Source: a virus
Taxonomy: Duplodnaviria; Caudoviricetes
Length of the DNA stretch: 64,000 bases
Strand: one strand, 5' to 3'
Virus record (IMG/VR): IMGVR_UViG_3300032007_000052
Coordinates: 1 to 64,000 of that record
Shown: positions 1 through 64,000 of the stretch, one piece after another
Numbering within the stretch: the first letter of the stretch is position 1
How the letters are laid out: the number at the start of each line of letters is the position of its first letter
Notes under the pieces: model-generated
What the model was told of the DNA's origin: nothing
Seen by the model: only the letters and a program-made list of their open reading frames with translations
Database searches by the model: none
Program-made: the position numbers and the translations under genes

Positions 1-16
1 CCTAACAAAAATGATA

Positions 17-157
17 AAATATAAACCGTCTCAAGCCATTAAAGCTTGTATAGCCAATGATGCAAACGAATAGAAGTTGCACGACTAAACAAGCGACGGT
101 AGGTTTGACTGCCAAAAGGTGAGGCTAAAGCACTCACTAAAGCCTTGTAAATTTGAG
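17..157 (+). ncRNA. tracrRNA-like/leader RNA with 5' anti-repeat
   Basis: ACCGTCTCAAGC (25-36) pairs with the repeat 5' end GTTTGAGATGGT using two G-U pairs on the + strand. It is followed by stems CATT/AATG, TGCAA/TTGCA, GGTAG/CTGCC and GTGAG/CTCAC. Confidence 0.55.
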
Positions 158-505
158 GTTTGAGATGGTAATAATTTAACAAGGGTCTCAAACTTGCAAT
201 AATGTTCTAGCTTCCAATTGTCTCGTTTGAGATGGTAATAATTTAACAAGGGTCTCAAACCTGATGACGAATATTCTGTATCTCATAAGGGTTTGAGATG
301 GTAATAATTTAACAAGGGTCTCAAACTCAGTCAGGTGCTCAACGAAGAAGGCCTAGTTTGAGACGGTAGCAAAATTACAAAGGTCTCAAACTGGCTTACC
401 GGATTTGATGTTCCATCCCTTGTTTGGGATAGATAACAAGGTTCTCAAACATCATCGATTAGATGAGAATAATGTAAAAGTTTGAGACGGTTTTAATTTA
501 ACGAG
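158..505 (+). CRISPR. CRISPR mini-array, 36-nt repeat GTTTGAGATGGTAATAATTTAACAAGGGTCTCAAAC, 5 spacers of 29-31 nt
   Basis: Identical repeats at 158-193, 225-260 and 291-326; degenerate repeats at 356-391 and 422-450; partial repeat from 480. Spacers are unique. Repeat and spacer lengths and GTTT...AAAC ends are type II-like. Confidence 0.93.
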
Positions 506-515
506 AAATAAGGTG

Positions 516-551
516 AAAATGGAAGGAAATTTAATTTTCTTCCATTTTTTT
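516..551 (+). terminator. intrinsic terminator after CRISPR array
   Basis: AAAATGGAAG...CTTCCATTTT hairpin followed by a T-run. Confidence 0.7.
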
Positions 552-570
552 ATTGCTTAGAAAGGTGTTG

Positions 571-2151
571 ATGACAGTGAGCGGAAGAATATTAATCACT
601 ACTGATGTCGAAAACATTACAAGTGAAAATGTCATATCGGTTATTCAAAAAGCCTTGTCAAAGCACCAAACTAACGCGGCTGAAATTCAAGAGTTATTGG
701 ACTTTGAGGAAGGCGAACAGCCACAACCAAGAGAAAAAAAATACAGGCCTGAAATTGATATCAATGTTGTTGACAATATTGCAAATGAAATTGTTGAATT
801 CAAACTTGGATATAACTTTGGATATCCAATTACGTTCAAGATGAGGAATTCGACAGATGGGATGATTGATGCTATTCAGGAATGGAATGATCAATATTTT
901 TTGTCTGATGCAGATTCTAATAACATAGAGCTTGCAAGATATTTAGAAATCGGTGGAATTTGCTGCACATATATTGATATAAATACTGAATGGGAAGAGG
1001 GCGAACCGTATTATATTAGGACAGTGCTTAATCCCAGAACTTCATTTGTAATTTATTCTTCTTACTATTACGACAAAAGACCGATGCTAGGTGTTACTTA
1101 TCGTAAAGATTCAGATGGTATTATTCACTATACCGCTTTTTCCAAAACAGATAGATATGAAATTAAAAACTGGAAAATAATAAATGACGATACGGGAGAG
1201 ATTAATGAGTATTGGTCTCACGAAGAAAGAAGTGGGGAAAAGAATCCTTTAAACATTATTCCGATTGTAGAGTATTTTAGAAGCTATGACCGTATGGGGT
1301 GTTTTGAGAGACAGATTCCGGAGCTTGAAAACATAAATTTACTTTTGAGTGATTTTTCAAATGACGTTGACCAGAATACTCAGGTGGTATGGTGGGCGAA
1401 TGATTGTGAGTTTGATACTGAAGAAATTACAGATGAGGAAGGAAATGTCACGGAGATTGTAAAGCATCCTCGGTCTAATGACTGGCTTCAAACTTTTACT
1501 ACGAGAGATGGTAAGATTCCAAAGGTCCAACCTTTGACAGTAACATATGATTATGCGGGGATTTTAAATAGTATTATAACTCAAAGAGCGTTAGTTCTTC
1601 AGAAGTGTAATGTTCCTCAAAGGAATGATAATTCTGGTGGTAGCACTGGCGTTGCAATGAGTGATGCTACTGGATGGAGTGCGGCTGAAACTGCGGCTGC
1701 AAAAGAAGAAATGGTTATTGCTAAATCTATTAGGCGAGAGATAAAGGTTATTTGCGCTGCAATTAGAGAGAGCAGATGCCCTGAAGATAGTCCTCTTAGA
1801 AAGATTAATTCTGCTTTGCTTGAACCTAGTATTAAACGTCAAAAGAGCTATGAATTGTCTGTTAAGACTTCTGCGATTGCGACTCTTCTTCAGCAAGGTT
1901 TTGTGCTTGAGGATGTTTTGGACGCTGTTACATTGTTTTCTGATCCGGCGCAGGTTATCGAACGTAGTGGTGAGAGTGTCAAAGATAAACAAAATGCTAA
2001 GGATTCAAGCGAAGAAATAAAAGAGGATGAGGATGTTAAGTTTGGTGCTGAGGATCCTGCTAATCAGATTTCTAATAGCCCTTTGGTTGATGGTATGAGT
2101 AAGGAAAAGGTTGAGACTGTTTCGGTAGAGAAAAAACATGTGGTTCAATAG
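571..2151 (+). CDS. phage portal protein (SPP1-like)
   Basis: About 526 aa, first gene of the head module, NPLNIIPIVEY...GCFERQI segment typical of SPP1-type portals, RBS AAAGGTG before ATG 571. Confidence 0.85.
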   Translation: MTVSGRILITTDVENITSENVISVIQKALSKHQTNAAEIQELLDFEEGEQPQPREKKYRPEIDINVVDNIANEIVEFKLGYNFGYPITFKMRNSTDGMIDAIQEWNDQYFLSDADSNNIELARYLEIGGICCTYIDINTEWEEGEPYYIRTVLNPRTSFVIYSSYYYDKRPMLGVTYRKDSDGIIHYTAFSKTDRYEIKNWKIINDDTGEINEYWSHEERSGEKNPLNIIPIVEYFRSYDRMGCFERQIPELENINLLLSDFSNDVDQNTQVVWWANDCEFDTEEITDEEGNVTEIVKHPRSNDWLQTFTTRDGKIPKVQPLTVTYDYAGILNSIITQRALVLQKCNVPQRNDNSGGSTGVAMSDATGWSAAETAAAKEEMVIAKSIRREIKVICAAIRESRCPEDSPLRKINSALLEPSIKRQKSYELSVKTSAIATLLQQGFVLEDVLDAVTLFSDPAQVIERSGESVKDKQNAKDSSEEIKEDEDVKFGAEDPANQISNSPLVDGMSKEKVETVSVEKKHVVQ

Positions 2152-2178
2152 GGCAGAATGGCATTATAGGGAGTTATT

Positions 2179-2850
2179 ATGGAAAATAAATCAATTGACG
2201 AACTTAATGCTATGTCGGGTCAAAAATCAAAGGTCAAGTTTGAAAATAAGAACAAGAGTAGTGATGGTTTTGATTACGTAGATTTTATTAATCATTATTT
2301 TGATGTCATGAAAGTTCCTAAGAGGCAAAAGGAAAAACGGATTGATGCTTCTAAGGAACTTTTTGATGTTATTTTATTTTTTCTTGTCTGGTGTGATAAG
2401 GTTTCGAAGCCTTTAGACAATAAGACTTTGAGAATGTTTGAAAATAGGTATAGGGAAGTTGTTTTTCAATATGGAGAGTCTGACGAGTATTTTGATAAAT
2501 ATATCCCTTTTATTGTAAATGAGATTGTTGATACTACTTTCAAACATAAAAGGGATGAGTATTACACGTCTGTCAAGAGGGCAGCTTCAATTGCTGTTAA
2601 TGAAGCTAATAGTGTGATAAATCATGCGGAACTTATAGATGCAATTGAACTTGGGTACAAGTATAAGATTTGGAATACTGAACAGGATAATAGTGTTAGG
2701 GAAACTCACAAAGACCTTCAGGGAGTTTCAATTCCTATTAAGGATCATTTTATTGTGGGTTTATATGAGATGGACATGCCTCATGATACGACATATGGGG
2801 CAGGGGCTGAGGAAATTAGTAATTGCAGGTGTTGGTTGACGTATAAGTAG
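2179..2850 (+). CDS. minor head protein (MuF/gp7-like)
   Basis: KIWNTEQDNSVRETH and C-terminal NCRC motifs; follows portal. Confidence 0.8.
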   Translation: MENKSIDELNAMSGQKSKVKFENKNKSSDGFDYVDFINHYFDVMKVPKRQKEKRIDASKELFDVILFFLVWCDKVSKPLDNKTLRMFENRYREVVFQYGESDEYFDKYIPFIVNEIVDTTFKHKRDEYYTSVKRAASIAVNEANSVINHAELIDAIELGYKYKIWNTEQDNSVRETHKDLQGVSIPIKDHFIVGLYEMDMPHDTTYGAGAEEISNCRCWLTYK

Positions 2851-2871
2851 TGCGAATGTGAGGTGTTTAAT

Positions 2872-3063
2872 ATGGCTATAAATAGCATTAATAGTACGAC
2901 GCAGAACGGTGTTGGCCACTTATGCGTTGATTTTGCAACTGATATGGCTGATTTACCGGAGTATGCAAGAAGTAACAATCTTAGAGAGGGTACAGACTGC
3001 ATATGCATTGAAGATGGCAGGGTTTATATGATGCAGTCAACTTTTGAATTTAAAGAAATCTGA
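2872..3063 (+). CDS. small hypothetical virion-module protein
   Basis: ORF with GAGGTG RBS inside the structural operon. Confidence 0.6.
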   Translation: MAINSINSTTQNGVGHLCVDFATDMADLPEYARSNNLREGTDCICIEDGRVYMMQSTFEFKEI

Positions 3064-3090
3064 TGAGGATGCGTTGGAAAGGAGGGCAAA

Positions 3091-3603
3091 ATGGATATAA
3101 TCGCATGGGCTAAAAGCAAAAGATATACAGATGAATCCATTTTAGGTATCACCGGTGTTCTTGCCGGAAAAAACTGCACAATTGCATCCGCTACTAAAGA
3201 AGATGGTTTGACCACAATTGTATTTAAATGGACTGCTGATACTGGTGAGGAGAGGACTACTTCTATTGAAGTCGAAGATGGTACTCCTATTTATGTTTGG
3301 GAAAGTGGTAATCATTACGAATATGGTGACTTGGCTATTTATGAGTCTTGTTTTTATCGTTGTATTACTGCTAACTCGGATGTGACTTTCGATGATACGA
3401 AATGGAATGAAATTGGTTCGCCGGATGGAAACTTTGATATTGTTGCTAATAGGACTTTGCTTCCGACTAGATATACGGCGGCTGATAGAAAGATGTATTA
3501 CTCAATTGCTGATGGTTATTTTTGGCTTTGGGATGGTACAGAATGGGTGATTCAACCACCTAAAAGCATAACAATAGAACAAATAGATGCATTGTTTGAT
3601 TAG
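3091..3603 (+). CDS. putative head fibre/decoration protein with CBM5/12-like segment
   Basis: WESGNHYEYGDLAIYESCFYRCITAN...W carbohydrate-binding-like motif; C-terminal ITIEQIDALFD. Confidence 0.55.
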   Translation: MDIIAWAKSKRYTDESILGITGVLAGKNCTIASATKEDGLTTIVFKWTADTGEERTTSIEVEDGTPIYVWESGNHYEYGDLAIYESCFYRCITANSDVTFDDTKWNEIGSPDGNFDIVANRTLLPTRYTAADRKMYYSIADGYFWLWDGTEWVIQPPKSITIEQIDALFD

Positions 3604-3621
3604 TTATAAGGAGAAAAAATC

Positions 3622-4518
3622 ATGGAAAAACAATTTCTTGATTACGAGGGTTTACAAGAATTAGTTGCAAAGATTAAAGAAAAATATGCAACAATTAAGG
3701 CTTTTATTTTCAAAGGAACTGTTGCTAATATTGCAGCTCTTCCGCCTATTGCTGACCAGAAGCCTGGTTATGTTTACAATGTGACTAAGGGTGGTACAAC
3801 AACAGCAGATTTCGATATTGGTGCTGGTCATCCTCTTCGTGATGGTGATAACGTTGTTGCTATCAATAATGGTACGGATGCTGTTCCTATTATGAAGTGG
3901 GATATTTTGGGTGCAACATTTGTTATTGAGGACAGATTGCAGTTTGGTGATACGTTCCCATCTGAGCCTGAAAATGATCAGACTTTCTTGTATATGGGTG
4001 ATACAACTTATACCTATACGAATGTAAGTGCTACACTTACTCCAAGTGATAATCCATCTACTGCTTCTTTTTTCGAGTATGATGAGGTTAATAACGAGTA
4101 CAACCCTAGTGCTGATTTATATGTAGATGAGTCTAAGACTTATTACACGATAGCTTCTGATACTCCAACATCAGATCCACAAGCTGAGGGCTTCTACGAA
4201 CTTGATGGAACTAAGTATGTTGCATCAACTGATACTACTGTTGATTCTGGAAAGACTTATTACAAGGCTTCGATTGCTACTGTTGTTCGTGGTGATAATC
4301 CTAAGACAATGGGTTTGTACGAGACAGATGGTACAGACTACTCTTTGACAAATGATGAGTATGTTGTTAGTGGAAAGAATTATTTTACTCGTGCTGAACA
4401 GTATGTAACTGGTGTTATTTATAAGTACAATACTGCTTCTACAAGTTGGGTTCCTCAGACTGCGGGAGATACTTATATTCCTATTACAAAGTCTCAGATC
4501 GACAGTTTGTTTGATTAA
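3622..4518 (+). CDS. putative fibre/decoration protein with internal repeats
   Basis: N-terminal FLDYEGL, three NP/DP..G.YE...Y..S.D..V...KTYY-like repeats, C-terminal ITKSQIDSLFD. Confidence 0.6.
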   Translation: MEKQFLDYEGLQELVAKIKEKYATIKAFIFKGTVANIAALPPIADQKPGYVYNVTKGGTTTADFDIGAGHPLRDGDNVVAINNGTDAVPIMKWDILGATFVIEDRLQFGDTFPSEPENDQTFLYMGDTTYTYTNVSATLTPSDNPSTASFFEYDEVNNEYNPSADLYVDESKTYYTIASDTPTSDPQAEGFYELDGTKYVASTDTTVDSGKTYYKASIATVVRGDNPKTMGLYETDGTDYSLTNDEYVVSGKNYFTRAEQYVTGVIYKYNTASTSWVPQTAGDTYIPITKSQIDSLFD

Positions 4519-4575
4519 ATTGTTGTGCGTACTCATGGGTACGCACTTTTTTGTATGATAATGAGGTGCGTACTT

Positions 4576-5715
4576 ATGAGTAATAAAGAATTTTTAGATT
4601 ACGAGGGTTTGGGTTATTTAGCTGAACATGTTAATTTACAAGATGGCAAAAAGATTGTAAAGAAGTTACGAACTGGCGAAACTACATTAACGATTACGGA
4701 TTCAGTGATTACAACTGATTCTATTATTGACATTTATTCTGATTTATATGGTGCTTATGCTACTTCGGTAACACAGAGCAATGGTTCACTTAGTATTACT
4801 TTTCCAGCTCAAGATAGGGATTTAAATATAATTGTAATTGTAAGAGATGGTAGGGGAGGTGGCATTAACCCTACCGGAAATGCTGTTGAGGGTGATGTTT
4901 TACTTAACAAGACTTTCTCAAATGATGATGGTGTTGATAAGGTTGGAACAATGCCTAACAATGGTGCGGTATCTCCATCTGCATTATCTCCAAATGGTAG
5001 TTATACAATACCTGAAGGATATCACAATGGAAATGGAGTTGTGACTGCAAGTCCGAATACGGGTACATATTCTCCAACGACACGCAATGCGGCTCTTGAC
5101 ATGGGTATTGATAATCTTAACAGATATGTTGATACAACGGGAGTTCCTAATTCAAATACAGAAACTTACATTGCTTCGTCTCGTGGTGCGTCACTTGATA
5201 TGGGTGCAACAAATTCGTATAGATATGTAAATACAAATGGAGTACCCAATAGTAACAGTAGTACATACACTTACCCAGCAAATGATACGGGCGGAACAAA
5301 AGACCTCGGTGAGACTAACACCTACCGCTATGTAAACGCTTCTAACGTTTATAATAAAGGGATTACAGATAGTGGCGTTTTGTACGAATTAAAGATAACA
5401 CACGCAGTAAATAGTAACAAGATATATTTAACAATCATAGAACTTGTTAGTAATACAACTAAAGTAAATAATAAAGAATTTACTACCGGAACGGTAGGTG
5501 GAAATCCTTTATTTACACAATCGGTAGATGGAATTACTTTTAACGCAAAGATTGGGGATGGAACAAGTAATGTTTATGCTGGAACATATAATGTAACAGC
5601 TTCAAAAGGAACTTCAACTAAAACGAAAAGCATACCACAACACGGAGCTGGAAACTGGTCAAATAGTTATACGTTGATATTTGATTTTATGTTAAAAGGC
5701 TCAACGATTTATTAA
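4576..5715 (+). CDS. fibre-like protein A (paralog of 8454-9374)
   Basis: GAGGTG RBS, FLDYEGL N-terminus, repeated LDMG..N.YRYVNTNGVPNSN units, unique C-terminal domain after NVYNKG. Confidence 0.7.
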   Translation: MSNKEFLDYEGLGYLAEHVNLQDGKKIVKKLRTGETTLTITDSVITTDSIIDIYSDLYGAYATSVTQSNGSLSITFPAQDRDLNIIVIVRDGRGGGINPTGNAVEGDVLLNKTFSNDDGVDKVGTMPNNGAVSPSALSPNGSYTIPEGYHNGNGVVTASPNTGTYSPTTRNAALDMGIDNLNRYVDTTGVPNSNTETYIASSRGASLDMGATNSYRYVNTNGVPNSNSSTYTYPANDTGGTKDLGETNTYRYVNASNVYNKGITDSGVLYELKITHAVNSNKIYLTIIELVSNTTKVNNKEFTTGTVGGNPLFTQSVDGITFNAKIGDGTSNVYAGTYNVTASKGTSTKTKSIPQHGAGNWSNSYTLIFDFMLKGSTIY

Positions 5716-5760
5716 ATAAAATGATTTTTATAATGCCGACAATGTTGTAGGGAGGGAGCC

Positions 5761-6267
5761 ATGTCAATAATTAATTATTTAGATTATGACGGTATTGAAG
5801 AGGTCGCTGATATTATAAATAGGCGAGATGGGAAAAGAATAAAACGAACATTACTAGCAGGACAAACTGAATTGGTGATTACTGATCCATGGATAGATGA
5901 TTCTGCTGTTATTGATATATATCCGGAATTTTACGGAATTGATCCAATTAGTGTTATCCAAAATGGGTCAACACTGACGTTAACTTTTATGCAACAATTA
6001 TTTGATTTAGATGTTACTGTCGTTATTCGTGATTTAACCCGTCGTGAGGGGGGTGAGGGTGATATGTATAAGGCTGATTATGATCCAAATGAGGATGTTT
6101 TAGATGCTGGCGGTATTCCAGAATATGTACAAGATGTGATGGACACACACGAGGCTTCTTATGATTCGGATTCTGCTGTTAAAAACGCTGGCGGTATAGC
6201 TGACTATGTGCATGATTATTTAATTACAGAGGAGCAGTGGACGCAGATTAATTCGATTCTAAGTTGA
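5761..6267 (+). CDS. fibre-associated adaptor-like protein
   Basis: YLDYDGI N-terminus; shares a ~65-aa beta domain with 4576 and 9906; two repeats of YD....V..AGGI..YV. Confidence 0.6.
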   Translation: MSIINYLDYDGIEEVADIINRRDGKRIKRTLLAGQTELVITDPWIDDSAVIDIYPEFYGIDPISVIQNGSTLTLTFMQQLFDLDVTVVIRDLTRREGGEGDMYKADYDPNEDVLDAGGIPEYVQDVMDTHEASYDSDSAVKNAGGIADYVHDYLITEEQWTQINSILS

Positions 6268-6277
6268 GGTACAATCA

Positions 6278-6946
6278 ATGAAAACGATAATAAATTTTGC
6301 GAACAAAGTAAGAAGCTTGGTGGATGGCAGAATGTCGAATATCGCTAATGTCGAAGAGAGTCCGTCTACTCATGCTTATACAGTAGGTAAGCAGCTTATT
6401 TTCAATGGGTTACTTTGCAAGGCTACAAGTGCGATTGCGGTAGGTGATACTTTGGCAGTTGGCACTAATATAGCACTGTCTGACAATGTTGTAGAACAAA
6501 TCTATTCGCTAAATCAAGGTTTGACGAATAGTATAAAGATTTCCGATGTTGCGAATGATTTAACAGTTACTACCGCTGGAAAAGTACTTGATGCAAGACA
6601 AGGGAAGATTTTAAACGAAAAAATTCAACATGTTAGAATTGATTTTAAGCAGAATATAATCGACCAATTAGGCAACACAACATATTACGAAAGTGCTGAC
6701 GGACTTATTAAAAAATCTGTATATATTTTTTTACCAACAGAATATACACCTTCAAATGTTGAATGTATATGTACTCTAGCACAAACATCATCATGTTTCG
6801 GAATAACAACAGCGGCTATTTCTAGTGCAACAAGAATATATGTATATTATAACGCACTAATTCAAAACATCACTGCAAAAGCTTTAGCTACAAGCACAAA
6901 CCCAGTGTATGAGTGTTACGTTGACTTCTTTATATTGATGAAATAA
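6278..6946 (+). CDS. fibre-like protein B, expressed orientation of invertible cassette 1
   Basis: Constant N-terminus up to NQGLTNS, which is encoded by the 22-bp inversion site; variable C-terminus follows. Confidence 0.75.
   Translation: MKTIINFANKVRSLVDGRMSNIANVEESPSTHAYTVGKQLIFNGLLCKATSAIAVGDTLAVGTNIALSDNVVEQIYSLNQGLTNSIKISDVANDLTVTTAGKVLDARQGKILNEKIQHVRIDFKQNIIDQLGNTTYYESADGLIKKSVYIFLPTEYTPSNVECICTLAQTSSCFGITTAAISSATRIYVYYNALIQNITAKALATSTNPVYECYVDFFILMK
6511..6532 (+). repeat. inversion site IR1-left AAATCAAGGTTTGACGAATAGT
   Basis: Perfect inverted copy at 8306-8327. Confidence 0.9.
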
Positions 6947-8327
6947 TCATAAATTAGCTGATAGAAAAATTCGTGAATCATTAGTTCCAGCTTTTGTAGC
7001 AAGCTTATACGATGAGTTAAGTGTAAATGCATTGGTTGAATTTATACCTAAATTTATATTAGATACATCTACAATATCACCAAAGCCCACTATACCTATA
7101 TCAGGATTTAAAAGTGTTGGTGAACCCGAACCAACTTGAGTCACAATCCAATCACCGGTTATTTGTTCAATTGTTGGGGTTTTTATCATAGGAACTGGCA
7201 AATACATAGGAAACCAAATATCTGAAGTACTATATGGCATACCTATAGTCACTTGTAGTCCGTTTCCGTTCGTTCCCTTTTTTCCAATAATTTGAAAATA
7301 CCTCTGACACTTAGCTAACTCTTGTTGGTAATTCGGCGCACTATCCATAGAAAGCGTGGATATTGTACCGAGTTCGAGTTTGACAGAATGAATTGTAAGT
7401 GATTTGTTTGCTTTTATGTCAAAACAAGCTGCTTCATACCATCCAACGGTACCAGAAAAACTTGTTGGCATTGTAAATGTTACAGATGTAATATTCCTAC
7501 CACTTGGAATATCTATACCACATAAACTTTCCCAGTCTCCGACTTTTTTAGAAACTCCAGCATATAAACGTCCACAATTACTTGCTGGCGCAGTTACATC
7601 TGCGCTCAAAGTTAATGTTTTTCCTTTTAATCTATCTAAGTCCTCTAAAGGAAGGTTTTCAATAAAATAAATAGAACGAGATTGAGGGTTTGTAATTGTA
7701 ACACTCTTATCACTATTGCTTACAACTGTACAACTTTCTAGGCTTGAAAGCATATTCCATCTATCTAAAGAGTAACCACCGTTAAATGAATATGTTGACT
7801 GTCCTCTTTGATTAACAGTAAACCAAGGGTTATCCAAAAGATTAGGATTGCTAATAGCCTGAACATAAGGTGTCATTTCTCTATTTGTCATAGAGTATGG
7901 TACATATGTATCATCTTGGATAGAGGCTGGGCGGAGCATAGGCTTAAATACAAGATTATTCACAACACTTTGTGCTGTTATCCAAATTGCAACGCGCCAA
8001 AGCCCAGTATTTGTACTTAAAGGTATTGTTATTCCATTTCCTTCATCAGCAAATGACTCGTCTACATAATTTGTATATTGTAGTGAATACGTACTTCTTG
8101 AACCACCATCAGGACATCCGGACAAAATCATTCCCCTTGCGTCAATATCTAATGCAATTGTAAAGCCAGTATTAGCTGATGCGGTTCCATTTGCCGTGAT
8201 ACTACCATCATCATTTACAGTAAACGTCACACCATTCACCGTCTGATTTGTGGCATTATTTGGAAGTAGATTCTTCGCACCAAGCACATTATTCATATCA
8301 GCTAAACTATTCGTCAAACCTTGATTT
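6947..8327 (-). CDS. silent alternative C-terminal cassette for protein B (receptor/carbohydrate-binding-like)
   Basis: In-frame with the IR (NQGLTNS-LADMNN...). Its stop abuts the stop of 6278-6946. Contains NLLDNPWFTVNQRGQ and ELAKCQRYF tail-fibre-type motifs. Confidence 0.8.
8306..8327 (-). repeat. inversion site IR1-right
   Basis: ACTATTCGTCAAACCTTGATTT is the reverse complement of 6511-6532. Confidence 0.9.
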
Positions 8328-8453
8328 TTAGCATAATTGCAAACAAACGTAAATAAAATGATAAAGTAAACTATTCGCATAACTTACATTTTGCGAAGAG
8401 TTTTATTTGTAACTATATTAAATACCGAACACTATTTTAGTGAGGTGATTTTT

Positions 8454-9374
8454 ATGGCTTTTTACAAACTTGGCACTAGAGAAGGTGGTGTTAATCCTAC
8501 TGGTAATGCAGTAGAAGCTAACGTCTTAAAAGATAAAACATTCTCCAATGCTAGTGGTATAAATAAAATAGGCACTATGCCAGACAATTCTACAACTACG
8601 TCTAATGGTACTGTTCCTGGCATAAATTCATCATATCCTAATATTCCTATTCGCCCTGGCTCTAATTTGCAAATGGGTGTCAATACTGATGGTGTTAAGC
8701 AACTTGCTATAGAACCACCACAAGGTTATTATCCCGGAGGTGGATCAAGTTACATTGGTGTTGATGCAGATGATTTAGGTGATGCTGTTGCAAGTGATGT
8801 TGCTTCCGGAAAAACGTTCACATCTGAAAATGGTATTGCAGTAGTTGGTACAAGGGAAAATTCTGGAACTTACACTGCAACGTCCCGCAATGCTGCGCTC
8901 GACATGGGTAATCCTAACACATACAGATATGTCAATACAAATGGAGTGCCCAATAGTAATAGTGGAACATATACTTTTGCATCAGGTGATACCGGCGGCA
9001 CGAAAGATTTGGGTGAAACCAACACATACCGCTACGTAAACGCTACTAACGTCTACAATAAGGGTAAAAGTGACGGGGTTTTAAGTTCAAACTTTAAGTA
9101 TGCATTGCTAACGCAAAATAATTCCGGAATTGTCAGTTATATAAATTTAGAAACCGGAGCTTACATCAAACAAAGTATTGCATATACTACTTCTGTTACA
9201 ATAGATGGGCATGTATTATCACTTTCATATAGTAATGGTTACAATTTAAGTATTTCATCTGGAAGTATTTCAGGATATAGATTTACAGGACCAAACATAA
9301 GTTTTGCAGTTTTAAATAACTTTAAAAGTGGAAATATAGGGGCTGTAGCACAAGTTATTTTTAATTTTGACTAA
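8454..9374 (+). CDS. fibre-like protein C, expressed orientation of invertible cassette 2
   Basis: GAGGTG RBS and ATG 8454; paralog of 4576; variable C-terminus after NVYNKGKSDGVL. Confidence 0.75.
   Translation: MAFYKLGTREGGVNPTGNAVEANVLKDKTFSNASGINKIGTMPDNSTTTSNGTVPGINSSYPNIPIRPGSNLQMGVNTDGVKQLAIEPPQGYYPGGGSSYIGVDADDLGDAVASDVASGKTFTSENGIAVVGTRENSGTYTATSRNAALDMGNPNTYRYVNTNGVPNSNSGTYTFASGDTGGTKDLGETNTYRYVNATNVYNKGKSDGVLSSNFKYALLTQNNSGIVSYINLETGAYIKQSIAYTTSVTIDGHVLSLSYSNGYNLSISSGSISGYRFTGPNISFAVLNNFKSGNIGAVAQVIFNFD
9021..9084 (+). repeat. inverted repeat IR2-left (64 bp)
   Basis: 63/64 identical to the reverse complement of 9820-9883. Confidence 0.92.
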
Positions 9375-9463
9375 TAAAAAACAAGTATTAATTAATTATG
9401 ATATACGAATATCTTTTATTTGTGTTCATTCCACAACGAAATAAAGCCATATCTTTCACCTCA

Positions 9464-9883
9464 TCATTTTTCTATGAATAAGTTATACCCAGAAGTTGTA
9501 TAGGCAGTGTTAGCAGACAAATCGGTTATATAACCACCACCACTTACAGTACTAGTTGGGTTGCTTGAACTTTGTTGATTATATGTTTGTTTATTAGATT
9601 TATATACTTTACATGCAAATGGCAATGTAACAGTGATAGTATTCGTACTAACAATTCGTGATACTACGATATTATCGTAAAGTGTAACAGAATACCCATA
9701 ATGAGCATTAGGAGAAATACTGTTTATCATTACATAATTTCCAGAATGATATATTGCTTCGAAATTAATCCAACCACCACTAGCTGTTGAAATAATATTA
9801 ATTAAAAGCCATCTTCCATTTAAAACCCCGTCACTTTTACCCTTATTGTAGACGTTAGTAGCGTTTACATAGCGGTATGTGTT
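9464..9883 (-). CDS. silent alternative C-terminal cassette for protein C
   Basis: Begins NTYRYVNATNVYNKGKSDGVL then diverges (NGRWLLIN...). The upstream in-frame part only overlaps the + strand gene 9906, so it lacks a credible start. Confidence 0.8.
   Translation of the reverse strand, partial: NTYRYVNATNVYNKGKSDGVLNGRWLLINIISTASGGWINFEAIYHSGNYVMINSISPNAHYGYSVTLYDNIVVSRIVSTNTITVTLPFACKVYKSNKQTYNQQSSSNPTSTVSGGGYITDLSANTAYTTSGYNLFIEK
9820..9883 (-). repeat. inverted repeat IR2-right (64 bp)
   Basis: Reverse complement of 9021-9084 with one mismatch. Confidence 0.92.
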
Positions 9884-9905
9884 CGGGAAACGAAAGGAGT
9901 AAAAG

Positions 9906-10454
9906 TTGAGAAAAGTTAAGTTAAATAATAAATTATATGAATTAGTAAACGAGCCTAACCGAAGTACATCTAATTTGCAATTTAATGTTGTCAAAGGTGA
10001 AAACACTTTTGAATCGATTATTGATAATGCTGATGGTAATGACATTATTGATGTATATGAGGATGATGAGAAGGTTGGAACTTATAAAGGATATTCCGAA
10101 CTCTTTGTAGCAAGTTATGTCAAGGGGAATGATTCAATTTCGATTGAACTAATCAATAATGACATTATTCAACAGATTGAAGATATCAATACAAGCATTG
10201 ATGAATTGGATGAAGATATTGAAGGAGTTAAGCAAGATGTTTCTAATATCACTCCAATAACATTAACTAAGACTGCTTACATTGATGATACAGAGATTGT
10301 ATTTGAAGATGTGCCAGAGGGAACACTTTCTGTTTACACAATTGATTCTGAAGGAAAACCAATTGATTTTGAGATGAATCGTGAGAATAATGTGGTTACA
10401 CTTTCATTTGAACCACTTGAACATGTAACAAATATTACATTGACTATTAGATGA
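9906..10454 (+). CDS. hypothetical virion protein (coiled coil plus C-terminal beta domain)
   Basis: AAGGAG RBS, TTG start; C-terminus resembles the shared domain of 4576 and 5761. Confidence 0.65.
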   Translation: MRKVKLNNKLYELVNEPNRSTSNLQFNVVKGENTFESIIDNADGNDIIDVYEDDEKVGTYKGYSELFVASYVKGNDSISIELINNDIIQQIEDINTSIDELDEDIEGVKQDVSNITPITLTKTAYIDDTEIVFEDVPEGTLSVYTIDSEGKPIDFEMNRENNVVTLSFEPLEHVTNITLTIR

Positions 10455-10464
10455 GGAGGTTGCT

Positions 10465-10701
10465 ATGAGTTTCTATATTGATACTATTGAGCAGATTGTT
10501 GGTACTGAGGGTGGATATTCCGAGTATGGTGGAAGAGAAAAAGTGGGCGATGAGCAGCTTGCGTATTCTAAATTCTATAAGAAGCTATCTGATGTAGCTG
10601 CTGATATTGGAAAGAATCATACTTATATGGATATTAAAATTACTAATTCTCTTGGTGGAATTATAAAGAAAGATTCTATTGGTGAGTATATTCATGAATG
10701 A
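10465..10701 (+). CDS. hypothetical protein
   Basis: GGAGG RBS, 78 aa. Confidence 0.65.
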   Translation: MSFYIDTIEQIVGTEGGYSEYGGREKVGDEQLAYSKFYKKLSDVAADIGKNHTYMDIKITNSLGGIIKKDSIGEYIHE

Positions 10702-10829
10702 AAAAAACGATTGAAAGTGTTTTGTATTTAGTGTATACTAATAGTTAGTTCCAACAAAATCTCACAAATTTTGTTTTAGACATTAAAGCTTCGAACGAAT
10801 GTTCGGGGCTTTTTTGCATGGAGAAAATT

Positions 10830-10955
10830 ATGCCAGTAAGAAAAGTAAAAGGTGGGTATAAATGGGGCAAAAGTGGCAAAGTGTATAAAACCAAGAAAGA
10901 GGCACTTACACAAGGAAGAGCAATAGAAATTAGTAAGAAGAAAAAGAAAAAATGA
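10830..10955 (+). CDS. small basic protein (41 aa, MPVRKVKGGYKWGKSGKVY...)
   Basis: GGAG RBS; flanked by terminator-like hairpins; absent from the ORF track because of size. Confidence 0.6.
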   Translation: MPVRKVKGGYKWGKSGKVYKTKKEALTQGRAIEISKKKKKK

Positions 10956-11083
10956 AGGCATCCCTTATGGGGTGTCTTTTTTAATTGTCATGGAAAAGAC
11001 GTTAAAACCCTGAGAGAACAGTAAACACGATACGAAGTCAGAGAAGACTTCACAAAAAACACGATTGAGAAAGGAAAAAGAAT

Positions 11084-11746
11084 ATGAAGAACAATGAAAT
11101 CCGATACTTGAAAACTATGTTACCTATGAATATTCAGTTTTTTGCAGAACCAGATGGAGGCGATACAGGAAATGGTGCTGAGGCATCACCTGATGGCGCA
11201 GAAGAGACTGTAATTGATGAGGGTGAACAAACTCCTACAAAAACTTATGAGGATGCTCTAGCGGAGATTGCGGCGGCTCAGGCAGAAGCTAAAAAGCTGA
11301 AAGCTGAAAGAGATGCGGCTCTTAAAAAGAGTGGTGACATTGCCAAACAGCTTAGAGCAAAGATGAGCGAGGCTGAATTACAGGCTGAGCAGAAAGCTCA
11401 AGAGGATGAGGAGAGACAAGCACACTTAAAGGAACTTGAAGCGTATAAAGCGGAGAATGAGGCTTTAAAGAGATACAGACTTCAAGGGATGGATGAGGAT
11501 CTTGCCGGAAAAGCTGCTAAAGCTGAAATTGAGGGTGATATGGATGCTCTTGCTGATGTTCAGAGACAGTATACCCAAGCTTTGCTGAAGGAAAAAGAGG
11601 CTGAGTGGAAGAAATCTCGTCCGAGGGTAAACATGGGTGATGGTGAGGATTCAACTTCTATGACTAAGGATGAGATTATGGCAATTAAAGATCCTAAAGA
11701 GAGACAGATTGCAATTGCTAAGAATCTCAAACAGTTTGGATATTAA
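11084..11746 (+). CDS. capsid scaffolding protein
   Basis: LPMNIQFFA N-terminal motif, acidic linker, coiled coil; directly upstream of the major capsid gene. Confidence 0.85.
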   Translation: MKNNEIRYLKTMLPMNIQFFAEPDGGDTGNGAEASPDGAEETVIDEGEQTPTKTYEDALAEIAAAQAEAKKLKAERDAALKKSGDIAKQLRAKMSEAELQAEQKAQEDEERQAHLKELEAYKAENEALKRYRLQGMDEDLAGKAAKAEIEGDMDALADVQRQYTQALLKEKEAEWKKSRPRVNMGDGEDSTSMTKDEIMAIKDPKERQIAIAKNLKQFGY

Positions 11747-11784
11747 TTCGGTTAATCGCAGGTGAGCGATAGAAAGGATGAGTC

Positions 11785-12906
11785 ATGGCTGCTGAGAAAG
11801 GTTTAATTAAAAATGCCGATCTTGCGAAAGCGAGAGAGGTGGATTTCGTCTATCGTTTTCAGGATGGAATCAAAAAGCTTATTGAGGTTTTGGGAATTAC
11901 AAAGAAGATTCCAAAAGTTGCAGGTACTAATTTAAAGGCTTATAAGGCAACAGGTACTTTGTTAGACGGTATCGTTGCTGAAGGCGACATTATTCCACTT
12001 TCCCACTATAAGACAGTTCCAGTAACTTTTGCTGAGATTACTCTTAAAAAGTGGAGAAAAGCTACTTCTGCTGAGGCTATTGTTGAAAAGGGTTACGATC
12101 AGGCTGTTCAGATGACAACTGATGAGATGCTTAAGGATGTTCAGAAGGGTATTAAGAAGGATTTCTTCTCTTTCCTTGGGACAGGTACAGGTCTTGCAGC
12201 AGGTACTACTTTCCAGGACACAATCGCTCAGATTTGGGGACAGCTTCAGCTTTTGTATGAAGATACAGAGATGGAAGCTGTTTATTTTATGAATCAGCTT
12301 GATGCTGCTTCTTATCTTGGTAGTGCTCCTATCACAATGCAGACTGCATTTGGTATGACATATATCGAAGATTTCCTTGGACTTGGAACTGTTATCTTTA
12401 ATTCTTCTGTTCCAAAGGGTACTATTTACGGTACAGCTAAAGAGAACATTGTTCTTTACTATGTTCCTGTTAATGGTGCTGATCTTGACAATGCATTTGA
12501 ATTTGTTGCTGATCCTCTTGGATATATTGGTATTCACGAACAGCCTAATTATGACAATGTAACAGCTAGTGATACTGTTATGTGTGGTATGGTTCTGTTT
12601 GCTGAGAGAATTGATGGTATTGTAAAAGGCTCTATTGGTGGTACTGTTACTGCAACTGTTACAACTGATGTTGATGCTATTACAATTCCGGTTGATGGTG
12701 TTGATACTGTTCATGCTAAGATTAATCCTCGTGGCACAGCTTATACTTGGGCTTCTTCTGATGCATCTGTTGCTACTGTTAAGAATGGTCTTAGCGATTC
12801 TGATGTTGTCATTACAGGTGTTGCAGCTGGTACAGCTAATGTTACATGCACTATCAATGGTAGTGTTGTTAAGACTATTGCTGTTACAATTTCTGCCGGC
12901 GCATAA
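11785..12906 (+). CDS. major capsid protein with C-terminal Ig-like domain
   Basis: VAEGDIIPLS and KKWRKATSAEAI motifs; C-terminal YTWASSDASVATV..ITGVAAGTANVT Ig-like (Big_2) motif. Confidence 0.88.
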   Translation: MAAEKGLIKNADLAKAREVDFVYRFQDGIKKLIEVLGITKKIPKVAGTNLKAYKATGTLLDGIVAEGDIIPLSHYKTVPVTFAEITLKKWRKATSAEAIVEKGYDQAVQMTTDEMLKDVQKGIKKDFFSFLGTGTGLAAGTTFQDTIAQIWGQLQLLYEDTEMEAVYFMNQLDAASYLGSAPITMQTAFGMTYIEDFLGLGTVIFNSSVPKGTIYGTAKENIVLYYVPVNGADLDNAFEFVADPLGYIGIHEQPNYDNVTASDTVMCGMVLFAERIDGIVKGSIGGTVTATVTTDVDAITIPVDGVDTVHAKINPRGTAYTWASSDASVATVKNGLSDSDVVITGVAAGTANVTCTINGSVVKTIAVTISAGA

Positions 12907-12926
12907 TTTTACGAGAGGGAAAGCGG

Positions 12927-13271
12927 ATGAAATACAAGGTTGTAAGGTATTTCACCGATATGCAGGATAATAACTATGCCTACTCCGAGGGTGATTTTTA
13001 CCCTCGTGAGGGGCTGGTGGTTTCTGAAGCACGTATTGGTGATTTACTTAGTGGAAATAATTTTCAAAAAATTGCTTTGATTAAGAAGGTTCTTGAATCT
13101 GAGGAAGATGTTGTTGAGGACAAGAATCCAGAGGTTACTCTTGAACTTGTAAAGAAAACTACAAACTACATTAGGCTTAAGGCTTTGGCTAGAAAGATAG
13201 GTGTTAATCCTGATGATTTTAAGGATGTTGTTTCTTTGAAGGAAGAGTTATATCGTGTTCTTGGTGAGTGA
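12927..13271 (+). CDS. capsid-adjacent hypothetical protein
   Basis: YKVVRYFTD..D..Y..GD.YPR motif often seen after the major capsid gene in Bacillota siphophages. Confidence 0.65.
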   Translation: MKYKVVRYFTDMQDNNYAYSEGDFYPREGLVVSEARIGDLLSGNNFQKIALIKKVLESEEDVVEDKNPEVTLELVKKTTNYIRLKALARKIGVNPDDFKDVVSLKEELYRVLGE

Positions 13272-13279
13272 GGTTAGCT

Positions 13280-13627
13280 ATGGCAATTGATGATATGCTT
13301 TCGGAGATTTTCTTTAATTTAAAAGCTGAATATGAAGCGGATGAGGCTCAGGCTCCGATGCTTAGTGATTCAATTCTTATGAATAAAGTCAAGGGAGCAT
13401 ATCGTGAGATTAGGTGTGCCAGAAGATATCCCGCTTCTTATGATGAGGAAAAGATTGCTAGTGATTTAATGAACTTCTACTCTAATATTGAGAATCTTGC
13501 TCGTTATGATTACAACAAAATCGGTGCTGAGGGCTTGTCTTCTTATAGGGGTGATGGTGTTTCTATGTCCTACGTTGATAGGAATAAGTTTTTCTATGGT
13601 GTTTATCCGATTTCAAGAAAATCATAG
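13280..13627 (+). CDS. head-tail connector (gp6/gp15-like)
   Basis: YNKIGAEGLSSY..DGVSMSY motif; synteny. Confidence 0.75.
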   Translation: MAIDDMLSEIFFNLKAEYEADEAQAPMLSDSILMNKVKGAYREIRCARRYPASYDEEKIASDLMNFYSNIENLARYDYNKIGAEGLSSYRGDGVSMSYVDRNKFFYGVYPISRKS

Positions 13628-13637
13628 GGGGTGAATT

Positions 13638-14084
13638 ATGAGGACTCCTAAGCACATTAAACAGGTTATGTATTATTCTTTGCTTATAGGGAAAGAACCT
13701 ATCTATGAGGTGGATGACCAGGGGAGAATTGTTTATCAGATTATTGCGGGTGAACAGATTCCTATTGAGACGGGTGAGAAGAGAGATGTTTATTCTATTC
13801 CGGTTGTATTCTTTAATTCAATTTCAGGGCAGCTTACTGAGGATGAATTACAGGCTTTTGGTACTGAGGCTACGGCGAGCGCAAAGATTACGTATAAGAG
13901 GGAGGCTTACCCTTTTAGAGCTGGTACTTTGATTTGGAAACAGTCTAAGGTTAAATTTAATGCTGATGGCAGTGTGGATGAGACTTCGGCTGATTATAGA
14001 GTATCTGGGGTTATGAGGGAAGGACAATATTTCTGGAAGGCAATTTTGCAGGTGATAAGTCATGAAACTGGTGATGGGTCTTAA
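13638..14084 (+). CDS. head closure/head-tail adaptor
   Basis: Synteny and size. Confidence 0.6.
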   Translation: MRTPKHIKQVMYYSLLIGKEPIYEVDDQGRIVYQIIAGEQIPIETGEKRDVYSIPVVFFNSISGQLTEDELQAFGTEATASAKITYKREAYPFRAGTLIWKQSKVKFNADGSVDETSADYRVSGVMREGQYFWKAILQVISHETGDGS

Positions 14085-14607
14085 TAGTAGGGATATCAAA
14101 AACTCTATTAGGGAACTTGAACTATATAGGGATTCATTAAAGAGCAAAAATACGATTTTTCTTGAAAAACTTCTTGATGAGGGTATTGAGGTTGCCAAAG
14201 AGAATGTTGGATATTATAGATACTTTATCAAGTTTTCCAAGAAGGTTGAGGATGGGGAAACTGCTGTTGGATTTCTTATTGGGGATAGTAAACCGGCTGT
14301 TGTAGTTTGGGATAAGAGAGGGAAAAAGGCTCAAGCTGTTGTAAATCCTTTACTTATGGCTGAATTTGGTAGTGGTCATTTGGCTGAGGTTTTATTTGAT
14401 ATTGCTGGTGTTGGTCAAGGTACTTTCCCTGGTCAAACTCATGCTTTCGATGATGTATGGCATTGGAAGGAGTGGAGGGATGACCATAAGGGGGAGTGGC
14501 ATCATTCTAAAGGTTTTAGGCCTACTCATCCTATGTACCAGGCTGAAATGGATATGATTAAAGAGGTTGTTAATATTGCTAAAGAGGTTTATGGAGGTGA
14601 GAAATGA
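14062..14607 (+). CDS. neck/tail completion protein (HK97 gp10-like)
   Basis: AEFGSG motif and HSKGFRP..PMY C-terminus; synteny. Confidence 0.65.
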   Translation: MKLVMGLNSRDIKNSIRELELYRDSLKSKNTIFLEKLLDEGIEVAKENVGYYRYFIKFSKKVEDGETAVGFLIGDSKPAVVVWDKRGKKAQAVVNPLLMAEFGSGHLAEVLFDIAGVGQGTFPGQTHAFDDVWHWKEWRDDHKGEWHHSKGFRPTHPMYQAEMDMIKEVVNIAKEVYGGEK

Positions 14608-15038
14608 TTTCTGAGGTGTGGTATTCCAAAATTGAATCTACGATTCTCACTACTCTTAAGTATAATTTGACTCAGAAGCTTCTTGCCCCATTTCCTAAAC
14701 TTAACTGCACTACGTCTAGCCAGAATGAGTCTATTGAAAATATTAATGATTTTCCGACTTTGTACGTGCATATGTTGCCACCGCTTGAGGTTGGGAATGA
14801 TTTATATAATGATTTTGTTAATGGTGTTAATTGCACTTTTGAATTACAGGTTTTTTCTGATAAATCGGAGACGGAGTGTAGGAATATCGTTGTTGAGGCT
14901 ATTCAGGTTATGAAGAGGCTTCATTTCAATGTTTCGATGTTTCCTGATCCTCAGACTTCGGGGAAACGATATTTTGCACTGACTAGGGTTAATCGAATTA
15001 TTGGCAGTGGGGATAAGGATATTGTGCCTTCGGAGTAA
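14604..15038 (+). CDS. tail terminator protein
   Basis: Position before the tail tube gene; FPTLYV...FELQVFS pattern. Confidence 0.65.
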   Translation: MISEVWYSKIESTILTTLKYNLTQKLLAPFPKLNCTTSSQNESIENINDFPTLYVHMLPPLEVGNDLYNDFVNGVNCTFELQVFSDKSETECRNIVVEAIQVMKRLHFNVSMFPDPQTSGKRYFALTRVNRIIGSGDKDIVPSE

Positions 15039-15105
15039 AGTTACGTTAATTTTGGTGGGATATCCCACCTTTTTTGTTGCTTATAAGTGACAGAAAGGAG
15101 TCAAT

Positions 15106-15585
15106 ATGGCTGTTCAAGAGGCGGGTCTTTCTACGCTTGGAATTAAGCTAGGCTATGGGGTTGAGACTGTTGCAGGCGAGAAACCAAGTTCTTTTTCTTG
15201 GCTAGAGAGATGTAATAATATTGGTGGTTTGGAGCTGTCAACAGAAACAATTGATGCTAGTGCGTTGGAAGATCTTGTATCAAGAAGTATTGCTGGTCGT
15301 CAGGATTCTGGTGGTACATGGAATGTAACATTTAACTATACTGCTGAGGTTTCTGCTCAGCTTAAAGCTATGGTTGCTGCATATAATACTGGTAAGGCAT
15401 CTGGTCTTAAGACTTGGTTTGAGGTTTGGATTCCAAGTGCTTCTGATGCTTTCTTTATTGTTGCGCAGCCTCCTCAGAAGTTGCCTATGCCTGAATTTGG
15501 TCAGAATGCTCTTTTGACTATTCAGATTGGTTTGGCTATTGAGGAGTACAAGGGTGAACTTACAGCTATTGAGCCTGTGGGGTAA
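15106..15585 (+). CDS. major tail (tube) protein
   Basis: ETIDASALED..SRSIAGRQDSGG motif; synteny. Confidence 0.85.
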   Translation: MAVQEAGLSTLGIKLGYGVETVAGEKPSSFSWLERCNNIGGLELSTETIDASALEDLVSRSIAGRQDSGGTWNVTFNYTAEVSAQLKAMVAAYNTGKASGLKTWFEVWIPSASDAFFIVAQPPQKLPMPEFGQNALLTIQIGLAIEEYKGELTAIEPVG

Positions 15586-15911
15586 TTAGCTCTGGTAACG
15601 GTGGCAATCAGAGCAGTAACCCTTCTCAGACCACTGGTTATTTAGATGCGTCTGAGTTAGGTTCGATGTCTGAATCTGAGATAATGAGTATAGCTTCTGC
15701 TAGAGGTTATACTATTACGGCGGTAAATAAGTCGGATATGATTGATGAGTTTATTGCTGAGCAGAAATTGAATTATATGTTTACACAGACTGAACTTAAC
15801 CGTTTGACTATTAATGAGATAACTGATATTGCGAATGCAAGAGGTTATGTTATTACTCAGACTTTGAAAGCGGATATTATTCAGGAATTCCTAGACGAAC
15901 AGAATAGTTAA
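15579..15911 (+). CDS. -1 frame extension of the tail tube protein (Gly/Ser linker plus two HeH/Rho_N-like repeats)
   Basis: Open -1 frame from GGGG-TAA; the first repeat starts upstream of the only ATG (15666). Confidence 0.65.
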   Translation, partial: GVISSGNGGNQSSNPSQTTGYLDASELGSMSESEIMSIASARGYTITAVNKSDMIDEFIAEQKLNYMFTQTELNRLTINEITDIANARGYVITQTLKADIIQEFLDEQNS

Positions 15912-15969
15912 CAATGGAAGGGCGAGCTTCGGCTTGCCCCTTTCCCTTTTTTATAGAAAGGAGTTAACG

Positions 15970-16167
15970 ATGACACTTTCAGAGTTTTTAACAGCACTTA
16001 ATAATCCTAATATGCTTATTACAGTGCAGGACAGTGATAATAGCGAGCTTATTAAGTTGTATGCTGCTGGTCATGCTCAGCTTCTCACAACTTTGCTTGC
16101 TAGAGAGGTTGACAAGGTTACTATTGTTAATCCTCAGAATGCAACTGTTTTGCTCAAAGCAGCTTAA
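15970..16167 (+). CDS. small hypothetical protein between two terminator-like hairpins
   Basis: AAGGAG RBS; hairpins at about 15920-15940 and 16206-16240. Confidence 0.6.
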   Translation: MTLSEFLTALNNPNMLITVQDSDNSELIKLYAAGHAQLLTTLLAREVDKVTIVNPQNATVLLKAA

Positions 16168-16260
16168 AAAATTAAATATCTTGTAGATTTTCTTGTAGAT
16201 TCGTTGGGCTGCCTTCTTAGAGTTGGGTAGCCCTTTTTTTAAGGGAAAGGAATTTAGTTT

Positions 16261-16587
16261 ATGAATAAGGTATTTTTAATTAACGGTAAAAAATATAATG
16301 CTGTTCCATTTAATTTCAATACTATTTGTGATCTTGAAGAGGCTGGTGTTTCTATTCAGGAGATGCAGAAAAAGCCTATGGCTATGCTTAGGGCTTATTT
16401 TGGTATTTGCGGTGGTTTGAGCAATGAGGATGCTGGTAGGGAAATTCAGAATCATGTTATTTCCGGTGGTAATTTTAATGAGTTATACAAGATTATGGGT
16501 GAGGAAATGAATGAATCTGATTTTTTTCAGGCTCTCAGCAAGAAAGCGGAAGAGGATGCTCCAAAGGGCAAAAAGACATTAGCTTAA
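16261..16587 (+). CDS. tail assembly chaperone (gpG-like)
   Basis: FNFNTICDLEE motif; synteny; slippery T TTT TTT near the 3' end. Confidence 0.75.
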   Translation: MNKVFLINGKKYNAVPFNFNTICDLEEAGVSIQEMQKKPMAMLRAYFGICGGLSNEDAGREIQNHVISGGNFNELYKIMGEEMNESDFFQALSKKAEEDAPKGKKTLA

Positions 16588-16970
16588 ATAAGTATGGCTC
16601 GCTGAGAGAGATGTATACTAAGGAACTTATCCCCCAGGCTATTGCTATGGGGGTTTCATATAATGATTTTTGGCATTTGACTATGCGTAGCTACAATGCA
16701 ATATCTGAGGGTTACAAGCTTAAGAGGGAAATTGAGGATGAAAACAATTGGATCTTGGGCGGGTACATTTGTGATGCGGTAGGAATTGCTATTGGTAATG
16801 CGTTTAGGGGAAAAGGTCAAAAGGCTAGTGACTATTTCGAGATTATTGATAAGCCATTTTTACGTGAAAAGAAGCCTCTTACTGAGGATGAAATTCAGGC
16901 TCAGAGGCAACTTGTTCTTGAAAAACTTAGGACTATGAAGACTAATTTTGATTTAAGTCACGGAAAGTAA
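16521..16970 (+). CDS. tail assembly chaperone -1 frameshift part (gpT-like)
   Basis: -1 frame is open from 16521 through ORF 16611-16970; MGVSYNDFWHLT motif. Confidence 0.7.
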   Translation, partial: FFSGSQQESGRGCSKGQKDISLNKYGSLREMYTKELIPQAIAMGVSYNDFWHLTMRSYNAISEGYKLKREIEDENNWILGGYICDAVGIAIGNAFRGKGQKASDYFEIIDKPFLREKKPLTEDEIQAQRQLVLEKLRTMKTNFDLSHGK

Positions 16971-16985
16971 TGGGAAAGGTGTTTT

Positions 16986-17843
16986 ATGGCAAACGAGATT
17001 AAGGTTCAACAGAAACAGGGTATCAATACTTTTCTTCAATCGGATGCTGTTAAGCATAATATTATGTCTGTTGTTGGAGAGAAGGATAGTCAGAGGTTTA
17101 TTAGTTCGGTTGTGAGTGCTGTTCAGAGTAATCCACAACTTGCAGATTGTTCTAATTCTAGTATTTTATCTGCGGCTTTGCTTGGTCATAGTTTAAAATT
17201 GCCACAATCTCCACAACTTCAGATGTTTTATCTTGTTCCTTTTAATAATACTAAGAAGGTTAAGGATGAGAATGGCAGGGAGAAGGAAATCAAGGTTAAA
17301 GAGGCTGTTTTTCAGTTGTCTTACCGTGGATATTTGCAGCTTGCTATGAGGTCGGGTCAATACAGAAAGATTAATGCTTGTGATATTCGTGAGGGTGAGC
17401 TTAAGAGTTTCAATCCTATTACTGAGGAATATGTTTTTGAGGCTATTACTGACTATGAAAAGAGAAAGTTGCTTCCGGTTGTGGGTTATTATGCTTATTT
17501 TGAAATGAATAATGGATATCGCAAGGAGTTGTATTGGTCTAAAGAGCAGATGGATGCTCATGCTAAGCGGTATTCTATGGCCTATAGGAAGGGTTGGAGT
17601 AGTTCTTTCTGGGCTAGTGATTTTGATGCCATGGCTCTTAAGACTATGTTAAGACAGCTTATTTCCAAATGGGGCATGATGTCTGTTGACATGGAGACTG
17701 CTTACCAGAATGATATGGCTATTGAGGATGAAAATGGTAATCCTGTTTATGTAGACAATGTTTCAGATGGTCCTGAAAAGGCTGTTGATGTATATGCTGA
17801 TGTAGTTGCGGAGAGTGTTGCGGATGATAGTCACGAAGGATAA
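16986..17843 (+). CDS. recT: RecT-family single-strand annealing recombinase
   Basis: FYLVPF, AVFQLSYRGYLQLAMRSGQY and FDAMALKTMLRQL motifs. Confidence 0.9.
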   Translation: MANEIKVQQKQGINTFLQSDAVKHNIMSVVGEKDSQRFISSVVSAVQSNPQLADCSNSSILSAALLGHSLKLPQSPQLQMFYLVPFNNTKKVKDENGREKEIKVKEAVFQLSYRGYLQLAMRSGQYRKINACDIREGELKSFNPITEEYVFEAITDYEKRKLLPVVGYYAYFEMNNGYRKELYWSKEQMDAHAKRYSMAYRKGWSSSFWASDFDAMALKTMLRQLISKWGMMSVDMETAYQNDMAIEDENGNPVYVDNVSDGPEKAVDVYADVVAESVADDSHEG

Positions 17844-18636
17844 TTATTTTGATGTTGAAACTAATTTGAATTTTGTGGATTGTTCGACGTATAAGAATTT
17901 TGAGGGTACTCCTGGAATTAAAGCTTGTGAATGTAAGGCTTTAGCGATTGCTAAAGGGGAATACAAGCGTCCTATGACTGATGCTCTTATGGTGGGTAGT
18001 TATGTGGATGCGTTTTTTGATGGAGCTTTGGGTGAATTTAAGGAGAAAAATCCTCAAATTTTTACTGCTAAAGGTGAATTGAAGGCTCAATATAGGCAAG
18101 CTGAGGTTATGATTCAGCGTTGTCTTAAAGATGAGTTGTTTATGAAGTACATGCGTGGTGATACGCAACAGATTTTTACGTCAGAGATAAATGGTGTTCC
18201 TGTTAGGGTTAAGCTTGATAGTTTTGACGGCAGGAGAATTACTGACTTAAAAACTTGTAAGAGTATTTCTGAGACTTATTATGCTAAGGATTTGGGGGAG
18301 CGGTTAGACTTTATTACTTATTATGGGTACATTGAACAGGCTTATTTTTACAAGAAGGTTATGCTCAATGTTACTGGTAAGGATTATCCGTTCTACATTT
18401 GTGCTGTTACTAAGGAGAAAGAGGATGGTGTTCCTCATCCTAGAATTGCGGTTATAAACATCCCGGATAAGGTTATCTGGGAAAAGGGCAAGGAGATTGA
18501 GATGAAGCTTCCAAAAGTTTGGAAACTTTTGAGGGGTGAGATTAGTCCTATTCCTTGTGGTACATGTTCATGGTGTGCGGATAATTTGGCTTTAAACAAG
18601 GTTTTAAGCTTGGACGAGTTGTTATTGGAGATTTAA
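17824..18636 (+). CDS. PD-(D/E)XK exonuclease (RecE/DUF3799-like)
   Basis: ALMVGSYVDAFF, VKLDSF...ITDLKT and YGYIEQAYFY motifs; adjacent to recT. Confidence 0.8.
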   Translation: MIVTKDNYFDVETNLNFVDCSTYKNFEGTPGIKACECKALAIAKGEYKRPMTDALMVGSYVDAFFDGALGEFKEKNPQIFTAKGELKAQYRQAEVMIQRCLKDELFMKYMRGDTQQIFTSEINGVPVRVKLDSFDGRRITDLKTCKSISETYYAKDLGERLDFITYYGYIEQAYFYKKVMLNVTGKDYPFYICAVTKEKEDGVPHPRIAVINIPDKVIWEKGKEIEMKLPKVWKLLRGEISPIPCGTCSWCADNLALNKVLSLDELLLEI

Positions 18637-18685
18637 AAGAGGTGCTAGTTTATCTAGCATCTCTTTTTTTGCGAGGTGAGAGAAT

Positions 18686-21600
18686 ATGGCTGAACTTGAT
18701 TCTTTAAGTATTAAAATTGAGGCTTCGTCAAAGGATGCGGCGAGTGCTATTGATTCGCTCATCGAGAATTTAAAAAATCTGAACGAACAACTTGGGGTTG
18801 TAAAGGGAAATTCTTTCTCTAAATCTATGGAGAGTGTTGTATCTAGTGCTAACAAGATGCAGGAGTCTCTTAAGAAGGTTGGGAATGTTTCTTATGACAA
18901 AGCTATTTCCTCAATGAACACTTTGGCTAGATCTGTAGAAGATTCGACTTCTTCGATGTCTAAGAGCATTGAAGACGCTATTTCAAATGCTAAGGAATTT
19001 GGAAGTGTCATTAGGGGGATGGAAGCTGGGAAGTTAGAATTCAATGAGGAAGAATACAAGGAGGCTATTCAGGGATATTCTGAGGCTAAAGATGCTATTG
19101 ATAAGTTTAAGAGTACGTTATTGACGGTTGGGGATATTGAAAATCCTATTGATGAAGTTGGTGAATCAGCTGAAGAATTACCGAAAGCTACAAGTGAATT
19201 AGAAAAATATCTTTCCAAAATCAGGGAATACAAGGATGTTATTCGTGGTATGGAGAGTGGTAAGGTTGAGTTTAATGAGGACATTTATACTGAGGCTATT
19301 AGGGGATATGATGAGGCTTCAAGTGCGTTAAAAGAACTAAAACAGTCGCTTTTGGATGTCGGGGATGCTTCTAGTAAAGCGGGGGTATCTTTGAAATCAG
19401 CTTTTCCTGAAGCTTCAAGTGATATTGAAAATATGCTTGGCAAATTAAGAGAATACAAGGCTGTTGTCAAGGATATGGAGGGTGGAAAGGTTGCTTTTGA
19501 TAAGGCTCAGTATGATGAGGCTGTCGCAGGGGTAAAAACCTTAACTCAATCTATAAAAGATTATAAGAATAGTTTATCTGGATCTGATGAGGGAGCAGAG
19601 GGTGTCAAAAATGTTGGAGCTGCGGCTGAGAACGCGGCTATTAAAGTTGAGCAATTAGGGGATGCTCTTAAGGGACTTGGAAATATTAAACAAGTCATTG
19701 AGGGTGGTGAGATAAAGGAATTTGGTTTCTCAAGCGATGTGGTTGGAAATTTTGAAAAGATGCTTCCAGCTATTTCTGACTTTGGAAAACAACTTCCTAC
19801 GATTATAGAGGCTAGCAAGCAACTTCCTATGATTGTTGATTCTACTGCTGAGGTTATTCCTACTAGAGCCATGAGCGATATCGAAAAGATGATTTCTAAG
19901 CTTAGGGAATACAAGACTGTTCTAAGGGAGATGGAAAGTGGGAAAGTTGCTTTTGATGTTGAACAGTATGACGAGGCTGTATCTGGGATTGATAGGCTTA
20001 CTTCGGCTATTAAGGAATATAAAAATAATTTGGTTGATGCGGGCAAGGTGACGGAAAGTTTGCCGAAGGGGTTGGAAGAGGCTTCAGAAAAAAATGAGAA
20101 AGCTTTAAGTGGCGAATCTGGGACTAAATTTGTATTTAATTTACAATCTATTTCGAGCGAATTAGATAATGTATCGAGAGAATTTGATAAATTTGGAAAT
20201 GCAGGAGTTAAAGCTTTTAAATTCCTAATATCTCCGTTCACTGCTACAGTTAATATCTTTAAAGGTAAACTTAAAGATATGGCTAATAGGATGACTGATT
20301 TCAGGAAAAATATAGATGATAATTTGAAGAAAATGTCTCAATTCTGGAATCGAGTTATGAAGACATTTACATTTATGCTTGTTAGAAAAGCTATTGATGC
20401 AGTGATAAAGAGTACTAGTGATGCTATTCAGTCAATGGCAAAATTTTCGAATGCAATGGGAACACAATTTAATAAGAGTATTTCATTGCTTGTAGCTGAT
20501 TTCCAATACTTAGGAAGATCAATTGTTAGTGTTTTTGCTCCTTTAATAAATGCAGTTGTTCCGATTATTGACGCGATTGTAGATAGAATTGCAACGTTAT
20601 TATCATATGTTGGAATGTTAATGGCGGCACTTACGGGCGCAACTTCTTTTACAAAGGCTAAAAAGAAGGTTGATAACTACGCTGCGTCTCTTGATAAGGC
20701 ATCAAAATCCGCTAAAAATTTGACAATGGGAATTGATGAGTTAAATATTTTGTCAGAAAGTGGAGGCGGCGCTGGTGGTGGTGCCGGAGATTGGGCTGAT
20801 GCGTGGGAAGAAGTCGAAATTCCTGATTGGGCTAAAGAACTTGCAGACAAAATAAAACTAACCGCTAAAGATATATTTGATCCATTAAAGAAAGCCTGGG
20901 ATAAAGTTAAAGACTATATTCTTTCGGGTTGGAAATACATGGTTGATCAAATGAAAAAGTTATTAGGCGATGTTTGGCGGGATTTTATGAGGGTTTGGAA
21001 AACCCCTGAAACTTCTAGAATTTTTGAAAATCTTTTAAACATTGTAGGGGATATAGAACGAGTAATAGGAAATCTTGCTCAAAAGTTTAGAGAAGCTTGG
21101 AATTACAATCAAACTGGATATAAGATTTTAAGAAACATACGAGACATTATGGCAACACTTGTAGATCACGCAAGAAACGTCTCTTATTACATGATTGGAT
21201 GGTCTAAAAATATTGATTTTAAACCGCTTCTTACATCGTTTGAACAGCTGACATTAGTTGCAGTTCGTGTAGCTGATTTTATTGGTGGTGTATTTGAGGA
21301 TGTAATGATATTAGGTGTTCTCAAATTTATAAAGTTTATTATAGAAGAAGAACTTCCACTTTTAAATACGGAGCTAAAATCTATTGTTGATGAATTTAAT
21401 TTCAATTCATTGCGAGAAAGTTTAAAACCTGTTTGGTCGGCTATCGAAGAAATGCTTGAAAATATAACGGTAGGAATAACAAAAGCAATAGGAAATCTTG
21501 GAAGAAGCCTGGCAAGGTTTACTCACACGTCAGAATTTAGAGAGTTTTTAAACAATCTTGTTAAAATGACAAAAATGATTACTGCTGAAAGAGTTGAGAA

Positions 21601-24600
21601 AGTTTTGACTGGACTTGGAGAGGCGATATTAGCGATTGGAAAAGCTTTAATTAAATTTGTAAACAGCAGAGCTTTTCAAGGATTTTTGGAAGCAATTGCC
21701 AAGTGGATAGACAATCATTCAACAAAAGATATAGCAAATGTATTCTTAGGACTAGCTAAAGCAATTTTAGCATTTAAGTTTACCGCTTTTACGGCATCTA
21801 AATTATCTGGATTTTTTAAATTCATTACTATTATTTCTGCATTAAAAAATCTTTCTGCAATTGCTAAGGGATTCAATGATGTTGCAAGCGCAACAGAGGC
21901 TGTTGGAGAGTCGGCATCACTTGTCAAAGGAACAACGGAAGCTGTTTCGGGATTCGGAACGATTGTTAATCTAGTAAAAGATAAGGCTATTGGGTTTAAG
22001 GATGTTCTTTTGGGTTTGCGAAATGTTGATTTAAAGGGAGCGTTTTCTGGGGCAAAAGAGGGAGTTAATGCTTTTTCGGCTAGCCTTAGTCCAGCTGTGG
22101 TTGCTATTGGTTCATTAGCAACAGGTTTTTTGGAGTTTAAAACTGTTTCGAGTACCATTGAGAAATCGAGGTTGGGTATTGATTCTCTGACTGAAACTAT
22201 TATTAAACTTACTGCGGAAGTTGGTCTTGCATCGGCGGCATTTACGGCATTGTTAGGATTTCCTGCGGGAATAATTGCAGGTGGGGCGGTTGCGGCAGTA
22301 GGTGCAATAAAAGGTATTGTGGATGCAACTAATCAAGTAAATCTTGATGGAATATACTCATCAATAACAACTCAAGGGGAAACAACTCTAGGAGAAGTTA
22401 AAAAGTGGTATGACGAGGCTTCAAAGACAGTTGACGATAATATAACAAAGTGGAAAGATTCAGAGAGAAGATTAACTCAGGATAGAAGCGATTTGCAAGA
22501 GTACGGAAAGGATATTGAAGGCCTTGTTAGTGCAATAAATAATACTGGTGAGGCAACTTCCGGAATGGCTGATAAATTGCTTGGAAAATATGAGGAATTA
22601 GAGAAAGGAATTAACTCATATATTGATTCAAGTACTGATTCGATAGTTGCTAATATCTTAGCTCAAAAAGAGTATTTGACTGCGCAAGGTTATAATGTTG
22701 ATGAGATGATTGTCAACATATATAAAACTGCTGACGAGGAGAAAAAAGCTGTTGGAGAAGCTATTAAAGGTGTTAGAGAAGCAGTACAAAAGTTAAAAGG
22801 ACTAACGAAGGGGACTAAAGAATATAATGATCAAATGAAAAAAGTCTCTGAAGCAACAGCAAAGGCTTATCCTGAATTAAAAAAGTATTATGATCAGATT
22901 GATAACGTTGATACTTCTAAGGCGGTTGAAGAAATAAGCAAACTGGGTAGTAGTTTAGATTTAAGCCAATATCAGGACGATCCTGAAGCCGCGATAAATG
23001 CTATAAATTCCCATATTGATGAGGTTAAAACAACTTATCAAACAAAGATGGGAGAATTAAAAACTGAGGCTGAAGCGCTTAAAAAACAAATTGATTTGGC
23101 ACCGGGGATTTCTGATGAGGCAAAGGAAGCAGCAAAACTATCAATAGATCATGCTTATGATGAAGCGGGACAACAATTGACATCAAAAACAAATGAAATA
23201 CTTGGAACTTACGGGAATACCCTTAAAGGGCAGATGGAGTCGGTTGTTACTCAGGCTTCTCAGGATTGGGACAAAGGGCTTGTAAGTACTTTCCTACAAC
23301 CATACAACAATAAGCAAGAATATATTTTATATCAGTTGCAGCAATATACTAAGAAAATGGTTGATGGAGGTGTAAAAGATAGTTTAATTAGTGCTTATTC
23401 TGCACTTCCTGGTGATACGCAAACAGATGTTGTTAATGCAATGTTTAATCTTGCAGCTAATCAGGAAAATGCATACAAGGATAATCTAGCTAAGGCTAGT
23501 TATGGAATGGCTGAATATAACACTAATGTTATGCAAACTGTTTTGAATGCGGTTAATAATCTTGATTTTTCAGGCCCAGCGGAAGTACAAGCCACAGGTC
23601 AATTTAATGCCTTAAAGATTGCAATGCAAGGACTTGATTTTAAATCACTTGGAGAACTTTGGAATAAATTGACTGGTAATGCAATGATTTCTGATAAAAA
23701 GATTGTCGAAGATGCTAATAGGCTTGTTGCAAAAGAAGGTTCAAATGCTTTTAGCGATGAGTATAAAACTTTCCTGACGGATAATAAAACGGTTATCAAT
23801 GAAATGGGGAAAACTGCTGTACCTTACGGAAAAAGCTTTACGGAAGGTTTTAATAAAGGAATAAGTGATAATGCGAAAGATACTCAAAAACCTATTGAGG
23901 AATGGATGAAAAAAGCTGACGCATATATACACGGCAATCCTTTTGCCCCATTTGGGTCCCCAAATAAGAAGACGATGGAATACGGAAAGGATTTTGTTGT
24001 TGGATTCAATCTTGGGATTACCAATAATATGACTTCTAGTCAAACATCAATTCAAACATGGTTTCAAGCTATCAATACAGAAGCAAAAAGTGGGGTAGCA
24101 ACTATTAAGAATACTTTTAAAACTTTATTATCTGAAGCGTTGACAATTTCTATTGATACTGATGAAGGAAGTTTTAAAACCGCGTTTGAAAACATTACTA
24201 AAGCAGTTACTGATGGAGTAACAACACTTGGAAAAAATCTTCAAGAAACTATTCTCCCAAATATGAAAGAAACCTATATTGCTCCATTCTTCACATTAGA
24301 ACAATGGCAACCATTATTTGATACTTTCAAAGAAGAAGTTCTTGTTGTTGAGCAAGAAAGCCTTAACACATGGTTTACTGAGTCAATGACTACTTGGTGG
24401 GAAGAAAGCCTTATAACATGGTTTGCTGTTGAAAAATGGGATAAGGAAATAATTAAACCTCTTGAGGATTTGATTCACGAAAGGTTTACATTATTTGAAA
24501 AATGGTGGAATCTTTCAATGGCTACTTGGTGGGAGACAAAAGTTGTTCCGTGGTTTATCTATAAAAAATGGAATGACAAATTTATGGTTATTCATAAAGC

Positions 24601-25084
24601 TGCTGAGGATGTGTTTATTAAGGTGTTAAACACTATTAAACTTAAAATGTCAGAGTCAGAAAAAGCAGTTAGAGAAGCTTGCAAAAATATAAAAAGTGCA
24701 CTTTCAGAAATCATATCTGCTATTTCAGAAGTAGAATCGAAACTATCATCCCTTGGAAGTACTTCTGGGAATATTAAGGTCAATATTCCAAAGTTTGCCA
24801 CGGGTGGTTATCCAACAAGAGGGTCCTTATTTATAGCTAATGAGGCTGGTCCAGAGCTTGTAGGACGTATGAACGGTAGAACCGCAGTTTCTTCAAACGA
24901 TGAAATTACAGGAATTAGAGATGCAATCGTTGATACGTCGAACATAGAAACGGAGCTTTTAAGTAGGCTTGTAATGATCGACCAGGCTATTCTTGATAAG
25001 GACGTTGTTATTATTGGAGACAGAGAACTTGCGAGAATTGTTGGAGAGGGTTCTTCTCAGATGGGAATGAACATTATCAGTTAA
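18686..25084 (+). CDS. tail tape measure protein
   Basis: 2132 aa, helical, W-periodic segments, C-terminal PKFATGG...ANEAGPELVG. Confidence 0.92.
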   Translation: MAELDSLSIKIEASSKDAASAIDSLIENLKNLNEQLGVVKGNSFSKSMESVVSSANKMQESLKKVGNVSYDKAISSMNTLARSVEDSTSSMSKSIEDAISNAKEFGSVIRGMEAGKLEFNEEEYKEAIQGYSEAKDAIDKFKSTLLTVGDIENPIDEVGESAEELPKATSELEKYLSKIREYKDVIRGMESGKVEFNEDIYTEAIRGYDEASSALKELKQSLLDVGDASSKAGVSLKSAFPEASSDIENMLGKLREYKAVVKDMEGGKVAFDKAQYDEAVAGVKTLTQSIKDYKNSLSGSDEGAEGVKNVGAAAENAAIKVEQLGDALKGLGNIKQVIEGGEIKEFGFSSDVVGNFEKMLPAISDFGKQLPTIIEASKQLPMIVDSTAEVIPTRAMSDIEKMISKLREYKTVLREMESGKVAFDVEQYDEAVSGIDRLTSAIKEYKNNLVDAGKVTESLPKGLEEASEKNEKALSGESGTKFVFNLQSISSELDNVSREFDKFGNAGVKAFKFLISPFTATVNIFKGKLKDMANRMTDFRKNIDDNLKKMSQFWNRVMKTFTFMLVRKAIDAVIKSTSDAIQSMAKFSNAMGTQFNKSISLLVADFQYLGRSIVSVFAPLINAVVPIIDAIVDRIATLLSYVGMLMAALTGATSFTKAKKKVDNYAASLDKASKSAKNLTMGIDELNILSESGGGAGGGAGDWADAWEEVEIPDWAKELADKIKLTAKDIFDPLKKAWDKVKDYILSGWKYMVDQMKKLLGDVWRDFMRVWKTPETSRIFENLLNIVGDIERVIGNLAQKFREAWNYNQTGYKILRNIRDIMATLVDHARNVSYYMIGWSKNIDFKPLLTSFEQLTLVAVRVADFIGGVFEDVMILGVLKFIKFIIEEELPLLNTELKSIVDEFNFNSLRESLKPVWSAIEEMLENITVGITKAIGNLGRSLARFTHTSEFREFLNNLVKMTKMITAERVEKVLTGLGEAILAIGKALIKFVNSRAFQGFLEAIAKWIDNHSTKDIANVFLGLAKAILAFKFTAFTASKLSGFFKFITIISALKNLSAIAKGFNDVASATEAVGESASLVKGTTEAVSGFGTIVNLVKDKAIGFKDVLLGLRNVDLKGAFSGAKEGVNAFSASLSPAVVAIGSLATGFLEFKTVSSTIEKSRLGIDSLTETIIKLTAEVGLASAAFTALLGFPAGIIAGGAVAAVGAIKGIVDATNQVNLDGIYSSITTQGETTLGEVKKWYDEASKTVDDNITKWKDSERRLTQDRSDLQEYGKDIEGLVSAINNTGEATSGMADKLLGKYEELEKGINSYIDSSTDSIVANILAQKEYLTAQGYNVDEMIVNIYKTADEEKKAVGEAIKGVREAVQKLKGLTKGTKEYNDQMKKVSEATAKAYPELKKYYDQIDNVDTSKAVEEISKLGSSLDLSQYQDDPEAAINAINSHIDEVKTTYQTKMGELKTEAEALKKQIDLAPGISDEAKEAAKLSIDHAYDEAGQQLTSKTNEILGTYGNTLKGQMESVVTQASQDWDKGLVSTFLQPYNNKQEYILYQLQQYTKKMVDGGVKDSLISAYSALPGDTQTDVVNAMFNLAANQENAYKDNLAKASYGMAEYNTNVMQTVLNAVNNLDFSGPAEVQATGQFNALKIAMQGLDFKSLGELWNKLTGNAMISDKKIVEDANRLVAKEGSNAFSDEYKTFLTDNKTVINEMGKTAVPYGKSFTEGFNKGISDNAKDTQKPIEEWMKKADAYIHGNPFAPFGSPNKKTMEYGKDFVVGFNLGITNNMTSSQTSIQTWFQAINTEAKSGVATIKNTFKTLLSEALTISIDTDEGSFKTAFENITKAVTDGVTTLGKNLQETILPNMKETYIAPFFTLEQWQPLFDTFKEEVLVVEQESLNTWFTESMTTWWEESLITWFAVEKWDKEIIKPLEDLIHERFTLFEKWWNLSMATWWETKVVPWFIYKKWNDKFMVIHKAAEDVFIKVLNTIKLKMSESEKAVREACKNIKSALSEIISAISEVESKLSSLGSTSGNIKVNIPKFATGGYPTRGSLFIANEAGPELVGRMNGRTAVSSNDEITGIRDAIVDTSNIETELLSRLVMIDQAILDKDVVIIGDRELARIVGEGSSQMGMNIIS

Positions 25085-25136
25085 TAAGAAGGTGGGTGTC
25101 TGTGAACATCCACCTTTTTTTAGAAAGGTGGTTTAT

Positions 25137-25517
25137 ATGGCTTTTCTTGAAGTTAATGGTGTTGAATTACCTTGCCCGTCGGTTGGACTTGAGATTATAT
25201 TGAGTGATGCTGTTAACTCTGGACGTAATGCTAATGCTGAGGTTATCGGAGAAAAAGTCGGAAGAACTAATATAAAATATAATAATCTGCAATGGAATTG
25301 GCTGACACGAAACGAATGGTCGCTTATATGCAATCTTTTTTCTAATTTTTTTGTTGTTGCAAAAGTTTGGAATCCGGCAGAAAATAAATTTGTAAACTTG
25401 AAAATGTACCCAGGTGATAGATCTGCTCAGGTATATTGGCTGGAAGATGATAAGGTTACTCCTAAAAATTTTACTCAGTGTAAGGTTAACATTATTGATT
25501 GTGGACTTCTTAAGTGA
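25137..25517 (+). CDS. distal tail (Dit-like) protein
   Basis: Follows tape measure; SGRNANA and KMYPGDRS motifs. Confidence 0.65.
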   Translation: MAFLEVNGVELPCPSVGLEIILSDAVNSGRNANAEVIGEKVGRTNIKYNNLQWNWLTRNEWSLICNLFSNFFVVAKVWNPAENKFVNLKMYPGDRSAQVYWLEDDKVTPKNFTQCKVNIIDCGLLK

Positions 25518-25525
25518 GGTGAAAA

Positions 25526-28210
25526 ATGCAAACAACAAGCGCAGCATATAGAGCCGAACAAAAAGGTGTTTTACGTAATGAAAATTACGTGTATGTATAT
25601 TTAGGGGTATTTTCTCGTGAAGCACAAGCAAATGCGCTTGCAGAAGGAACTTATACAGTTTTTTCAAGCCCACAGGAAATTTTTGGAAAAACGAAATTTG
25701 AAGCGTATTACGCTACTAATGAGGAAAATTTTGCTAGAGTAGATGGTTCTCAGTATTTCATGCCATATGATAGTGGGGCTTTTGCACTTTATCAAGGGGC
25801 AGTCACTGAAAAACCTGTTGATGATATTGTTATTTCTTTTGGGGAATACAAGCAACTTAGAATTAAGGGATTAACAATTGACTTTGGAGAGTATTATCCG
25901 ACGTCTTTTATGGTTTCAAATGGGTGGGCTGAATACACTTATATTTATGAAAATGATAAGCCGGGAATTTGGACTACGGATGACGAATTTTTGGAAAGTC
26001 AATGGATCTGGATTGTTCCATTTAGTATGGTGGGTGGTAAACAGAGACTAAGAGTTCTTAATATTAGTTTTGGACGTGGATTTATGTTTGATAATAAGAC
26101 TTTGATTTCTACGTCTTGGAAGTCTCAGGTTGCACATTTATCAGATTCTCTTCCTTCGAAAAGTTTTTCGTTCACAATTGATAATCTTGACCGAAAATTT
26201 TCGGCAGATAATCCTCATTCATATGTTGCTTTTCTTCAGGAACAGCAGGAAGTTGAATTTGAATATGGCCGTATGTTAGATGATGGAACTATATTCAGAA
26301 TGCCAGGTGGAAGAATGAGCTTGAAATCGTGGTCTAGCAACGATATGCAGGCAAAGTTTACGGCTGTTGGCAAAATGGATTATGTTACGTCAACATATAA
26401 CAAAGGGAAGTATTATCCTAATGGTATCAGCTTATATGATTTGGCACAAGAAATATGTGTTGACGCTGGGTTTACAAGTTTTACAATTGATCATTATTTG
26501 AAAAAAATATTTACGTGCAATCCGTTACCGGTTGAAAAGCATAAAGCTTTATTGCAGCTTATAGCGAATGCATCAAGATCAATTTTGAGAGAGACTAGAG
26601 AAGGTGTTATTGATATTTCAACGTCTTTTATGCCTTCTGTTGTTAGTATTTCTGATAATGGACATACAATTGAAAGTGACAGTTCACATATTTTGGAATC
26701 GAATCCCCCAACGATAGAGTATGCGACTACTGAGTATTGCTTTACCTATGTAGATGGTCATCAATATTTTAATACTACAGATGATTCTAAAAGGTTGCAC
26801 ACTGGATATGTTAGTAAGGCTGTCTCTGATAAAGATGGATATTTTTGGGAATACGATCAAAACCATGTTAGGTTTCTTACCAAAGATGATTTGGAAATTA
26901 AACCAATTGTTCTCAAATACAATAACAGAGAAACTACAGAAGGAATGTTTGTTAGTGGTGAATATGAAGTTACTCTTAACGAGGACGGTGTTTACTATCC
27001 ATTTTTGAAAATAGAATGGGAAGCAAACTGGACTTTCTACAACATGATTGTTTATTTCTCTGACGTTGCGCCTTACAAATTTGAAGTATATACATATCGT
27101 GACAAAAATCTAGTTGAAAAATTTACGATTGAAAATCCTCAATCTACGAGAGTTTTTATTGAAAGAGAATTCAACAAAATAGATACAGTTAAATTTGTAT
27201 TTAGAGAAGCAACTGCTGGAAGAAGGGTGCATATTCGTCGAGTTAAAGTTGGCGATATTACTGATTATGTTATTGATTATAGAGATATGGCTTCTTCACC
27301 TGTTGCGTCAAGGACTGATTTCGTCAAAAATATTAATGTACAGTATTATGAATATGCATATGGCACAGAAGAGAAGGTTATAAGTACGATTTCGAATGTA
27401 AAAGAAACTAATGTTGCTGAATATAAGACTCCATATCATAATTTCTCATTGGCTTATAAAGAACTTACTGATGATGATACTGTATTTACTAAGGCTTCTA
27501 AGAAATTTGTTAAGGAACTTCCGGCTATTGATAAAGCCAAGACGTCAACGAGATATTTTGTAGAAGATGGAACAAAATATAAAGTTTACATGGTTAAGAC
27601 TGAGGATAAGCTTAATTCGTGGGAACTTTTAGAAACGGTATCTCAAGTTATAGTTGATGAATTACCGATGAATACTGTAGATCATGTTCTTTATCTTCTT
27701 AGAACTGACACTTTGCTTATTTATCATTGTTACATCAGAGACATTACTACAGAGAATCATCCGCTTGTTTCTCTTGGATATGATGTAAGAGGAAATTTAA
27801 AAATTGTTGATAGTAGTGCATATTTTGTAAAGTTTACAACAGACGTTTTAAGTCCAATTGAAGTTTCGGGCATTCAATTTATTGTAACGGAGCGTTCGTG
27901 CTCTAAGAAACTTAATGAGCTAGGTGTTGATAAGACCGCTAAGAATGTTCTTATTGATACAGAGGAATGGGCTGAAAAAGAAGTTGATTGGTTAGAAGAG
28001 TATTACAGTAATGATGTTGAGTATAAAATTACTTATCGTGGGGAACCTTCTATTGATCCAGATGACCAAATTTACATCGAAAATAAGTTTGTATCAAAGA
28101 ACTTAGTAAGAGTAACTGAGACTCAGATTAATACTACTACAGGGATGAGCATGTCTTGTACACTTAATGGTCGCAGAATTTCTTATGAAGAAGAGGTGGA
28201 AGAAGAATGA
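25526..28210 (+). CDS. baseplate hub/tail protein
   Basis: 894 aa after the Dit-like gene; C-terminal YRGEPSIDPDD motif. Confidence 0.7.
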   Translation: MQTTSAAYRAEQKGVLRNENYVYVYLGVFSREAQANALAEGTYTVFSSPQEIFGKTKFEAYYATNEENFARVDGSQYFMPYDSGAFALYQGAVTEKPVDDIVISFGEYKQLRIKGLTIDFGEYYPTSFMVSNGWAEYTYIYENDKPGIWTTDDEFLESQWIWIVPFSMVGGKQRLRVLNISFGRGFMFDNKTLISTSWKSQVAHLSDSLPSKSFSFTIDNLDRKFSADNPHSYVAFLQEQQEVEFEYGRMLDDGTIFRMPGGRMSLKSWSSNDMQAKFTAVGKMDYVTSTYNKGKYYPNGISLYDLAQEICVDAGFTSFTIDHYLKKIFTCNPLPVEKHKALLQLIANASRSILRETREGVIDISTSFMPSVVSISDNGHTIESDSSHILESNPPTIEYATTEYCFTYVDGHQYFNTTDDSKRLHTGYVSKAVSDKDGYFWEYDQNHVRFLTKDDLEIKPIVLKYNNRETTEGMFVSGEYEVTLNEDGVYYPFLKIEWEANWTFYNMIVYFSDVAPYKFEVYTYRDKNLVEKFTIENPQSTRVFIEREFNKIDTVKFVFREATAGRRVHIRRVKVGDITDYVIDYRDMASSPVASRTDFVKNINVQYYEYAYGTEEKVISTISNVKETNVAEYKTPYHNFSLAYKELTDDDTVFTKASKKFVKELPAIDKAKTSTRYFVEDGTKYKVYMVKTEDKLNSWELLETVSQVIVDELPMNTVDHVLYLLRTDTLLIYHCYIRDITTENHPLVSLGYDVRGNLKIVDSSAYFVKFTTDVLSPIEVSGIQFIVTERSCSKKLNELGVDKTAKNVLIDTEEWAEKEVDWLEEYYSNDVEYKITYRGEPSIDPDDQIYIENKFVSKNLVRVTETQINTTTGMSMSCTLNGRRISYEEEVEEE

Positions 28211-28665
28211 GTTGGGAAACTCCTAAAACGAATTGGGCTATTCATTTGGATAGTGCTGGTAATTACGAGGGCGATTTTTTTAACGCTTATGATTATAACC
28301 GTATAAAGAACAACCTTTTATATATTAGAGATTTAGCTATTCAAATATATGGGGTTGTTCCCGAAATAGTAGTTGGACCAAATAAATATGAAATAGATGT
28401 GTGGGAGCCTAATTGGGAGAACGACAACTATTTTGCATGGGAATTTAATGCAATTGAGGACGGAATTGAAACTCTTGGTGAATTAATGGACTTTGTTGAT
28501 ATTGGTGACAAGAAAACTTTTTATGACAATGGAAAGTTTATTGATTATGTTGAGTTAAACCGATTAGAAAGTGCATTGCTGAAGATGTATAATGTTCTTA
28601 GTAGTGCAATTTCTCATAAATCAAGGTTAGCTTTCAGGCTTGGAGCAGGAAAATTCAAGATCTGA
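28207..28665 (+). CDS. tail-associated protein
   Basis: WETPKTNW and DYNRIKNN/ELNRLE motifs. Confidence 0.6.
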   Translation: MSWETPKTNWAIHLDSAGNYEGDFFNAYDYNRIKNNLLYIRDLAIQIYGVVPEIVVGPNKYEIDVWEPNWENDNYFAWEFNAIEDGIETLGELMDFVDIGDKKTFYDNGKFIDYVELNRLESALLKMYNVLSSAISHKSRLAFRLGAGKFKI

Positions 28666-28678
28666 GAAAGGATTATTT

Positions 28679-28936
28679 ATGGATGCGTTAAGAACAAATT
28701 TTAAAGATGATATCTTTGAGGGTTCAAGAAAATTCCGACCTGTATCTCATGCGGATGGAACTGCTTCATTTATTGATATGACAGATTATTTACAGGTGGG
28801 TGATGTGTATGGAGCTGCCGAGGTCAATGCACAAAATGCGGCAATAAATCACAAAGGTTTAGTTATAAGTGCTACTAATATTCCTGTTGCGAATAGAATT
28901 AATAATAATTTATATTTTTTCTATTCAACTGATTGA
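28679..28936 (+). CDS. tail-associated hypothetical protein
   Basis: RBS, synteny. Confidence 0.55.
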   Translation: MDALRTNFKDDIFEGSRKFRPVSHADGTASFIDMTDYLQVGDVYGAAEVNAQNAAINHKGLVISATNIPVANRINNNLYFFYSTD

Positions 28937-28947
28937 AAGGAGCTTTT

Positions 28948-29262
28948 ATGATAACTGTTGTTTTTGCCAATGGAACTACAGCAAACTTTACGGATGATTC
29001 AACTCCGGAAGAACTTATTACGGTGGTTCAGAGTTTTGCAAGTGTCGATCCTCTTAGGGTTCAATTCAACGAGGAAAACATGGTTGGTATGACAATTGAT
29101 GAAACTATTTATGCTAATCTTCTTCCGGTTGCAACTGAGGCACGAGCTAATGTTGGAGAGAATGTCGAAGTACATTTTATTAACAGATTTAAGACAAATG
29201 AAGAAATTATGCAGGAGCAAATAACCGAATTACAGCAAGCAGTTGCTGAGATTGGGGGCTAA
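28948..29262 (+). CDS. tail-associated hypothetical protein
   Basis: AAGGAG RBS; C-terminal coiled coil ELQQAVAEI. Confidence 0.6.
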   Translation: MITVVFANGTTANFTDDSTPEELITVVQSFASVDPLRVQFNEENMVGMTIDETIYANLLPVATEARANVGENVEVHFINRFKTNEEIMQEQITELQQAVAEIGG

Positions 29263-29264
29263 AT

Positions 29265-29417
29265 ATGGGAAGTATTTATGCTAGTCTTATTTACAAACAG
29301 TCGGTATTGGGTATTCAGACTGGATATGGTTCTTTAAAAGATGTTCCTGACAAACATAAATCTGCTACAAGAGTTGCTTACAAAAAAATTTATGGTGTTG
29401 ACGTTCCAGAGGATTAA
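29265..29417 (+). CDS. small protein (CD1375-like)
   Basis: 50 aa, IYASLI...SLKDVP pattern; not in the ORF track. Confidence 0.5.
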   Translation: MGSIYASLIYKQSVLGIQTGYGSLKDVPDKHKSATRVAYKKIYGVDVPED

Positions 29418-29497
29418 GTTTTAATATTAACTATACATATCATTTTAGGCGGATTCCAGGGATGGGATTCGCCTTCTCTCTTTAGTAGGGGGGTTTT

Positions 29498-29836
29498 ATG
29501 CAGAATGTTATGAGTTTTATGCAAATGTTTTTAACGTTTGGTAATTTGTGCATTATGCTATATGCTTTCAAGGCTTTTTTATTTAAACCTCACAATAGCC
29601 TTGAACAAAGAGTTATAACTGTGGAGGTTGAATTAAAAGAGATTAAAGAATCATTGAAACATGGAAATGATAAATTTCGCAAGCAGGTGAATACAAACGA
29701 GGTGCTTATCCGGTCTACACTTGCATTAATTGAATTTGAAATGCAATATTGTCTTATAGAACACAAAGATATGTCAGCAGGATTGGCGAAGGCTAAAGCT
29801 GATTTAAATGAATATTTATCAAAAAACAATAATTAA
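29498..29836 (+). CDS. membrane/holin-associated protein
   Basis: N-terminal TM segment plus coiled coil, in the lysis region. Confidence 0.55.
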   Translation: MQNVMSFMQMFLTFGNLCIMLYAFKAFLFKPHNSLEQRVITVEVELKEIKESLKHGNDKFRKQVNTNEVLIRSTLALIEFEMQYCLIEHKDMSAGLAKAKADLNEYLSKNNN

Positions 29837-29967
29837 TTTTCGATGATTTATTGATGAAATAATGTTATAATATGTGTAGTGGTTTGCAATCCGTATATTG
29901 GAATCTCCTCCTGAAAAAGCCTTGCGTTTGGGACAGCGCAAGGCTTTTTTCTAAGAAAGGAATATTT

Positions 29968-30204
29968 ATGGCTAGAAAATCTATTAAAGAGAAAGAAAGT
30001 TCTTTATATAAATATGTGGTTTTTACTCTGACCTCATTGTGCTTATTTACAATTGCAATCCTTGTTATTTTTGTCGTAACTGGGGGATCTGAACCAAGTG
30101 CATTAATAGCTTGTTTTTTTGGTACATTTGGCGGTGAACTTTTTATGTGTGCTATGATTAAACGTTTGAAGCTTAAGACGGAGAAGGGAGATAAAGATGA
30201 ATGA
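29968..30204 (+). CDS. two-TM membrane protein (holin-like)
   Basis: Two hydrophobic helices; AAAGGA RBS. Confidence 0.6.
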   Translation: MARKSIKEKESSLYKYVVFTLTSLCLFTIAILVIFVVTGGSEPSALIACFFGTFGGELFMCAMIKRLKLKTEKGDKDE

Positions 30205-30511
30205 TATCCTATTTACTGTGACTCAATGTGTTGTTCTTGTTCTATCGGTCATTGTGAGCCGCTATTTGATTCCACTTGCCAAAACTAAACTTATGCAAAA
30301 CCAGCACGAAGAAATTAACAATATTGTTATTGAGGGTGTTAGGGGTGTTGAGCAGGTAATAGGTGGCGGAAAAGGGAAAGAGAAGAAAGAAAAAGTTATC
30401 GAATATGTTCTCGGTTACGCGCACAACAGAGGCATTAATATCACTTCTGAACAGATTGACCTTCTCATAGAGTCTGCTGTATTTGCTATGAACGGAGGTA
30501 AGAAAAAGTGA
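30197..30511 (+). CDS. holin (LL-H-like)
   Basis: N-terminal TM, GKEKKEKV and IDLLIESAV motifs; directly before the endolysin. Confidence 0.75.
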   Translation: MNDILFTVTQCVVLVLSVIVSRYLIPLAKTKLMQNQHEEINNIVIEGVRGVEQVIGGGKGKEKKEKVIEYVLGYAHNRGINITSEQIDLLIESAVFAMNGGKKK

Positions 30512-31305
30512 TATACGGGATAGATGTGTCTCATTACCAGGGCGAAATTGACTGGAAGAAGGTTGCTTCTTCAGGAAAAAAGTTTGCAATTTTAAAATGC
30601 ATGTATGAAAACTCTCACAAGGTTGATGAATATTTTGAAAAGAACTATGAGGGATGTATAAAAAACGGACTAGGAGTTGGAATTTATATTTATCATGCTA
30701 GAAAATCTATTGAAAAGCCGAATGTTGAAGCTGAGGATATTCTTAAAATTCTAAAAAATAGAACTTTAAACTATGGCATTTGGCATGATTTAGAGGACAA
30801 AAATATTAGATCTAAAGGGAAGTCATATTTTACTAATTTTTTGAAGCTTCAAGATGAATATTTTAGTAAGTATCAAACAGGAATTTATTGTAATGTGGAT
30901 TGGTATAAGAATGTTTTAGACTCAAAAGAACTATCAAAGAAATATAAATTTTGGATTGCGAGATACCCTTCACAAGACAAAGGAATTGTAGTAGAATCTC
31001 TTAGTCCTAAATCTTATAGTCAGGGTTGGCAATACTCAAGCAAAGGTAAGGTTCCAGGAATAAATGGAAATGTTGATTTGGACATAGACTTTGGAACTCT
31101 TGCTGTGACTGCGAGTGATGCCGCAGGATCAACTTTAGGAAAAGATATAAGGATTGTTACAGCTAGCCATTTAAATGCGCGTGTAGATCCTTCTACAGGG
31201 GCTGTGTTGCATGTACTTGATAAGGGTGATAAAGTTAATGTTGTGGAGACTAAGGGAAATTGGTGCAAGATTGAAGCATGGGTTTCTTCGGCGTTTTTGA
31301 AGTGA
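30508..31305 (+). CDS. endolysin, GH25 muramidase with SH3-like C-terminus
   Basis: GIDVSHYQG, DLE and WQYSSKG.VPGINGNVDLD motifs. Confidence 0.92.
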   Translation: MIYGIDVSHYQGEIDWKKVASSGKKFAILKCMYENSHKVDEYFEKNYEGCIKNGLGVGIYIYHARKSIEKPNVEAEDILKILKNRTLNYGIWHDLEDKNIRSKGKSYFTNFLKLQDEYFSKYQTGIYCNVDWYKNVLDSKELSKKYKFWIARYPSQDKGIVVESLSPKSYSQGWQYSSKGKVPGINGNVDLDIDFGTLAVTASDAAGSTLGKDIRIVTASHLNARVDPSTGAVLHVLDKGDKVNVVETKGNWCKIEAWVSSAFLK

Positions 31306-31325
31306 AAAGTTTTAAAGGTGGTTTT

Positions 31326-31673
31326 ATGAGTGATTTAAAAGAAAAATTGGGGATTGAAAAAGACAGACCTATTCCGGCAGATTTTAATATTCCTTATTAT
31401 ATTCATCAAGATGATTTAAATAAGCTTGATATGAGTCATAAAAGAATTGAAAAGTGGATTGTTTTTGTTTGCATTATTATTTTCATTGCGTTTGTTGGAA
31501 CTAATGCTGCATGGATTTGGTATGAGCATCAATATCAGGATGTTATGACCGAAACTTATTCTGCAACTTCTGATGATGGTGGAAATGCCATTGCAAATTG
31601 TGAAGGGAGTGTGGTTATAGGTGACCAGGGCGGTTTACACGAGAACAAGAAGACGAGTAAGACGAATCCCTAA
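31326..31673 (+). CDS. single-TM membrane protein
   Basis: Hydrophobic WIVFVCIIIFIAFVGTNAAWIW segment. Confidence 0.6.
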   Translation: MSDLKEKLGIEKDRPIPADFNIPYYIHQDDLNKLDMSHKRIEKWIVFVCIIIFIAFVGTNAAWIWYEHQYQDVMTETYSATSDDGGNAIANCEGSVVIGDQGGLHENKKTSKTNP

Positions 31674-31740
31674 AGGATATGTAAGATGTAACGTTTGTAA
31701 AGGCAAGGGATATCATCCTGCTCCTAAGAGAAAGAAGTGA
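31621..31740 (+). CDS. small Arg-rich peptide with CxxCxGxG motif (39 aa)
   Basis: GTG start after GGAG; translates MTRAVYTRTRRRVRRIPKGYVRCNVCKGKGYHPAPKRKK. Confidence 0.5.
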   Translation: MTRAVYTRTRRRVRRIPKGYVRCNVCKGKGYHPAPKRKK

Positions 31741-31747
31741 GGTTAAT

Positions 31748-32380
31748 ATGGCTACTTACTATGGTATTCAAGAAGATTCGGATGGAAATGTTTTGCTTCC
31801 TGTTCCTAACGGAATATGTGGTATAGAAAGAGGGGCATCCGCTACTCAATCATACGTTAAAGGAAATCTTGTTTATGTTGGGAATCGTTTATGCCAAGTT
31901 AATTCCGCTATAACTGTAGGAGACGCTTTGACGATAGGTGGGAATGTATCGTACACATCAATGGCTAATCAGGTTCACAATATTAAGGTTTTTGTTAATA
32001 ATAATGGGGAATTGGTCTTTACAGATCATACAGGTGCCGATACAGTACTAAATTTTAGCCAAATTTATGATTTGGGTACAGGCACAAGTTTTAATGTATC
32101 ATCAGTTAGTGGGTATAGAAATTTTACTGTTGATAATTTTATGATTGCACCATTATCATCAGGAGATTCAACTTCTATCGGTAATCAAAATCCTGGTCAA
32201 GGGTGGTATTTTGGAGGATATACTGCTTCACGCAGTTATAACCAGTCTACAGGAATTTTTACAACTACATTAAAAGCAACTTTATCTGCAAATTCCATGT
32301 CCTCGGAATCCTCCAATAAAGCAGTTCACGCTTATCTTATAACAAAAACTTCTGGCATCAGGCCATTGCCTAATCCTTAA
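31748..32380 (+). CDS. fibre-like protein D (N-domain paralogous to 6278)
   Basis: SATQSYVKGNLVYVGNRLCQVNSAITVGDALTIGGNV aligns with STHAYTVGKQLIFNGLLCKATSAIAVGDTLAVGTNI. Confidence 0.65.
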   Translation: MATYYGIQEDSDGNVLLPVPNGICGIERGASATQSYVKGNLVYVGNRLCQVNSAITVGDALTIGGNVSYTSMANQVHNIKVFVNNNGELVFTDHTGADTVLNFSQIYDLGTGTSFNVSSVSGYRNFTVDNFMIAPLSSGDSTSIGNQNPGQGWYFGGYTASRSYNQSTGIFTTTLKATLSANSMSSESSNKAVHAYLITKTSGIRPLPNP

Positions 32381-32390
32381 GGGAAAATCT

Positions 32391-32618
32391 ATGAAACATA
32401 CCGTTGATGGAATGTCTAAATCAGAACTTTGTGAGATTATAGATAGCATTATAGGATTCAAAGCGGAAAGAAATCGTAATATACTCAAAAGACGGTTATG
32501 TGATGGTTTGACTTTTGAAGAATTGAGTGAAGAGTTTGACATATCTGTTAATCAAGTTAAAAGAATTGTGTATAATGGAATAGCAGAGATACTTAAAAAG
32601 GCTTCAGGATTTACCTGA
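32391..32618 (+). CDS. sigma-region-4-like HTH protein
   Basis: RNILKRRLCDGLTFEELSEEFDISVNQVKRIV. Confidence 0.75.
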   Translation: MKHTVDGMSKSELCEIIDSIIGFKAERNRNILKRRLCDGLTFEELSEEFDISVNQVKRIVYNGIAEILKKASGFT

Positions 32619-32767
32619 AGCCTTTTTTTTGGTTAATAATGTTCTTTACGTCATAAAGTCCTTGGCTTTAGTCATTGGGAGAAGTCAGTAAATGATACTA
32701 TTTTGATACTTTTTTGGTATTTTCTCATAAAGAAATAACTCATAGAATTATATTATGAGGTGAGAGT

Positions 32768-33154
32768 ATGCCATATAAGTATTATAATCCGAATCCAAGA
32801 CACAATAATTCAGTCGGAGATTGTACAATAAGAGCAGTTTCAAAAGCATTAAATATTCCGTGGGAAACTGCCTATATTGATTTAGTTATGCAGGGATATG
32901 AGATTGGTGATATGCCCTCATCTAATGTTGTGTTAAATTCTTATCTTAGGTCGAAGTGGTTTAGACGAAATGTTGTATCTAATCTTTGTCCTGATTGCTA
33001 TACTTTTAGTGATTTTGCAAGAGAACATCCAAAAGGTACTTATATTGTTTGTACTGGAACTCATGTTGCATGTATAAAAGATGGAATACTATATGACAGC
33101 TGGGACAGTTCAGACGAGGTTGTGATTTTCTATTATGAGAGAGAGGATTATTGA
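32768..33154 (+). CDS. module gene 1, papain/C39-like fold candidate
   Basis: NPNP...GDCTIRA, H-V and YDSWDS suggest a Cys-His-Asp triad. Confidence 0.55.
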   Translation: MPYKYYNPNPRHNNSVGDCTIRAVSKALNIPWETAYIDLVMQGYEIGDMPSSNVVLNSYLRSKWFRRNVVSNLCPDCYTFSDFAREHPKGTYIVCTGTHVACIKDGILYDSWDSSDEVVIFYYEREDY

Positions 33155-33591
33155 TGAGTTATCCTATGTATTATCCAAATTATCAGCAGCAATATCAGCA
33201 GCCGATGATGCCGCAACAATATCAACAGCCGGTAGTTCAACAGATGCCTCAGCAGCAACAACAGATTTTGGCTTGGGTACAATCTGAAGAGGAAGGAATG
33301 AACTTTCCTTTGTCAACTAATCAAAGTATTTTTCTCATGAATCAAAATGAACCTTATCTTTATATGAAATCTGTAGATCAGCTTGGCAAGAGTACTTTTA
33401 TTAAAAAAAGACTAGTTGATGAGAGTGATAATAATAATAAAAACCAGATTGACTTATCTGCCTATATCAAACGTGAAGAGATAGAAAATATTATTACAGA
33501 TAGAATTCAAAAAGAAGTTGACAAACGTGTATCTCAGCTTTCTTTTAAACCCACGAAAAAGAAAGTCATTTTAGAGGATGATGAGGACTAA
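33154..33591 (+). CDS. module gene 2, Gln/Pro-rich protein
   Basis: QQQYQQP N-terminus; WVQ...YMKSVDQLG. Confidence 0.65.
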   Translation: MSYPMYYPNYQQQYQQPMMPQQYQQPVVQQMPQQQQQILAWVQSEEEGMNFPLSTNQSIFLMNQNEPYLYMKSVDQLGKSTFIKKRLVDESDNNNKNQIDLSAYIKREEIENIITDRIQKEVDKRVSQLSFKPTKKKVILEDDED

Positions 33592-33593
33592 GA

Positions 33594-33881
33594 ATGAATC
33601 CATTTTTTAACATACCTAATATGGGAATGCCTGTTAATCCTATGCAAAATATGATGAATGTGCTTAATCAGGTCAGGCAGATTAAGCAGAATCCACAGCA
33701 GCTTGCTTGTCTTTTGAAACAACGTGGAATGATAAACGATAATCAGGTTGAAGAAATTCAAAAGATGGGGAATAATTACGAGCAAATTGGACATTATCTG
33801 ATGAATAATGGAAGCATTCCTCCTAACATTCAACAATATCAGGGACAAGTCCAACAAATGCAAAATATGATTAACAATTAA
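33594..33881 (+). CDS. module gene 3, Met/Gln/Asn-rich protein
   Basis: Composition; NPQQ motif. Confidence 0.65.
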   Translation: MNPFFNIPNMGMPVNPMQNMMNVLNQVRQIKQNPQQLACLLKQRGMINDNQVEEIQKMGNNYEQIGHYLMNNGSIPPNIQQYQGQVQQMQNMINN

Positions 33882-34028
33882 ATAAGCGCATCTAATTGTG
33901 GTGGACAATTAAACGCGCTCATTTACGGATATGCTTACACATATACCCTAGACAAGTTTATTGTAAGCTTTTCGTAAATGTTTATCAATGGTTTTATGCG
34001 CATAAATATATAACGAAAGGAGCTTACT

Positions 34029-34922
34029 ATGACAGAAAATAGTAATATGGTCATGCCGGTAGCACCAGCTTATAATGGTGGTGGATTCGGTGGCGGTTTT
34101 GGTTATGGCGGTGATTTTTGGCTTATCCTTATTCTGCTGTTTGCCTTTGGTGGTTGGGGCAATGGCTTTGGCGGATGGGGTGGCAATAATGCCGCTGCTG
34201 ATGGAGCTATCCTTTATCCTTGGATGAATCAGAGCAATCAGATTCATGATGGCTTCCGTGATCAGATGATTAATACTTCTGTAAATGGAATCCAGAACGC
34301 TGTTACAAGCGGTTTTGGTGATGTTCAGCTTGGCATTGCAGGTATCAATCAGAACATTTGTCAGTCAACAGCAGGAGTAACACAGGCTGTTTCTAATGGT
34401 TTTTCACAGGCTGAGATTGCTAATAACACAAGACAGATAGCAAATATGCAGCAAGCTTTTGCTAATCAGACAGCAATGAATCAGGGCTTTAACGGTGTTC
34501 AGAGTCAGCTTGCTCAGTGTTGTTGTGATAATCGTTTGGCTACATCTCAGCTTTCAAACACTGTGCAGAATGAAGGCAATGCTACACGTTTTGCTGATGC
34601 AAATAATACAAGAGATCTTATTGAGAATCAGAATAGAAATAGTCAGGCTATTCTTGATAAGCTTTGCGCCCTTGAACTTGACGGGGTTAAAAATCAGCTG
34701 GCTCAGGCTGAGAGAGATAATATTTCTCTTCAGAATCAACTTAATATGGCTGCTCTTAGAGAGTCTCAGACTGCTCAGAATGCATTTATTCAGCAGGGAT
34801 TCACAAACGAAATCGATCAACTCTATAGCAGACTATCCAGTTGCCCTATCCCAAGTACTCCGGTATTTGGAAGAACTCCTATCTTTACATGTAACAATGG
34901 TGGATGTGGTTGCGGTATGTAA
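34029..34922 (+). CDS. module gene 4, Gly-rich TM plus coiled-coil protein with CCC
   Basis: GGFGGGFG, WLILILLFAFGGWGNG, AQCCCDNR and C-terminal CGC. Confidence 0.75.
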   Translation: MTENSNMVMPVAPAYNGGGFGGGFGYGGDFWLILILLFAFGGWGNGFGGWGGNNAAADGAILYPWMNQSNQIHDGFRDQMINTSVNGIQNAVTSGFGDVQLGIAGINQNICQSTAGVTQAVSNGFSQAEIANNTRQIANMQQAFANQTAMNQGFNGVQSQLAQCCCDNRLATSQLSNTVQNEGNATRFADANNTRDLIENQNRNSQAILDKLCALELDGVKNQLAQAERDNISLQNQLNMAALRESQTAQNAFIQQGFTNEIDQLYSRLSSCPIPSTPVFGRTPIFTCNNGGCGCGM

Positions 34923-34934
34923 GGAGGAATTAAA

Positions 34935-35390
34935 ATGGCAGAATATATCGAGGTCCCGGTTCAGAATGTTGCTTTAAATAATCCAATCGTATTTTCCTCT
35001 TCGCCTATTCCATGCAACAAAGGATATGTGTTACATGAGGATGGCACAGGAAATTTTATTCTGCGAGGAGTAACAAACAATTGCTTTGCCAGATATCAAA
35101 TTGTTTACAGTGGAAATGTGGATATTCCGGAGGGCGGTGCAGTGACAGCTGTAGGGCTTGCCATAAGTGTTAATGGGGAAGAAAGACCGTCAAGTTTGGC
35201 AATTTACACTCCACAGGCTGTTGAGGAACAAGGAAATTTAACCTGTACTGCCATTGTAACGGTTCCGCGCGGATGCTGTTTCAATGTTTCAGTGAGATAT
35301 GTGGATGCAACTGTTAATGATCCAGCTGTTACTCCTACACCTACAATCGAAGTTGCTAATAGTAATTTAACTATTACCAGGATAGCGTGA
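34935..35390 (+). CDS. module gene 5, BclA-CTD/C1q-like beta protein
   Basis: 151-aa beta-rich protein ending ANSNLTITRIA. Confidence 0.6.
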   Translation: MAEYIEVPVQNVALNNPIVFSSSPIPCNKGYVLHEDGTGNFILRGVTNNCFARYQIVYSGNVDIPEGGAVTAVGLAISVNGEERPSSLAIYTPQAVEEQGNLTCTAIVTVPRGCCFNVSVRYVDATVNDPAVTPTPTIEVANSNLTITRIA

Positions 35391-35401
35391 AAGGAGCATG
35401 T

Positions 35402-35812
35402 ATGAAAGTTTTTGATCAGATAGAAGACATGCTTTGTGATGAGCTTGAACAGATTGCTAAGAAAAAGGAATTAACTTCTAGCAGCTTGGATGTAATTGAT
35501 AAGGCTGTTGATGTCATTAAAGATATAAGAACTGTTCATGCAATGGAGCAGGAATACCCTGAAGGATATTCTAACAATGGATATTCAACTGGGTACTTCC
35601 AGAGATATCCTTACTACATGTATGATGAGATGCCACAGGGCAATTCTTATGCAAGAGGTCGCAATGCTGAGAGAGATGCAAGAGGCCGATACAGTAGTGA
35701 GGGATATTCGAGAGATTCGATGTCTGAGGAACTTAGGCAGATGATGAATCGTGCATCAAATGATAAAGAGAGGGATGCAATCAGAAAAGCACTTGATAGC
35801 ATGTCAATGTAA
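35402..35812 (+). CDS. module gene 6, hypothetical protein
   Basis: SYARGRNAERDARGRYSS motif. Confidence 0.65.
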   Translation: MKVFDQIEDMLCDELEQIAKKKELTSSSLDVIDKAVDVIKDIRTVHAMEQEYPEGYSNNGYSTGYFQRYPYYMYDEMPQGNSYARGRNAERDARGRYSSEGYSRDSMSEELRQMMNRASNDKERDAIRKALDSMSM

Positions 35813-35860
35813 GAGGAAGGCAGTAGTTTCCTATATGGAGCTACTGTCTTTTTTGATGCA

Positions 35861-35925
35861 AATATTTTTGCTGCGAAAATGCAGCGAGGGAACAATATTT
35901 TTGCTGCGAAAACGCAGCGAGGGAA
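35861..35925. repeat. tandem 32-bp hairpin duplication
   Basis: AATATTTTTGCTGCGAAAAYGCAGCGAGGGAA at 35861-35892 and 35894-35925. Confidence 0.85.
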
Positions 35926-36275
35926 AGGAAAATTATGAAGAATATAGATAAGATAAAAGGAATGGATGTTGATGAATTAGTTGAATTTATGTGGCAGTGG
36001 TACGGAGATGATGATTCTATGTGGTTTTACTATCCGGAAAAATTTGGAAAAGGAAAAAGGAAATTTAATTCTGAAGATGAGATAAAAGAATGGTTAGAAA
36101 AAGACACTGAATAATCAGTGCCTTTTTCGCATAACCAAAACACTAAAACAGGAAAGCACAAAAATTAAAAAAGTAAAGGGAAAACACCAAGCAATCGTTA
36201 ATGTAATACAAACGAAGTCAACAACTTGTACTTATGCAATGAATGTATTACAATCTATACATGGAGGTGCAAAAT

Positions 36276-36512
36276 ATGAGTACATTAATAACAGCAAGAA
36301 TAAATGAAAATGATAAGAAGGACTTTGATAGTTTTTGTGAGAATGTTGGATTAACAACATCAACAGCTATCAATATGTTTATTAAGGCGGTTCTTAGAGA
36401 ATACAAAATTCCTTTTGATATTTATGATGATACGTTTTATTGTAAAAATAATCAGGAATCAATCAAGGGTTCACAAGAACTGGAACCTGATTTTGTAGAG
36501 GTGGATGATTAA
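36276..36512 (+). CDS. RelB/DinJ-family antitoxin (orphan)
   Basis: ITARINENDKKDF...VGLTTSTAINMFIKAVLREYKIPF; upstream TGTAATACA/TGTATTACA boxes. Confidence 0.8.
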   Translation: MSTLITARINENDKKDFDSFCENVGLTTSTAINMFIKAVLREYKIPFDIYDDTFYCKNNQESIKGSQELEPDFVEVDD

Positions 36513-36724
36513 CAAAAAAGCTGGTCCATTCAATACGAACGAATCAGCTTTTTTGATCACAAAGCTATAATTTTTTATAGGAGATATATGCTATTATCAT
36601 ATTCCAGAAACAAAATGTCAATATACAGTAAACATTTATGCGTAAATATGTTATAATAAAGACACCCCAAATAACTTTCTACCCATGCCACTTAGAACTC
36701 CCATCCTTCTCTAAGTGGCATATC

Positions 36725-37291
36725 TTATACTATATCAGAATATCCTAGAAGCATCTGGTCTTCTTCATAGGAACTTACACCTAAATATCTTTGAGTAATA
36801 GCAGGACTGCTATGTTGATAAAAATTCATTACTTTAATAATGTTGTAGCCACTTGCTTCATAGAGATTCATTCCACAATATTTCCTAAATGAGTGAGTAG
36901 ATATGTTTTCATATTCCAAAAAATCACATACCTTTTTTAGATATTTTTGAACTGATCGTTCTGTCATAGGGAATATGAGATCATTTTTCTTTATTTCATT
37001 TTCCTTGATGTATAAGTTCAAATGCTTATAGAACTCGTGACTGATGCTCTTGTAGCGTTTCTTTTTTGTTTTCTGCTCAATTATACTAATCTTATAAATA
37101 CCACCCGCAAAAACGAAGCTAGAGGGTTTTAAAGCTAATACATCCTCAATACGGATTCCTAAATTTGCTTCGGCTATAAGAACTTCTGATATTCTGATGT
37201 TTGGTTTGAAATAGTATGAGCCTGTTCTCATTGCTTCGATAATTGTTTTATATTGGTGTCTGGTTAACGGTACTGTTGCGTATGCTCCCAT
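36725..37291 (-). CDS. small tyrosine recombinase (catalytic domain only)
   Basis: R (GIRIED), K (EQKT), HSFRK, H (QHSS) and Y (TQRYL) all present. Confidence 0.88.
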   Translation of the reverse strand: MGAYATVPLTRHQYKTIIEAMRTGSYYFKPNIRISEVLIAEANLGIRIEDVLALKPSSFVFAGGIYKISIIEQKTKKKRYKSISHEFYKHLNLYIKENEIKKNDLIFPMTERSVQKYLKKVCDFLEYENISTHSFRKYCGMNLYEASGYNIIKVMNFYQHSSPAITQRYLGVSSYEEDQMLLGYSDIV

Positions 37292-37301
37292 GTGAATCCT
37301 T

Positions 37302-37844
37302 TCAATGTAAATAATCCTTATATTTTTCTATGAATTTCTTTATAGAACTTATTGTTCCGTATCTGTATTCTATTAATTTCCTTTTTGGACTGTTTAAAAC
37401 ATCAATAGCAGAGAATTCTTTATTTGTCATTTCATTTATACAATTAATCATTCCTGAATATCTTATTTCCGAAGAATTGATAAAATGGTATTGCCTTTTT
37501 ATTTCCTTCAGATGATTAGTTATTCTGAATTCGTTATGCTGATTTACATCTATTTGACTAGCTAAAAGTGCTTTAACAATATGAGTATCATCAGGATGAT
37601 AACTTATATCATTTGATTTATGTGTATGATAAGTGTTAACTGATATGTTTGCCAGGTCTACTAGCTTAGGTGAAAACGAAAGTTTTCTTCCTGATGTCAA
37701 TCTTAACGAATCATTTAAGATGTCTTCTTTTGTTAAGGCTGCTATTTCTTTTACTTTTAAGCCTTCAAAAAGCGCTAATACTATAAAAGCATCAGCAGGT
37801 GTTAACTTTTCAATTGTGTTGCATAATTCTTTATATGTAATCAT
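37302..37844 (-). CDS. tyrosine-recombinase-fold regulator (MrpR/YopR-like)
   Basis: DAFIVLALFEGLKVKEIAALTKEDI and IRYSGMI; catalytic set degenerate. Confidence 0.55.
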   Translation of the reverse strand: MITYKELCNTIEKLTPADAFIVLALFEGLKVKEIAALTKEDILNDSLRLTSGRKLSFSPKLVDLANISVNTYHTHKSNDISYHPDDTHIVKALLASQIDVNQHNEFRITNHLKEIKRQYHFINSSEIRYSGMINCINEMTNKEFSAIDVLNSPKRKLIEYRYGTISSIKKFIEKYKDYLH

Positions 37845-37845
37845 A

Positions 37846-38307
37846 TTACTCCCTTATTTGTAGTTGTATATCACATTCGTTATCGACAATTTCGAGAATA
37901 TTTTTCCATTCTCCGGATGCAAGAAGCTCATTATGAAGATCATTTGCTTTTTCGAGTAATGATCCTATACGGCTATCGTTCCATTTGTATTTTCTTTTCA
38001 TTGTCAACGCAAAAAGAGACATCATTTTAAGCCAGTTGTCTTCAAGTCCTTCTTCAACTTGTGTTTGGCAATCGTCAATACGAGAGTCAAGTTGCTGCTG
38101 GTATTTAATTCTCATTTGTTCTGATTCTTCAGCTTGTCTTTTTTCGAAGGCTTGATTTCTGTTTTGAACTTTCCCAAGTGCCTTAATGATTCTTCGGCGG
38201 TCACTTCGATTTTTTCCATTTGCATTTACCTGGGCTGCAATGTAGTTTGATACATCATTTGATTCAGCTTCAAGTTTTGATAGGTCGATACTAAGATATT
38301 TATTCAC
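37846..38307 (-). CDS. hypothetical protein
   Basis: GGGAGG RBS; operon with the recombinase. Confidence 0.6.
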   Translation of the reverse strand: MNKYLSIDLSKLEAESNDVSNYIAAQVNANGKNRSDRRRIIKALGKVQNRNQAFEKRQAEESEQMRIKYQQQLDSRIDDCQTQVEEGLEDNWLKMMSLFALTMKRKYKWNDSRIGSLLEKANDLHNELLASGEWKNILEIVDNECDIQLQIRE

Positions 38308-38470
38308 GATAGCCCTCCCGTTTTTGCGTACAATGCGCTTTAATTAAAGTTATGTATAAATGTTAGCAGATGACTTTTTTGCTTGTTACGTGAGGAAATA
38401 GACAGGGTTTTGCCCCGCACTCAATACCTGAAGGGGCATTTCAGTTCATGAGTGCATAACCCTATATCCA

Positions 38471-39637
38471 TTATACGATAATCTTATTGAAAAACTCTTT
38501 TAAAATATCGAAGTAGCCTTTCTTTTTTGACATTTTATGAATCAATGGCACACCTGATTCATTGTTTGGCACTTGAGATTTTAGCGAAGGTTTGCATGAT
38601 TCCTTTGTTGGTACTTCAATGCGGAGTGCTTCAGCTAAAATTCTCTTTTCTGTTTCGTTCATATAGGCCGATTGAATTCTCAATGGTTCAAAGGATCCAT
38701 TTCCCAGGAATAGCATGTCACCTTTTCCATAAAGTTTTTCAGCTCCATTACGGTCCATTATGATTCTCGACTCTAGCGAAGTAGTGGTCTTCAATGCGAT
38801 TCGAGTCGGGATATTTGCTTTGATTAGTCCGGTTACGATGTCTTTACGTGGGGACTGGGTTCCGATTATGAGATGGATTCCACAAGCACGAGCCTTTTGA
38901 GCGATTCTCACTATAGGCTTCTCAATGTCTTTGAATTGAAGCATGAGATCTGCAAGCTCATCAATTATAACAACTATAGGATTCATTTCTCCTGGATATG
39001 AATAGATGTCTTTAGCTCCAGCACTTTGAAGTAATCTATATCTTTTTTGCATTTCTTCCACAAGATTATTCATTGTGATATACATTTTTGATACGGATGT
39101 AATTACTTCCGTATTGATGCAATTGTTATACATTGAAAACTCATTACCTTTTGGATCAAGTATAATAAGTTTAGCTCCAGTCTGAGGAAAACTATAGGCT
39201 ATACTTGCAGCGAAGCAGTGCAGCAACTCAGATTTTCCGCTTCCGGTAGTACCACCTATAAGAATGTGCGGTGCTTTTGATAAATTTGTATAGACTTTTT
39301 TTCCGTTTTCATCAACTCCTAAAACGAGTCTTAATTGTTTTCCTCCCAGAACATCATAGAATTTTGAGAATGCAACGGGTGTAAATTTATCTAACTTTTT
39401 ATCAATGTATATACATCCACCAGTACGTGTGTAGGTGAAGTCTATAGTATTTAGTGCGGAAGACAATGCTTCCTTCAGTATTCTTTCTGCACTCAAGACT
39501 TTCTTATAAGTCATGAGATCATTAGGAAGTTTAATCTCAAATTTTACTGTTCTAGGGCAAAGTATAACATTAGTTACGACAAGGCCCAGGAAAGCTATCA
39601 ATTCATTTAATGCTTCAACATCTCTTGTAAAATCCAT
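38471..39637 (-). CDS. FtsK/SpoIIIE-family ATPase
   Basis: PHILIGGTTGSGKS Walker A, VIIDELADLM Walker B, ARACGIHLIIGTQ and GAEKLYGKGDML. Confidence 0.9.
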   Translation of the reverse strand: MDFTRDVEALNELIAFLGLVVTNVILCPRTVKFEIKLPNDLMTYKKVLSAERILKEALSSALNTIDFTYTRTGGCIYIDKKLDKFTPVAFSKFYDVLGGKQLRLVLGVDENGKKVYTNLSKAPHILIGGTTGSGKSELLHCFAASIAYSFPQTGAKLIILDPKGNEFSMYNNCINTEVITSVSKMYITMNNLVEEMQKRYRLLQSAGAKDIYSYPGEMNPIVVIIDELADLMLQFKDIEKPIVRIAQKARACGIHLIIGTQSPRKDIVTGLIKANIPTRIALKTTTSLESRIIMDRNGAEKLYGKGDMLFLGNGSFEPLRIQSAYMNETEKRILAEALRIEVPTKESCKPSLKSQVPNNESGVPLIHKMSKKKGYFDILKEFFNKIIV

Positions 39638-39949
39638 CTCATTACCTCTATTATTTTATTCGTTGACCGTTAATCACTGCATAAGTGATCATGTCATTTC
39701 TTAAAATATCAACTACACAATCACATAATTCGTGATCGTTTACAGTGCAGTTTCCTTTTTTTCCGTTATAAATTAACTCAATAGTGTTCATTATATTGAC
39801 CTTTCTATTATCCTATCTTATAATGATAGGTGGCTTAGTAGTTACGGGGGCGGTCTTTCCACAGAGATCGCCTTTTTTTATGCATAAAATTATGATATAG
39901 TGTCATAGGGTAGCAACTCCCTTCGGAATAAACGAGAAGGAGCGAGCCT

Positions 39950-40033
39950 ATGAATTTAATGGAATTCCTAACTTTTGGGATTTTTATCATTGATTTAATA
40001 GGGCTTGTTTACAAGATAACTAAAAAGAAGTAA
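39950..40033 (+). CDS. type I toxin-like membrane peptide (27 aa)
   Basis: MNLMEFLTFGIFIIDLIGLVYKITKKK, AAGGAG RBS, fold-back UTRs. Confidence 0.65.
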   Translation: MNLMEFLTFGIFIIDLIGLVYKITKKK

Positions 40034-40127
40034 ACAAAAAACCGCTCCGACCTCACACGTTTGAGCGGCTTTTTGCAATTCAAACCAAAGGGTATTGCTA
40101 CCTTTTTTGTGAGATAAGTATATCAAA

Positions 40128-41312
40128 TCAGTATTTTAATTTCAAGGGTCCCGGCCCACTTGCTAGTATCAACGGGAATCTAAACGTCAATACATTAGCA
40201 TATCGTTTTAACCAGCCTGTTTTGACCGTAGTAGCACGATAAAATGTTTTTGGTATATTTCTACCATAGCAATATACAAATGTCATATAAACGAATTTAC
40301 ACGGTTTGCATGTTTGGATTTCTTCACGAATACCTTCAGAAAGTTCCATAGAATTATTTTTAGAAATGTCTTCAGGAGCTTTTTTATTAGATAATTCTTC
40401 AAACTTTTCTTCTGATGATTTAATAGAAATTGAATCATTGACTTTTTCAGATTCGTTTTTAATGTCTTCAATATGCTTTTCTTTTATCTTTTCTTCGCCT
40501 TTTATCGACTCTTCGGCTTCTTCTTTTGTTTCGATAGGCTCAAAAACAGATCTATCATTGCATACTTCTGGGACATCATAACCTTCTTCAGACATCAATC
40601 TAATAAAATCTTTACGGGCTTCGTTTATGATTTCAACCTTCTCAGGATTTTTTATAATCTTGAGAAGGTTTTCGTCAATATATTCGTGAGCAGTTCTATA
40701 ATTTCCTTTAAAGCTGCCGGCTCCTAAACCAACATAAGGAAGAATTATATAATTCAACCCGTCACGTTTATAAACCTGAAAAATATAACCGTATTTTTCA
40801 AACTGATAACCTTCATTGCATGAAACGGTTCTTTTTCCACGTACAGTCATGGAATACACTTGACATTTTTTATATTTTGGTGCAGTTTCGGCTTCGATTT
40901 TTTCAATTCCGTAACATGATAGTGCATCGTTCATTTTTACAAGCTTATTGACAAATGTATCAATAGCTTTTCTGATATCCGCGTCAAGTTTAGGATCATA
41001 TAAGCTTTTTAATTTCATTAACTTTTTAACGGTTAGCGAATAAAACTCATGTATCAAATCAGCTGCGGCAGATCCTTCATCACTCATGTTTAAAATTTCA
41101 ACGAACTTTTTAAAGTCGGAAGTGCTCCAGGCTTGCATAGCAGTATATAGATTGATTTTAAAATGTCCGCATCTGTCTGGAGTCGGGTGGTAAGTCAAAT
41201 CAATGTTTATGGCTTCGTGGTCGACTTCTTCCCCTTTGTCCAAATAAAAATCCATCAAAGTTTCATAAAGAGCATGTCTTATTACATCCTTTTTATTTTT
41301 GTAAATCTTCAT
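40128..41312 (-). CDS. hypothetical protein
   Basis: 394-aa ORF with RBS. Confidence 0.65.
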   Translation of the reverse strand: MKIYKNKKDVIRHALYETLMDFYLDKGEEVDHEAINIDLTYHPTPDRCGHFKINLYTAMQAWSTSDFKKFVEILNMSDEGSAAADLIHEFYSLTVKKLMKLKSLYDPKLDADIRKAIDTFVNKLVKMNDALSCYGIEKIEAETAPKYKKCQVYSMTVRGKRTVSCNEGYQFEKYGYIFQVYKRDGLNYIILPYVGLGAGSFKGNYRTAHEYIDENLLKIIKNPEKVEIINEARKDFIRLMSEEGYDVPEVCNDRSVFEPIETKEEAEESIKGEEKIKEKHIEDIKNESEKVNDSISIKSSEEKFEELSNKKAPEDISKNNSMELSEGIREEIQTCKPCKFVYMTFVYCYGRNIPKTFYRATTVKTGWLKRYANVLTFRFPLILASGPGPLKLKY

Positions 41313-41395
41313 TTTTTCGTTCTTCCTTCCTCTTTCCTTTAGTGCCTCCCGGCGGAGTCGCTCCGCCTTTGTGGTCCTCCCTGGAGACTATTGTT

Positions 41396-41845
41396 TTACA
41401 TTTTTGAGATGAGATCCGTGTAATACTCTTCAAGGTCAATTTTCCCACAGTCATTAATAATAGACTGCATTTCCTGCACGGTTGCATCATTAAAGAGATC
41501 ATTAACAGCTAAATCACACTCGTGTTTAGTGATGTATTTGTGTGTTAGGTCTTCAACATGTTCCGGATCGTAGGACTTTATTATAAAATCTGTATATATT
41601 TCCATTGAATTAAAGTAAACATATAGAGCCAGTTCTTCGCGCAATTCTTTTATATCTTCTGGGCTAAGATCTACTTTATCCGTAATCTTATCAATCAAAG
41701 AATCTAAATTTTCTTTAGTTGTAAACTCATCGTATCCGTCGAAGCTTTCATCGATCCAAAAATCATTGATAAAAATCACCATATGGCTTTGATAAAACTT
41801 GATAAGGGCCTCACCGATTGACAGATTAATTTTACTTATAGACAT
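41396..41845 (-). CDS. hypothetical acidic protein
   Basis: GGAGG RBS. Confidence 0.65.
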   Translation of the reverse strand: MSISKINLSIGEALIKFYQSHMVIFINDFWIDESFDGYDEFTTKENLDSLIDKITDKVDLSPEDIKELREELALYVYFNSMEIYTDFIIKSYDPEHVEDLTHKYITKHECDLAVNDLFNDATVQEMQSIINDCGKIDLEEYYTDLISKM

Positions 41846-41914
41846 TTTTTATCCTCCTAAATTTTTATATCAATAATCTTTTTGTAAGTCGATACACTCG
41901 ATGTCATCAGCGTT

Positions 41915-42475
41915 TCAATCATCCATTGCCGCATATTCATCGACCCAGGTTCCGTTTATGTATATTTCGTATCCGGTAGCGTGGCGGCCGTCTTTATCAA
42001 ATGGCATTGTCTTGAGTTGCCTTTTGATCTCTCCATCTTTTGATATAAAACAGTGATCAATATAAGATGGATCATCAAAGTCATATATTGTTATTTTTAT
42101 CTTATCAGAATCAATCCCTGAAAAAATATTACCCTTATAATTTAGATAGTAATCTACCGGATTAATCCAGCCTTCTAGTCTATCAATTTGTTGATGATTC
42201 CACTTGCCTTCTTCAAAATAACTTAATTCTACAATATACAATTCTTTTAATGAGCTGATTTCGATAACTTCAGAAACCCACGCAGCGGATAACTCGTTGC
42301 ATTCTTCGTCGGTTATTGATATTTTTATATCCTCTCCGACTTTTTTACTTGCTAGATCTCCGTCGTAATTAAGAATGTATTCTTGGGCGGTCATGTAATT
42401 ATCGAGATGGTCAAATTCTTCTGTGTAACTTGTTCCTGATCCTTCAATAAAATTTGATAAAAACACTTTAAACAT
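41915..42475 (-). CDS. hypothetical acidic protein with internal duplication
   Basis: Two copies of D.L..y.....Y.LNY.G.......IKI.I.D. Confidence 0.65.
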   Translation of the reverse strand: MFKVFLSNFIEGSGTSYTEEFDHLDNYMTAQEYILNYDGDLASKKVGEDIKISITDEECNELSAAWVSEVIEISSLKELYIVELSYFEEGKWNHQQIDRLEGWINPVDYYLNYKGNIFSGIDSDKIKITIYDFDDPSYIDHCFISKDGEIKRQLKTMPFDKDGRHATGYEIYINGTWVDEYAAMDD

Positions 42476-42512
42476 TTTCTTTTTTCTCCTTCTTTTTTTA
42501 TACCTTTTTAGT

Positions 42513-42959
42513 TTAAACAGTCATCTGTTTTTCATATTCATTAATATCTTCCATCGTGATCCATTCTGGTTTAACGCGAAGCTCGTTGTATATCTCCTTC
42601 ATTTTAGAAATATGATCCGCTACGCTACCACCCCACAAATGACCTGGGTATCTGGTTGTGTTTAAAAAATAATTACAGTCGGCCTTTAATCTACTCAGCA
42701 AACAATAAGAAAGCTTTTGAGAATTTTCTAATTGATCTTCATTGTAAAGAATCTTTTCAAGGTCTTCACACTTCACAGGAAAACCCGGTTCGCTATCTTC
42801 TCCACAAACTGAATAAAGATTATTCTTTACAAAATCAAGATCTACAAAACAGTTCGTAAACCGGTCATCAGGAAGCATATACTTTTTTCGAGTCTCCGGA
42901 TCCTCATACATTGGTTCGTTCATTGCTCCAATTTTTCCTAAATATTTTAATTTCTTCAT
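42513..42959 (-). CDS. LPD11-domain protein
   Basis: YCLLSRLKADCNYFL...LWGGSVADHI..MKEIY...KPEWITMEDI. Confidence 0.7.
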   Translation of the reverse strand: MKKLKYLGKIGAMNEPMYEDPETRKKYMLPDDRFTNCFVDLDFVKNNLYSVCGEDSEPGFPVKCEDLEKILYNEDQLENSQKLSYCLLSRLKADCNYFLNTTRYPGHLWGGSVADHISKMKEIYNELRVKPEWITMEDINEYEKQMTV

Positions 42960-42974
42960 TGCGTTTTCTCCTTT

Positions 42975-43451
42975 TTAATTGATTTTATAAAATTCTGATT
43001 TGTTTTCTGTTTTTCCTTCAAGGCAGGCGCCGCAAAAAATATAGTTGCTGTTTTCTTCTTTAAAAGTTAGATATATAGTACCTTCTTTTGTGTAGCCGTA
43101 TGGCTCGGATGTCTGAAAAATCTTATAAAAATATAACGGCGGTACACAATTAATCAAGTTTTCAACGACATCCATTTTGACAAAATCACCGACGCGGGCG
43201 GAATCATAAGTAAAAAAATCTTGAGAAAATATTGTTTTACCGTCTTTTTCTGTGTTTTGTTCCGGTTGTCTTTCCGGATGTTCTGGTGTAAAATACCAGG
43301 AATCAACTTTTTTAATAAATAAAATATCATCTTTGTGTGTGGCCTGATATCTTTTTTTGAAAAGCTCGGCGGCCTCGATGCTTAAAAACTCATTTTGCGA
43401 TGCGGATAATTCAAAATCTTTATATTTATAAAAAACTTTAAAAACTTTCAT
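42975..43451 (-). CDS. hypothetical protein
   Basis: ORF in the - strand operon. Confidence 0.6.
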   Translation of the reverse strand: MKVFKVFYKYKDFELSASQNEFLSIEAAELFKKRYQATHKDDILFIKKVDSWYFTPEHPERQPEQNTEKDGKTIFSQDFFTYDSARVGDFVKMDVVENLINCVPPLYFYKIFQTSEPYGYTKEGTIYLTFKEENSNYIFCGACLEGKTENKSEFYKIN

Positions 43452-43506
43452 ATTAAAACCCTTTCTATATATGCCGGAGGCGGTCAACCTCCGGCGCGTG
43501 GAAAAA

Positions 43507-44709
43507 TCAACCTTTTTTGTAGAAATTGCCGTTCATGCTGTCGAAAACGTGTATAGCCCAGTCGCCGCCGTATGTTTTATAAGGCTTTAAACTTTTGGCG
43601 CGATCTTCTCCAGGTTTTACGGTCACGCGGTCGACTGTAATTTTTGTAATTGTGCATACAATAGGAACATATTTTGCACCGGTCCATTTTTCAAGTGTGA
43701 ACGTGTCCCCAACTTTGAACGGGTGTTCAATTATGCCCTCTTGGGCTTTTTCAACGATTGATAAAACCTCGCCATATGTTATTTTTAATGTAAAATTGTC
43801 ATTTGTTCTGTATGTAACGTATGAAGGCCCAGCGCTTACAACCGTTACAACTTCGCCTCGAAATCTTCTTATAAAAATTTTGTCGCCCGGCTTTAAATCT
43901 TTTTTAGAAAATTTTATCCCGCCGGCCTCATCAATGATATTTTGATAGTATGCAAGCTTTGAAAAAAGAGCGTCGGCGCGTTCGTTGTCGTATTCGATGT
44001 TTTTTTCTAACATTTCAACCGTTATCAATTCGCCGCGGTAGTTTTTAAGCTGCTCGCCGGCCTCGATTCGTTCAATTTTTTTCTCGGCCTCCTTTATATA
44101 TGACAAAAGTTTTTTTAGTCCGCTGTTGGCCTCTTTTATGCGACGCTCACAAAATGCTAGATCTGGTTTTTTTGCCTCTCTTGCTGTATTGCGTGCCGCC
44201 TCGGCTCTTTTCTGATAATATTCTGACTTTTTGAACTCTTCGAAACCTTTTTCAAAAGATGCCCACATAGCATCACGGCGGCGGGTAAATGCTCGGCCGG
44301 CTGATGTATTAATATTTGGTTGTGTAAAAAATGCGATGTCTCCATGCATTTTATTGATGGGATTTTGCAGTTTTTCCGCGTTTTTTTCTGCCGCTGCGCT
44401 CTTATAGTCGTAGTGTTCCGCGCGTGCCTCTGCACGTTCAATCTTTTTTTCTTGCTGTTCCTCAAAACTCAAGCGCTCGCCGGACGTGCCTCCGTCCTCT
44501 AATATTCCGGCCAATTTTTCAATTACTCGATTGCATTTATAAAAATTTGGCCACTTTTCGCGGCTGATCCAGCATCCGGAATGACGGCCCCACAAAAACG
44601 CGCTTTTTATCTCTTTTTTAAGCTCCTCATTCAATGACACGTATACGCACTTGTCAAAGTGAAGTTCTTTCTTCCCTGTTTCCTTGTTTTCAATAAAATA
44701 ATTATTCAT
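43507..44709 (-). CDS. DUF3560-domain protein
   Basis: ERAEARAEHY...GDIAFFTQP...AFTRRRDAM...KSEYYQKRAEAA. Confidence 0.7.
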   Translation of the reverse strand: MNNYFIENKETGKKELHFDKCVYVSLNEELKKEIKSAFLWGRHSGCWISREKWPNFYKCNRVIEKLAGILEDGGTSGERLSFEEQQEKKIERAEARAEHYDYKSAAAEKNAEKLQNPINKMHGDIAFFTQPNINTSAGRAFTRRRDAMWASFEKGFEEFKKSEYYQKRAEAARNTAREAKKPDLAFCERRIKEANSGLKKLLSYIKEAEKKIERIEAGEQLKNYRGELITVEMLEKNIEYDNERADALFSKLAYYQNIIDEAGGIKFSKKDLKPGDKIFIRRFRGEVVTVVSAGPSYVTYRTNDNFTLKITYGEVLSIVEKAQEGIIEHPFKVGDTFTLEKWTGAKYVPIVCTITKITVDRVTVKPGEDRAKSLKPYKTYGGDWAIHVFDSMNGNFYKKG

Positions 44710-44817
44710 TATTTGCCCTTTCCGGGCTACTCTGTTATAATATAGTAGCCCTCTAAAATAATCGTGATTGGTTGTTATTGGGTTATAGCCTGCCGGGGTG
44801 GCCGCCCTGGGAGGCTT

Positions 44818-45081
44818 TTAAAGTGATGCAACTTCACAAGCTGCATGACGGATTTTTCTTTCAAAAACATCATAGCCTTCATCCAGTGGATCCGTTGGAA
44901 GTTGGATTCCTTGAATTATGGCTTTGTTTTTAACGAGTCTTTCGACTTCCCCTTCAATACGTGGAAGAACTCCCTTCATTTTTATACGTAAATCAGTGTT
45001 TAGGCCGAGTGAAAAGCGTATTGCTTTTTTTGCTTCGTTGTCTAACTCAATAGACAAATCTTTATGAATTTTTATAAACAT
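44818..45081 (-). CDS. hypothetical protein
   Basis: GGAGG RBS. Confidence 0.6.
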   Translation of the reverse strand: MFIKIHKDLSIELDNEAKKAIRFSLGLNTDLRIKMKGVLPRIEGEVERLVKNKAIIQGIQLPTDPLDEGYDVFERKIRHAACEVASL

Positions 45082-45092
45082 AAAACCTCCCT

Positions 45093-45485
45093 TCAGAATA
45101 CCTCTAAATAAAGGTCATCAACATAAAGTTGATCTATATAGTGCTTTATTAGATCTTCTTTCGTCCCTATAGCTGCATCAATATGATCATCTGATGTTTT
45201 TATATAGTTTTCATGCATTATAGGGAGGCCGTCGCTTCCTTCATAACTTAATTGATAGGCTACACCTTTGCGTGTGGATCTATGAAGATAACGCTTTTGA
45301 CCTTGAGAAGTTGTATAATATACCATCGAATTATTCAATAGTACTTTTTCAAGCTCCGCGGCGCGGGCTGCTTCCTGATTTTCGGCCGCTTCAATTTCTT
45401 CATCGGATCCCAGGAAAAAGATTTCCGGCTCAATATTAAATTTTTTGAAGAAGAAAGATTCGTGTTTTACTTCCTTTTTTTCCAT
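45093..45485 (-). CDS. hypothetical protein
   Basis: AAGGA RBS. Confidence 0.6.
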   Translation of the reverse strand: MEKKEVKHESFFFKKFNIEPEIFFLGSDEEIEAAENQEAARAAELEKVLLNNSMVYYTTSQGQKRYLHRSTRKGVAYQLSYEGSDGLPIMHENYIKTSDDHIDAAIGTKEDLIKHYIDQLYVDDLYLEVF

Positions 45486-45889
45486 ATTAGAGTTTCCTTT
45501 TTTAAAATAATAAAACTAATCCATCGAATATAGATCTATTAGATCGTTGCTATGTCCCGTTGGTGACGGTGGTTTGCCCGTTGTCTATGAGTTTATATTC
45601 TGTATTTAGTAACCTGGGGCCGTGCCCCGTTCGGTATGTATATATATTATCATGAGACTATTATAAAAGCAATAGAAAAAGTAAACAAAGAAAAAACAGA
45701 TACAACCTTGATTATATACAAATTAAACAAATGAATATAGGTTATTTTCTGATTATAGTAAAGTTATAAACGAAATACCGCATAAATACTGGATTTCCGG
45801 CCTACCGTTCTTAAATTGTTGTTTTTTCGTAGAAAAATGTGTACACTATAAATGAGATACCGATAACAAATTAACGATAAGGAGTATAT

Positions 45890-46522
45890 ATGAAAAAGGG
45901 AACGAACCGCCCAAAAGACAGACTAAATACATTAACAAATAAACATACAGAAGATATCGAAATAGTGACAAACCAAACCGAAGAACTGCCACCGGCCGAC
46001 CTCCGGACGGGTGAGGATGTCCAAAAGGAGTATGAACGAATAGCCGTTCAGCAGTTATCTATATTCCGTGAACAGTATCCCGACAAGATGAAGAAGCCCC
46101 CGTGTACATGGTTTAATGCTTTACTATTACGTATAAAAAAGAACGCTATTCCGTTAGATAGAAATAATCCTGACCAGATCCGCGGGGCCTGGGAATTTTA
46201 CAAGCAACTTGCCTACGAATGTGAAATCTTCCCTACAATAGAAGCATTTTCTAATTTGACGGGAATCTATAAAGAGGATTTAAGGAGGCGCGGAAGTAAA
46301 GGGTTTTTCGACTTAAACTTGACGTTATACCGTGATTCAAAGAACGCAATTTTGGATCAAGTTGCAACAAATCCGTACACGCAAATTAATAAAATATTTC
46401 TACTAAAAAGCGTGTACGGTTATACAGAGAACAACACACAAAAAAACGAACAGCAAATCGATCAGGTGCCAGACATTGACGATATACCGTTGTTTGGTTT
46501 GGAAGACAAAAAGAAAAGCTAG
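45890..46522 (+). CDS. terminase small subunit-like protein
   Basis: PTIEAFSNLTGI and IFLLKSVYGY.E motifs resembling P22 gp3-type packaging proteins. Confidence 0.5.
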   Translation: MKKGTNRPKDRLNTLTNKHTEDIEIVTNQTEELPPADLRTGEDVQKEYERIAVQQLSIFREQYPDKMKKPPCTWFNALLLRIKKNAIPLDRNNPDQIRGAWEFYKQLAYECEIFPTIEAFSNLTGIYKEDLRRRGSKGFFDLNLTLYRDSKNAILDQVATNPYTQINKIFLLKSVYGYTENNTQKNEQQIDQVPDIDDIPLFGLEDKKKS

Positions 46523-46699
46523 TAATTATCACGTTTTCGGGTTCGCAAAATGAGCAAAAAGCGAACTTTTGCAGCCCTTCTGAGATCCTCCTGGGAATGT
46601 TTAACAATTCTTTCGCCCAGGGGGAGGAGGGGTTTGAGAGGCGAAGTTATAGTGTGTGTGGTTACCCCCGTCTTCGCCCAAAAAATAAAAGGAGGCCAA

Positions 46700-47047
46700 A
46701 TGGGAAGTAGCAAAACAAGGCTAAAGACGATAAGGATAAGGAATAAATGTGCAGATTTTTTCGAGGACAGGCCGCTAAATTACTATGTAGAGTGGCTGTA
46801 TGAGAGTATAGAGCTAGGGGATATTATAGAGGGGGAGTGGGGATTAGAGATAGGGAGAGAGATAAGTTTAAGGGGGTTAAAGATGGCATGTAAAAGGACA
46901 GGAGACAAGCCAAAAGATGTGATAGAGAGGGTAACGATGGAGCTAAATAGGAAGGCGGATGAGGAGGAAAAGGAGTATTGGGGGGTATACATGGATGGCG
47001 AAAATACGGGGTTTATACAAAGGGGGCAAAAAAGGGGTAAAAAATAG
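46700..47047 (+). CDS. hypothetical protein
   Basis: GGAGG RBS before ATG 46700. Confidence 0.55.
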   Translation: MGSSKTRLKTIRIRNKCADFFEDRPLNYYVEWLYESIELGDIIEGEWGLEIGREISLRGLKMACKRTGDKPKDVIERVTMELNRKADEEEKEYWGVYMDGENTGFIQRGQKRGKK

Positions 47048-47063
47048 CCACAACCCTAGTATT

Positions 47064-47269
47064 TATCTATGTTAACATGGAATTCAAAAAAGTGAATAGA
47101 AAAAGTAAGCGAAATTACAATAAAGCCAGTGTTTATCTATGTTAACATGGATTATTGTATAACACCTGTTATTTAAGAGAAAAAGCATGCTTTTAATGAT
47201 AAAAAATGGGAAATTAACAACAATGACGTAGCAAAAGTGGCATAACACTAGATTCTATCTATGTTAACA
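47064..47269. repeat. three direct repeats TATCTATGTTAACA
   Basis: Copies at 47064-47077, 47134-47147 and 47256-47269. Confidence 0.8.
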
Positions 47270-47287
47270 CAAGATTGGAGGTATTAT

Positions 47288-47635
47288 ATGTCAGAATTCA
47301 AAAGTGTAGGTGCAAGAGTAACAGAGAAAGAGTTTGAACAGATGGAATTATATGCAGCAACTCATAACATGACAGTTGCAGCGGTAACAAAGTTATGTCT
47401 CAGGAGTCTAATTTATGGGGAGATGGACATCATAAAAGGGGAATTAGTTCCGCATATGGAATGTAAGGAAGAGACGAGTGAAAAAATAAAAGAAGAATAT
47501 GATTTTAAAGGGATTGTAAAGGCATTTGAGAAGAAGAGGTATACTCCAAATGCGATAAAAGCTTCTATTGAGTCGATAGAGAGTCAGATTTTAGATGGTC
47601 CAAATTATAAAGAAAGAAATGACTGGGGATGCTAG
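47288..47635 (+). CDS. ribbon-helix-helix-like DNA-binding protein
   Basis: KSVGARVTEKEFEQMELYAATHNMTVAAV. Confidence 0.55.
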   Translation: MSEFKSVGARVTEKEFEQMELYAATHNMTVAAVTKLCLRSLIYGEMDIIKGELVPHMECKEETSEKIKEEYDFKGIVKAFEKKRYTPNAIKASIESIESQILDGPNYKERNDWGC

Positions 47636-47668
47636 CTAAGGTATAATAGAAATAAAAAAGGGGGCCAT

Positions 47669-47887
47669 ATGAAGAATACGATTACTGATTTAAATAATCA
47701 TCTGTTTGAGCAGTTAGAGAGGCTAAATGATGAAGAGATTACAGGGAAAGAGCTTGAACAGGAAATAAAGAGGGCAGAGGGCATAGTAAAAGTTTCTAAC
47801 CAGATAATAATGAATGCGGAGTTAGCTTATAAAGTTTCCGTTCTAAAGACACCGAACGTACCGGAGATGTTGGAGATAAAAAAATGA
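47669..47887 (+). CDS. small phage protein preceding HNH
   Basis: MKNTITDLNNHLFEQLERLND motif. Confidence 0.7.
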   Translation: MKNTITDLNNHLFEQLERLNDEEITGKELEQEIKRAEGIVKVSNQIIMNAELAYKVSVLKTPNVPEMLEIKK

Positions 47888-48669
47888 GAAAAGTGATGAA
47901 AGACGAGGTAAAAACCTTTATAAAGGAGAATTACTTGCTTAAGTCAGACTTGCAGCTTTTATATTTGATAGAGGAAAAGTTTGGAGAGACACTAACTGTA
48001 ACGGCGATAAAATCATATAGAATCAGGAATAACCTTAAGAAAACGAATAAATGTAAAGCTTTAATGGATATGGATGAAAAGATAGTAATTGATTACCTTA
48101 AAAAGCATGTAGAAGGGAAATCAAACTTAGAATTGATGCGGATGGTAAACAAAGAGTTCAATCTAAACTTTACATTTGAGCAGTTTAAGGATTTTAAATC
48201 AAGAAGAGGACTTACCAGTGGGAAAAGAGGATGGCATAGGGTAGGAAATCCACCAGGAAATAAAGGACATAAGATGACGGAGTACACGACAGAGGAAAAA
48301 TTAGAGAATAGCCGAAAAAATCAGTTTAAGAAAGGTGAAAAACCGCATAATTATGTCCCTGTAGGAACTATTTCAAGAAATTCCTATAATCAATTAAGGA
48401 TAAAAGTTGATGATACTACATGGGAGACTTATTCTAGGTACATTTGGGAGAAAGAAGTTGGAGAAATTCCAGAGGGAATGAAAATTGCTTATAAAGATGG
48501 GAACGTTGAGAACTGTTCTATCGACAATTTGATGTTAGTAAGTCAAAGTGAACTAATGTCGCTAAATCATAGAGGTTTTAGAAGCTCATGTGCTAAATTA
48601 ACAGAGGCAGGATTAGCTTCTGTTAGATTAGAAAACAGAGTAAACGAGTTAAAGAAAGGGGATAAATGA
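47884..48669 (+). CDS. HNH-family endonuclease-like protein
   Basis: QFKKGEKPHNYVPVGT...IWEKEVGEIPEG...KDGN.ENC.IDNL. Confidence 0.75.
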   Translation: MRKVMKDEVKTFIKENYLLKSDLQLLYLIEEKFGETLTVTAIKSYRIRNNLKKTNKCKALMDMDEKIVIDYLKKHVEGKSNLELMRMVNKEFNLNFTFEQFKDFKSRRGLTSGKRGWHRVGNPPGNKGHKMTEYTTEEKLENSRKNQFKKGEKPHNYVPVGTISRNSYNQLRIKVDDTTWETYSRYIWEKEVGEIPEGMKIAYKDGNVENCSIDNLMLVSQSELMSLNHRGFRSSCAKLTEAGLASVRLENRVNELKKGDK

Positions 48670-51477
48670 CTGATTTATTAACGATTGCAGAGGCGCGTAT
48701 TGCTGAAAAGCAGGTGCAAGAGATTGAGAAGGTAAAACAGAGGCTTGAAGCTGACAGAGATGTTTTGAAACAGGCCATAGAGCTTGTTAATTCACATACT
48801 TTGTATAAAAAGGTGGAAACCTATAGATATTGTTATAAGTACGTGCTTGTGACTGAGGATATGCTAAAAGCTGATTACCTTAAAGAGTCTAAGTATGGTT
48901 GGCAACGCGGAATAAAATTTAAAAAAGGTGATTCTTCAAAAAGTTGGAATACTGGGATTTTAGAGGTTAACGGAGAAACCTATTACGATATTAGATTTGC
49001 CTTAAATGCCTATGAAAAAGATGTAACTGCAAGGGAATATGAGATAGGTCATTTGCAGGATAAAATAAATGAACTCAAAAAAGAGATTGAACAGCTTAAC
49101 AATGATTTTCCGTCCCTAAAGGAAGCTATTGAGGAGTGGATGGCATACCAGGAGGAGCAAAAGAAGAATGAAGAATGAGATTCTTGAGCTAATATCTGTT
49201 TTTTTAGAGGATAGAGGATATAAAGTTGATTATGACGATGGAGCTATTTACGTGGATAATTTGAGGATTTTAGTAGAAGAGGATAAGTAATGACAAAAAC
49301 AGTATGTGATATTTGCGGTAAAGATATGCCTTTAGAAATATATTCAAGATCAATTAAAAATTATAAATTTTGTATATCAAGTTATGGAAAAGTATGGGAT
49401 ATATGTAATGAGTGCAGGGAGGAACTTAATAACTGGATGAAAAAACGAAAGGCAGAAAATGTAGAAAATGAAGAATAGTTTCTCAATTATGTATATCAAT
49501 GGGAAGTATTATACGTATTCGGTTACGTGTGTAAATGGAAAAGTATATGTTGATATAAATGTAATGTAAAAGTGATACATAAGGGGGCTTTATGAGCAGA
49601 GCAATAACAGTTACATTCGATAAAACAGAAGAAGATATACCTTGTTTATGCGTTACTAGGCAGGTTTTTAGCTTATGTGGGAATGAAATATATGTTGATA
49701 AGGTTATCACAGGTGAAAAAGCTGAGAGATTATGGGATGAGCTAACAAAGTCTAAAGCTGATAGATGTGAGGTTAAGTAATGGGAGAAAGAAATCCGTTT
49801 GAGTTAGATGATTTTACTTTTGATTTGCTTAGAGTGTTCATAAAACATGGACTTGGCAACATGAAATTGTATGAAACTATATGTTTTCAGTGTCAGTTAT
49901 GTGACGAAACTGCACTTATGACGTTGGCAGAGTTTTATGAGAAGTGTATTCCGAGTGAGTTTGCATTATGGAGAAAGGGAAATAAGACTTTGACATTCTC
50001 TGATTGGTTGGATGAGAACTGGGAAGAAGGTAATTTGTGTCCGCCACCTTTACCAGCACAAGAAGCTTTGTATTTCTTGCATGATTATCTGCTAGAGGGG
50101 TGGTATTCTACAATGCCTATGAGTACGGAGCAGGTAAACACTGAAATGGTGGATATGATATTGCAAAAACATTCAAAAAAATACAGGAAAGAGCTAAAAG
50201 AAAGACAGAAAAATGATAAAACGTGAGGATGTTTTAGAGATTGATTTTAACCGTATCTGTTCTACATATACTAGACCAGCGGAGCATATTTATAATCTTA
50301 TAGAGAGCATTCCTGAGCAGAAAGTAGTACCTGAGAGAGAGGTTTACAAGCTTGTAGGTGCGATTCTAGCTGAGATTGATTCAGATAATAGGGGTAGTGC
50401 TGATTATTTCATTGTAGACAGGATTGAGGAGATTGTTGAAAGGTGGTTAAACCGTGACAAATGAGCAATATTCGACTGCTAAAAAACTTAAGTCAGACAT
50501 TGATACGCTAGAAAAAATTTACACTGAGATTAAGGTGAACCATGGTCAAACAGGGCCTATTAAAAGTGTTATTTTGCGGATTGATTTTGAAGAGTTTGTC
50601 CATGAGGAAATTATTAAGCTTAATAAGGAATTTGAGAAACTATAAAATGTATTCGGATGACTTTTTTTACTTCCAAAATTGATAAGTACTAGTCAGAAAC
50701 GAGGAAAACATGAGTTTGCATATTACAGACAAGGAAGCACAAAAACTATTCAATAAACTTGAATATAAAGGCTGTAAAAACTGTCAGCATCAAATAGCAC
50801 CATTAAGGATGTGCAAATGGGCTGAACAAGGTGGTGATGGACGCATACATTTGATTTGTCCTATGTGGGATAAAAGAGGTTAAAGAGAATGAGAACTATA
50901 AGCGAATGGAACAAATATCTCGAAGATTTAAAAACATTAAGAGATAAGATTTACGAGGGTACAAAAACTACAGATGGATTATGTATACAGTTGTCAATGG
51001 AAGATTGTGATATTATATGGGAACTGTTAAGTAGTGAAGCAGATGAGGTTTTTAACACTCCATTAGAGTTTTATATGAGGGATAATGAAAATTATGATTG
51101 ATGAAGCGATTAAAACAGAAGAAAATATAGCAGAAGAAAATCAAAGAGTTGTTGATACTGGTATTGTATTTGACGACGTGACAATTGATATGCTCTACTG
51201 TGATGATACCGAAGTGATAGAGGAACATTTAGCAAATTATCAGAGGCGTGCCGAAGAACACAGGCAACTTGCAGAATGGCTGAAAGAACTGAAAAGCTTA
51301 AAAGAGAAAGACGAACCTAAAGCAGTACGTTATGAGGGTGACGGATACGCAGATGGTGAAATGGTTTATGACATGGCATTTTGCCCTAACTGTGAGCATG
51401 AATTTGAAGAGGACTCAGAAAATTGGATGTGTGATTTTTGTCCTAACTGCGGTCAGAGATTGAGGTGGGAAGAATGA
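48666..51477 (+). CDS. run of small overlapping hypothetical ORFs (48666, 49290, 49592, 49780, 50213, 50454, 50889, 51085)
   Basis: Tightly packed + strand ORFs with RBS and ATGA overlaps; several CxxC zinc-ribbon motifs. Confidence 0.6.
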
Positions 51478-51485
51478 CAAAAGGA

Positions 51486-51770
51486 ATGATTGTTAATATA
51501 TGCGGAATACCACACAAAGTAATTGAGTGCGAAGACAACTTTAATGTTGATACACATTTCGGTCAGATAGATTATAAGGCTTGCGAAATCAGAATTAACA
51601 AAGATATGTCACAAGAAAGCAAGGACGAAACACTTTGCCATGAGATGCTACATGGAATATTAGTTCACCTTGGATATAATGATTATTCGCAGGACGAACA
51701 ATTAGTGCAAGCACTTGGAAACGCCATATATCAAGGATTCAGCATTAAGGCAGAGAGTGAGGAAACATGA
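51486..51770 (+). CDS. HExxH metallopeptidase-like protein, copy 1
   Basis: TLCHEMLHGIL; near-duplicate of 53827-54111. Confidence 0.75.
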   Translation: MIVNICGIPHKVIECEDNFNVDTHFGQIDYKACEIRINKDMSQESKDETLCHEMLHGILVHLGYNDYSQDEQLVQALGNAIYQGFSIKAESEET

Positions 51771-53479
51771 GTGGAGGAGATTATAGCTATATATATAGCA
51801 AGTTATCAATGGAATGTGAAGGCAGAATGTATGACGCTGAAATGAATGATTTAATTAAAGATTTGTGCGAAGTTTTGCATGACCTTGAATGGTGGCAAAG
51901 TGGGGATACTTCAGAAGAACGTTATAGAAATACACTTACGAAGTTTAAGGCTAAGTGGTTTAAGGGTGACAGGCAGGAACGCTTGAAAGGATATATAGAT
52001 GAGCAAATAGGCATTGTGAGAAGTCAGCTATATTCCTTGATAGGCGAGCCACAGGAAAGCGAGGAAACAGAGCCATGATAGAAATTATAAGTCAAGGAAA
52101 AAGTCTAAGCGAAGCAAGAGTAAAGTGTACGGTGGCAAAAATATTACTTACAGAACTATTACCCGCAGAAAAGATATCAGCAGATACGACTGTCAAATTG
52201 TTAAATGCTATCGGCGGTATAGGTATAGTAGAAAGTGAGGATAAGGAATGAAAAATAATGTACCTAATTATCCGCTGATGGTAATGATTGTTCTATTAGA
52301 AGGTTTCTTGTTTGGGCTAATCGTAGAAGCAATGAGGTGAGTAAGAATGAAAGATAATATCTATTGGCACATATTCAGCAGATTAAAGAAAAAACATCCG
52401 AAATGGAGCAAAAAGCAAGTTGGAATGTTTGCGTACAAAGCGAGGAATAAGAAATGACAGAATACACATTTGAAAACAATGCACTCTATAGATATATACC
52501 TATTGATGCTAACACAACAAAAAGGGAATTAGTTATTACAAAAGATGAATTTCTCATGTGCTACATAAAGTGGATATGCCCTGAACTGCTAAATCACTAA
52601 TTGGAAAAGTTAAAGAAGAACATTGAAGATAAGGTTTATAATATATCTGCATATAACGAATGTTTAGATTGCGATGTTATAGATTATGAGGATGTAAATG
52701 AAATTATTCAAGAAAAAATCAATGCACTAAAGGAGAATAAAGATGGGAAGAAGTAATTTAATACCGATTACAAGAATCTATGACATTTATCCTAAATACA
52801 CATACAGTGATGATGTTAAAAAATTCATGGATGAAATTGTAGATATTGACCGAGTCAATGTTTACACGAAAGATGAAATAATAACTATGCTTACAGATTT
52901 GGAGTTGGACATTGAGGAAAAGGAAAGCGATTACAAAGATAAGTTTATGCAAAGGTCTAATATAATACATGAAACCGCTATGAATGGAAGAATGTTCGGT
53001 TGTGGAGAATGTAAAAACCTAATCCAGAAGAAAATTGATGCTTTAAATATGGAGAATACCCGAAAATAGAATGAAAACATTAAAATATTGCCCTTATTGT
53101 GGTAAAGAAATCGAGGTAGAAGAATGACAAGAGAAGAAATCATAGCAGATGAAAGATACCATACTTGCGGAAGGTGCAGATGGGGAGATTTAAACGAAGA
53201 TTTATACCCATGTAATAAATGTATTCACGGTGTTGATAAACGAGAGGATTTTTGGCAGTACGCAGAAAGTGGGGATAATGAATGAGTTTTGATAAGGAAT
53301 GGGAAGTTGAAGCCACTATTGAGATTAAAACATCATTTTTTTGCGACACAAAGGAAGAAGCGGAGAAAGAAGCACATAAATATTTATCAGAATTATGCCA
53401 AGGCTTATACCCCGATTGTTGTTCAAATAGCTACGAGATTGAGGATATATATAGCTATACAGAAGATAGTCAAGGTTAG
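51767..53479 (+). CDS. run of small hypothetical cassette ORFs (51767, 52743, 53282 and others under 60 aa)
   Basis: Separated by the GAAAGYGAGGA junction motif. Confidence 0.55.
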
Positions 53480-53522
53480 TCAAGGTTAGTCAAGGATTTA
53501 GTCAAGAAAGCGAGGATAAGGA

Positions 53523-53827
53523 ATGAGAATTGAAAAAACAGAAACATTTATCGAACACGATATTATCATGGATGGTACGAAGGTAGGCAATGTGGAACTT
53601 TGCCCTGAAGTAATGAGATAGCAAGGCTAGTTATCTTTGAGCCGTATCAAAACCAAGGTTATGGAACATATGTTGTAAAGAAACTGTTAGCACAAGGGTA
53701 TAAGTCCTTATGGGTGCGTTCTGATAATCCAAGGGCAATTCATGTTTATGAAAAGTGTGGATTTAAAAAGGGTAACACATATATGTTCGAAATGGTAGCG
53801 GACAAGGCAGAAAGTGAGGAAGAGTAA
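53523..53827 (+). pseudogene. frameshifted GNAT acetyltransferase
   Basis: MRIEKT...ELCPE, then a frame change near 53610 into EIARLVIFEPYQNQGYG...NPRAIHVYEKCGF. Confidence 0.7.
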
Positions 53828-54111
53828 TGATAGTCAATATATGTGGAATACCCCACAAAGTAATTGAGTGCGAGGACAACTTTAATGTTGATACGCACTT
53901 TGGTCAGATAGATTATAAAGACTGCGAAATTCGTATTAACAAGAATATGACTGAGGAAAGCAAAAAAGAAACTATCTGCCATGAAATGGTACATGGAATA
54001 TTAGTTCACCTTGGATATAATGATTATTCGCAGGACGAACAATTAGTGCAAGCACTTGGAAATGCAATATATCAAGGATTCAGCATTAAGGCAGAAAGTG
54101 AGGATAAATGA
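53827..54111 (+). CDS. HExxH metallopeptidase-like protein, copy 2
   Basis: TICHEMVHGIL. Confidence 0.75.
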   Translation: MIVNICGIPHKVIECEDNFNVDTHFGQIDYKDCEIRINKNMTEESKKETICHEMVHGILVHLGYNDYSQDEQLVQALGNAIYQGFSIKAESEDK

Positions 54112-54220
54112 TAGTTAGAGTAATAAAAGATATACTTATCATCCTTTACATCCTGGTTATGCCTATGTGGTTAATGGAATTGTTAGGAATTGATAAATAT
54201 TTTGTAGAAAGTGAGGAAAC

Positions 54221-55975
54221 ATGATACAGATAGATGATTTTGATTTACCGATTACAGTAGCGGAAAAGATTATTGGTGCTACTAAAAATGTTCTTGCGAG
54301 TCCGTTAGATAAAGCGGCATATAAAGCTTTTACAGGAAAAGAAATTGGCGAAACAGTAAGTAGAGATATGTTTGAACTGGAAGAAATTAAAGAAATAGCT
54401 GATTACTTAATGGTTTACTATCAAGCACATATCAACGGAGATTGAAGATTAAGGGAAGCAGAAAGTGAGGATGAGGAATGAATATGGATTATTCTAAAGT
54501 CTTTGAATTGCTAAACCAAGATGCAGAAAAGGAAAGAAATAAAAAGGCTGATGTTAAACAGCAATTATTAGATAAATTATCAGAAGAACCTCTAATGGTA
54601 TTATCAACTGCTTATGCCTATGCTAAGAATTATGTGATCTATGGAGAAGATATAACAAAAGCATGGACTACAGCAGTACAACAAGCATCGATATTAGAAC
54701 AGGTTAAACTAAAAGCGCAAACAGAAGCCTATGATTCTTTTAAGAAAGATTACGAAAACCGCTTAAAGACTGAAATGGCAGCTATGCTAGACAAGATAAA
54801 AGCTGAAATAGAGGAAGAAAAGGAACATGCTTATGCAGATTTTGAGAGGTACAAAGTAGAGTATTTAGGACAAGAGTGGGAAGATGCTTTAGACAGTTTG
54901 CCAATAGACGATTTTAGGTATGGCATGGAAAGAACAATCGAGATTATTGACAAGTACAATAATAGTGAAGGATAAAATAATGGCAGATATAGAGTTAGTA
55001 ATTGACATACCTGAAGAAACATATATTTATTTGCGCAATGGTGGAACTATTGGGGCGTCATTAATGATTGAGAACGCAATCAAGAATGGTACACCACTTC
55101 CTAAAGGACATGGAGATTTAAAGGATATAAGCAAGATTGATTATCAGCCTGGTTGTTTTGTTTCATCTGAAGGAGAACCAATACCAATAATACACAAAAT
55201 TGCAACTATTGAAATGATACGAGACTGGTTGCCAACAATCATAGAAGCAGATACGGGAAAGTGAGGATAAGGAATGATTGAGATAATAAAGCGCGGAACA
55301 AAACAACATCGGATATGTAGTGCGTGTGGTTGTGAGTTTACATTTGAAAAAGAGGATATAAAACGAGAGGATACGGACGGTTACAAGGGATTCCGAGATT
55401 TCGTGCAGTGTCCACAGTGCTATGAGAAAGTTATTTTGCAGCAGATTAGATAATGATAAGTCAGAAAGTAGGAATGAAATGACAAATGGAGAAAAAATAA
55501 AAGAAACATTTCCGCAAGCAGAAATAATACCACAGTATGTTACTGATATAGGGCTAATAGGATATGACGTATGCATAGACGGAGAAACTTATTTTTCTAA
55601 GGAGTGGTGGGACATGGAATATCAAGAGCCAGTTACTAATTTAGAATCTGCTGAGGTCCTCGACAAATACAAATCAGAAAGTGAGAAAATATGAATGAGT
55701 TTTTAGAAAGATATTATACAGTGCAACCTATTAAACCGGATGAAAACTATTTTTACGCTTGTGAATATATGGCACTAACAGAGATGTATGCAAGAAGTCT
55801 TACTACTAAACGGTGTGAGTATGATAAGACAGAAGCTGATATAGATGATACTAAGTGGCATAGAGAGTTTTTCAATGAATATAATAGGTCTATTAGATAT
55901 AAATATATAGAAATATGGCCAGAGATTAGGGAAGTAATAAAAAACATGGCAATTATACTGCTCAAATGTGGATAG
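54221..55975 (+). CDS. run of small hypothetical cassette ORFs (54221, 54478, ~54980, ~55274, ~55479, 55691)
   Basis: Starts embedded in the junction motif. Confidence 0.55.
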
Positions 55976-56036
55976 ATGAGTATTACAGACTTAAAGATTG
56001 TTTTGAAAGATATTGAAGCAAAGAAAGAGGTAAGAA

Positions 56037-56795
56037 GTGTTAGTAAGTATTACAAATAAGTGTCGAATGGGATGTTCTCACTGTATGGATGATGCAAGAG
56101 CTGATAGTGAGGAATTTATGACGTTAGATATGTTTAAAAAGGCTGTTGAGTTTAATTTTAAGCATGATTTTTCGCTAACAATTACTGGTGGGGAACCAAC
56201 AGAACATCCTTTGTTTTGGAATTTTATGGACATTGTTGCTGATTATGCAAGCAAAACTAATGTAGTATCGGTCATATCAAACGGAATGAATTTTAGCAAT
56301 GAAGATATTCCTAAAATCAGAAAATTAAATCAAAAAAGTAAAGCTACTATTTGTTGGCAAATAACGTCAGATAGTAGATATTATCCAATTAAAATTGATT
56401 TATCACAGAAAGTATTTAGGAAATGTGGCTTTTTTGTGTGTGAACATATTGAAAAACTAGATCCTATGGGTAGAGCACTAAATCATCCTGAGTGGAATTT
56501 TACCCAGATTGCTCCTCATTGTTTTAATTTTAGGTCAATTGTCAGAACCAATGGAAAAGAAAAGGGTTTTGCTGAAAGTGTTTTGATGTTAAGAGGCAGA
56601 CAAAAATTCTGTACACCACAAATATCTTTTGATGGGATGCTAAAACTTGGAGAATCGACTTTGTGTCCTGCTGTTTGTTCTATAGAAGAGAGCGAAAAAG
56701 AGATAGTGTCTAGGATAATAGATTTTCGTTGTAGTAAATGTAATCGAGTTTTAAATAAATTACCAGATGCGTATAAGAAAGCAATAGGGGAATGA
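56037..56795 (+). CDS. radical SAM protein
   Basis: CRMGCSHC (CxxxCxxC), TGGEPT, additional C-terminal Cys residues. Confidence 0.88.
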   Translation: MLVSITNKCRMGCSHCMDDARADSEEFMTLDMFKKAVEFNFKHDFSLTITGGEPTEHPLFWNFMDIVADYASKTNVVSVISNGMNFSNEDIPKIRKLNQKSKATICWQITSDSRYYPIKIDLSQKVFRKCGFFVCEHIEKLDPMGRALNHPEWNFTQIAPHCFNFRSIVRTNGKEKGFAESVLMLRGRQKFCTPQISFDGMLKLGESTLCPAVCSIEESEKEIVSRIIDFRCSKCNRVLNKLPDAYKKAIGE

Positions 56796-56798
56796 TTT

Positions 56799-57252
56799 AT
56801 GGGTGAGTTGAATAGAAGGCTCGAATTAGAAGGCGGAGAGCTTAGAGAGATTTCTTGTGAGGAATACAAGGCTAGAATGGAAAAACTGATAGAAGAGAAA
56901 GGATTCTACGGTGCTGTTGAAAGTATATGTGATTTAATCAATGAAGAGTATGCTTTGCCTTGTGATTATTTGACTTGTAGAGGCCTACAGGAATGTTTAA
57001 GCGACATTTTGTTTCTAGTGGAGTTAAGAGAGAATGACAAATAAAGAATGGTATTCAATTGGGATCTATAATGGGAAAAGCCTTCTTGAGTGGGCGAAGA
57101 TATGGTTTAAGACAGATAACGACACGTTCTTCAAGATATATGGTTTTAATTTCAATCCGCATAAATATCCAGGACTATACGAGGTTGCAAGAAAAGAAAT
57201 TGATGATGAAATAAATCTGGATGAAAAGCTTTATTTTAAGGATTTGGGGTGA
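56799..57252 (+). CDS. two small hypothetical ORFs (56799-57044, 57034-57252)
   Basis: Overlapping + strand ORFs. Confidence 0.55.
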
Positions 57253-57323
57253 GAATTCTAGGTTGTTTGCTTCCAAATAGTTCACAAAAAATAAGAATTT
57301 TTGATGCGACAAGGGAGAAAAAT

Positions 57324-58268
57324 ATGAAATTTCTAGTGAGTATCTTGTTATCAGCAGCAATTATTCCAGAAGTAGGGACAGCACATTTACCACCAACAGT
57401 TATTTTGGACGAAGATTTTTCGACAGACGTTGATGATGTATTAGCTGTCAGAATGGCAACCAAAGCAGACAAGTTAGGTTATATTAATCTAGCTTGTGTT
57501 GGTTTGTCATGTAGCAATTACAATGCGAGCAGAGCTATGCATGGGCTTCTTTCGTATGATGGGTATTCTGATATACCTATTGGGACATGTTCTGAGGAAA
57601 ATGTTCAAACCAATGATTATTGGGGCGAGCTATGGGGATATGGAGACGAAAACACACTTATTCAGTACAATTCAGTAGAACTCTATAAGAATGTTCTTTC
57701 TAAATCAGACACAAAAGTTAAGATTGTAACTACAGGATATCTTTATAACGTAGCTAATTTATTGAAAGATAAAGATGGTTATGAACTTGTAAAAACAAAA
57801 TGTGATTCCATATGGATTACTGGTGGTAGTTGGAAATCAGGGATGGATAACAATTTCTACGCTATGCCTAAATCAGCGGAAGCAATCAGGTATGTTATTA
57901 ATCATAGTCCTGTTCCTCTTGTATTTTCGACAAGCAATACAATGTCTATCAAAGAAGAGTATAGATGTATTATGACAGGAGATACTTTGAATTCTTCAGA
58001 TCCGGTGGCTAAAGCGTTAAAAAAGTACGGACAGGTCCATAATTTTAATATGGAGAATGGATATTATAGTTGGGATAATGTATGTGTATTTGCTGCATGT
58101 TATCCTTTTGAAATAAATCAGATGCATTTGACTCCATGCAATATTTATGTTGCTCCAAATGGTGCTAATACGTTTGATTTAGAAGGAAATTTTAATTGCC
58201 AGGTCATAGAACGTAATAGCAACGATTTAACTTGGTATGAGGATGTTATTAACTCGTATATGAATTAA
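57324..58268 (+). CDS. nucleoside hydrolase-like protein with possible signal peptide
   Basis: ILDEDFSTDVDDVLA (DxDxxxDxDD), TTG.L.NVANLL, NNF and SWD motifs; hydrophobic N-terminus. Confidence 0.7.
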   Translation: MKFLVSILLSAAIIPEVGTAHLPPTVILDEDFSTDVDDVLAVRMATKADKLGYINLACVGLSCSNYNASRAMHGLLSYDGYSDIPIGTCSEENVQTNDYWGELWGYGDENTLIQYNSVELYKNVLSKSDTKVKIVTTGYLYNVANLLKDKDGYELVKTKCDSIWITGGSWKSGMDNNFYAMPKSAEAIRYVINHSPVPLVFSTSNTMSIKEEYRCIMTGDTLNSSDPVAKALKKYGQVHNFNMENGYYSWDNVCVFAACYPFEINQMHLTPCNIYVAPNGANTFDLEGNFNCQVIERNSNDLTWYEDVINSYMN

Positions 58269-58598
58269 AATAGAGTTAGAATCGAGTTAAAACTTAATTA
58301 CAAGCTAAAAAGTTACTTTTCGGAAAAAACAAAATAGGAGACTTTTGAAGCACATGATTAGAAAGGTAAAAAACCGAAGGCAAGTGCATCGTGGATGCGT
58401 TCTTATGGACGATAAAGAAAATAGATATTTAGTACTTGAGGTTAATTTGTTTAAGGGGTCTATAACTGTTTTGGATAGCAAGTTTAATATTGTTGCTATT
58501 GGGATTAAATGGATAGGAAATTATTATATTCTTCTTGAGGATGAAGTTGATATGGATGCAATGAGAGAATTAATGGGATTCGGAAAGGTGGAAAAATT

Positions 58599-58985
58599 AT
58601 GAAAAAAGTTTTTGCAACATTACTAATCTGTGGATGTCTTTTAACTGGATGCTCCGAAGCGGATAGGGTATCTTATAACATAAGCCGAGAAGCAGACGAA
58701 TTTAACACATTAAGGCAGATAACAGTTCTTAATTGTATTCAGGGCGATGTTCTGTTTCAAATGACGGGTAAAATGTCAATAACCGCTGACACTCAAGATA
58801 ATCAGTTGGAAATTACAGTTAAGGATGAAAAAGGAAATTTTAAAAAACATTTCATTGGATTATCTGACAATGTAACTTATGTTGTGGAAGATATTACAGA
58901 TAATGCAGATGTTTCAGAATACCATTATGAGCTTGTTTTCAATCCCAAAATGTGGTTGCCAGTTGATGTTAAACTTGGCAAATGA
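58599..58985 (+). CDS. lipoprotein
   Basis: MKK-hydrophobic-LTGC lipobox. Confidence 0.8.
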   Translation: MKKVFATLLICGCLLTGCSEADRVSYNISREADEFNTLRQITVLNCIQGDVLFQMTGKMSITADTQDNQLEITVKDEKGNFKKHFIGLSDNVTYVVEDITDNADVSEYHYELVFNPKMWLPVDVKLGK

Positions 58986-59579
58986 TGTTTTTGTGGTATA
59001 ATTAATATACTTGATTTTGCTAAGATCAAGTCCCATAGAAGAGGTTTCCCACTGTACCTTAAACAGTGGTTTTTGTATGCAAAAAAGCTAGTACCTTATA
59101 GATACTAGCTTCTTCTTGAAAAGAGATTCACATGAGTAATAAAAATCTAAATATATTATATCACGTTTATCTCAAAGCGAAATAAAAATATGTTGATGTA
59201 GTGTAAACAATATGATAATATGGGTATTGGAAGGAGGCATGATGGGTAAGAAAAAGAATAAAAAAAGCATTAAAAAGATTCTGAAAATAATGAAATAGTT
59301 ACCAATTTTCTTTTAGCGATAGGAGCATTGATAGCGTCAATTTCAGAACTTATAAAAATCCTTAAGTAAATTCTATCATTGTTAGGAACATTCTTCAAGT
59401 AGTGTTCCTAACTACTCATCAATTTAACTTAATGAAAAAAACTACACCTATTTTTCTTGCTTCTGCATGGATTTTACACTATATGAATAGAAATTTATTT
59501 AGTAGTGCAATTTTATTTAGTGCAGGTATGATAATGTTAACAGAGTCTATAAAAGATTTCAGAAAGTTAAGGAAGAAAT

Positions 59580-59830
59580 CTCACTAATACCCACGGGCAA
59601 GCCCGTGGGGTTGTCTGACAACCCGGAGTGAGTAGCCTGAGTGAAGCCTATTGGCTGAACTACGTTAAGAGAGAATATATAGTTACCTACGGATGTCGTA
59701 CCAAGTCTGTAGCTCTAAGGTCTGTGATTAAACAGTCCTGTGGTATAGGGACAGTGTTGCTGATACAAAACCTCTCATTAACATTGGCGATGGTACACTA
59801 ACCGCTCTTCGGAGCGAGTAATTAAACCTT
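59580..59830 (+). ncRNA. omegaRNA (HEARO-like) scaffold
   Basis: TAGCCT...CTACGTT...GCTCT...TTAAACAG...AACATTGGCGA pattern directly upstream of iscB. Confidence 0.85.
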
Positions 59831-59856
59831 TATGGTTTTGGAAAGGGGAATACGTA

Positions 59857-61131
59857 ATGGTTTACGTACTTGATCAAAACGGACAGCCTTTAATGCCTAC
59901 GGAAAACCATGCTAAAGTGCGTGTTCTTCTAAGGCAAGGTAAGGCAAAAGTAATAAAGAAATGTCCGTTTACAATACATCTGTTATATGGTAGTACAAAC
60001 TACACACAAAAAGTGACTTTGGGTGTAGACAGTGGAAGCAAGCATATCGGTATTTCAGCAACTACAAAAGACAAAGTTCTTTACGAGGCCGATGTGGAAC
60101 TTCGGAGTGATATTGTGGATCTGCTTTCTACCCGTAGGGAATTAAGAAGTTTAAGACGTAATCACAAGACCCGTTACCGCAAACCACGATTCGATAACCG
60201 CAAACGTAAAGACGGATGGTTAGCACCTTCAGTAAGGCAGAAAGTAGATTCTCACTTAACGATGATAGCAAAAGTACATAAGATACTTCCAATATCAAAT
60301 ATCGTAGTAGAAGTAGCCTCTTTCGATATACAGAAGATCAAAAATCCAACTGTCAGCGGTACAGACTATCAGCAGGGTGAACAGCTAGGCTTTTGGAACG
60401 TCAGGGAATATGTTTTATTCCGTGATGGTCATGTATGCCAATGCTGCAAAGGCAAGTCCAAGGATAAGATCTTAAATGTTCATCATATAGAAAGCCGTAA
60501 GACTGGTGGCGATGCACCCAACAACCTCATAACGTTGTGCGAGACCTGCCACAAGGGTTATCACAAAGGAACAGTAAAACTTCCCAAGGCGATACACAGA
60601 GGGATGTCATTCAAGGATGCTGCGTTCATGGGTATCATGCGATGGGCTTTGTATGAGAAACTTAAGACCATATACCCGGACGTAAGGCCTACATACGGAT
60701 ACATCACTAAGAATACACGTATAGAAAACAATTTATCAAAAGACCATTATGTAGATGCTCGTTGTATCAGCGGCAATCATAATGCAGTCAGCAATGGCGA
60801 GGTTTTCTATTATAAGAAAGTCCGCTGTCATAACAGACAGATACATAAAAACACTATTCTTAAAGGTGGATATCGAAAACGTAATCAGGCCCCATACGAA
60901 GTAAAAGGGTTCAGATTATATGATAAAGTCCTTGTTAAAGGACAGATAGCTTTTGTTTTTGGCAGACGAACTGATGGGAGATTTGCTATCCGCAAATTCG
61001 ACGGAACCAAGATTAATGAGCAAATGTCATACAAAAAGATTAGACTTATAGAACCACGAAAAAATTTCATTTGTGAAAGGAGGACGCCGCTCCTCATCGG
61101 GGCAAGCCCCGACGTTCCCGCGGCTGTTTAA
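59857..61131 (+). CDS. iscB: RNA-guided endonuclease IscB
   Basis: PLMPT N-terminus, RuvC-I LGVDSG, Arg-rich bridge helix, RuvC-II VVEVA, CxxC-HH...NLITLCxxCH HNH, RuvC-III HYVDA. Confidence 0.93.
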   Translation: MVYVLDQNGQPLMPTENHAKVRVLLRQGKAKVIKKCPFTIHLLYGSTNYTQKVTLGVDSGSKHIGISATTKDKVLYEADVELRSDIVDLLSTRRELRSLRRNHKTRYRKPRFDNRKRKDGWLAPSVRQKVDSHLTMIAKVHKILPISNIVVEVASFDIQKIKNPTVSGTDYQQGEQLGFWNVREYVLFRDGHVCQCCKGKSKDKILNVHHIESRKTGGDAPNNLITLCETCHKGYHKGTVKLPKAIHRGMSFKDAAFMGIMRWALYEKLKTIYPDVRPTYGYITKNTRIENNLSKDHYVDARCISGNHNAVSNGEVFYYKKVRCHNRQIHKNTILKGGYRKRNQAPYEVKGFRLYDKVLVKGQIAFVFGRRTDGRFAIRKFDGTKINEQMSYKKIRLIEPRKNFICERRTPLLIGASPDVPAAV

Positions 61132-61136
61132 GTTTA

Positions 61137-61318
61137 TGGCAAATAAAAACACTATTAGAGTAGATAGATACCAAAAGAAAGTTGGATATAAGACTAAAAG
61201 CTTCAAACTTAAAGGTGACATCGCTGAAAGATTTGCTGAAGCATGTGATAAAACTGGAGTTGGACAAGCTGCAACTATAACGGCACTTATGGAAAAATTT
61301 GTGTCGGATAATTCTTGA
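61137..61318 (+). CDS. small RHH-like DNA-binding protein
   Basis: KSFKLKGDIAERFAEACDKTGVGQAATITALMEKF. Confidence 0.65.
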
Positions 61319-61594
61319 AAACAAATTTTCTCAAGCTCTTCAGGAAGTGCTTAGAGAAAAATACAATATAGGCACTGAAAACACAAAAAAATCGGCAAAT
61401 ATATAGCCGATTTTTTGCGTATACTCTTTTAAAGGAAACAAGTTACAAAAATATTATAGCATTAATCCGATTGCACTGAAATTAACCAGTGCGTTGTTTG
61501 TAACTGTTAAACACTTAAGTATATACTTAAGTAAGTTAACGGTTATACGTAAGTATATCAGATAAAAAAAATAAAATAAAGGGGATAATGGGAA

Positions 61595-61801
61595 ATGGAT
61601 AAGTTTTTTTCTCAAGAAAGATGCGATAGGTGTGGAAAGAAGCTTAATAGTGGCAGGATAATGTCAATGTTCAACAAGGATTGCATATGTATGGAGTGTA
61701 AAGAAAAGGAAAAGAATGATCCTAGATACCACAAAGCTGTGGAAGCTGTCAGGGATATGGAAGCTAGAGGTTATCGTAATTTTGAGGGAATTGGATATTA
61801 A
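61595..61801 (+). CDS. small zinc-finger protein
   Basis: CDRC...CMEC. Confidence 0.65.
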   Translation: MDKFFSQERCDRCGKKLNSGRIMSMFNKDCICMECKEKEKNDPRYHKAVEAVRDMEARGYRNFEGIGY

Positions 61802-62141
61802 TTTGACTAGTGGTTTTTACATGAATTAATTTAATTTAGGATATTAAATTGCCGATTGTCAGATGATTCTTGAAAATTCAAAAAAGGATAATTAATAGCT
61901 TGCATTAATAGGAATTGTCAGAGTATAATTATATCAATCGAATACGTGAATAAAAAAAGAAAAGCTCTCGCGGGATTGCCGTCCTACAAGAGCCAATTGC
62001 TTAAAAGCAACGCACCTGCTTTAGCAACATTTCTTGAAAGGATTATATTATAGATAAGAAGTTTTTTCAAGAGTTTTTGCTAAAAATATGGTAGAAATTG
62101 CTATTGTGGCAATTTCTATTTTTTATTTTGATAACTTTATG

Positions 62142-62585
62142 AACGGCAAAGGCGAAGGACTAAACCTCTACGATATCGGACAGTGGTTAATCACACTTAA
62201 GATACGCATTGATGACCGTTAAAGGGTGTCGTTGTGTCGCTGCCTTCCGTTACTAATAGCGGAAAAATTAGATAAGACAAGCTTTGTCAAGAAGCGGTGT
62301 GCCTGTCCTCATCTCCGTGTGTAAAAGCACGAAAAGGGGGTTGCGTGGTGGTTGATAACCAAGGATGTTTTAAGATGAGACCTTGATCCTGAGCGAAAGC
62401 GAAACACGTATCAGATAGTAATATCTGAAGGTTGAAGCATGGTGAAGAGTCGGCTCCGACTGGACTAAAATTCAATCTATCCTTCTACCATCATTTGTAT
62501 TATAGTTGATGGTAGGGGGATAGAGTTTTCGCGGCTCGAATCTCACCAACTGGACTATAAGAGTGCTCCGGAAATGTCAAGACAA
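62142..62585 (+). ncRNA. candidate large structured non-coding RNA
   Basis: GC-elevated, no credible ORF, many hairpins, some with GNRA loops and G-U pairs. Confidence 0.45.
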
Positions 62586-62642
62586 AATTAAAAGATTTCT
62601 AAGCGAAACTCGTAGGGGTAAGAGAAAGAGAAAGGAGTATAT

Positions 62643-62990
62643 ATGGGAAAGTATAGTGGCTTTTTGTCAACAGATGAAGTATGTAAAGAAGAAATAAAAG
62701 AACTAAAAGAGATATTAAAGACGTATCATGTATTACCTGGAGATATTGAAGAAATAGAGGGGATGATTAAAAATCCGTATTATATGCTTAGGCAAAGTTA
62801 TCAGATGTCTAATGCATTAGAGAATTATATTAAAGATGAGCTTGGTGAGGACGCGCTAAAAGATTTCTTTTCAAAATTTGTAACCAGAAGGAAAGAACCT
62901 GGTGAACATTTGGCTGCTTATATAAAAGACCTCGAAAATAGAGTGTTGGAAGAGATGGAAAGAGAAAATAGATTTACGAGGATAAAATAA
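62643..62990 (+). CDS. hypothetical protein
   Basis: AAGGAG RBS. Confidence 0.65.
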   Translation: MGKYSGFLSTDEVCKEEIKELKEILKTYHVLPGDIEEIEGMIKNPYYMLRQSYQMSNALENYIKDELGEDALKDFFSKFVTRRKEPGEHLAAYIKDLENRVLEEMERENRFTRIK

Positions 62991-63529
62991 TGGACAAATT
63001 CACTCATGAATATTGTGAAGATAGCAGGGTAAAAGTTTTTGTTAATAGTTCTTTGTGGAAAGCGATATTAAAATATTTTTTTAGGGATCCTTCTGAGGAA
63101 TTGTTTAACGATATAAAAAGAAGGATTATAGATTATGTAAAGGTGAGGATTAAAAAGCAAACATTTAAAACTCCATCAACAGAGGTTATTCTAGCTGATA
63201 TTAAAAGACAGTTTCTTAAACCACCTAAAGACAAGCCTATTACAAGCGATATTGAGAATGTTACTGTATGTAAATATTATGATGTTAGATCATATCTTAC
63301 AGAGTATTTTAATAGAGCATATGATAATGATGAGGTAATTTTTGTATATAGAGTGGATAATAAGAACGTCGCAATAATAAATATAAACAGGCTTAACGAT
63401 TTAGAGAACAGGTTGAATGCAGCTTTAAAAGAACTTGAAGAACTAAAAGCTGAGCCTAAAGAGAAAAAGAAATCTAAGAAGGAAATCGAACTTTGGAATA
63501 TTCCAGTAAAAGGAGACGAAAATACTTGA
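62990..63529 (+). CDS. hypothetical protein
   Basis: TAATG stop-start overlap with the previous gene. Confidence 0.65.
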   Translation: MDKFTHEYCEDSRVKVFVNSSLWKAILKYFFRDPSEELFNDIKRRIIDYVKVRIKKQTFKTPSTEVILADIKRQFLKPPKDKPITSDIENVTVCKYYDVRSYLTEYFNRAYDNDEVIFVYRVDNKNVAIININRLNDLENRLNAALKELEELKAEPKEKKKSKKEIELWNIPVKGDENT

Positions 63530-64000
63530 TTGCGAAAATAAATTATTGTAATATAGTAATAAGGTGATGGTGCACACTCTTTTTACCTCGACTTTCATTT
63601 TACGGTGTTTCTCTTGTGCTAAATATATCCCATGAAAAGCAACTAACTTGTGCCAGTTAGTTGCTTTTTTAGTGTACAAAAAAAAAGAACCAGGGGGGAA
63701 TCTCTGATTCTTTTTCATTCAATGCAGCTCGTACAGATTCTGTTTAGCTACTATTTAATTGTATTTCACATACATCAATATGTCAATATAAGGGTTTTTA
63801 ATCGTATTTATAGGTTTTTAATTGTATTTAAAGGTGTTTAGTCATTATTTATGCATAGAGAAAGACTGATTCTTGGAGATATCAGTCTTTCTTTATATGT
63901 TTTCGTTTTTTTCGCTATGAAAGGGTTTGGGTTAGTGACAATATTATTATTGCACATAAACGATATTTCATCAAATGTTTCTTTATAAACTGGTTGTTGA

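Follow-up and report, generated by a model that had tools for sequence, protein, structure and literature searches.

Positions 1–551 of the window, the 64,000-nt stretch of tailed-phage DNA analysed here (positions 1 to 64,000 of IMG/VR record IMGVR_UViG_3300032007_000052), are the second copy (B) of a tandemly duplicated unit composed of a promoter, a tracrRNA and a CRISPR array. The duplicated unit follows a gene for a Cas12f protein in which two RuvC catalytic residues are replaced, and one of its spacers matches hsdR, the gene for the restriction subunit of a type I restriction system, in genomes of the Lachnospiraceae. We lean toward a model in which the phage uses a dead Cas12f for CRISPR interference against host restriction, and not for cutting DNA. 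This model, the best supported of those considered, rests on a protein that is dead but conserved, on a cognate tracrRNA with its arrays, and on a perfect and retained match to hsdR, from which we infer repression of that gene. The features of the window that enter the argument are the following.

1–5, + strand: end of a duplicated stub (~18 nt) of the dead cas12f 3' end, with the stop equivalent at 3–5; the intact gene lies outside the window
15–20, + strand: −10 hexamer with TG extension in the promoter of tracrRNA copy B (10/12 consensus match, 17-nt spacer)
25–36, + strand: 5' element, formerly taken for the anti-repeat, complementary to repeat nucleotides 1–12/13 and partly to the tracrRNA tail
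25–157, + strand: tracrRNA copy B, assigned to type V-F1 from covariation and from homologous modules beside Cas12f genes, continuous with repeat 1
44–94, + strand: long-range stem 44–53/85–94 enclosing hairpin 62–80 (four and two compensatory pairs, respectively)
98–113, + strand: hairpin 1, with compensatory changes in 5/6 stem pairs
118–137, + strand: hairpin 2, with a conserved GUGAG/CUCAC stem (100% paired in eight loci)
141–152, + strand: 3' anti-repeat tail, pairing with repeat nucleotides 16–27
158–515, + strand: CRISPR array B, six repeats and five spacers
392–421, + strand: spacer B4, matching the sense strand of host hsdR where the WLTGFDVPSL helicase motif is encoded
515–549, + strand: predicted intrinsic terminator ending the tracrRNA–array transcript
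553–2151, + strand: portal protein gene (phrog_64, 3.9e-42), a neighbour outside the CRISPR system

Duplicated tracrRNA and array modules

The phage record (G000) is circular and 94,032 bp long, and its terminal 112 bases are a copy of its first 112. Window positions 1–112 equal G000 93921–94032, the sequence preceding window position 1 is G000 up to 93920, and the circularity of the record makes the DNA 5' of the window readable. This upstream DNA contains a 477-aa Cas12f ORF at G000 91617–93050, upstream of the window across the circular junction, bearing out the original prediction that a compact effector lies there. Directly 3' of the ORF is a stretch 83% identical to window 1–326, which holds structured RNA copy A and array A, the latter from G000 93209 onward. 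Decayed repeat remnants and a terminator (G000 93871–93893) come next, followed by a stub of the cas12f 3' end, an identical promoter, RNA copy B and array B; the duplication begins near G000 93906. Module B runs in the order promoter, tracrRNA, array, terminator, beyond which is the portal gene that had been placed beside the array. The gene end formerly read at position 24 in frame 1 is in the wrong frame, the true stop equivalent being that of the short duplicated stub.

Array B contains three identical 36-nt repeats (158–193, 225–260 and 291–326) and three decaying ones (356–391 with 6 mismatches, 422–450 truncated, and 480–515, a half repeat), confirming the repeat count that had been read from the letters. 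Its spacers, at 194–224, 261–290, 327–355, 392–421 and 451–479, measure 31, 30, 29, 30 and 29 nt, as the anticipated range of 29–31 nt requires. Arrays A and B have three perfect repeats each and have their two oldest spacers in common, with few differences, while their newer spacers and repeat variants differ.

An identical promoter, with a 10/12 consensus match and a TG extension, precedes both tracrRNA copies and predicts a transcription start at about 26–28. For copy B, the −35 element is at G000 93912–93917, just 5' of window position 1. Promoters and terminators are conserved in both copies, and the terminators are found only 3' of the arrays. A search of positions 1–700 returned the terminator after the repeats as the sole terminator-like site, in agreement with its earlier placement on the + strand and with the claim that none stands ahead of repeat 1. 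Each module probably yields a single RNA from its own promoter, reading from the tracrRNA through repeats and spacers to the terminator, which is the cis tracrRNA–array transcript that had been envisaged. The best promoter match of the region (11/12) lies elsewhere, between array A and promoter B (G000 93814–93893, equivalent to L002 2269–2348); a terminator hairpin about 27 nt past it would give a predicted transcript of about 50 nt.

The structure of the RNA is defined by changes that preserve pairing. RNAalifold with five close relatives places four compensatory pairs in stem 44–53/85–94 and two in hairpin 62–80, whose 11-nt loop is invariant even in L008, the locus of a 63%-identity relative. 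Covariation supports the three hairpins that had been proposed (62–80, 98–113 and 118–137). It favours the 44–53/85–94 stem over a nexus-like CATT/AATG stem, which found no such support and was dropped. The 6-nt loop of hairpin 1 (103–108) is complementary to the final 6 nt of every repeat, forming a pseudoknot-type anti-repeat. In an eight-locus alignment this loop and the repeat end are paired in 96% of cells with two compensatory positions, and none of 500 shuffles reached any of the five measures. Loop and repeat 3' end occur in four matching states across all loci, including a further state in locus L163. The 3' tail forms a duplex of 7–12 bp with the repeat in this phage and in L133, L010, L008, L018, L019, L020 and L022. 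This tail-to-repeat pairing was judged by complementarity in each of the eight loci, while the loop-to-repeat pairing was judged by covariation.

A type V crRNA retains the 3' half of the repeat upstream of the spacer, and both repeat contacts of this RNA, loop and tail, fall on that half. A homologous RNA module adjoins Cas12f genes in more than 10 loci. It stands 3' of Cas12f in the close relatives L012, L133 and L010 and in L008, and is present in more distant loci from assemblies of Butyrivibrio, Ruminococcus, Anaerotignum, Treponema and Erysipelotrichaceae, among others. Judged by its pairing and its neighbours, the RNA is a Cas12f tracrRNA and not one of Cas9 type. Beside a 47%-identical Cas12f homologue of a Roseburia sp. 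(L017 4269–4370), the core of hairpins 1 and 2 runs into a single repeat-like segment without an array, an arrangement resembling a naturally occurring single guide or omega-RNA. Duplication of the module is a recurrent event: in a Cas12f locus from a Butyrivibrio MAG (L021 4231–4960), a second tracrRNA and array likewise stand in tandem with the first, and a dead piece of the cas12f 3' end, longer than the stub in this phage, comes before them.

The 5' element at 25–36 is complementary to repeat nucleotides 1–12 with two G-U pairs, as had been reported, and to 13 nt of the sister array's repeat with one G-U. A complementary run of at least 12 appears in 24 of 2,000 dinucleotide shuffles, making it moderately unlikely by chance. 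The element coincides with the predicted transcription start. L010 has a broken version of it, and L008, L018, L021 and L022 have none. In the consensus fold it pairs with the tracrRNA's own 3' tail; its role may be to mask that tail or to supply the missing part of a split anti-repeat of full length. The expectation that related loci would conserve the anti-repeat and the stems holds for the stems, through their compensatory changes, but not for 25–36. Likewise, anti-repeat:repeat pairing stands, although the anti-repeats borne out across loci are 103–108, by covariation, and 141–152, by complementarity, both on the 3' half of the repeat, and not the element facing its 5' half.

The type II framing that accompanied the element fares poorly, and a role for the RNA at 17–157 as a type II-like tracrRNA, or as a viral guide, in the borrowing or subversion of a host Cas9 is very improbable. 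Such a role would account for a complement of 12–13 nt to the repeat 5' end at the predicted start of the RNA, and phage guide RNAs that subvert Cas9 do exist (bioRxiv 10.64898/2026.06.01.729453). It would also suit a resemblance between the 3' ends of the phage repeats and the starts of the type II-A repeats that two Lachnospiraceae genomes contain. Read as reverse complement, the 17 nt that end one repeat copy in L133 (1376–1392) are identical to the 17 nt that begin those type II-A repeats; the same mirror identity extends over 15–16 nt in two other repeat copies and 14–15/17 nt in the intact repeats of the window (177–193, 244–260 and 310–326). The type II-A loci compared are L139 431–4616 and L140 7135–8227, and one of the genomes has cas9-cas1-cas2-csn2 by a 64-repeat array. 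The proposed comparison with host repeats has yielded a likeness in reverse orientation, with 25/36 positions alike overall; it may reflect a common ancestry, a decoy role of the RNA or adaptation in trans. Against a Cas9 partner, no Rfam tracrRNA matches window 1–3000 at E values up to 10, no terminator follows the RNA, the phage encodes no Cas9, and 0/79 type II-A spacers from those two hosts match the phage. The 25–36 element is not conserved, and the module is always beside Cas12f and co-varies with the repeat 3' end.

No cas1 or cas2 was found in the whole 94 kb, and no sigma-70 region 2 domain (Sigma70_r2) in the phage. The search for cas9 gave just a 13.6-bit N-terminal match at G000 65499–65681, outside the window, where a 463-aa open frame weakly matches the N-terminal RuvC segment of Cas9. 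This frame is probably an IscB, and the phage may carry two RNA-guided systems. The sole recombinase found is a small (~200 aa) tyrosine recombinase at window 36776–37267 on the − strand, which could serve in integration or dimer resolution. No close relatives were found in IMG/VR by protein or repeat pattern or in JGI metagenomes by repeat pattern, and GenBank phages searched with the region gave no relevant match. HicA/HicB toxin–antitoxin pairs are encoded a few genes ahead of cas12f in L011 (2825–3438) and L006 (4861–5504), a setting common to contigs with the dead Cas12f (475/477 identical) and with the nuclease-intact relative.

A Cas12f with replaced RuvC residues

The 477-aa ORF matches the Cas12f1-like TNB domain of Pfam, guided_TnpB of NCBIfam (1.3e-33) and the full-length Cas12u3/Cas12f model of PADLOC (2e-78). 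Its matches among PDB sequences are Al3Cas12f (1.9e-48), CnCas12f1 (1e-47), RhCas12f (4e-37) and Un1Cas12f (4e-26). By these profile and sequence matches it is a Cas12f (type V-F) with RuvC and zinc-finger (TNB) domains.

The RuvC triad of this protein reads S240/Q338/D437. Among 78 homologues found, more than 60 have D/E/D, and P0002, the full-length relative nearest to the phage protein (63% identity, from a phage-like contig), is one of these. In alignments with solved Cas12f structures, S240 and Q338 fall at the catalytic D and E, while D437 and the zinc finger are intact. Serine and glutamine at the first two positions (GVSLG, INMQDL) are shared by the phage protein and P0004, and the glutamine is also present in the P0005 fragment; P0004 and P0005 are the two closest relatives of the phage Cas12f. 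Comparison with the 86%-identical S/Q relative in L010 gives a saturated pS of 0.76 and a pN of 0.088, a pN/pS of about 0.1. A protein 475/477 identical, with the same S/Q/D and an intact ORF, occurs in four sequencing runs. The substitutions and the substitution rates together characterize a RuvC-dead Cas12f under strong purifying selection, in which the loss of the catalytic residues is old and tolerated.

Two observations in related loci concern the fate of the gene. L010, a single metagenome contig, has an in-frame TAA at codon 177 (398–400), which may be a sequencing error or gene loss in that lineage. A second, independent RuvC-dead lineage is found in L163 (2294–4064), where the triad reads D/L/G and the gene is accompanied by a tracrRNA and a 3-repeat array. 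The L163 element carries a ParM-like (ALP_N) gene, and its hairpin loop and repeat end co-vary again. Its spacers, searched against 341 genomes, gave no credible host target, only AT-rich chance matches.

The hsdR match and its interpretation

Spacer B4 is retained in three arrays: B, A (copy A6, with three differences; two changes are of non-synonymous type) and the variant contig L133, which holds a fragment 98% identical to the dead Cas12f and a single tracrRNA–array unit. Targets were sought in 401 genomes of the Lachnospiraceae, the family that includes the Pseudobutyrivibrio MAG in which the nearest relative is found. B4 matches one hsdR site in at least 10 of the 401 with 1–5 mismatches, the best match being 29/30. 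The L133 copy matches genome G285 at 30/30, or 31/31 with the adjoining base (E 6e-9 per genome). The target gene encodes HsdR by TIGR00348 (5e-161) and by its HSDR_N, SWI2/SNF2 and C-terminal domains, and the partial B4 matches in plasmid records all fall in genes annotated as the type I restriction R subunit (HsdR). B4 reads as the sense strand of hsdR in every matching genome, with a conserved 5' flank, GATATG. In G285 the gene belongs to a defence island (L151, G285:C51 44000–57992) with hsdS, FRG, hsdR, DndB-like, GIY-YIG, McrB and McrC on one strand; the genus of this host is represented by two genomes only.

The array of the nuclease-intact relative, searched as a control against the same genomes, gave no spacer match better than E 1e-4. 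All spacers other than B4 lack a credible target in 401+34 Lachnospiraceae genomes. Several candidates were rejected as chance matches, lying in different genes with 5–9 mismatches concentrated PAM-proximally: B5 in G001 and G429, B2 in two genomes, B3/A5 near hsdR in G129, and A7 with its adjoining remnant in many genomes.

These elements suggest a sequence of events for silencing. The tracrRNA would bind the 3' half of each repeat by its hairpin loop and 3' tail, as is typical of Cas12f guides. Since Ser and Gln occupy the first two RuvC catalytic positions, the complex should bind DNA matching a spacer and not cut it. B4 being the sense strand, a crRNA from the + strand would pair with the template strand of hsdR, the orientation in which DNase-dead Cas12a represses best by blocking elongation (PMC5460296). 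RNA polymerase would then be blocked inside hsdR, sparing the upstream hsdS and possibly reducing expression of the downstream genes of the island. The benefit to the phage would come from repression of hsdR.

Several points weigh against dead-Cas12f silencing of hsdR. Only one of the roughly 15 distinct spacers has a target, and that spacer, B4, occupies the old, decaying end of the arrays. The GATATG flank is not obviously T- or C-rich as a Cas12f PAM would be, and the second dead lineage, L163, is without a host target. Some lineages may be losing the gene, as the in-frame TAA of L010 illustrates. Finally, silencing of hsdR after infection cannot shield the incoming genome from HsdR protein already in the cell; it would instead be of help during replication, in subsequent rounds of infection or in a carried state.

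Other explanations have to account for the same locus. The system might still cut or nick DNA, or use a host nuclease, against competing phages and plasmids, with the hsdR-like spacer aimed at a mobile element that carries a type I restriction-modification system. This is unlikely, since two of the three RuvC carboxylates are replaced throughout the S/Q clade and, in related enzymes, single Ala substitutions at such positions abolish interference, as with Cas12r D238A (bioRxiv 10.64898/2026.04.20.719267). Viral targets also failed to appear: exact 19–24-mers of five spacers were not found in IMG/VR apart from a single chance 19-mer in a GC-rich contig. What a cutting system does explain is the number of spacers without a host match, the presence of partially matching hsdR genes on plasmids as well, and the intact D437 and zinc finger; there is a reported precedent in type V systems that phages direct against integrative elements rich in defences (bioRxiv 10.64898/2026.04.20.719267).

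A dead guide complex could alternatively have another job, such as recruitment of a factor, regulation of a non-defence gene or guided recombination, with the hsdR match as a relic. Precedents are the dCas12f homologues that work with a sigma factor to activate transcription (PMC13472631) and the TldR proteins with which prophages remodel flagella; most spacers, moreover, are unexplained. This too is doubtful, to a degree comparable with residual cutting: a sigma-70 region 2 domain is missing from the phage, its own genome offers the spacers no match within 8 mismatches, and the hsdR spacer is kept in three arrays with one copy a perfect match. Degenerate distal repeats, absent adaptation genes, a dead active site and the in-frame stop in L010 could also mark the locus as a decaying, non-functional remnant of a CRISPR locus acquired by the phage. 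That is improbable, and more so than either of the preceding explanations, for a gene with a pN/pS of about 0.1 at saturated synonymous sites and an ORF intact in several samples; each array, moreover, has three perfect repeats, promoters and terminators are conserved in both copies, and compensatory changes maintain the tracrRNA stems.

Silencing of hsdR by a dead Cas12f is accordingly the reading that we retain. More tentatively, the locus may be a programmable CRISPRi cassette, in which the tracrRNA and multi-spacer arrays make up an RNA-guided anti-restriction device. Such a device would stall transcription of hsdR at its most conserved stretch, and perhaps that of downstream defence genes, leaving the methylase genes on so that progeny DNA is modified; the other spacers would be guides against further, unsequenced host or rival genes. 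In the literature searched, we found neither a dead Cas12f that a phage carries and programs through arrays nor an hsdR-directed CRISPR spacer used for silencing of this kind. To our knowledge, the phage counter-measures to restriction described so far are proteins, namely DNA mimics, methylases and base modification, and the natural repressors guided by RNA come from bacteria or prophages, each with a single fixed guide. If the proposal is correct, anti-restriction and RNA-guided repression would meet in a counter-defence that can be reprogrammed, an exchange of spacers allowing it to keep pace with the defence genes of the host. At 477 aa, the protein would in addition be a very small natural scaffold for CRISPRi, with a tracrRNA that is already defined. 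Every part of the locus, from protein and promoter to tracrRNA, repeat, target and flank, is delimited, making it directly testable.

Comparison with known RNA-guided systems

A comparison with type V-F1 systems (Un1Cas12f/Cas14a, CnCas12f1, Al3Cas12f and RhCas12f) shows a common architecture. The phage locus has the same effector family, size and zinc-finger TNB domain, a tracrRNA of ~130 nt between gene and array, 36-nt repeats with spacers of roughly 30 nt, and a guide that retains the 3' half of the repeat. It differs in that S/Q replace the D/E of RuvC, so that the D-E-D triad is not intact. It is also carried by a phage and lacks cas1/cas2/cas4, although cas1/cas2, present in many V-F1 loci, are not obligatory there. 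Furthermore, its tracrRNA–array module is duplicated, and its tracrRNA is fused to the array in one predicted transcript unit. Judged by sequence, the RuvC triad is what separates the locus from a working V-F nuclease, and PAM-dependent, RNA-guided cleavage of dsDNA is predicted to be absent; the effector family, the tracrRNA pairing and the array agree with V-F1.

Phages that carry their own CRISPR systems provide a second comparison. The Vibrio phage ICP1 uses a type I-F CRISPR-Cas system against PLE. Cas12r of Thermus phages is a phage-borne type V effector that cuts defence-rich elements (bioRxiv 10.64898/2026.04.20.719267). Like both of these, the present phage has its own effector and array, with a spacer to host-resident, defence-related DNA; the ICP1 system and Cas12r cut DNA, while the dead Cas12f, given its triad, should only bind. 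Phage single-guide RNAs that subvert Cas9 by silencing cas9 (bioRxiv 10.64898/2026.06.01.729453) are likewise phage-encoded, guide-type RNAs for counter-defence by silencing, which in the present case is the putative outcome. No phage effector accompanies those guides, which act on host Cas9, whereas the RNA described here has a co-encoded Cas12f.

The closest functional parallels are with nuclease-dead relatives. Bacterial dCas12f proteins that drive or repress transcription are known, as is a dCas12f cluster found beside CRISPR arrays, with guides sometimes directed to efflux gene promoters (PMC13472631). They resemble the phage protein as Cas12f descendants with an inactivated RuvC domain that are proposed or shown to regulate transcription. 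Their inactivation is largely by C-terminal truncation, whereas the phage Cas12f is full length with point substitutions. The sigma-E dCas12f systems use single guides without a tracrRNA, in contrast to the tracrRNA and array of the phage, which has no sigma factor; the phage system is also distinct in being phage-borne and in matching a defence gene inside its ORF. Prophage TldR copies repress host flagellin; they are RuvC-dead, RNA-guided proteins encoded by a mobile element and aimed at a host gene, as is predicted for the phage Cas12f. TldR has one fixed omega-RNA-like guide at a promoter, in place of which the phage has multi-spacer arrays with a tracrRNA and a match in the body of a restriction gene. 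Despite these differences in guide architecture, the phage locus and the dead RNA-guided repressors have two features in common: loss of RuvC residues under purifying selection, and a guide complementary to a cellular gene, which in this phage is hsdR, through one spacer.

Follow-up and report, generated by a model that had tools for sequence, protein, structure and literature searches.

A putative binary inversion switch of a phage fibre C-terminus at tyrosine-recombinase-type sites

Introduction

The host range of rumen and gut phages is set largely by the tips of their fibres. The Gin, Cin, Min and Pin invertases of Mu, P1, p15B and e14 are serine recombinases that work together with an enhancer and Fis. 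The fibre locus of the 94-kb phage that we describe here follows the same logic as these systems, namely an inversion that swaps the C-terminus of a tail fibre and so the host range, but no serine recombinase is encoded in its genome and its crossover site contains a dyad of the tyrosine type. Switching of fibre tips by inversion is thus already known: serine invertases are the classical case, phage tyrosine recombinases have been on record since 2018 (PMC6109161, PMC13596623), and systematic surveys count tail fibres among the targets of inversion (PMC9881135).

Among the closest described systems is the Rin shufflon of prophages of Bifidobacterium breve and Bifidobacterium longum (Mavrich et al. 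2018, PMC6109161). Like the locus studied here, it is phage-encoded, combines a constant N-terminal part of a fibre or receptor-binding protein with start-less C-terminal cassettes through short in-frame repeats, involves a predicted tyrosine rather than serine invertase, and is known partly from inversions between related genomes. Rin differs in having several cassettes and 11-bp rix sites (TTCCCTAACCC); our locus has just two cassettes, and its 22-bp core sits inside a 30-bp dyad. Next to the Rin cassettes is the rin gene, which codes for core-binding and catalytic domains, whereas the recombinase considered here is encoded 29 kb away and consists of the catalytic domain only. The host phylum also differs, and no third dyad was described for Rin (PMC6109161), whereas a conserved one accompanies the present locus.

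The tail-fibre shufflon of BV01-like phages of Phocaeicola vulgatus, reported in a 2026 preprint (PMC13596623), likewise switches the 3′ end of a tail-fibre gene by inversion at short directional motifs and has its recombinase in the phage. It comprises three cassettes that give six configurations, uses a motif of 10 bp and has a recombinase that flanks the cassettes, in contrast to the binary arrangement and remote recombinase found here. Its activity was seen in sequencing reads, whereas both orientations of our segment are known from the comparison of related genomes.

The Rci/sfx shufflon of R64 (PMC11852207) shares with our locus a tyrosine recombinase and sites built as a 12-bp arm, a short spacer and a second 12-bp arm. 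Conservation of sfx is limited to the spacer and one arm, a description that also fits the right crossover site here (R), whereas the left one (L) is a full conserved dyad. R64 has seven sfx sites, all of them asymmetric and with 7-bp spacers, which delimit four segments, against two sites with a 6-bp spacer in the phage; it switches the C-terminus of the adhesin PilV, the product of a plasmid pilus gene, and not that of a phage fibre. Rci, encoded beside the shufflon, is about twice as long as the 188-aa enzyme located 29 kb from our switch and carries an extra C-terminal domain. A preliminary description of the locus had called it shufflon-like and had likened its site to the sfx sites of R64. 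R is asymmetric in this way and L is not; "shufflon-like" is too strong a term, since there are only two crossover sites, which makes a binary switch, and the recombinase is not Rci-like. RecV of Clostridioides difficile, finally, is a master tyrosine invertase that is encoded away from its targets and inverts several segments with dissimilar short repeats (PMC5903667). Its targets are promoter and 5′-UTR switches in a bacterial chromosome, whereas those considered here are coding cassettes in a phage, and the likeness is one of arrangement.

Several traits set the present locus apart. The switch is binary, and of its two sites one is a complete 30-bp dyad whereas the other, R, is a half site and alone resembles sfx (PMC11852207). 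A third dyad is conserved nearby, and the recombinase, which has relatives encoded in chromosomes, lies far away and consists of the catalytic domain only. The module is common to unrelated phage backbones, and the gene that follows contains another switch of different construction. A switch that provides two tips per genome helps to explain how phages keep pace with variable bacterial surfaces, and a fibre-tip switch is relevant to host prediction and to phage engineering. The locus adds to the described systems a well-defined 30-bp tyrosine-type site that is directly testable, a family of very small recombinases (~188 aa, >500 relatives, with copies in Lachnospiraceae chromosomes) as candidate trans-acting invertases, and evidence for the exchange of a whole module between a 94-kb phage and ~31-kb temperate phages.

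Results and Discussion

The phage and its fibre gene

The stretch of DNA analysed here (the window) comprises 64,000 nt and corresponds to the first 64 kb of a complete virus record of 94,032 bp bounded by direct terminal repeats. The gene content of the record is that of a siphovirus-type phage, its G+C content is ~36%, and its genes use Shine-Dalgarno sites. The fibre-like genes form a block (3.1-10.7 kb) that is preceded by the MuF gene and followed by the head protein gene, the surrounding landmarks being the following.

553-2151, portal
2179-2850, MuF-like head protein
11785-12906, major head protein
18686-25084, tape measure, 2132 aa

Megablast against cultured phages found no relative, tblastn with the fibre and the recombinase returned distant matches only (≤34% identity), and no relative of the fibre N-terminal domain was found in IMG/VR. 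Because the sample names of the relatives' sources suggest rumen metagenomes and the closest cellular homologue of the 188-aa recombinase belongs to Butyrivibrio sp. NC3005, the host of the 94-kb phage is likely a member of the Lachnospiraceae (Butyrivibrio-like).

The fibre gene starts at position 6278 with a GAGG ribosome-binding site, and it is followed by a second cassette on the opposite strand.

6278-6532 (+), constant 5′ part of the fibre gene, codons 1-85, an anchor domain ending in NQGLTNS
6533-6946 (+), short tip cassette, joined (ON) here, codons 86-222 plus stop
6947-8305 (−), long tip cassette, stored (OFF) here, 452 codons plus stop

In relatives, the N-terminus of the fibre is found joined to many different C-termini. 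The short tip comprises a phage fibre repeat (PF22337, E = 1.1e-5, which is below the Pfam cut-off) and a small head domain, and its profile matches the tail fibre protein of PDB entry 4mtm (E = 1.8e-5). The long tip matches the tail fibre family phrog_4492 (E = 1.9e-21). Its AlphaFold model consists of three β-sandwich domains (mean pLDDT 76), and a Foldseek search with this model retrieved the carbohydrate-binding modules CBM4 1gui (TM 0.59) and CBM16 2zew; the sequence profile of the long tip gave nothing significant against the PDB, the fold search alone being informative. The usual place of a receptor-binding protein gene is between the tail genes and the holin-lysin genes. The small temperate phages (~31 kb) that share the locus have their fibre gene at this place, and the 94-kb phage has it in the head module. 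A receptor-binding role of the fibre is likely.

Two crossover sites in inverted orientation

An exact 22-nt inverted repeat, AAATCAAGGTTTGACGAATAGT, occurs at 6511-6532 (+) and 8306-8327 (−). It extends to 25 nt if one mismatch is allowed, and 100 dinucleotide-preserving shuffles yielded 0 matches of this kind. No third copy of the core was found in the 94-kb genome, even at 4 mismatches. The repeat encodes NQGLTNS in frame on both sides, as residues 79-85 of the plus-strand ORF (6278-6946, 222 aa) and as residues 19-25 of the minus-strand ORF (6947-8380, 477 aa), and the 3′ ends of the two ORFs meet with 0 intervening bases. Inversion is predicted to exchange 137 residues for 452 and to yield a 537-aa protein. 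Around the repeat, the crossover sites can be delimited as follows.

6502-6531, left crossover site L, a full 12-6-12 dyad of 30 bp
6502-6513, outer arm of L, CTATTCGCTAAA
6514-6519, asymmetric spacer of L, TCAAGG
6520-6531, inner arm of L, TTTGACGAATAG
8307-8336, right crossover site R, inverted relative to L
8307-8318, inner arm of R
8319-8324, spacer of R
8325-8336, degenerate outer arm of R

The two arms of L match at 10/12 positions. In R, the outer arm (reverse complement TTATGCTAAAAA) agrees with the outer arm of L at 7/12 positions in register and is devoid of the distal CTATTCG; it exists in two variants among relatives, and CTATTCG is absent from both. The preliminary description had already put forward the perfect 22-bp repeat, the shared NQGLTNS frame, the replacement of a ~137-aa C-terminus by one of ~450 aa and the left dyad with its TCAAGG spacer, all of which were recovered by computation, and its account of the right site as a spacer, one arm and a few bases of the other proved essentially right.

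Exactly two inverted copies of the core are present in each of the eleven relatives' loci that were scanned for both copies, a set that includes L032-34. Across 11 loci, only 2/30 positions of the L dyad vary, compared to 16/60 directly upstream, and the contrast is sharpest at third codon positions, where 0/10 are variable inside L and 13/20 upstream (~6e-4 by a hypergeometric calculation). Both arms of L are thus under selection beyond the protein code. Conservation of the site extends even to the non-coding side of R. Inner-arm variants (a T, A or S codon) are found at both positions and the outer arms are position-specific, so that the exchange falls between inner and outer arms, in agreement with a crossover in the spacer. 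Searches with the 20-nt core gave only a chance match in IMG/VR and none in 185,579 species genomes, and identified one true relative, L008, in the JGI metagenomes.

Proposed mechanism

We conclude that the 1.8-kb segment very probably represents a programmed inversion of the fibre C-terminus. The best overall explanation, which we regard as probable, is a binary site-specific inversion switch that is most likely driven by the phage's own 188-aa recombinase acting at a distance. According to this model, the promoter, the ribosome-binding site and the first 85 codons of the fibre gene stay fixed, and two start-less C-terminal cassettes lie tail to tail between the inverted copies of the 22-bp core. 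A tyrosine recombinase would cut and exchange strands within the 6-bp asymmetric spacer TCAAGG of L and R, and this exchange would turn the 1.8-kb segment round, thereby joining the anchor to either the 137-residue or the 452-residue tip. The genome at hand represents the state in which the short tip is joined, the alternative tip being made of three carbohydrate-binding-like β-sandwiches. In the inverted state, the junction (6519/8318-type) would read as the left outer flank and then ...AATAGTTTAGCTGATATG. The enzyme would most likely be the recombinase encoded at 36725-37291, acting from its remote position, and a third dyad at 8371-8400 (site 3, see below) may help it to assemble on the arm-poor R. 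The likely purpose of such a switch would be bet-hedging on the host receptor, with two virion types arising per genome.

The candidate recombinase

Two genes are of concern here.

36725-37291 (−), candidate invertase, a 188-aa tyrosine recombinase with catalytic domain only
37302-37844 (−), 180-aa gene directly upstream of the recombinase

A recombinase gene exists on the minus strand at the coordinates given in the preliminary description, and the view of the system as one of the tyrosine and not the serine type agrees with the gene content: one intact tyrosine recombinase is encoded, and the complete 94-kb genome has no match to the serine recombinase domain (PF00239). The 188-aa protein (PF00589, E = 3.3e-17, 63 bits against a cut-off of 27) is the product of the sole recombinase gene in the 94-kb genome. 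This gene lies 29 kb from the switch, and none was found within the fibre block at 3-11 kb. R47, K74, H133, R136, H160 and Y169 are invariant in 28 homologues, so that the catalytic set is complete. The catalytic domain begins at residue ~9 of 188, leaving neither a core-binding domain nor a C-terminal extension, and the profile of the protein aligns only to the catalytic halves of XerH (residues 175-356) and XerA (154-313), as well as of XerD. Small size is a trait of the family, since nearly all of its 544 matches measure 183-227 aa. A copy that is 99% identical resides on the same contig as the flipped locus of L002 (see below). With moderate confidence, we propose the 36725-37291 recombinase as the enzyme that would act on the switch; RecV, a distant tyrosine invertase that works in trans on dissimilar repeats, offers a precedent (PMC5903667).

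Alternatively, a programmed site-specific inversion could be carried out by a recombinase of the host, for example one that belongs to the 188-aa family and is encoded in the chromosome, in which case the phage gene would have another role or serve as a back-up. Such a member exists in Butyrivibrio sp. NC3005, in whose chromosome a stand-alone copy with 79% identity is surrounded by housekeeping genes, outside any prophage, and genome-wide master invertases such as RecV are known (PMC5903667). Moreover, temperate phages of ~31 kb contain the module formed by L, R and site 3. The 21 kb seen of these genomes encode an integrase of 348 aa, in some cases together with a recombinase of 356 aa, but nothing like the 188-aa enzyme, so that a host enzyme may be what the module depends on. 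However, the other ~10 kb of these temperate phages could hold such a gene, and the search for L-type dyads near recombinase genes and their chromosomal homologues, the Butyrivibrio copy included, found none. Furthermore, the 94-kb phage family retains its recombinase at 99% identity, which exceeds the conservation of the fibre flanks. We consider a host-encoded driver unlikely and favor the phage's own recombinase as the enzyme.

Any link between the 180-aa gene and the switch is speculative. Its product had no match among PDB sequences, and the single-sequence fold (pLDDT 37) was unusable. Precomputed annotation labels its homologues as MrpR_C_cat (PF22823), an assignment that hmmscan did not reproduce.

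The next gene contains a second cassette (cassette 2), which is associated with an unrelated 64-nt repeat. This repeat contains no dyad, and it does not convincingly resemble the site of the first cassette. One enzyme may therefore not explain both switches.

A third dyad and a portable module

A dyad scan revealed one further element beyond R, which the preliminary description had not mentioned.

8371-8400, third dyad (site 3), CTATTCGCATAA-CTTACA-TTTTGCGAAGAG

Site 3 begins about 30-34 nt beyond the outer arm of R. Its arms resemble those of L, and the two are the only CTATTCG-N16-CGAATAG dyads in the 94 kb. Since its spacer differs, site 3 is not expected to cross over with L or R. It has been kept in 9/9 relatives examined (ten loci with the window), where it is usually a better palindrome (...TTTTACGAATAG). 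Our best guess is that site 3 is a candidate accessory recombinase-binding site that would make up for the poor outer arm of R; a boundary of the module is the alternative candidate role.

Near 6174 the 94-kb phage becomes homologous to the ~31-kb temperate phages, and this homology ends at 8405, just past site 3; the segment is 99.8% identical between L003, a large phage, and L034, a small temperate phage. Because the homology of these unrelated phage backbones is confined to ~6174-8405, the DNA that runs from the anchor domain through site 3 behaves as a portable module. This module could be taken one step further, as a three-site portable switch (~6174-8405) in which a minimal tyrosine recombinase would load onto R via site 3, an arrangement allowing inversion only, and in which a "master invertase" of either phage or host would drive the reaction. 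We offer this reading tentatively and do not expect it to hold. If both the three-site module and a host invertase were real, an enzyme of the host would govern the receptor switch of a phage.

Both orientations among relatives

The switching of the C-terminus by inversion, as postulated in the preliminary description, is supported by flipped relatives, fusion proteins, interspersed ON and OFF states and the conserved site. In L002, L018 and L021, which are related metagenomic phages, the whole segment lies in the orientation opposite to that of the window, and the alignments end inside the repeat. L002 is a 94.7-kb contig of the same phage type and aligns to window positions 5701-6532 forward, 6511-7942 reversed and 8303-8500 forward, the inverted segment being 79% identical over 1458 nt. 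L018 has another phage backbone; its segment is collinear with that of the window over 1443 nt but inverted, with 84.5% identity. L021 and L025 both contain the short cassette of the window at the right site, in inverted orientation and with 94-96% nucleotide identity: in L021 it is 94.3% identical between flanks of 92.5-92.9%, and in L025 (95.9%) the same cassette is stored behind a third kind of N-terminus, in a locus whose fibre measures 756 aa and has the site at residue 302.

The fusion proteins predicted from inversion also exist, as P0003, P0004, P0007 and P0010 (535-547 aa) each consist of the anchor, NQGL(T/A)NS and a long tip. The joined form of the window's exact long cassette was not among 5.8 billion proteins, in which the best match was 64% identical. 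Both states are represented for either tip, with 18 ON and 10 OFF among the best 120 homologues of the long tip, and five joined and three stored clusters of the short tip. In the tree of short tips, the ON cassette of the window pairs with an OFF cassette as its sister (93% aa identity), and a second OFF cassette is nested among ON ones. Within ~10% divergence, at least two changes of state must therefore have occurred. Switching would presumably also take place within one phage population.

These orientations could instead reflect rare rearrangements produced by general or phage homologous recombination at a conserved junction motif, with no active switch and with the stored cassette as a leftover of shuffling. 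Consistent with this possibility, the cassettes are highly mosaic and include chimeras such as P0251, no ON/OFF pair exceeding 80% identity was found for the long tip (best 79%), and an independent assembly of this strain from one sample (a Logan contig) shows the window orientation, unbroken across both 22-bp repeats. However, an identity of 22 bp is very short for homologous recombination. The site does not vary at synonymous positions, a constancy that extends even to the non-coding side of R; it has a 12-6-12 dyad like that of a tyrosine-recombinase core, and a third conserved dyad adjoins it. Furthermore, start-less stored cassettes remain open in many lineages, and ON and OFF forms are interspersed at 7-10% divergence. 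We judge the absence of an active switch to be improbable, which leaves programmed inversion as the preferred reading of both orientations.

The minus-strand reading frame

The minus-strand ORF extends past the repeat into a short upstream frame.

8328-8380 (−), open frame upstream of the long cassette (MRIVYFIILFTFVCNYAK), with an ATG at 8380

No Shine-Dalgarno sequence accompanies this ATG, whereas the starts at 6278, 8455, 5761, 3091 and others have GAGG or GGAG, and the 8328-8380 frame is therefore probably not translated. Promoter and terminator scans gave matches at chance level, and the sole promoter-like match nearby falls downstream of the ATG. An independent gene at 6947-8380 with its own start and a hydrophobic leader, in which the repeat would be a mere shared protein motif, could draw on the frame being open from the ATG and on the resemblance of its first 18 residues to a signal or anchor peptide, but it is hardly credible in view of these missing expression signals, of the lack of the 85-residue anchor domain that is present in all joined homologues, and of a repeat identity that holds at the nucleotide level, beyond the protein level. 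The minus-strand ORF is most likely a cassette rather than a gene, its first 18 residues corresponding to a frame left open through intergenic DNA, and the same leader, MRIVYFII...NYAK, heads every stored (OFF) homologue.

A probable switch module common to unrelated phages

The region at ~6174-8405, which comprises the anchor domain at the fibre N-terminus, both cassettes and all three sites, makes up a module that is also found in temperate phages of ~31 kb (loci L018, L022 and L032-L034), where tail genes lie upstream and holin-lysin and integrase genes lie downstream. The segment is 99.8% identical between L003, from a large phage, and L034, from a small one. A third phage type, with a tape measure protein of 2411 aa, carries the same left site and tips on a different N-terminus of 301 residues, resulting in a 756-aa fibre (L025:10001-12486).

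Natural chimeras occur among the homologues of the short tip (P0251 and P0252). In one, the short-tip head domain comes after the long-tip shaft; the other lacks the NQGLTNS site, its anchor domain being fused straight to the head domain. The head domain, of ~100 residues, is thus a unit open to exchange.

The third site lies a short way outside the right repeat of cassette 1:

8371-8400, conserved third dyad

Its arms are similar to those of the left site, and its spacer, CTTACA, differs. The 94-kb genome contains only two dyads of this type, the left site and this one.

The recombinase, its neighbour and a chromosomal relative

37302-37844, minus strand, 180-aa gene adjoining the recombinase gene upstream
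L026:6001-6567, 188-aa tyrosine recombinase of Butyrivibrio sp. NC3005 (NZ_KE384206.1), 79% identical to that of the phage

Homologues of the 180-aa gene bear the precomputed label PF22823 (MrpR_C_cat); MrpR is a recombinase-like repressor of SPbeta (PMC10516654). Hmmscan gave only a weak HTH hint for the gene itself.

The NC3005 recombinase gene is solitary, its neighbours being metH and genes for a TPP enzyme, an alanine symporter and a cellulase. This copy suggests a candidate chromosomal invertase acting in trans, and it gives a clue to the group to which the host probably belongs.

A second switch, mobile genes and genome ends

The next fibre gene after cassette 1 holds a second switch:

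9021-9084 / 9820-9883, 64-nt inverted repeat (98% identity) bounding a start-less cassette
9464-10045, minus strand, start-less cassette without a Shine-Dalgarno sequence

The 64-nt repeat contains no dyad and has no similarity to the cassette-1 site. A third copy (89%) lies at 5317-5360, inside the gene at 4525-5715, so that an inversion of 4.5 kb is also conceivable. This strain's Logan contig terminates inside the 64-nt repeat.

Relatives carry genes of another kind:

L002:2650-3918, TnpB/Cas12f-like gene
L010:3823-5091, TnpB/Cas12f-like gene
L003:245-1678, TnpB/Cas12f-like gene
L021:8991-9608, TnpB/Cas12f-like gene

Their insertion places vary between relatives, next to portal/MuF genes and also next to the recombinase gene. 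These genes move about within this phage family.

Bases 1-100 of the genome recur exactly from position 93046, in agreement with the ~1-kb direct terminal repeat on the virus record (terminal repeats at 1-~987 and 93046-94032).

Follow-up and report, generated by a model that had tools for sequence, protein, structure and literature searches.

A probable inversion switch of a phage tail-fibre tip built on a 64-bp coding repeat, with no adjacent invertase

We analyzed a fibre-like gene and the cassette facing it in the first 64 kb (hereafter the window, i.e., the whole stretch of DNA considered here) of a 94,032-bp virus record that has direct terminal repeats and is rated complete. We think it likely that the locus is a DNA-inversion switch of the tail-fibre tip, in which an 860-bp segment would flip between two 64-bp arms. 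The product of the gene at 8454-9374 is, given its gene context and its variability, probably a tail-fibre-like protein with an exchangeable distal domain. In the present state, the gene combines a constant N-terminus, a 21-aa junction, and a tail, C1, while an alternative tail, C2, is placed tail-to-tail on the other strand. A single crossover between the arms would invert 9021-9883, fuse C2 in frame with the constant part to give 328 aa, park C1 as the new silent cassette, and leave the sequence outside the arms unaffected. Such flipping may recur in a population and alter adsorption specificity. The features of the region are the following, where L005 is a related locus from metagenomes:

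553-2151, portal gene, near the switch
2179-2850, MuF-like gene, near the switch
About 3.1 to 10.7 kb, block of fibre-like genes containing both this cassette and cassette 1
5317-5360, + strand, third and diverged copy of the junction, in a paralogue at 4576-5715 (39/44 to 9840-9883, in inverted orientation)
8454-9374, + strand, expressed fibre-like gene (P0003, 306 aa), with constant N-terminus, junction and C1 (ORF, translation)
8454-9020, + strand, constant N-terminal part, 189 aa, with repeats of ~35 aa ending in N-x-Y-R-Y-V-N (alignments)
9021-9084, + strand, left arm of the inverted repeat, which is the junction motif of the expressed gene (repeat search, sequence, translation)
9084-9377, + strand, tail C1, 96 aa plus stops, expressed in the present orientation (translation)
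9443-9463, - strand, relic directly after the stop of C2, reading TGAGGTGA, 5 nt, and ATGGCTTT (inverted repeat and sequence)
9464-9819, - strand, silent tail C2, 118 aa plus stop, with no start of its own (translation; expressed homologues)
9820-9883, - strand, right arm of the inverted repeat, whose outer end adjoins the ribosome-binding site (RBS) of the next + strand gene (repeat search, sequence, translation)
9906-10454, + strand, gene directly next to the switch and outside it; its homologue in L005 also follows the switch (59% amino acid identity)
11084-11746, scaffold gene, beyond the fibre-like block
11785-12906, major head protein gene, after the scaffold gene

The repeat search found two arms of 64 nt that are 98% complementary (63/64) and separated by 735 nt. 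Their sole mismatch, C at 9035 against T in the mirror arm, is synonymous within a Tyr codon, and each arm, read in its own frame, translates to NTYRYVNATNVYNKGKSDGVL. An earlier note on this DNA had described 9021-9084 and 9820-9883 as a 63/64 inverted repeat encoding one peptide, and both the repeat search and the two translations agree with it. The repeat and its frames are far beyond chance. In the 94-kb genome, the sequence occurs in these two arms and in the diverged direct copy at 5317-5360, with no others. The tails that follow the arms are unrelated to each other (BLASTP E=2.8), as the same note had proposed; they measure 96 aa on the + strand and 118 aa on the - strand. C2 and its arm form 139 codons that stay open at 32% GC, and none of 20,000 shuffles stayed open. 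When 9021-9883 was flipped in silico, the gene remained in frame and encoded 328 aa, compared with 306 aa, also in frame, in the native state. A nested flip of 4.5 kb between the copy in the paralogue and the right arm, made in silico, is in frame as well and gives 386 aa.

The same junction marks the end of sequence conservation across a large family. We collected 277 homologues from a large protein collection, which have the N-terminal module and the junction in common. Conservation in their alignment reaches N-T-Y-R-Y-V-N-A-[TS]-N-V-Y-N-K-G and similarity ends there; N190, Y192, R193, Y194, V195, N196 and A197 are invariant in the alignments. At least nine unrelated tails are found on proteins that hardly differ from P0003 in their first ~130 residues, with the split right after NVYNKG, and in a pairwise comparison of seven tails all were unrelated. 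Conversely, tails of the C1 type that are 92-93% identical occur on three N-terminal architectures (P0003, P0016, and P0018). The junction is also the seam where relatives trade tails between genomes. Judging from the gene context, the tails probably act in receptor binding or host recognition. The curated families of Pfam and NCBIfam gave neither function nor name for the fibre-like protein, the ESM Atlas returned only unnamed viral clusters with no function, and AlphaFold gave poor models for both the full-length protein and C2 (pLDDT of 43 and 52). Of the organisms behind the homologues, only a Butyrivibrio species is named. A megablast search of 4000-11000 found no match among GenBank phages, a scan of species genomes was likewise without result, and none of the collections scanned contained a close relative of the phage.

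Is C2 really a silent tail? The earlier note called the cassette start-less, which holds for the homologous cassettes of two related loci, L005 and L013, and needs one correction for the window, where the minus frame happens to run on without a stop to an ATG at 10045. One could hence propose that C2 is not silent and that the minus-strand ORF from 10045 to 9464 yields a separate product of 193 aa. We regard this as most improbable. The ATG lies within the next + strand gene, and the extra 54 codons run antisense to the RBS and start of 9906-10454. We see no RBS before 10045, the scan for promoters and terminators around the switch gave matches at chance level, and gene callers chose instead an internal Met, producing an ORF of 88 aa (P0138). 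Moreover, no start precedes the junction of the cassette in L005 or L013, and in L013 a stop lies four codons ahead of it. On its other side, C2 is followed by the relic at 9443-9463, a copy (17/21) of the fibre gene's RBS and start at 8441-8461. This suggests that the capture of C2 included the start of a fibre gene lying behind it.

To see how C2 is used elsewhere, we examined its 90% cluster, which comprises P0138, P0137, P0123, and P0139. P0138 is the window's own ORF, and P0137 and P0123 are similar short ORFs from other contigs, likewise called only from an internal Met. P0139 (329 aa) is different: it shares 81% identity with P0003 across residues 1-215, and C2 together with its arm is matched at 86% identity along the entire 139 aa. 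Its N-terminus and its C2-type tail meet at the same junction motif, i.e., it is the predicted chimera, present in a related phage. As P0139 comes from a relative (81-86% identical), the chimera could also stem from recombination between genomes at the junction. Other expressed homologues of C2 are joined at the junction too (P0051, 50% over 128 aa; P0124 and P0142, 46%). Since these homologues in expressed position join exactly at the junction, C2 is a real and usable module. A tail of the C2 type is thus found in the expressed position in P0139 and in the silent position in the window, P0137, and P0123, which are relatives at 81-92% identity rather than members of one population. The silent copies are well preserved: by our own reading of the alignment, P0137 has three differences in 88 aa, P0123 is 92% identical, and both are open over their called part (88-97 aa). 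Stops accumulating in the silent cassette of relatives, which the earlier note had named as evidence against a switch, were thus absent over the called parts of P0137 and P0123.

Tails also differ between close relatives. By our own count from the alignment, the N-terminus of P0141 is ~97% identical to that of P0139, yet P0141 carries a third tail type; P0141 and the silent P0137 have the same contig statistics (three contigs, the longest of 8,757 nt). The linker of C2 in the window, NKGKSDGVLNG, compares with NIGLSTGGLVK in P0139 and differs from it exactly where it is the same as the linker of C1. This pattern points to conversion between the arms in the lineage of the window. In the protein database, we found no near-identical fused isoform of the window's C2 or of the L005 cassette, but only distant expressed homologues; as the phage seems to be represented by very few copies, this negative is weak. 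Likewise, IMG/VR, searched by protein, by alignment, and with the pattern of a flipped junction, gave two distant loci only and no flipped junction, a negative that is weak for the same reason.

The layout is not unique to this genome. The junction motif was used to fetch 26 metagenome loci. Two additional lineages among them have a + strand gene, an inverted start-less cassette placed tail-to-tail with it, and an inverted copy of the junction:

L005, same layout, arms of 70 nt, 93% identical, 546 nt apart
L013, same layout, arms of 63 nt, 95% identical, 767 nt apart (L030 is a second sample of the same element)

Distant homologues of the silent cassettes of L013 and L005 also occur in expressed form, attached at the junction, namely P0115 and P0093 (44%) and P0080 (37%). 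Downstream of its switch, L005 is syntenic with the window, with homologues of 9906-10454 (59%) and of 10465-10701 (67-68% amino acid identity). Its fibre-like gene is preceded by a tape-measure C-terminus, a DUF6711 protein, a 635-aa protein, and two matches to tail-fibre PHROGs. The two arms of a genome match each other at 63, 59, and 57 of 64 positions, compared with 34-52 of 64 between unrelated genomes, even though the peptides are nearly the same; the junction of the window's paralogue matches the arms at 45-46 of 64. As the arms match far better within than between genomes, they evolve in concert within each genome. This is expected if the arms recombine, but not if they are a decaying scar. 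The inner end of the repeat varies by lineage, giving about 57, 64, and 70 nt. Its outer end coincides with one and the same codon of the junction in the window, in L005, and in L013, all of which have TACCGCTA there.

An alternative explanation is that the inverted cassette is a static scar, or a reservoir, left by exchanges between phages at the junction. It would have no useful rate of flipping, and diversity would arise only by recombination during co-infection. Several observations fit this explanation. Tails have clearly been traded between genomes at the seam, as seen from the C1 types on three architectures and from the nine or more tails on near-identical N-termini. Another locus, L014, lacks an inverted cassette but shares 93% identity with L013 ahead of the junction. 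The relic of a fibre-gene start after C2 would be accounted for if C2 was imported as a block, and we found no same-strain pair of orientations in the protein database or in IMG/VR. However, a scar is expected to decay, and yet three lineages keep open start-less cassettes with arms that are 93-98% identical, while the silent copies of relatives remain open over the 88-97 aa that were called. In addition, with a single block of homology and tails that face each other, only inversion offers a simple way of putting the cassette to use, whereas gene conversion would need homology on both sides. Hence, we consider a static scar unlikely, and the inversion switch remains our preferred reading. The earlier note had proposed an invertible cassette, and this proposal gains support from the geometry and the in-frame flip, from the recurrence of the layout and the concerted arms, from the chimera P0139, and from the absence of stops.

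Fibre-tip switching by DNA inversion is textbook knowledge for Mu and P1. The switches of Mu, P1, e14, and p15B have an adjacent serine invertase and short crossover sites; in the Gin/Cin/Pin/Min class, these are gix/cix-type sites of 26 bp, accompanied by a Fis-dependent enhancer. In Mu (G/Gin), P1 (C/Cin), e14 (P/Pin), and p15B (Min), the fibre N-terminus is constant, the alternative C-termini face opposite directions, and inversion changes the host range (PMC6109161). The locus studied here resembles them in its constant fibre N-terminus and its opposite-facing alternative C-termini bounded by inverted repeats. Unlike them, it has no adjacent recombinase and no serine recombinase anywhere in the genome, its repeat is a 64-bp coding junction, and no tail-fibre assembly gene lies inside the flipped segment. 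A second comparison is the Rin shufflon of Bifidobacterium prophages, with a flanking tyrosine invertase, several cassettes, and the 11-bp rix site TTCCCTAACCC (Mavrich et al. 2018, PMC6109161). Both systems concern a Gram-positive phage and a receptor-binding or fibre protein with a constant N-terminus and variable C-termini, and a tyrosine recombinase or an enzyme acting in trans is implicated. In contrast to Rin, the only tyrosine recombinase here is 27 kb away, there is one silent cassette, and the repeat is 64 bp long and has no rix motif. A search for TTCCCTAACCC gave one match with one mismatch at 2693-2703, which is at chance level and away from the switch. Besides the one silent cassette, there is the third, diverged junction of the paralogue (39/44), which would allow the nested in-frame flip. 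The paper on Rin also describes a simple inverted locus in a fibre region that has no flanking recombinase (PMC6109161), so that a missing adjacent enzyme is not unprecedented.

A further parallel comes from outside phages. In the spnIII/cod hsdS locus of pneumococcus, inversion at a 15-bp repeat needs the tyrosine recombinase CreX/PsrA, whereas an 85-bp repeat inverts with neither CreX nor RecA (PMC6620402). Both loci have short and long inverted repeats in one coding block, here a 22-bp repeat (IR1, in cassette 1) and the 64-bp repeat (IR2), and this pairing most resembles spnIII. A coding inverted repeat of high identity and of ~60-330 bp, i.e., of the type of the 85-bp repeat of spnIII, is present here (64 bp, 63/64; in the relatives, 63-70 nt and 93-95%). 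The differences are that spnIII is a bacterial restriction-specificity gene, has its recombinase in the locus, and has three repeats with a 10-bp core, while IR1 and IR2 share none. More generally, in a survey of gene-altering programmed inversions across bacteria, tail-fibre genes were enriched and longer repeats went with observed variation (Milman et al. 2023, PMC9881135). As in that class, inversion here would replace the 3' part of a coding sequence and keep the frame; that catalogue was built on observed within-species variation or long reads, whereas the present switch is a predicted one.

If the segment flips, what catalyzes the inversion? The earlier note had found no invertase adjacent to the cassette, and the search of the whole genome extends this. 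No match to the serine recombinase domain (PF00239) was found in the 94-kb genome at E<=1, whereas control genomes do match. Large serine recombinases (PF07508) are not in the genome, and this candidate was rejected. We also rejected a Piv/IS110-type (DEDD) invertase, as PF01548 is not in the genome, and a diversity-generating retroelement, as the reverse transcriptase PF00078 is not in the genome and the repeat is inverted and near-identical. The recombination genes that were identified are:

16986-18636, + strand, RecT (16986-17843; Pfam RecT, 2.3e-41) and a PDDEXK/DUF3799 exonuclease (17806-18636; DUF3799, 3.9e-59)
36725-37291, - strand, tyrosine recombinase of 188 aa with the catalytic domain only, the sole site-specific recombinase (Phage_integrase, 3.3e-17; phrog_216, 4e-30)

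The RecT/exonuclease pair is a candidate machinery for homology-dependent recombination. PF00589 has a single match in the genome, at 36776-37267, which is 27 kb away from the switch. The translation of this tyrosine recombinase shows R, HxxR, H, and Y, and its gene lies two ORFs from a FtsK/SpoIIIE-like gene.

We slightly favour homology-dependent inversion over a site-specific enzyme, because there is no adjacent invertase, IR1 and IR2 have no common core, and the 85-bp repeat of spnIII provides a precedent. The long, near-identical arms would recombine either through the phage RecT and exonuclease or through a replication-linked, RecA-independent route of the host. The inner end of the repeat, varying by lineage, and the arm-converted linker of C2 count for such a route. 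The other possibility, which we hold as the less probable of the two but as a serious rival, is a real switch whose flip is site-specific and catalyzed in trans at a core inside the 64-bp arms, the enzyme being either the 188-aa tyrosine recombinase or an invertase of the host; the remaining identity of the arms would then be a by-product of protein conservation and conversion. This possibility draws on the tyrosine recombinase being the only site-specific recombinase of the genome, with R, HxxR, H, and Y present, and on the outer end of IR2, whose fixed codon and shared TACCGCTA in the window, L005, and L013 would fit a defined site. Furthermore, the repeat of cassette 1 (22-25 bp) is too short for efficient homologous recombination and probably needs a site-specific enzyme, and trans-acting invertases as well as a phage inversion locus with no flanking recombinase have been described (PMC6109161). 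Yet, the 22-bp repeat matches the IR2 arms at 11/22 positions, when random genome segments have a median of 12/22. We thus rejected a core shared by IR1 and IR2, and one sequence-specific enzyme for both switches is unlikely because their match is no better than random. The junction of the paralogue is closer to IR1 (15/22, in roughly the top 2% of random segments). The 10-13 kb of sequence around L005 and around L013/L030 yielded no recombinase gene, and the tyrosine recombinase of the window, being far off and near a FtsK/SpoIIIE-like gene, would also fit a Xer-like role in dimer resolution. Finally, the identity of the arms extends along all 64 bp and takes in a stretch that a fixed crossover would leave forever unexpressed and unexchanged.

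A change of fibre tip by inversion is a known way for phages to alter host recognition, and very probably the locus described here represents this with no adjacent dedicated enzyme. For phages whose hosts are strictly anaerobic Firmicutes, fibre-tip inversion has so far been little documented. The locus is a clean and compact example, with one silent cassette, no neighbouring invertase, and, 1 kb away, a putative second switch with another type of repeat. If flipping is independent of a dedicated recombinase, then programmed variation in phages could be kept by homology alone. One may go further, tentatively and with doubts, and regard the 21-aa junction as a portable recombination adapter of a large fibre family in phages of anaerobes. 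It would allow both an invertase-free flip, by a late-expressed RecT/exonuclease or by replication-linked annealing, and the trading of tips between co-infecting relatives. If this were true, the family would possess a recombinase-free, homology-programmed switch of host range that works within and between genomes. For annotation, these results suggest two rules. In this family, the residues after N-x-Y-R-Y-V-N-A-[ST]-N-V-Y-N-K-G are to be treated as an exchangeable module, and start-less reverse-strand ORFs that open with the junction motif are spare tips rather than junk.

Within the same fibre block, 1 kb from the switch, cassette 1 (6278-8380) represents a putative second switch. Its repeat, of 22-25 bp, is perfect over 22 bp and has exactly two copies in the whole genome. 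The "at least four combinations" announced in the earlier note are simple arithmetic, provided that cassette 1 also flips.

Behind C2, the silent 118-aa tail of the probable second switch, lies a remnant of the kind of sequence with which the fibre gene begins:

9443-9463, minus strand: relic of a fibre-gene start, with a 17/21 match to 8441-8461 (where the fibre gene at 8454 has its RBS and start).

On the minus strand, the sequence immediately 3' of the C2 stop codon reads TGAGGTGA, then 5 nt, then ATGGCTTT. C2 was apparently imported as one block, comprising the junction, the tail and the start of a following fibre gene, and was inverted afterwards.

In the metagenome locus L005, fibre genes with the switch are placed after the tape measure and baseplate-like genes (L005:5267-8060), whereas the homologous block of the window (2872-10701) sits between MuF and the scaffold, so the entire fibre block has moved between modules among related phages. 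The junction also occurs in a different protein context in L013, a locus sampled a second time as L030:

L013:3227-5488: gene for a 753-aa protein with the junction.
L013:5601-5996, minus strand: inverted start-less cassette.

The 753-aa protein has a membrane anchor at its N-terminus, a long coiled coil and the same junction as the window. A methyl-accepting chemotaxis gene (L013:6251-8047) adjoins the gene and its inverted cassette, and an LPD1-domain protein is encoded nearby in L030. Given this protein type and these neighbours, the switch may therefore exist beyond the classical phage tail module.

Some relatives carry several tandem, directly oriented copies of the repeat unit within one protein (L008:6-737; the database protein P0020), and in P0020 four of these copies include the full N-V-Y-N-K-G junction. 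Such direct units could expand or contract by recombination.

The database protein P0017 (201 aa) derives from two contigs, neither longer than 976 nt. It is almost the same as P0141 over the N-terminus, and its record ends at NASNV. If NASNV marks the end of these short contigs, assemblies break exactly at the junction, a known effect of a repeat that can be continued in more than one way and so makes the assembly graph branch.

One candidate invertase is encoded in the window:

36725-39637, minus strand: tyrosine recombinase (188 aa, catalytic domain only) and FtsK/SpoIIIE-like ATPase (388 aa), two ORFs apart.

The arrangement would be compatible both with an invertase role and with dimer resolution of the Xer/FtsK type; in the latter case the lifestyle is perhaps plasmid-like.

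Finally, the neighbouring putative switch, cassette 1, has an extra repeat copy:

8303-8328 and 8367-8392: direct repeat, 26 nt, 77%.

It duplicates the right arm of the cassette 1 inverted repeat, just upstream of that arm, and may be a decayed additional site of this switch.

Follow-up and report, generated by a model that had tools for sequence, protein, structure and literature searches.

The window analysed here, a stretch of 64,000 nucleotides, belongs to a complete Caudoviricetes phage genome of 94,032 bp and contains an array of small genes in which a sequence of about 20 bp recurs at the gene junctions. This raises the question of whether that linker serves only to start translation or also marks the borders at which genes are exchanged. 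We favour, with a probability of roughly 0.55, a dual-purpose junction, in which a translation-coupling linker is also a preferred recombination boundary across a broad community of rumen phages of the Lachnospiraceae type.

Anatomy and location of the linker

Between 50.7 and 56.0 kb, we identified the linker at only about half of the ~26 junctions, and the remainder are ordinary Shine-Dalgarno sites. The array probably represents one polycistronic accessory or early unit; promoter-like and terminator-like sites showed no excess within it. At each of the 14 linker positions listed in the initial annotation we found the motif or a closely similar sequence, and the ATG behind it opens an ORF. 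Eight contain the strict core GAAAGYGAGGA and six are variants, as marked below.

50696..55975, + strand: small-gene array, ~26 same-strand genes of 30–165 aa
50696..50713, + strand: variant GAAACGAGGAAAACATGA, non-coding; precedes gene 50710–50883
51474..51770, + strand: HExxH (SprT-like) small gene, copy 1; PF10263 at 23.6 bits, below cut-off; phrog_1233
51753..51770, + strand: variant GAGAGTGAGGAAACATGA; tail AESEET-stop on HExxH copy 1; starts gene 51767–52078
52055..52078, + strand: strict core, 9-nt spacer; tail QESEETEP-stop; starts gene 52075–52251
52231..52251, + strand: strict core, exact 21-mer; tail VESEDKE-stop; starts 30-aa ORF 52248–52340
52437..52457, + strand: variant AAAGCGAGGAATAAGAAATGA; other frame, YKARNKK-stop; starts gene 52454–52600
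53265..53285, + strand: variant GAAAGTGGGGATAATGAATGA; tail AESGDNE-stop; starts gene 53282–53479
53506..53526, + strand: strict core, exact 21-mer, non-coding (upstream ORF ends at 53479); starts GNAT pseudogene
53523..53827, + strand: GNAT acetyltransferase pseudogene, frameshifted
53810..53830, + strand: strict core, spacer AGAGTA; tail AESEEE-stop; starts HExxH copy 2
53827..54111, + strand: HExxH (SprT-like) small gene, copy 2, paralogue of 51474–51770
54094..54111, + strand: strict core, short spacer; tail AESEDK-stop; starts 38-aa ORF 54108–54224
54207..54224, + strand: strict core; tail VESEET-stop; starts gene 54221–54445
54461..54481, + strand: strict core, near-exact 21-mer, non-coding; starts gene 54478–54975
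55257..55277, + strand: strict core, exact 21-mer, third frame; upstream stop is the TGA inside the core (ending TGK-stop); starts gene 55274–55453
55464..55482, + strand: degenerate variant GAAAGTAGGAATGAAATGA, non-coding; starts gene 55479–55694
55677..55694, + strand: degenerate variant GAAAGTGAGAAAATATGA; tail SESEKI-stop; starts gene 55691–55975

The acidic tail that had been described for the upstream genes was found, in xES(E/G) form, at eight of the 14 sites (xESE at seven, AESGDNE at 53265); two further sites are read in other frames (52437 and 55257) and four are non-coding (50696, 53506, 54461 and 55464). ATGA ends all 14, and at nine of the ten sites entered by an upstream ORF its TGA is the stop codon of that ORF, giving the true stop/start overlap that had been claimed. 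Spacers among these sites range from 3 to 9 nt.

The linker is predicted to be a strong, bulged and extended Shine-Dalgarno site. Its AGAAAG and GAGG segments would pair with the 16S rRNA tail CCUCCUUUCU around one bulged pyrimidine, and the modelled duplex consists of 6 bp, a 1-nt bulge and 4 bp at about −12.5 kcal/mol, compared with a genome median of −9.85; 19% of the other genes reach the linker level. Downstream of the Shine-Dalgarno part, a short spacer leads into the ATGA overlap, and two of the three reading frames meet a stop inside the linker. ATGA overlaps with Shine-Dalgarno sites are associated with translational coupling by termination-reinitiation; with a strong site and such an overlap, the ribosome ending one small gene would thus be passed to the next. 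The linker shares with ordinary junctions of this kind the GAGG core 6–7 nt from the ATG, the overlapping stop and start, and pairing that reaches further along the 16S tail, a feature of many Firmicutes genes. Ordinary sites, in contrast, are unconserved outside the pairing bases, serve any gene class and show no 21-nt identity across unrelated genomes.

Counts across the phage genome separate the linker from its other ribosome sites. The 21-mer GAAAGYGAGGAWAAGGAATGA gave six matches with up to three mismatches and none in shuffled sequence, whereas AGAAAGYGAGGA gave 14 matches with up to one mismatch against 0.7 expected, 12 of them within 51.6–55.7 kb and all on the + strand. The strict core occurs eight times in the genome, with all copies lying from 52055 to 55257 and none on the opposite strand. 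The remaining 148 called genes use ordinary sites (AGAAAGG, GAAAGGA or GAGGTGA, with AGAAAGGAGG also among them), including structural genes whose Shine-Dalgarno sites are as strong or stronger and which never carry the linker form. The initial annotation had named the host's genome-wide consensus as the reading that would undo its proposal, and the motif proved distinct from it: the cores number 10 in the 3.3 Mb of Butyrivibrio sp. INlla21 and 14 in the 2.8 Mb of Eubacterium ruminantium ATCC 17233, and in both of these cultured Lachnospiraceae they are clustered (e.g., eight in 3.2 kb of one contig). These observations tie the linker specifically to the accessory array and set it apart from a genome-wide or host-wide ribosome site.

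The dispersed duplicate, the pseudogene and the fragment-sized ORFs that had been remarked on were all recovered. The two HExxH genes, the only pair of paralogues in the array, are 91% identical in protein; they are similar from the start codon to a point within the linker, and DNA identity is 83% over the 5′ 163 nt and 97% over the linker-abutting 3′ 107 nt. Compared with an intact homologue in contig L132, the GNAT pseudogene has a 1-nt deletion near 53610, and its C-terminal piece still matches PF00583 (35.6 bits). Several ORFs span 30–48 aa, and the 38-aa ORF at 54108–54224 is membrane-like.

Spread of the linker and breakpoints at gene borders

At least 117 IMG/VR contigs contain the exact 21-mer, as do 30 genome contigs, chiefly of rumen Lachnospiraceae. 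Contigs without other DNA similarity have it in common, and just 123 of ~6,800 contig pairs have any stretch of DNA that matches at 85% identity or more. Across the 314 core sites analysed, each locus uses a single strand, and every copy lies on the coding strand directly 5′ of an ATG. The neighbours of these sites fall into ~135 protein families on the upstream side and ~166 on the downstream side, forming 243 distinct pairs; genes of the window each match different contigs and do not retain their neighbours. The 6-nt spacer TAAGGA is identical at 147 of 306 core sites and still at ~16% of sites outside those selected for, and in other phages the 14-mer GCAGAAAGTGAGGA precedes a wide variety of spacers. 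For two window genes, homologues carry the motif in some contigs and ordinary Shine-Dalgarno junctions in others, with intermediate forms such as AGAAAGGAGGAATGA; part of the spread could therefore reflect point-mutational drift of a ribosome site.

Comparison of related loci identified gain or loss of single genes bounded by the linker. One of the contigs L014 and L031 has, precisely between two linkers, a 306-bp gene that the other lacks; the adjacent gene is 99% identical and the DNA 5′ of its linker is unrelated. The insert that distinguishes L041 from L076 is a homologue of the window gene at 51767–52078, and a deletion with identical 21-mers on either side distinguishes L052 from L109. 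Homology was broken at 82% of motif junctions and 46% of others (odds ratio 5.4), and at 83% and 63%, respectively, when junctions were matched for small genes (odds ratio 2.9, p = 6e-6), both ratios being rough because the loci were mostly fetched for their motif content, the events are non-independent and the gene calls are heuristic. Among alignments of at least 95% identity, the corresponding values were 61% and 23%, and only 1 of 89 such recent alignments was bounded by the motif at both ends in both contigs. Clean gene indels also occur at borders that lack the motif (L019/L138/L054 and L105/L140). Since motif-less borders break and are the site of such indels, selection for intact genes alone could place many of the breakpoints. 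The proposal that the linker is the recombination boundary therefore stands in part: motif-bounded indels and the breakpoint excess speak for it, but the broken motif-less borders and the ordinary junctions of the same genes make the linker a preferred, not the sole, boundary.

Short homology, rather than selection, would on the dual-purpose reading set the breakpoint positions. The same 20–30 bases, present as direct repeats within a genome and common to co-resident phages and prophages, would provide such homology, and single genes could be deleted, inserted, duplicated or replaced at the linker. Exchange would probably proceed via phage single-strand annealing recombination, for which two genes of the window are candidates.

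16986..17843, + strand: RecT single-strand annealing protein (PF03837, 142 bits), a candidate catalyst only
17806..18636, + strand: PDDEXK-like protein (DUF3799; PF12684, 200.7 bits) adjoining RecT, its probable exonuclease partner

The RecT gene invoked earlier is thus present, and its product may take part in linker exchange. One study reports that phage Rad52-like recombinases drive mosaicism by relaxed homologous recombination (PMC3945230). Each exchange would rebuild an intact junction, and any acquired gene might, as had been suggested, land expressed.

Alternative readings of the linker

The linker could be a translation signal only, a popular strong Shine-Dalgarno and ATGA junction for small early genes, which we regard as possible but rather doubtful. 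Breakpoints would then be those of all gene borders in fast-changing regions, arising by illegitimate recombination followed by selection, and shared sequence would reflect common descent and convergence. The strong duplex predicted with the 16S rRNA tail, the invariable position just before an ATG on the coding strand and the varied spacers behind the core in other phages agree with this, as do the ordinary and intermediate junctions on the same genes, the motif-less clean indels and the 46–63% of motif-less borders that are broken; in well-studied phages, conserved boundary sequences are also described as absent from the majority of mosaic joints (PMC3029335). A translation signal alone, however, fits poorly with a TAAGGA spacer that has no pairing role and is nevertheless so often identical, with exact 21-mers in otherwise dissimilar contigs, and with structural genes that never use the form despite equal or stronger sites. 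The breakpoint excess, moreover, survives small-gene matching and restriction to recent alignments, and one deletion lies between two identical 21-mers. An unlikely alternative is a class-specific regulatory site, in which some phage or host factor recognises the bulged Y and TAAGGA on the mRNA and so switches the accessory genes together; a translational repressor or activator, an RNase or a small RNA could act in this way. Confinement to one gene class, one orientation and the non-structural region would suit such a site, as would conserved bases outside the rRNA pairing and the matching anatomy of the SAS elements of Cluster K mycobacteriophages, for which such a role has been suggested (PMC3203893). 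No candidate factor was identified, however, the spacers of the window differ in length (3–9 nt), co-regulation would be patchy because half of the array junctions lack the motif, and the motif-bounded indels, though compatible, are left unexplained.

It is very improbable that the conserved entity is instead the peptide, an acidic C-terminal xESEDKE serving, for example, as a stability or targeting tag with the ribosome site written into its codons. Although 78% of the 183 exact 21-mers are read as ESEDKE-stop, and the core varies only at the wobble position of the AGY codon for Ser, 28 copies are non-coding and 13 lie in other frames. This 22% with the same sequence outside the ESEDKE frame (in the window, at 53506, 54461 and 55257) indicates an element at the nucleotide level, and the frame bias is explained by the ATGA overlap, which arises in that frame only. 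The tail also varies freely where the spacer varies (EET, EEE, EDK, EKI), and it is attached to unrelated protein families that occur without it as well. The slimmest chance of all belongs to a site-specific cassette system in which a dedicated recombinase recognises the linker to excise and insert cassettes. Integron gene cassettes depend on IntI, attI, attC and the promoter Pc. The linker array resembles them in its one-orientation units, mostly promoterless single genes with a repeat at the 3′ end and presence/absence polymorphism there, and the repeat-bounded indels are cassette-like. The array was called integron-like but integrase-free; the first term does not fit, and the second is not literally true of the genome. 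A small tyrosine recombinase is encoded (188 aa, 36725–37291), but this lies 13 kb off on the opposite strand with no tie to the array, and no dedicated integrase adjoins the latter. The linker is purine-rich and asymmetric, making an attC-like hairpin impossible, and no attI-like site or cassette promoter (Pc) was found. There is no fixed crossover point, spacers are of unequal length, and the site is missing from many junctions; exchange at the linker would be general or short-homology recombination, not site-specific.

Related junction systems

The linker thus resembles not the integron but the SAS of mycobacteriophages and the PeSL elements of T4. Like the linker (11–21 bp), SAS (Start-Associated Sequences; Pope et al, 2011, PMC3203893) are short asymmetric repeats (13 bp) that combine a Shine-Dalgarno core with conserved bases without rRNA pairing. 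They lie a few bases 5′ of start codons, sometimes with the upstream stop inside. The dozen or so copies are all oriented alike, are confined to the non-structural region and precede genes of different families; they are nearly absent from the host genome. Their consensus GGGATAGGAGCCC and host phylum differ from those of the linker, and SAS occur in one phage cluster, whereas the linker 21-mer occurs in more than 100 otherwise dissimilar contigs. SAS also often have an upstream inverted-repeat extension (ESAS), which was not seen at the linker, and no recombination role is reported for them, in contrast to the motif-bounded indels described here.

The promoter-early stem-loop (PeSL) cassettes of T4-type phages (Arbiol et al, 2010, PMC2839356; Comeau et al, 2014, PMC4122927) likewise place conserved expression signals between small orphan genes in hyperplastic regions. 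There too, the repeat marks the ends of gene indels and replacements between relatives, and the mechanism proposed is again recombination between repeats, by which a gene travels with the signal for its expression. Mini-circles have been shown for PeSL. PeSL are ~100 bp, intergenic and composed of a sigma-70 promoter and terminator hairpin, and thus form a transcription unit; the linker is a ~20-bp translation signal, mostly within upstream coding sequence, without promoter or hairpin.

An older parallel, summarised in PMC3029335, is the modular theory of Susskind and Botstein, which reportedly envisaged short conserved boundary "linker" sequences for the exchange of lambdoid modules, and Clark et al. 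are said to have described boundary sequences in the comparison of HK620 with lambdoid phages. Homologous recombination at short gene-border sequences would there, as at the linker, generate mosaics and leave genes unbroken. In contrast to those boundaries, the linker is one defined sequence that occupies a large share of the array joints and occurs community-wide.

Linker sites in the window and in other phages

Fourteen sites at which a shared junction of ~20 bp precedes small same-strand genes had been listed by the initial annotation in the accessory array at 50.7–56.0 kb (+ strand), and each was found to carry the motif or a close variant immediately 5' of an ORF start. In the window, the 21-mer was matched six times at up to three mismatches (0 in shuffled sequences) and a 12-mer was matched 14 times at up to one mismatch against 0.7 expected, with 12 of these matches within 51.6–55.7 kb, all on the + strand. 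The whole genome has eight copies of the strict core GAAAGYGAGGA, all between 52055 and 55257, and the consensus of the window linkers is (C/G)A-GAAAGYGAGGA. ATGA is present at all 14 sites; ten upstream ORFs reach the motif, and nine of them stop at its TGA. In the wider set, a stop/start overlap was found at 180 of 314 linker sites. The linker had also been described as encoding the acidic tail of the upstream gene. This holds for eight of the 14 sites, which read xES(E/G), whereas two are in other frames and four are unread. About half of the array junctions carry the motif and the remainder are ordinary ribosome sites.

As first described, the array also contains a dispersed duplicate of an HExxH (SprT-like) gene (51474–51770 and 53827–54111), a GNAT pseudogene and very short ORFs. 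Compared with an intact, 81%-identical copy in contig L132, the GNAT acetyltransferase pseudogene (53523–53827) has lost one base, which inactivates it, yet the linker in front of it is exact. Only one paralogous pair was identified among the 29 ORFs of the array and its surroundings, and tandem duplication of a single gene family was rejected on this ground.

The exact 21-mer was identified in at least 117 IMG/VR contigs. It is also found in 30 contigs of prokaryote assemblies, mostly from Lachnospiraceae that inhabit the rumen or the gut of ruminants, among them Butyrivibrio sp. INlla21 and Eubacterium ruminantium ATCC 17233, whose draft genomes both contain linker arrays. Only 123 of about 6,800 pairs of 21-mer contigs share DNA at ≥85% identity. 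The flanks (1.07 Mb) contain 306 cores, on a single strand at every locus, and at least two cores were present at 76 of the 117 loci among the contigs listed. The proteins flanking the linker represent about 135 families upstream and 166 downstream (median length 74 aa downstream) in 243 distinct pairs. The motif thus serves small-gene arrays as a portable junction and is not the end of one gene family. The linker is notable in that unrelated phages of an entire community share it and that part of it lies inside coding sequence; a limited literature search found no description of it in rumen phages.

The virus genome is complete at 94,032 bp, with direct terminal repeats and 35.7% G+C, and its first 64 kb correspond to the window. 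It encodes the portal, the major head protein, a 2,132-aa tape measure and the large terminase, together with a DnaD-like replication organiser, ParA/ParB and several HNH endonuclease genes.

Selected genes of the virus (window coordinates unless marked as genome; L149 and L150 are later stretches of the same genome)
16986–17843: RecT, with the PDDEXK-like DUF3799 gene following
17806–18636: DUF3799, PDDEXK-like RecT partner
36725–37291, − strand: tyrosine recombinase, catalytic domain only, 188 aa, sole PF00589 match
38471–39637, − strand: FtsK/SpoIIIE-like ATPase (phrog_1358, E 4e-72)
47884–48669: third, smaller HNH gene, just 5' of the array
59857–61131: large HNH endonuclease (phrog_119, E about 1e-61)
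genome 65340–66590 (L149:1340–2590): large HNH endonuclease (phrog_119, E about 1e-61)
genome 80194–81865 (L149:16194–17865): ParA/ParB pair
genome 85412–87022 (L150:2412–4022): large ORF of transposase family phrog_506 (E 1e-15)
genome 91617–93050 (L150:8617–10050): large ORF of transposase family phrog_506 (E 1e-22)

The RecT and DUF3799 pair is situated amid the virion genes, immediately 5' of the tape-measure gene and outside the replication region. The FtsK/SpoIIIE-like ATPase belongs to a block of leftward genes that separates the virion genes from the array, and both phrog_506 ORFs are close to the right end of the genome. The tyrosine recombinase, ParA/ParB and the direct terminal repeats could reflect a plasmid-like prophage lifestyle. 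The two large phrog_119 genes are alike and 5 kb apart; the HNH genes near the array are possibly homing elements that could contribute to local gene conversion. A 501-aa ORF (genome 69201–70706; L149:5201–6706) matches DNA methyltransferase families over residues 1–99 and 431–495 and, over residues 97–439, part of a ribonucleotide reductase family; judged by these matches, it looks like a methyltransferase gene with an intein or other insertion.

Ribosome-site character and comparison with known systems

The array form of the linker is absent from other genes; the initial annotation had not noticed it in the structural operon. The 148 other called genes use AGAAAGG, GAAAGGA, GAGGTGA and similar sites, which jointly tile AGAAAGGAGGTGAT, the complement of the canonical Firmicutes-type 16S tail. 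Only 10 cores in 3.3 Mb and 14 in 2.8 Mb were counted in the two cultured Lachnospiraceae with the 21-mer, clustered in short arrays (for example, eight within 3.2 kb of one contig). Based on the core counts in the phage genome, the 148 other genes and the two host genomes, a host- or genome-wide ribosome-site consensus was rejected. The linker is more than such a consensus, yet it is built upon a ribosome site. With a canonical Firmicutes-type 16S tail, which was assumed and may not be that of the host, the predicted duplex comprises 6 bp (AGAAAG), one bulged pyrimidine and 4 bp (GAGG) at about −12.5 kcal/mol, compared with a genome median of −9.85 kcal/mol, and the complementarity to this tail lies within the 5–9 nt from the start codon that characterise a canonical Shine-Dalgarno junction. 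The assumed tail follows the canonical sequence and the pattern tiled by the phage's other sites; no 16S tail pattern or SSU match was found in the assemblies of the two cultured hosts. AGAAAG, which is also predicted to pair with the 16S tail, accounts for the conservation that the initial annotation saw 5' of the Shine-Dalgarno. The bulged base and the TAAGGA spacer are left unexplained by this pairing. In a 14-mer scan, which returned looser sites along with true ones, the core on its own turned up widely as a Shine-Dalgarno form, followed by many distinct spacers in other phages; only the extended 21-mer is taken here to be the shared element.

The initial proposal of an integron-like system found no support, as neither a hairpin site, an adjacent integrase nor a cassette promoter was seen. 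Integrons feature IntI and attI beside the array, which the linker array lacks, and attC sites with hairpin-forming imperfect inverted repeats at cassette 3' ends; the linker is devoid of such repeats, with 18 of its 21 bases being purines and no self-complementarity. Terminator-like hairpins at 45–59 kb number only six, compared with 4.9 in shuffled sequences, and promoter-like sites within the array number 57 compared with 56, which is compatible with one long transcript; no promoter, such as the common Pc that drives the promoterless cassettes of integrons, was identified 5' of the array. The description of the system as integrase-free is accurate insofar as nothing recombinase-like adjoins 50.7–56 kb, but the tyrosine recombinase lies 13 kb away on the opposite strand.

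In proposed dynamics, the closest known system is that of the PeSL cassettes of T4-type phages, which are promoter and terminator units of roughly 100 bp (PMC2839356). Orphan-gene indels and replacements that end in the repeat are seen for the linker as well (contig pairs L014/L031, L041/L076 and L052/L109, and the breakpoint excess described below), whereas the promoter and terminator features of PeSL have no counterpart. Where PeSL carry a strong sigma-70-like early promoter, the linker has no −35/−10 hexamers and the promoter scan gave neither enrichment nor motif matches; where they carry a stem-loop terminator, no hairpin was found in or beside the linker. A further PeSL trait is the excision of mini-circles that hold a single chimeric repeat. 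A promoter or terminator cassette was thus rejected on the promoter and hairpin scans with their shuffle controls.

In anatomy, the closest system is SAS of Cluster K mycobacteriophages, a 13-bp asymmetric repeat with a Shine-Dalgarno core and extra conserved bases, which immediately precedes the start codons of unrelated non-structural genes, in a single orientation, and is nearly absent from the host (PMC3203893). The linker is likewise asymmetric, with a Shine-Dalgarno core 3–7 nt before starts and one orientation; it is confined to non-structural genes, precedes different gene families and is rare in the host genome. These shared traits show that the linker works like SAS. It differs in sequence and host (SAS consensus GGGATAGGAGCCC, Mycobacterium phages; linker (C/G)A-GAAAGYGAGGA, Lachnospiraceae-type hosts) and is not assigned to SAS, for which no recombination role was reported (PMC3203893). 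The role proposed for the linker corresponds to an older idea, the boundary-sequence model of phage mosaicism, in which visible boundary sequences are usually said to be missing (PMC3029335).

Gene gain and loss at the linker

The array had no megablast match among 50,697 phage records. The HExxH protein gave only distant tblastn matches in cultured phages (≤40%; phages of Clostridium, Streptococcus, Staphylococcus and Lactobacillus), and no cultured phage with a linker array was found in this search. A search for whole-phage relatives with the radical-SAM-like gene adjoining the array returned one contig at 38% protein identity. This ruled out whole-genome comparison with near relatives, and breakpoints were therefore analysed on cassette-level relatives.

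The initial annotation inferred that the linker doubles as a recombination boundary; across the contigs of relatives and 251 counted loci, gene gains and losses fall in the motif often but not exclusively. L014 contains a 306-bp gene exactly between two linkers that is absent from L031; the gene preceding this insert is 99% identical in the two contigs, and the DNA 5' of that gene's linker is unrelated. A homologue of the window gene 51767–52078 lies between two linkers in L076 and is absent from L041, and L052 corresponds to L109 without a segment bounded by two identical 21-mers. Individual window genes match different contigs in alignments that begin and end in linkers, and their neighbours are not conserved across the matching contigs; in L074, the homologues of 50710–50883 and 54221–54445 are adjacent, compared with 3.3 kb apart in the window. 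A homology breakpoint was found at 82% of motif junctions versus 46% of motif-less ones (251 loci; odds ratio 5.4), at 61% versus 23% for alignments of ≥95% identity, and at 83% versus 63% for tight small-gene pairs (odds ratio 2.9, p = 6e-6), in counts where most loci were fetched via the motif, events were counted repeatedly and genes were called heuristically. With the repeat flanking exchanged segments on both sides and breakpoints concentrated in it, the linker has the properties of a homologous-recombination boundary, the effect being moderate (odds ratio 2.9–5.4). The two HExxH copies are 83% identical over the 5' 163 nt and 97% identical over the 107 nt abutting the linker, and unrelated beyond, a pattern that would be expected from a conversion tract ending in the junction.

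We consider it somewhat more probable than its negation (about 0.55) that the linker is both a translation linker and a recombination boundary. The junction would primarily be a translation device, with a strong extended Shine-Dalgarno, a fixed spacer, a stop/start overlap and stop codons in two of the three frames. Its length, its identity between copies and its direct repetition within and between co-resident phages would also make it the best available short homology in the arrays. Recombination at the linker would then delete, insert, duplicate or replace one gene and restore a functional junction. RecT, together with its nuclease partner, is a reasonable candidate catalyst, as the initial annotation suggested for RecT; phage Rad52-like recombinases reportedly promote mosaicism through relaxed homologous recombination (PMC3945230).

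It is rather unlikely, in our assessment, that the linker is purely a translation signal with breakpoints positioned by selection. The excess of breakpoints at the motif favours the dual role, but breakpoints are also frequent at motif-less gene borders, clean gene indels occur without any motif (L019/L138/L054 and L105/L140) and only one of 89 recent alignments runs from motif to motif at both ends. For two window genes whose homologues were fetched by protein similarity, the motif is present on both sides, one side or neither, its place being taken by ordinary Shine-Dalgarno junctions and intermediate forms. Based on these observations, the motif is a preferred boundary where every gene border is fluid, and its spread may in part reflect a ribosome site that was passed on by ordinary descent and drifted. 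A class-specific regulatory site, to which the restriction to non-structural genes could point, is quite improbable. We give little weight to a functional peptide tail or a true site-specific system. Among exact copies (n = 183), 78% read ESEDKE*, whereas 15% are non-coding and 7% are in other frames; the conserved entity is thus DNA or RNA and not the peptide, and the frame bias arises because the ATGA overlap is formed in that frame only.

In many near-identical contigs of sample 3300045988 (L279–L334), the homologues of 51767–52078 share only residues 1–66; their C-terminus differs, their ribosome site is of the ordinary GAAAAGGAGA type and their neighbours are conserved. This gene therefore also occurs in a non-mosaic, linker-less setting in another phage lineage.

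Phage mosaicism and a second repeat

Phage mosaicism has long been viewed in two ways, as recombination at short shared boundaries or as random illegitimate joining followed by selection, and the matter is still disputed, mainly because few shared boundaries have come to light. In the present data, a single defined junction of 21 bases is located at many gene borders in more than 100 otherwise unrelated phage contigs of one ecosystem. Together with clean single-gene gains and losses and arrays in two cultured hosts, this makes the question testable. More tentatively, and with less than even confidence, we propose that the 21-mer is a community-wide "plug standard", kept so that annealing recombinases (RecT, Erf and similar) can move single translation-wired genes between rumen Lachnospiraceae phages that otherwise have no common DNA. 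If so, the linker sequences that the modular theory of phage evolution postulates would have a working example in nature, operating at the single-gene level and partly in coding sequence, with ESEDKE as a "scar" on unrelated proteins. The motif also flags accessory-gene arrays of rumen phages, whose genes are likely to serve host takeover or anti-defence, and is a possible handle for harvesting such arrays from metagenomes.

A second recombination-prone repeat was observed beside the linker in other contigs, with no copy of its coding segment in the window genome. This segment of roughly 35 nt, encoding the N-terminal peptide MSDLISRQAAIDAL, opens many differing small genes and is located as follows (motif-oriented coordinates).

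L009, about 5700–5790: MSDLISRQAAIDAL repeat
L109, about 400–1100: MSDLISRQAAIDAL repeat
L096, about 150–210: MSDLISRQAAIDAL repeat
L106, about 340–2740: MSDLISRQAAIDAL repeat

The segment merges many proteins into one large single-linkage "family" in family clustering, and deletions between two of its copies yield 18-codon micro-ORFs (MSDLISRQAAIDALQGRK*).
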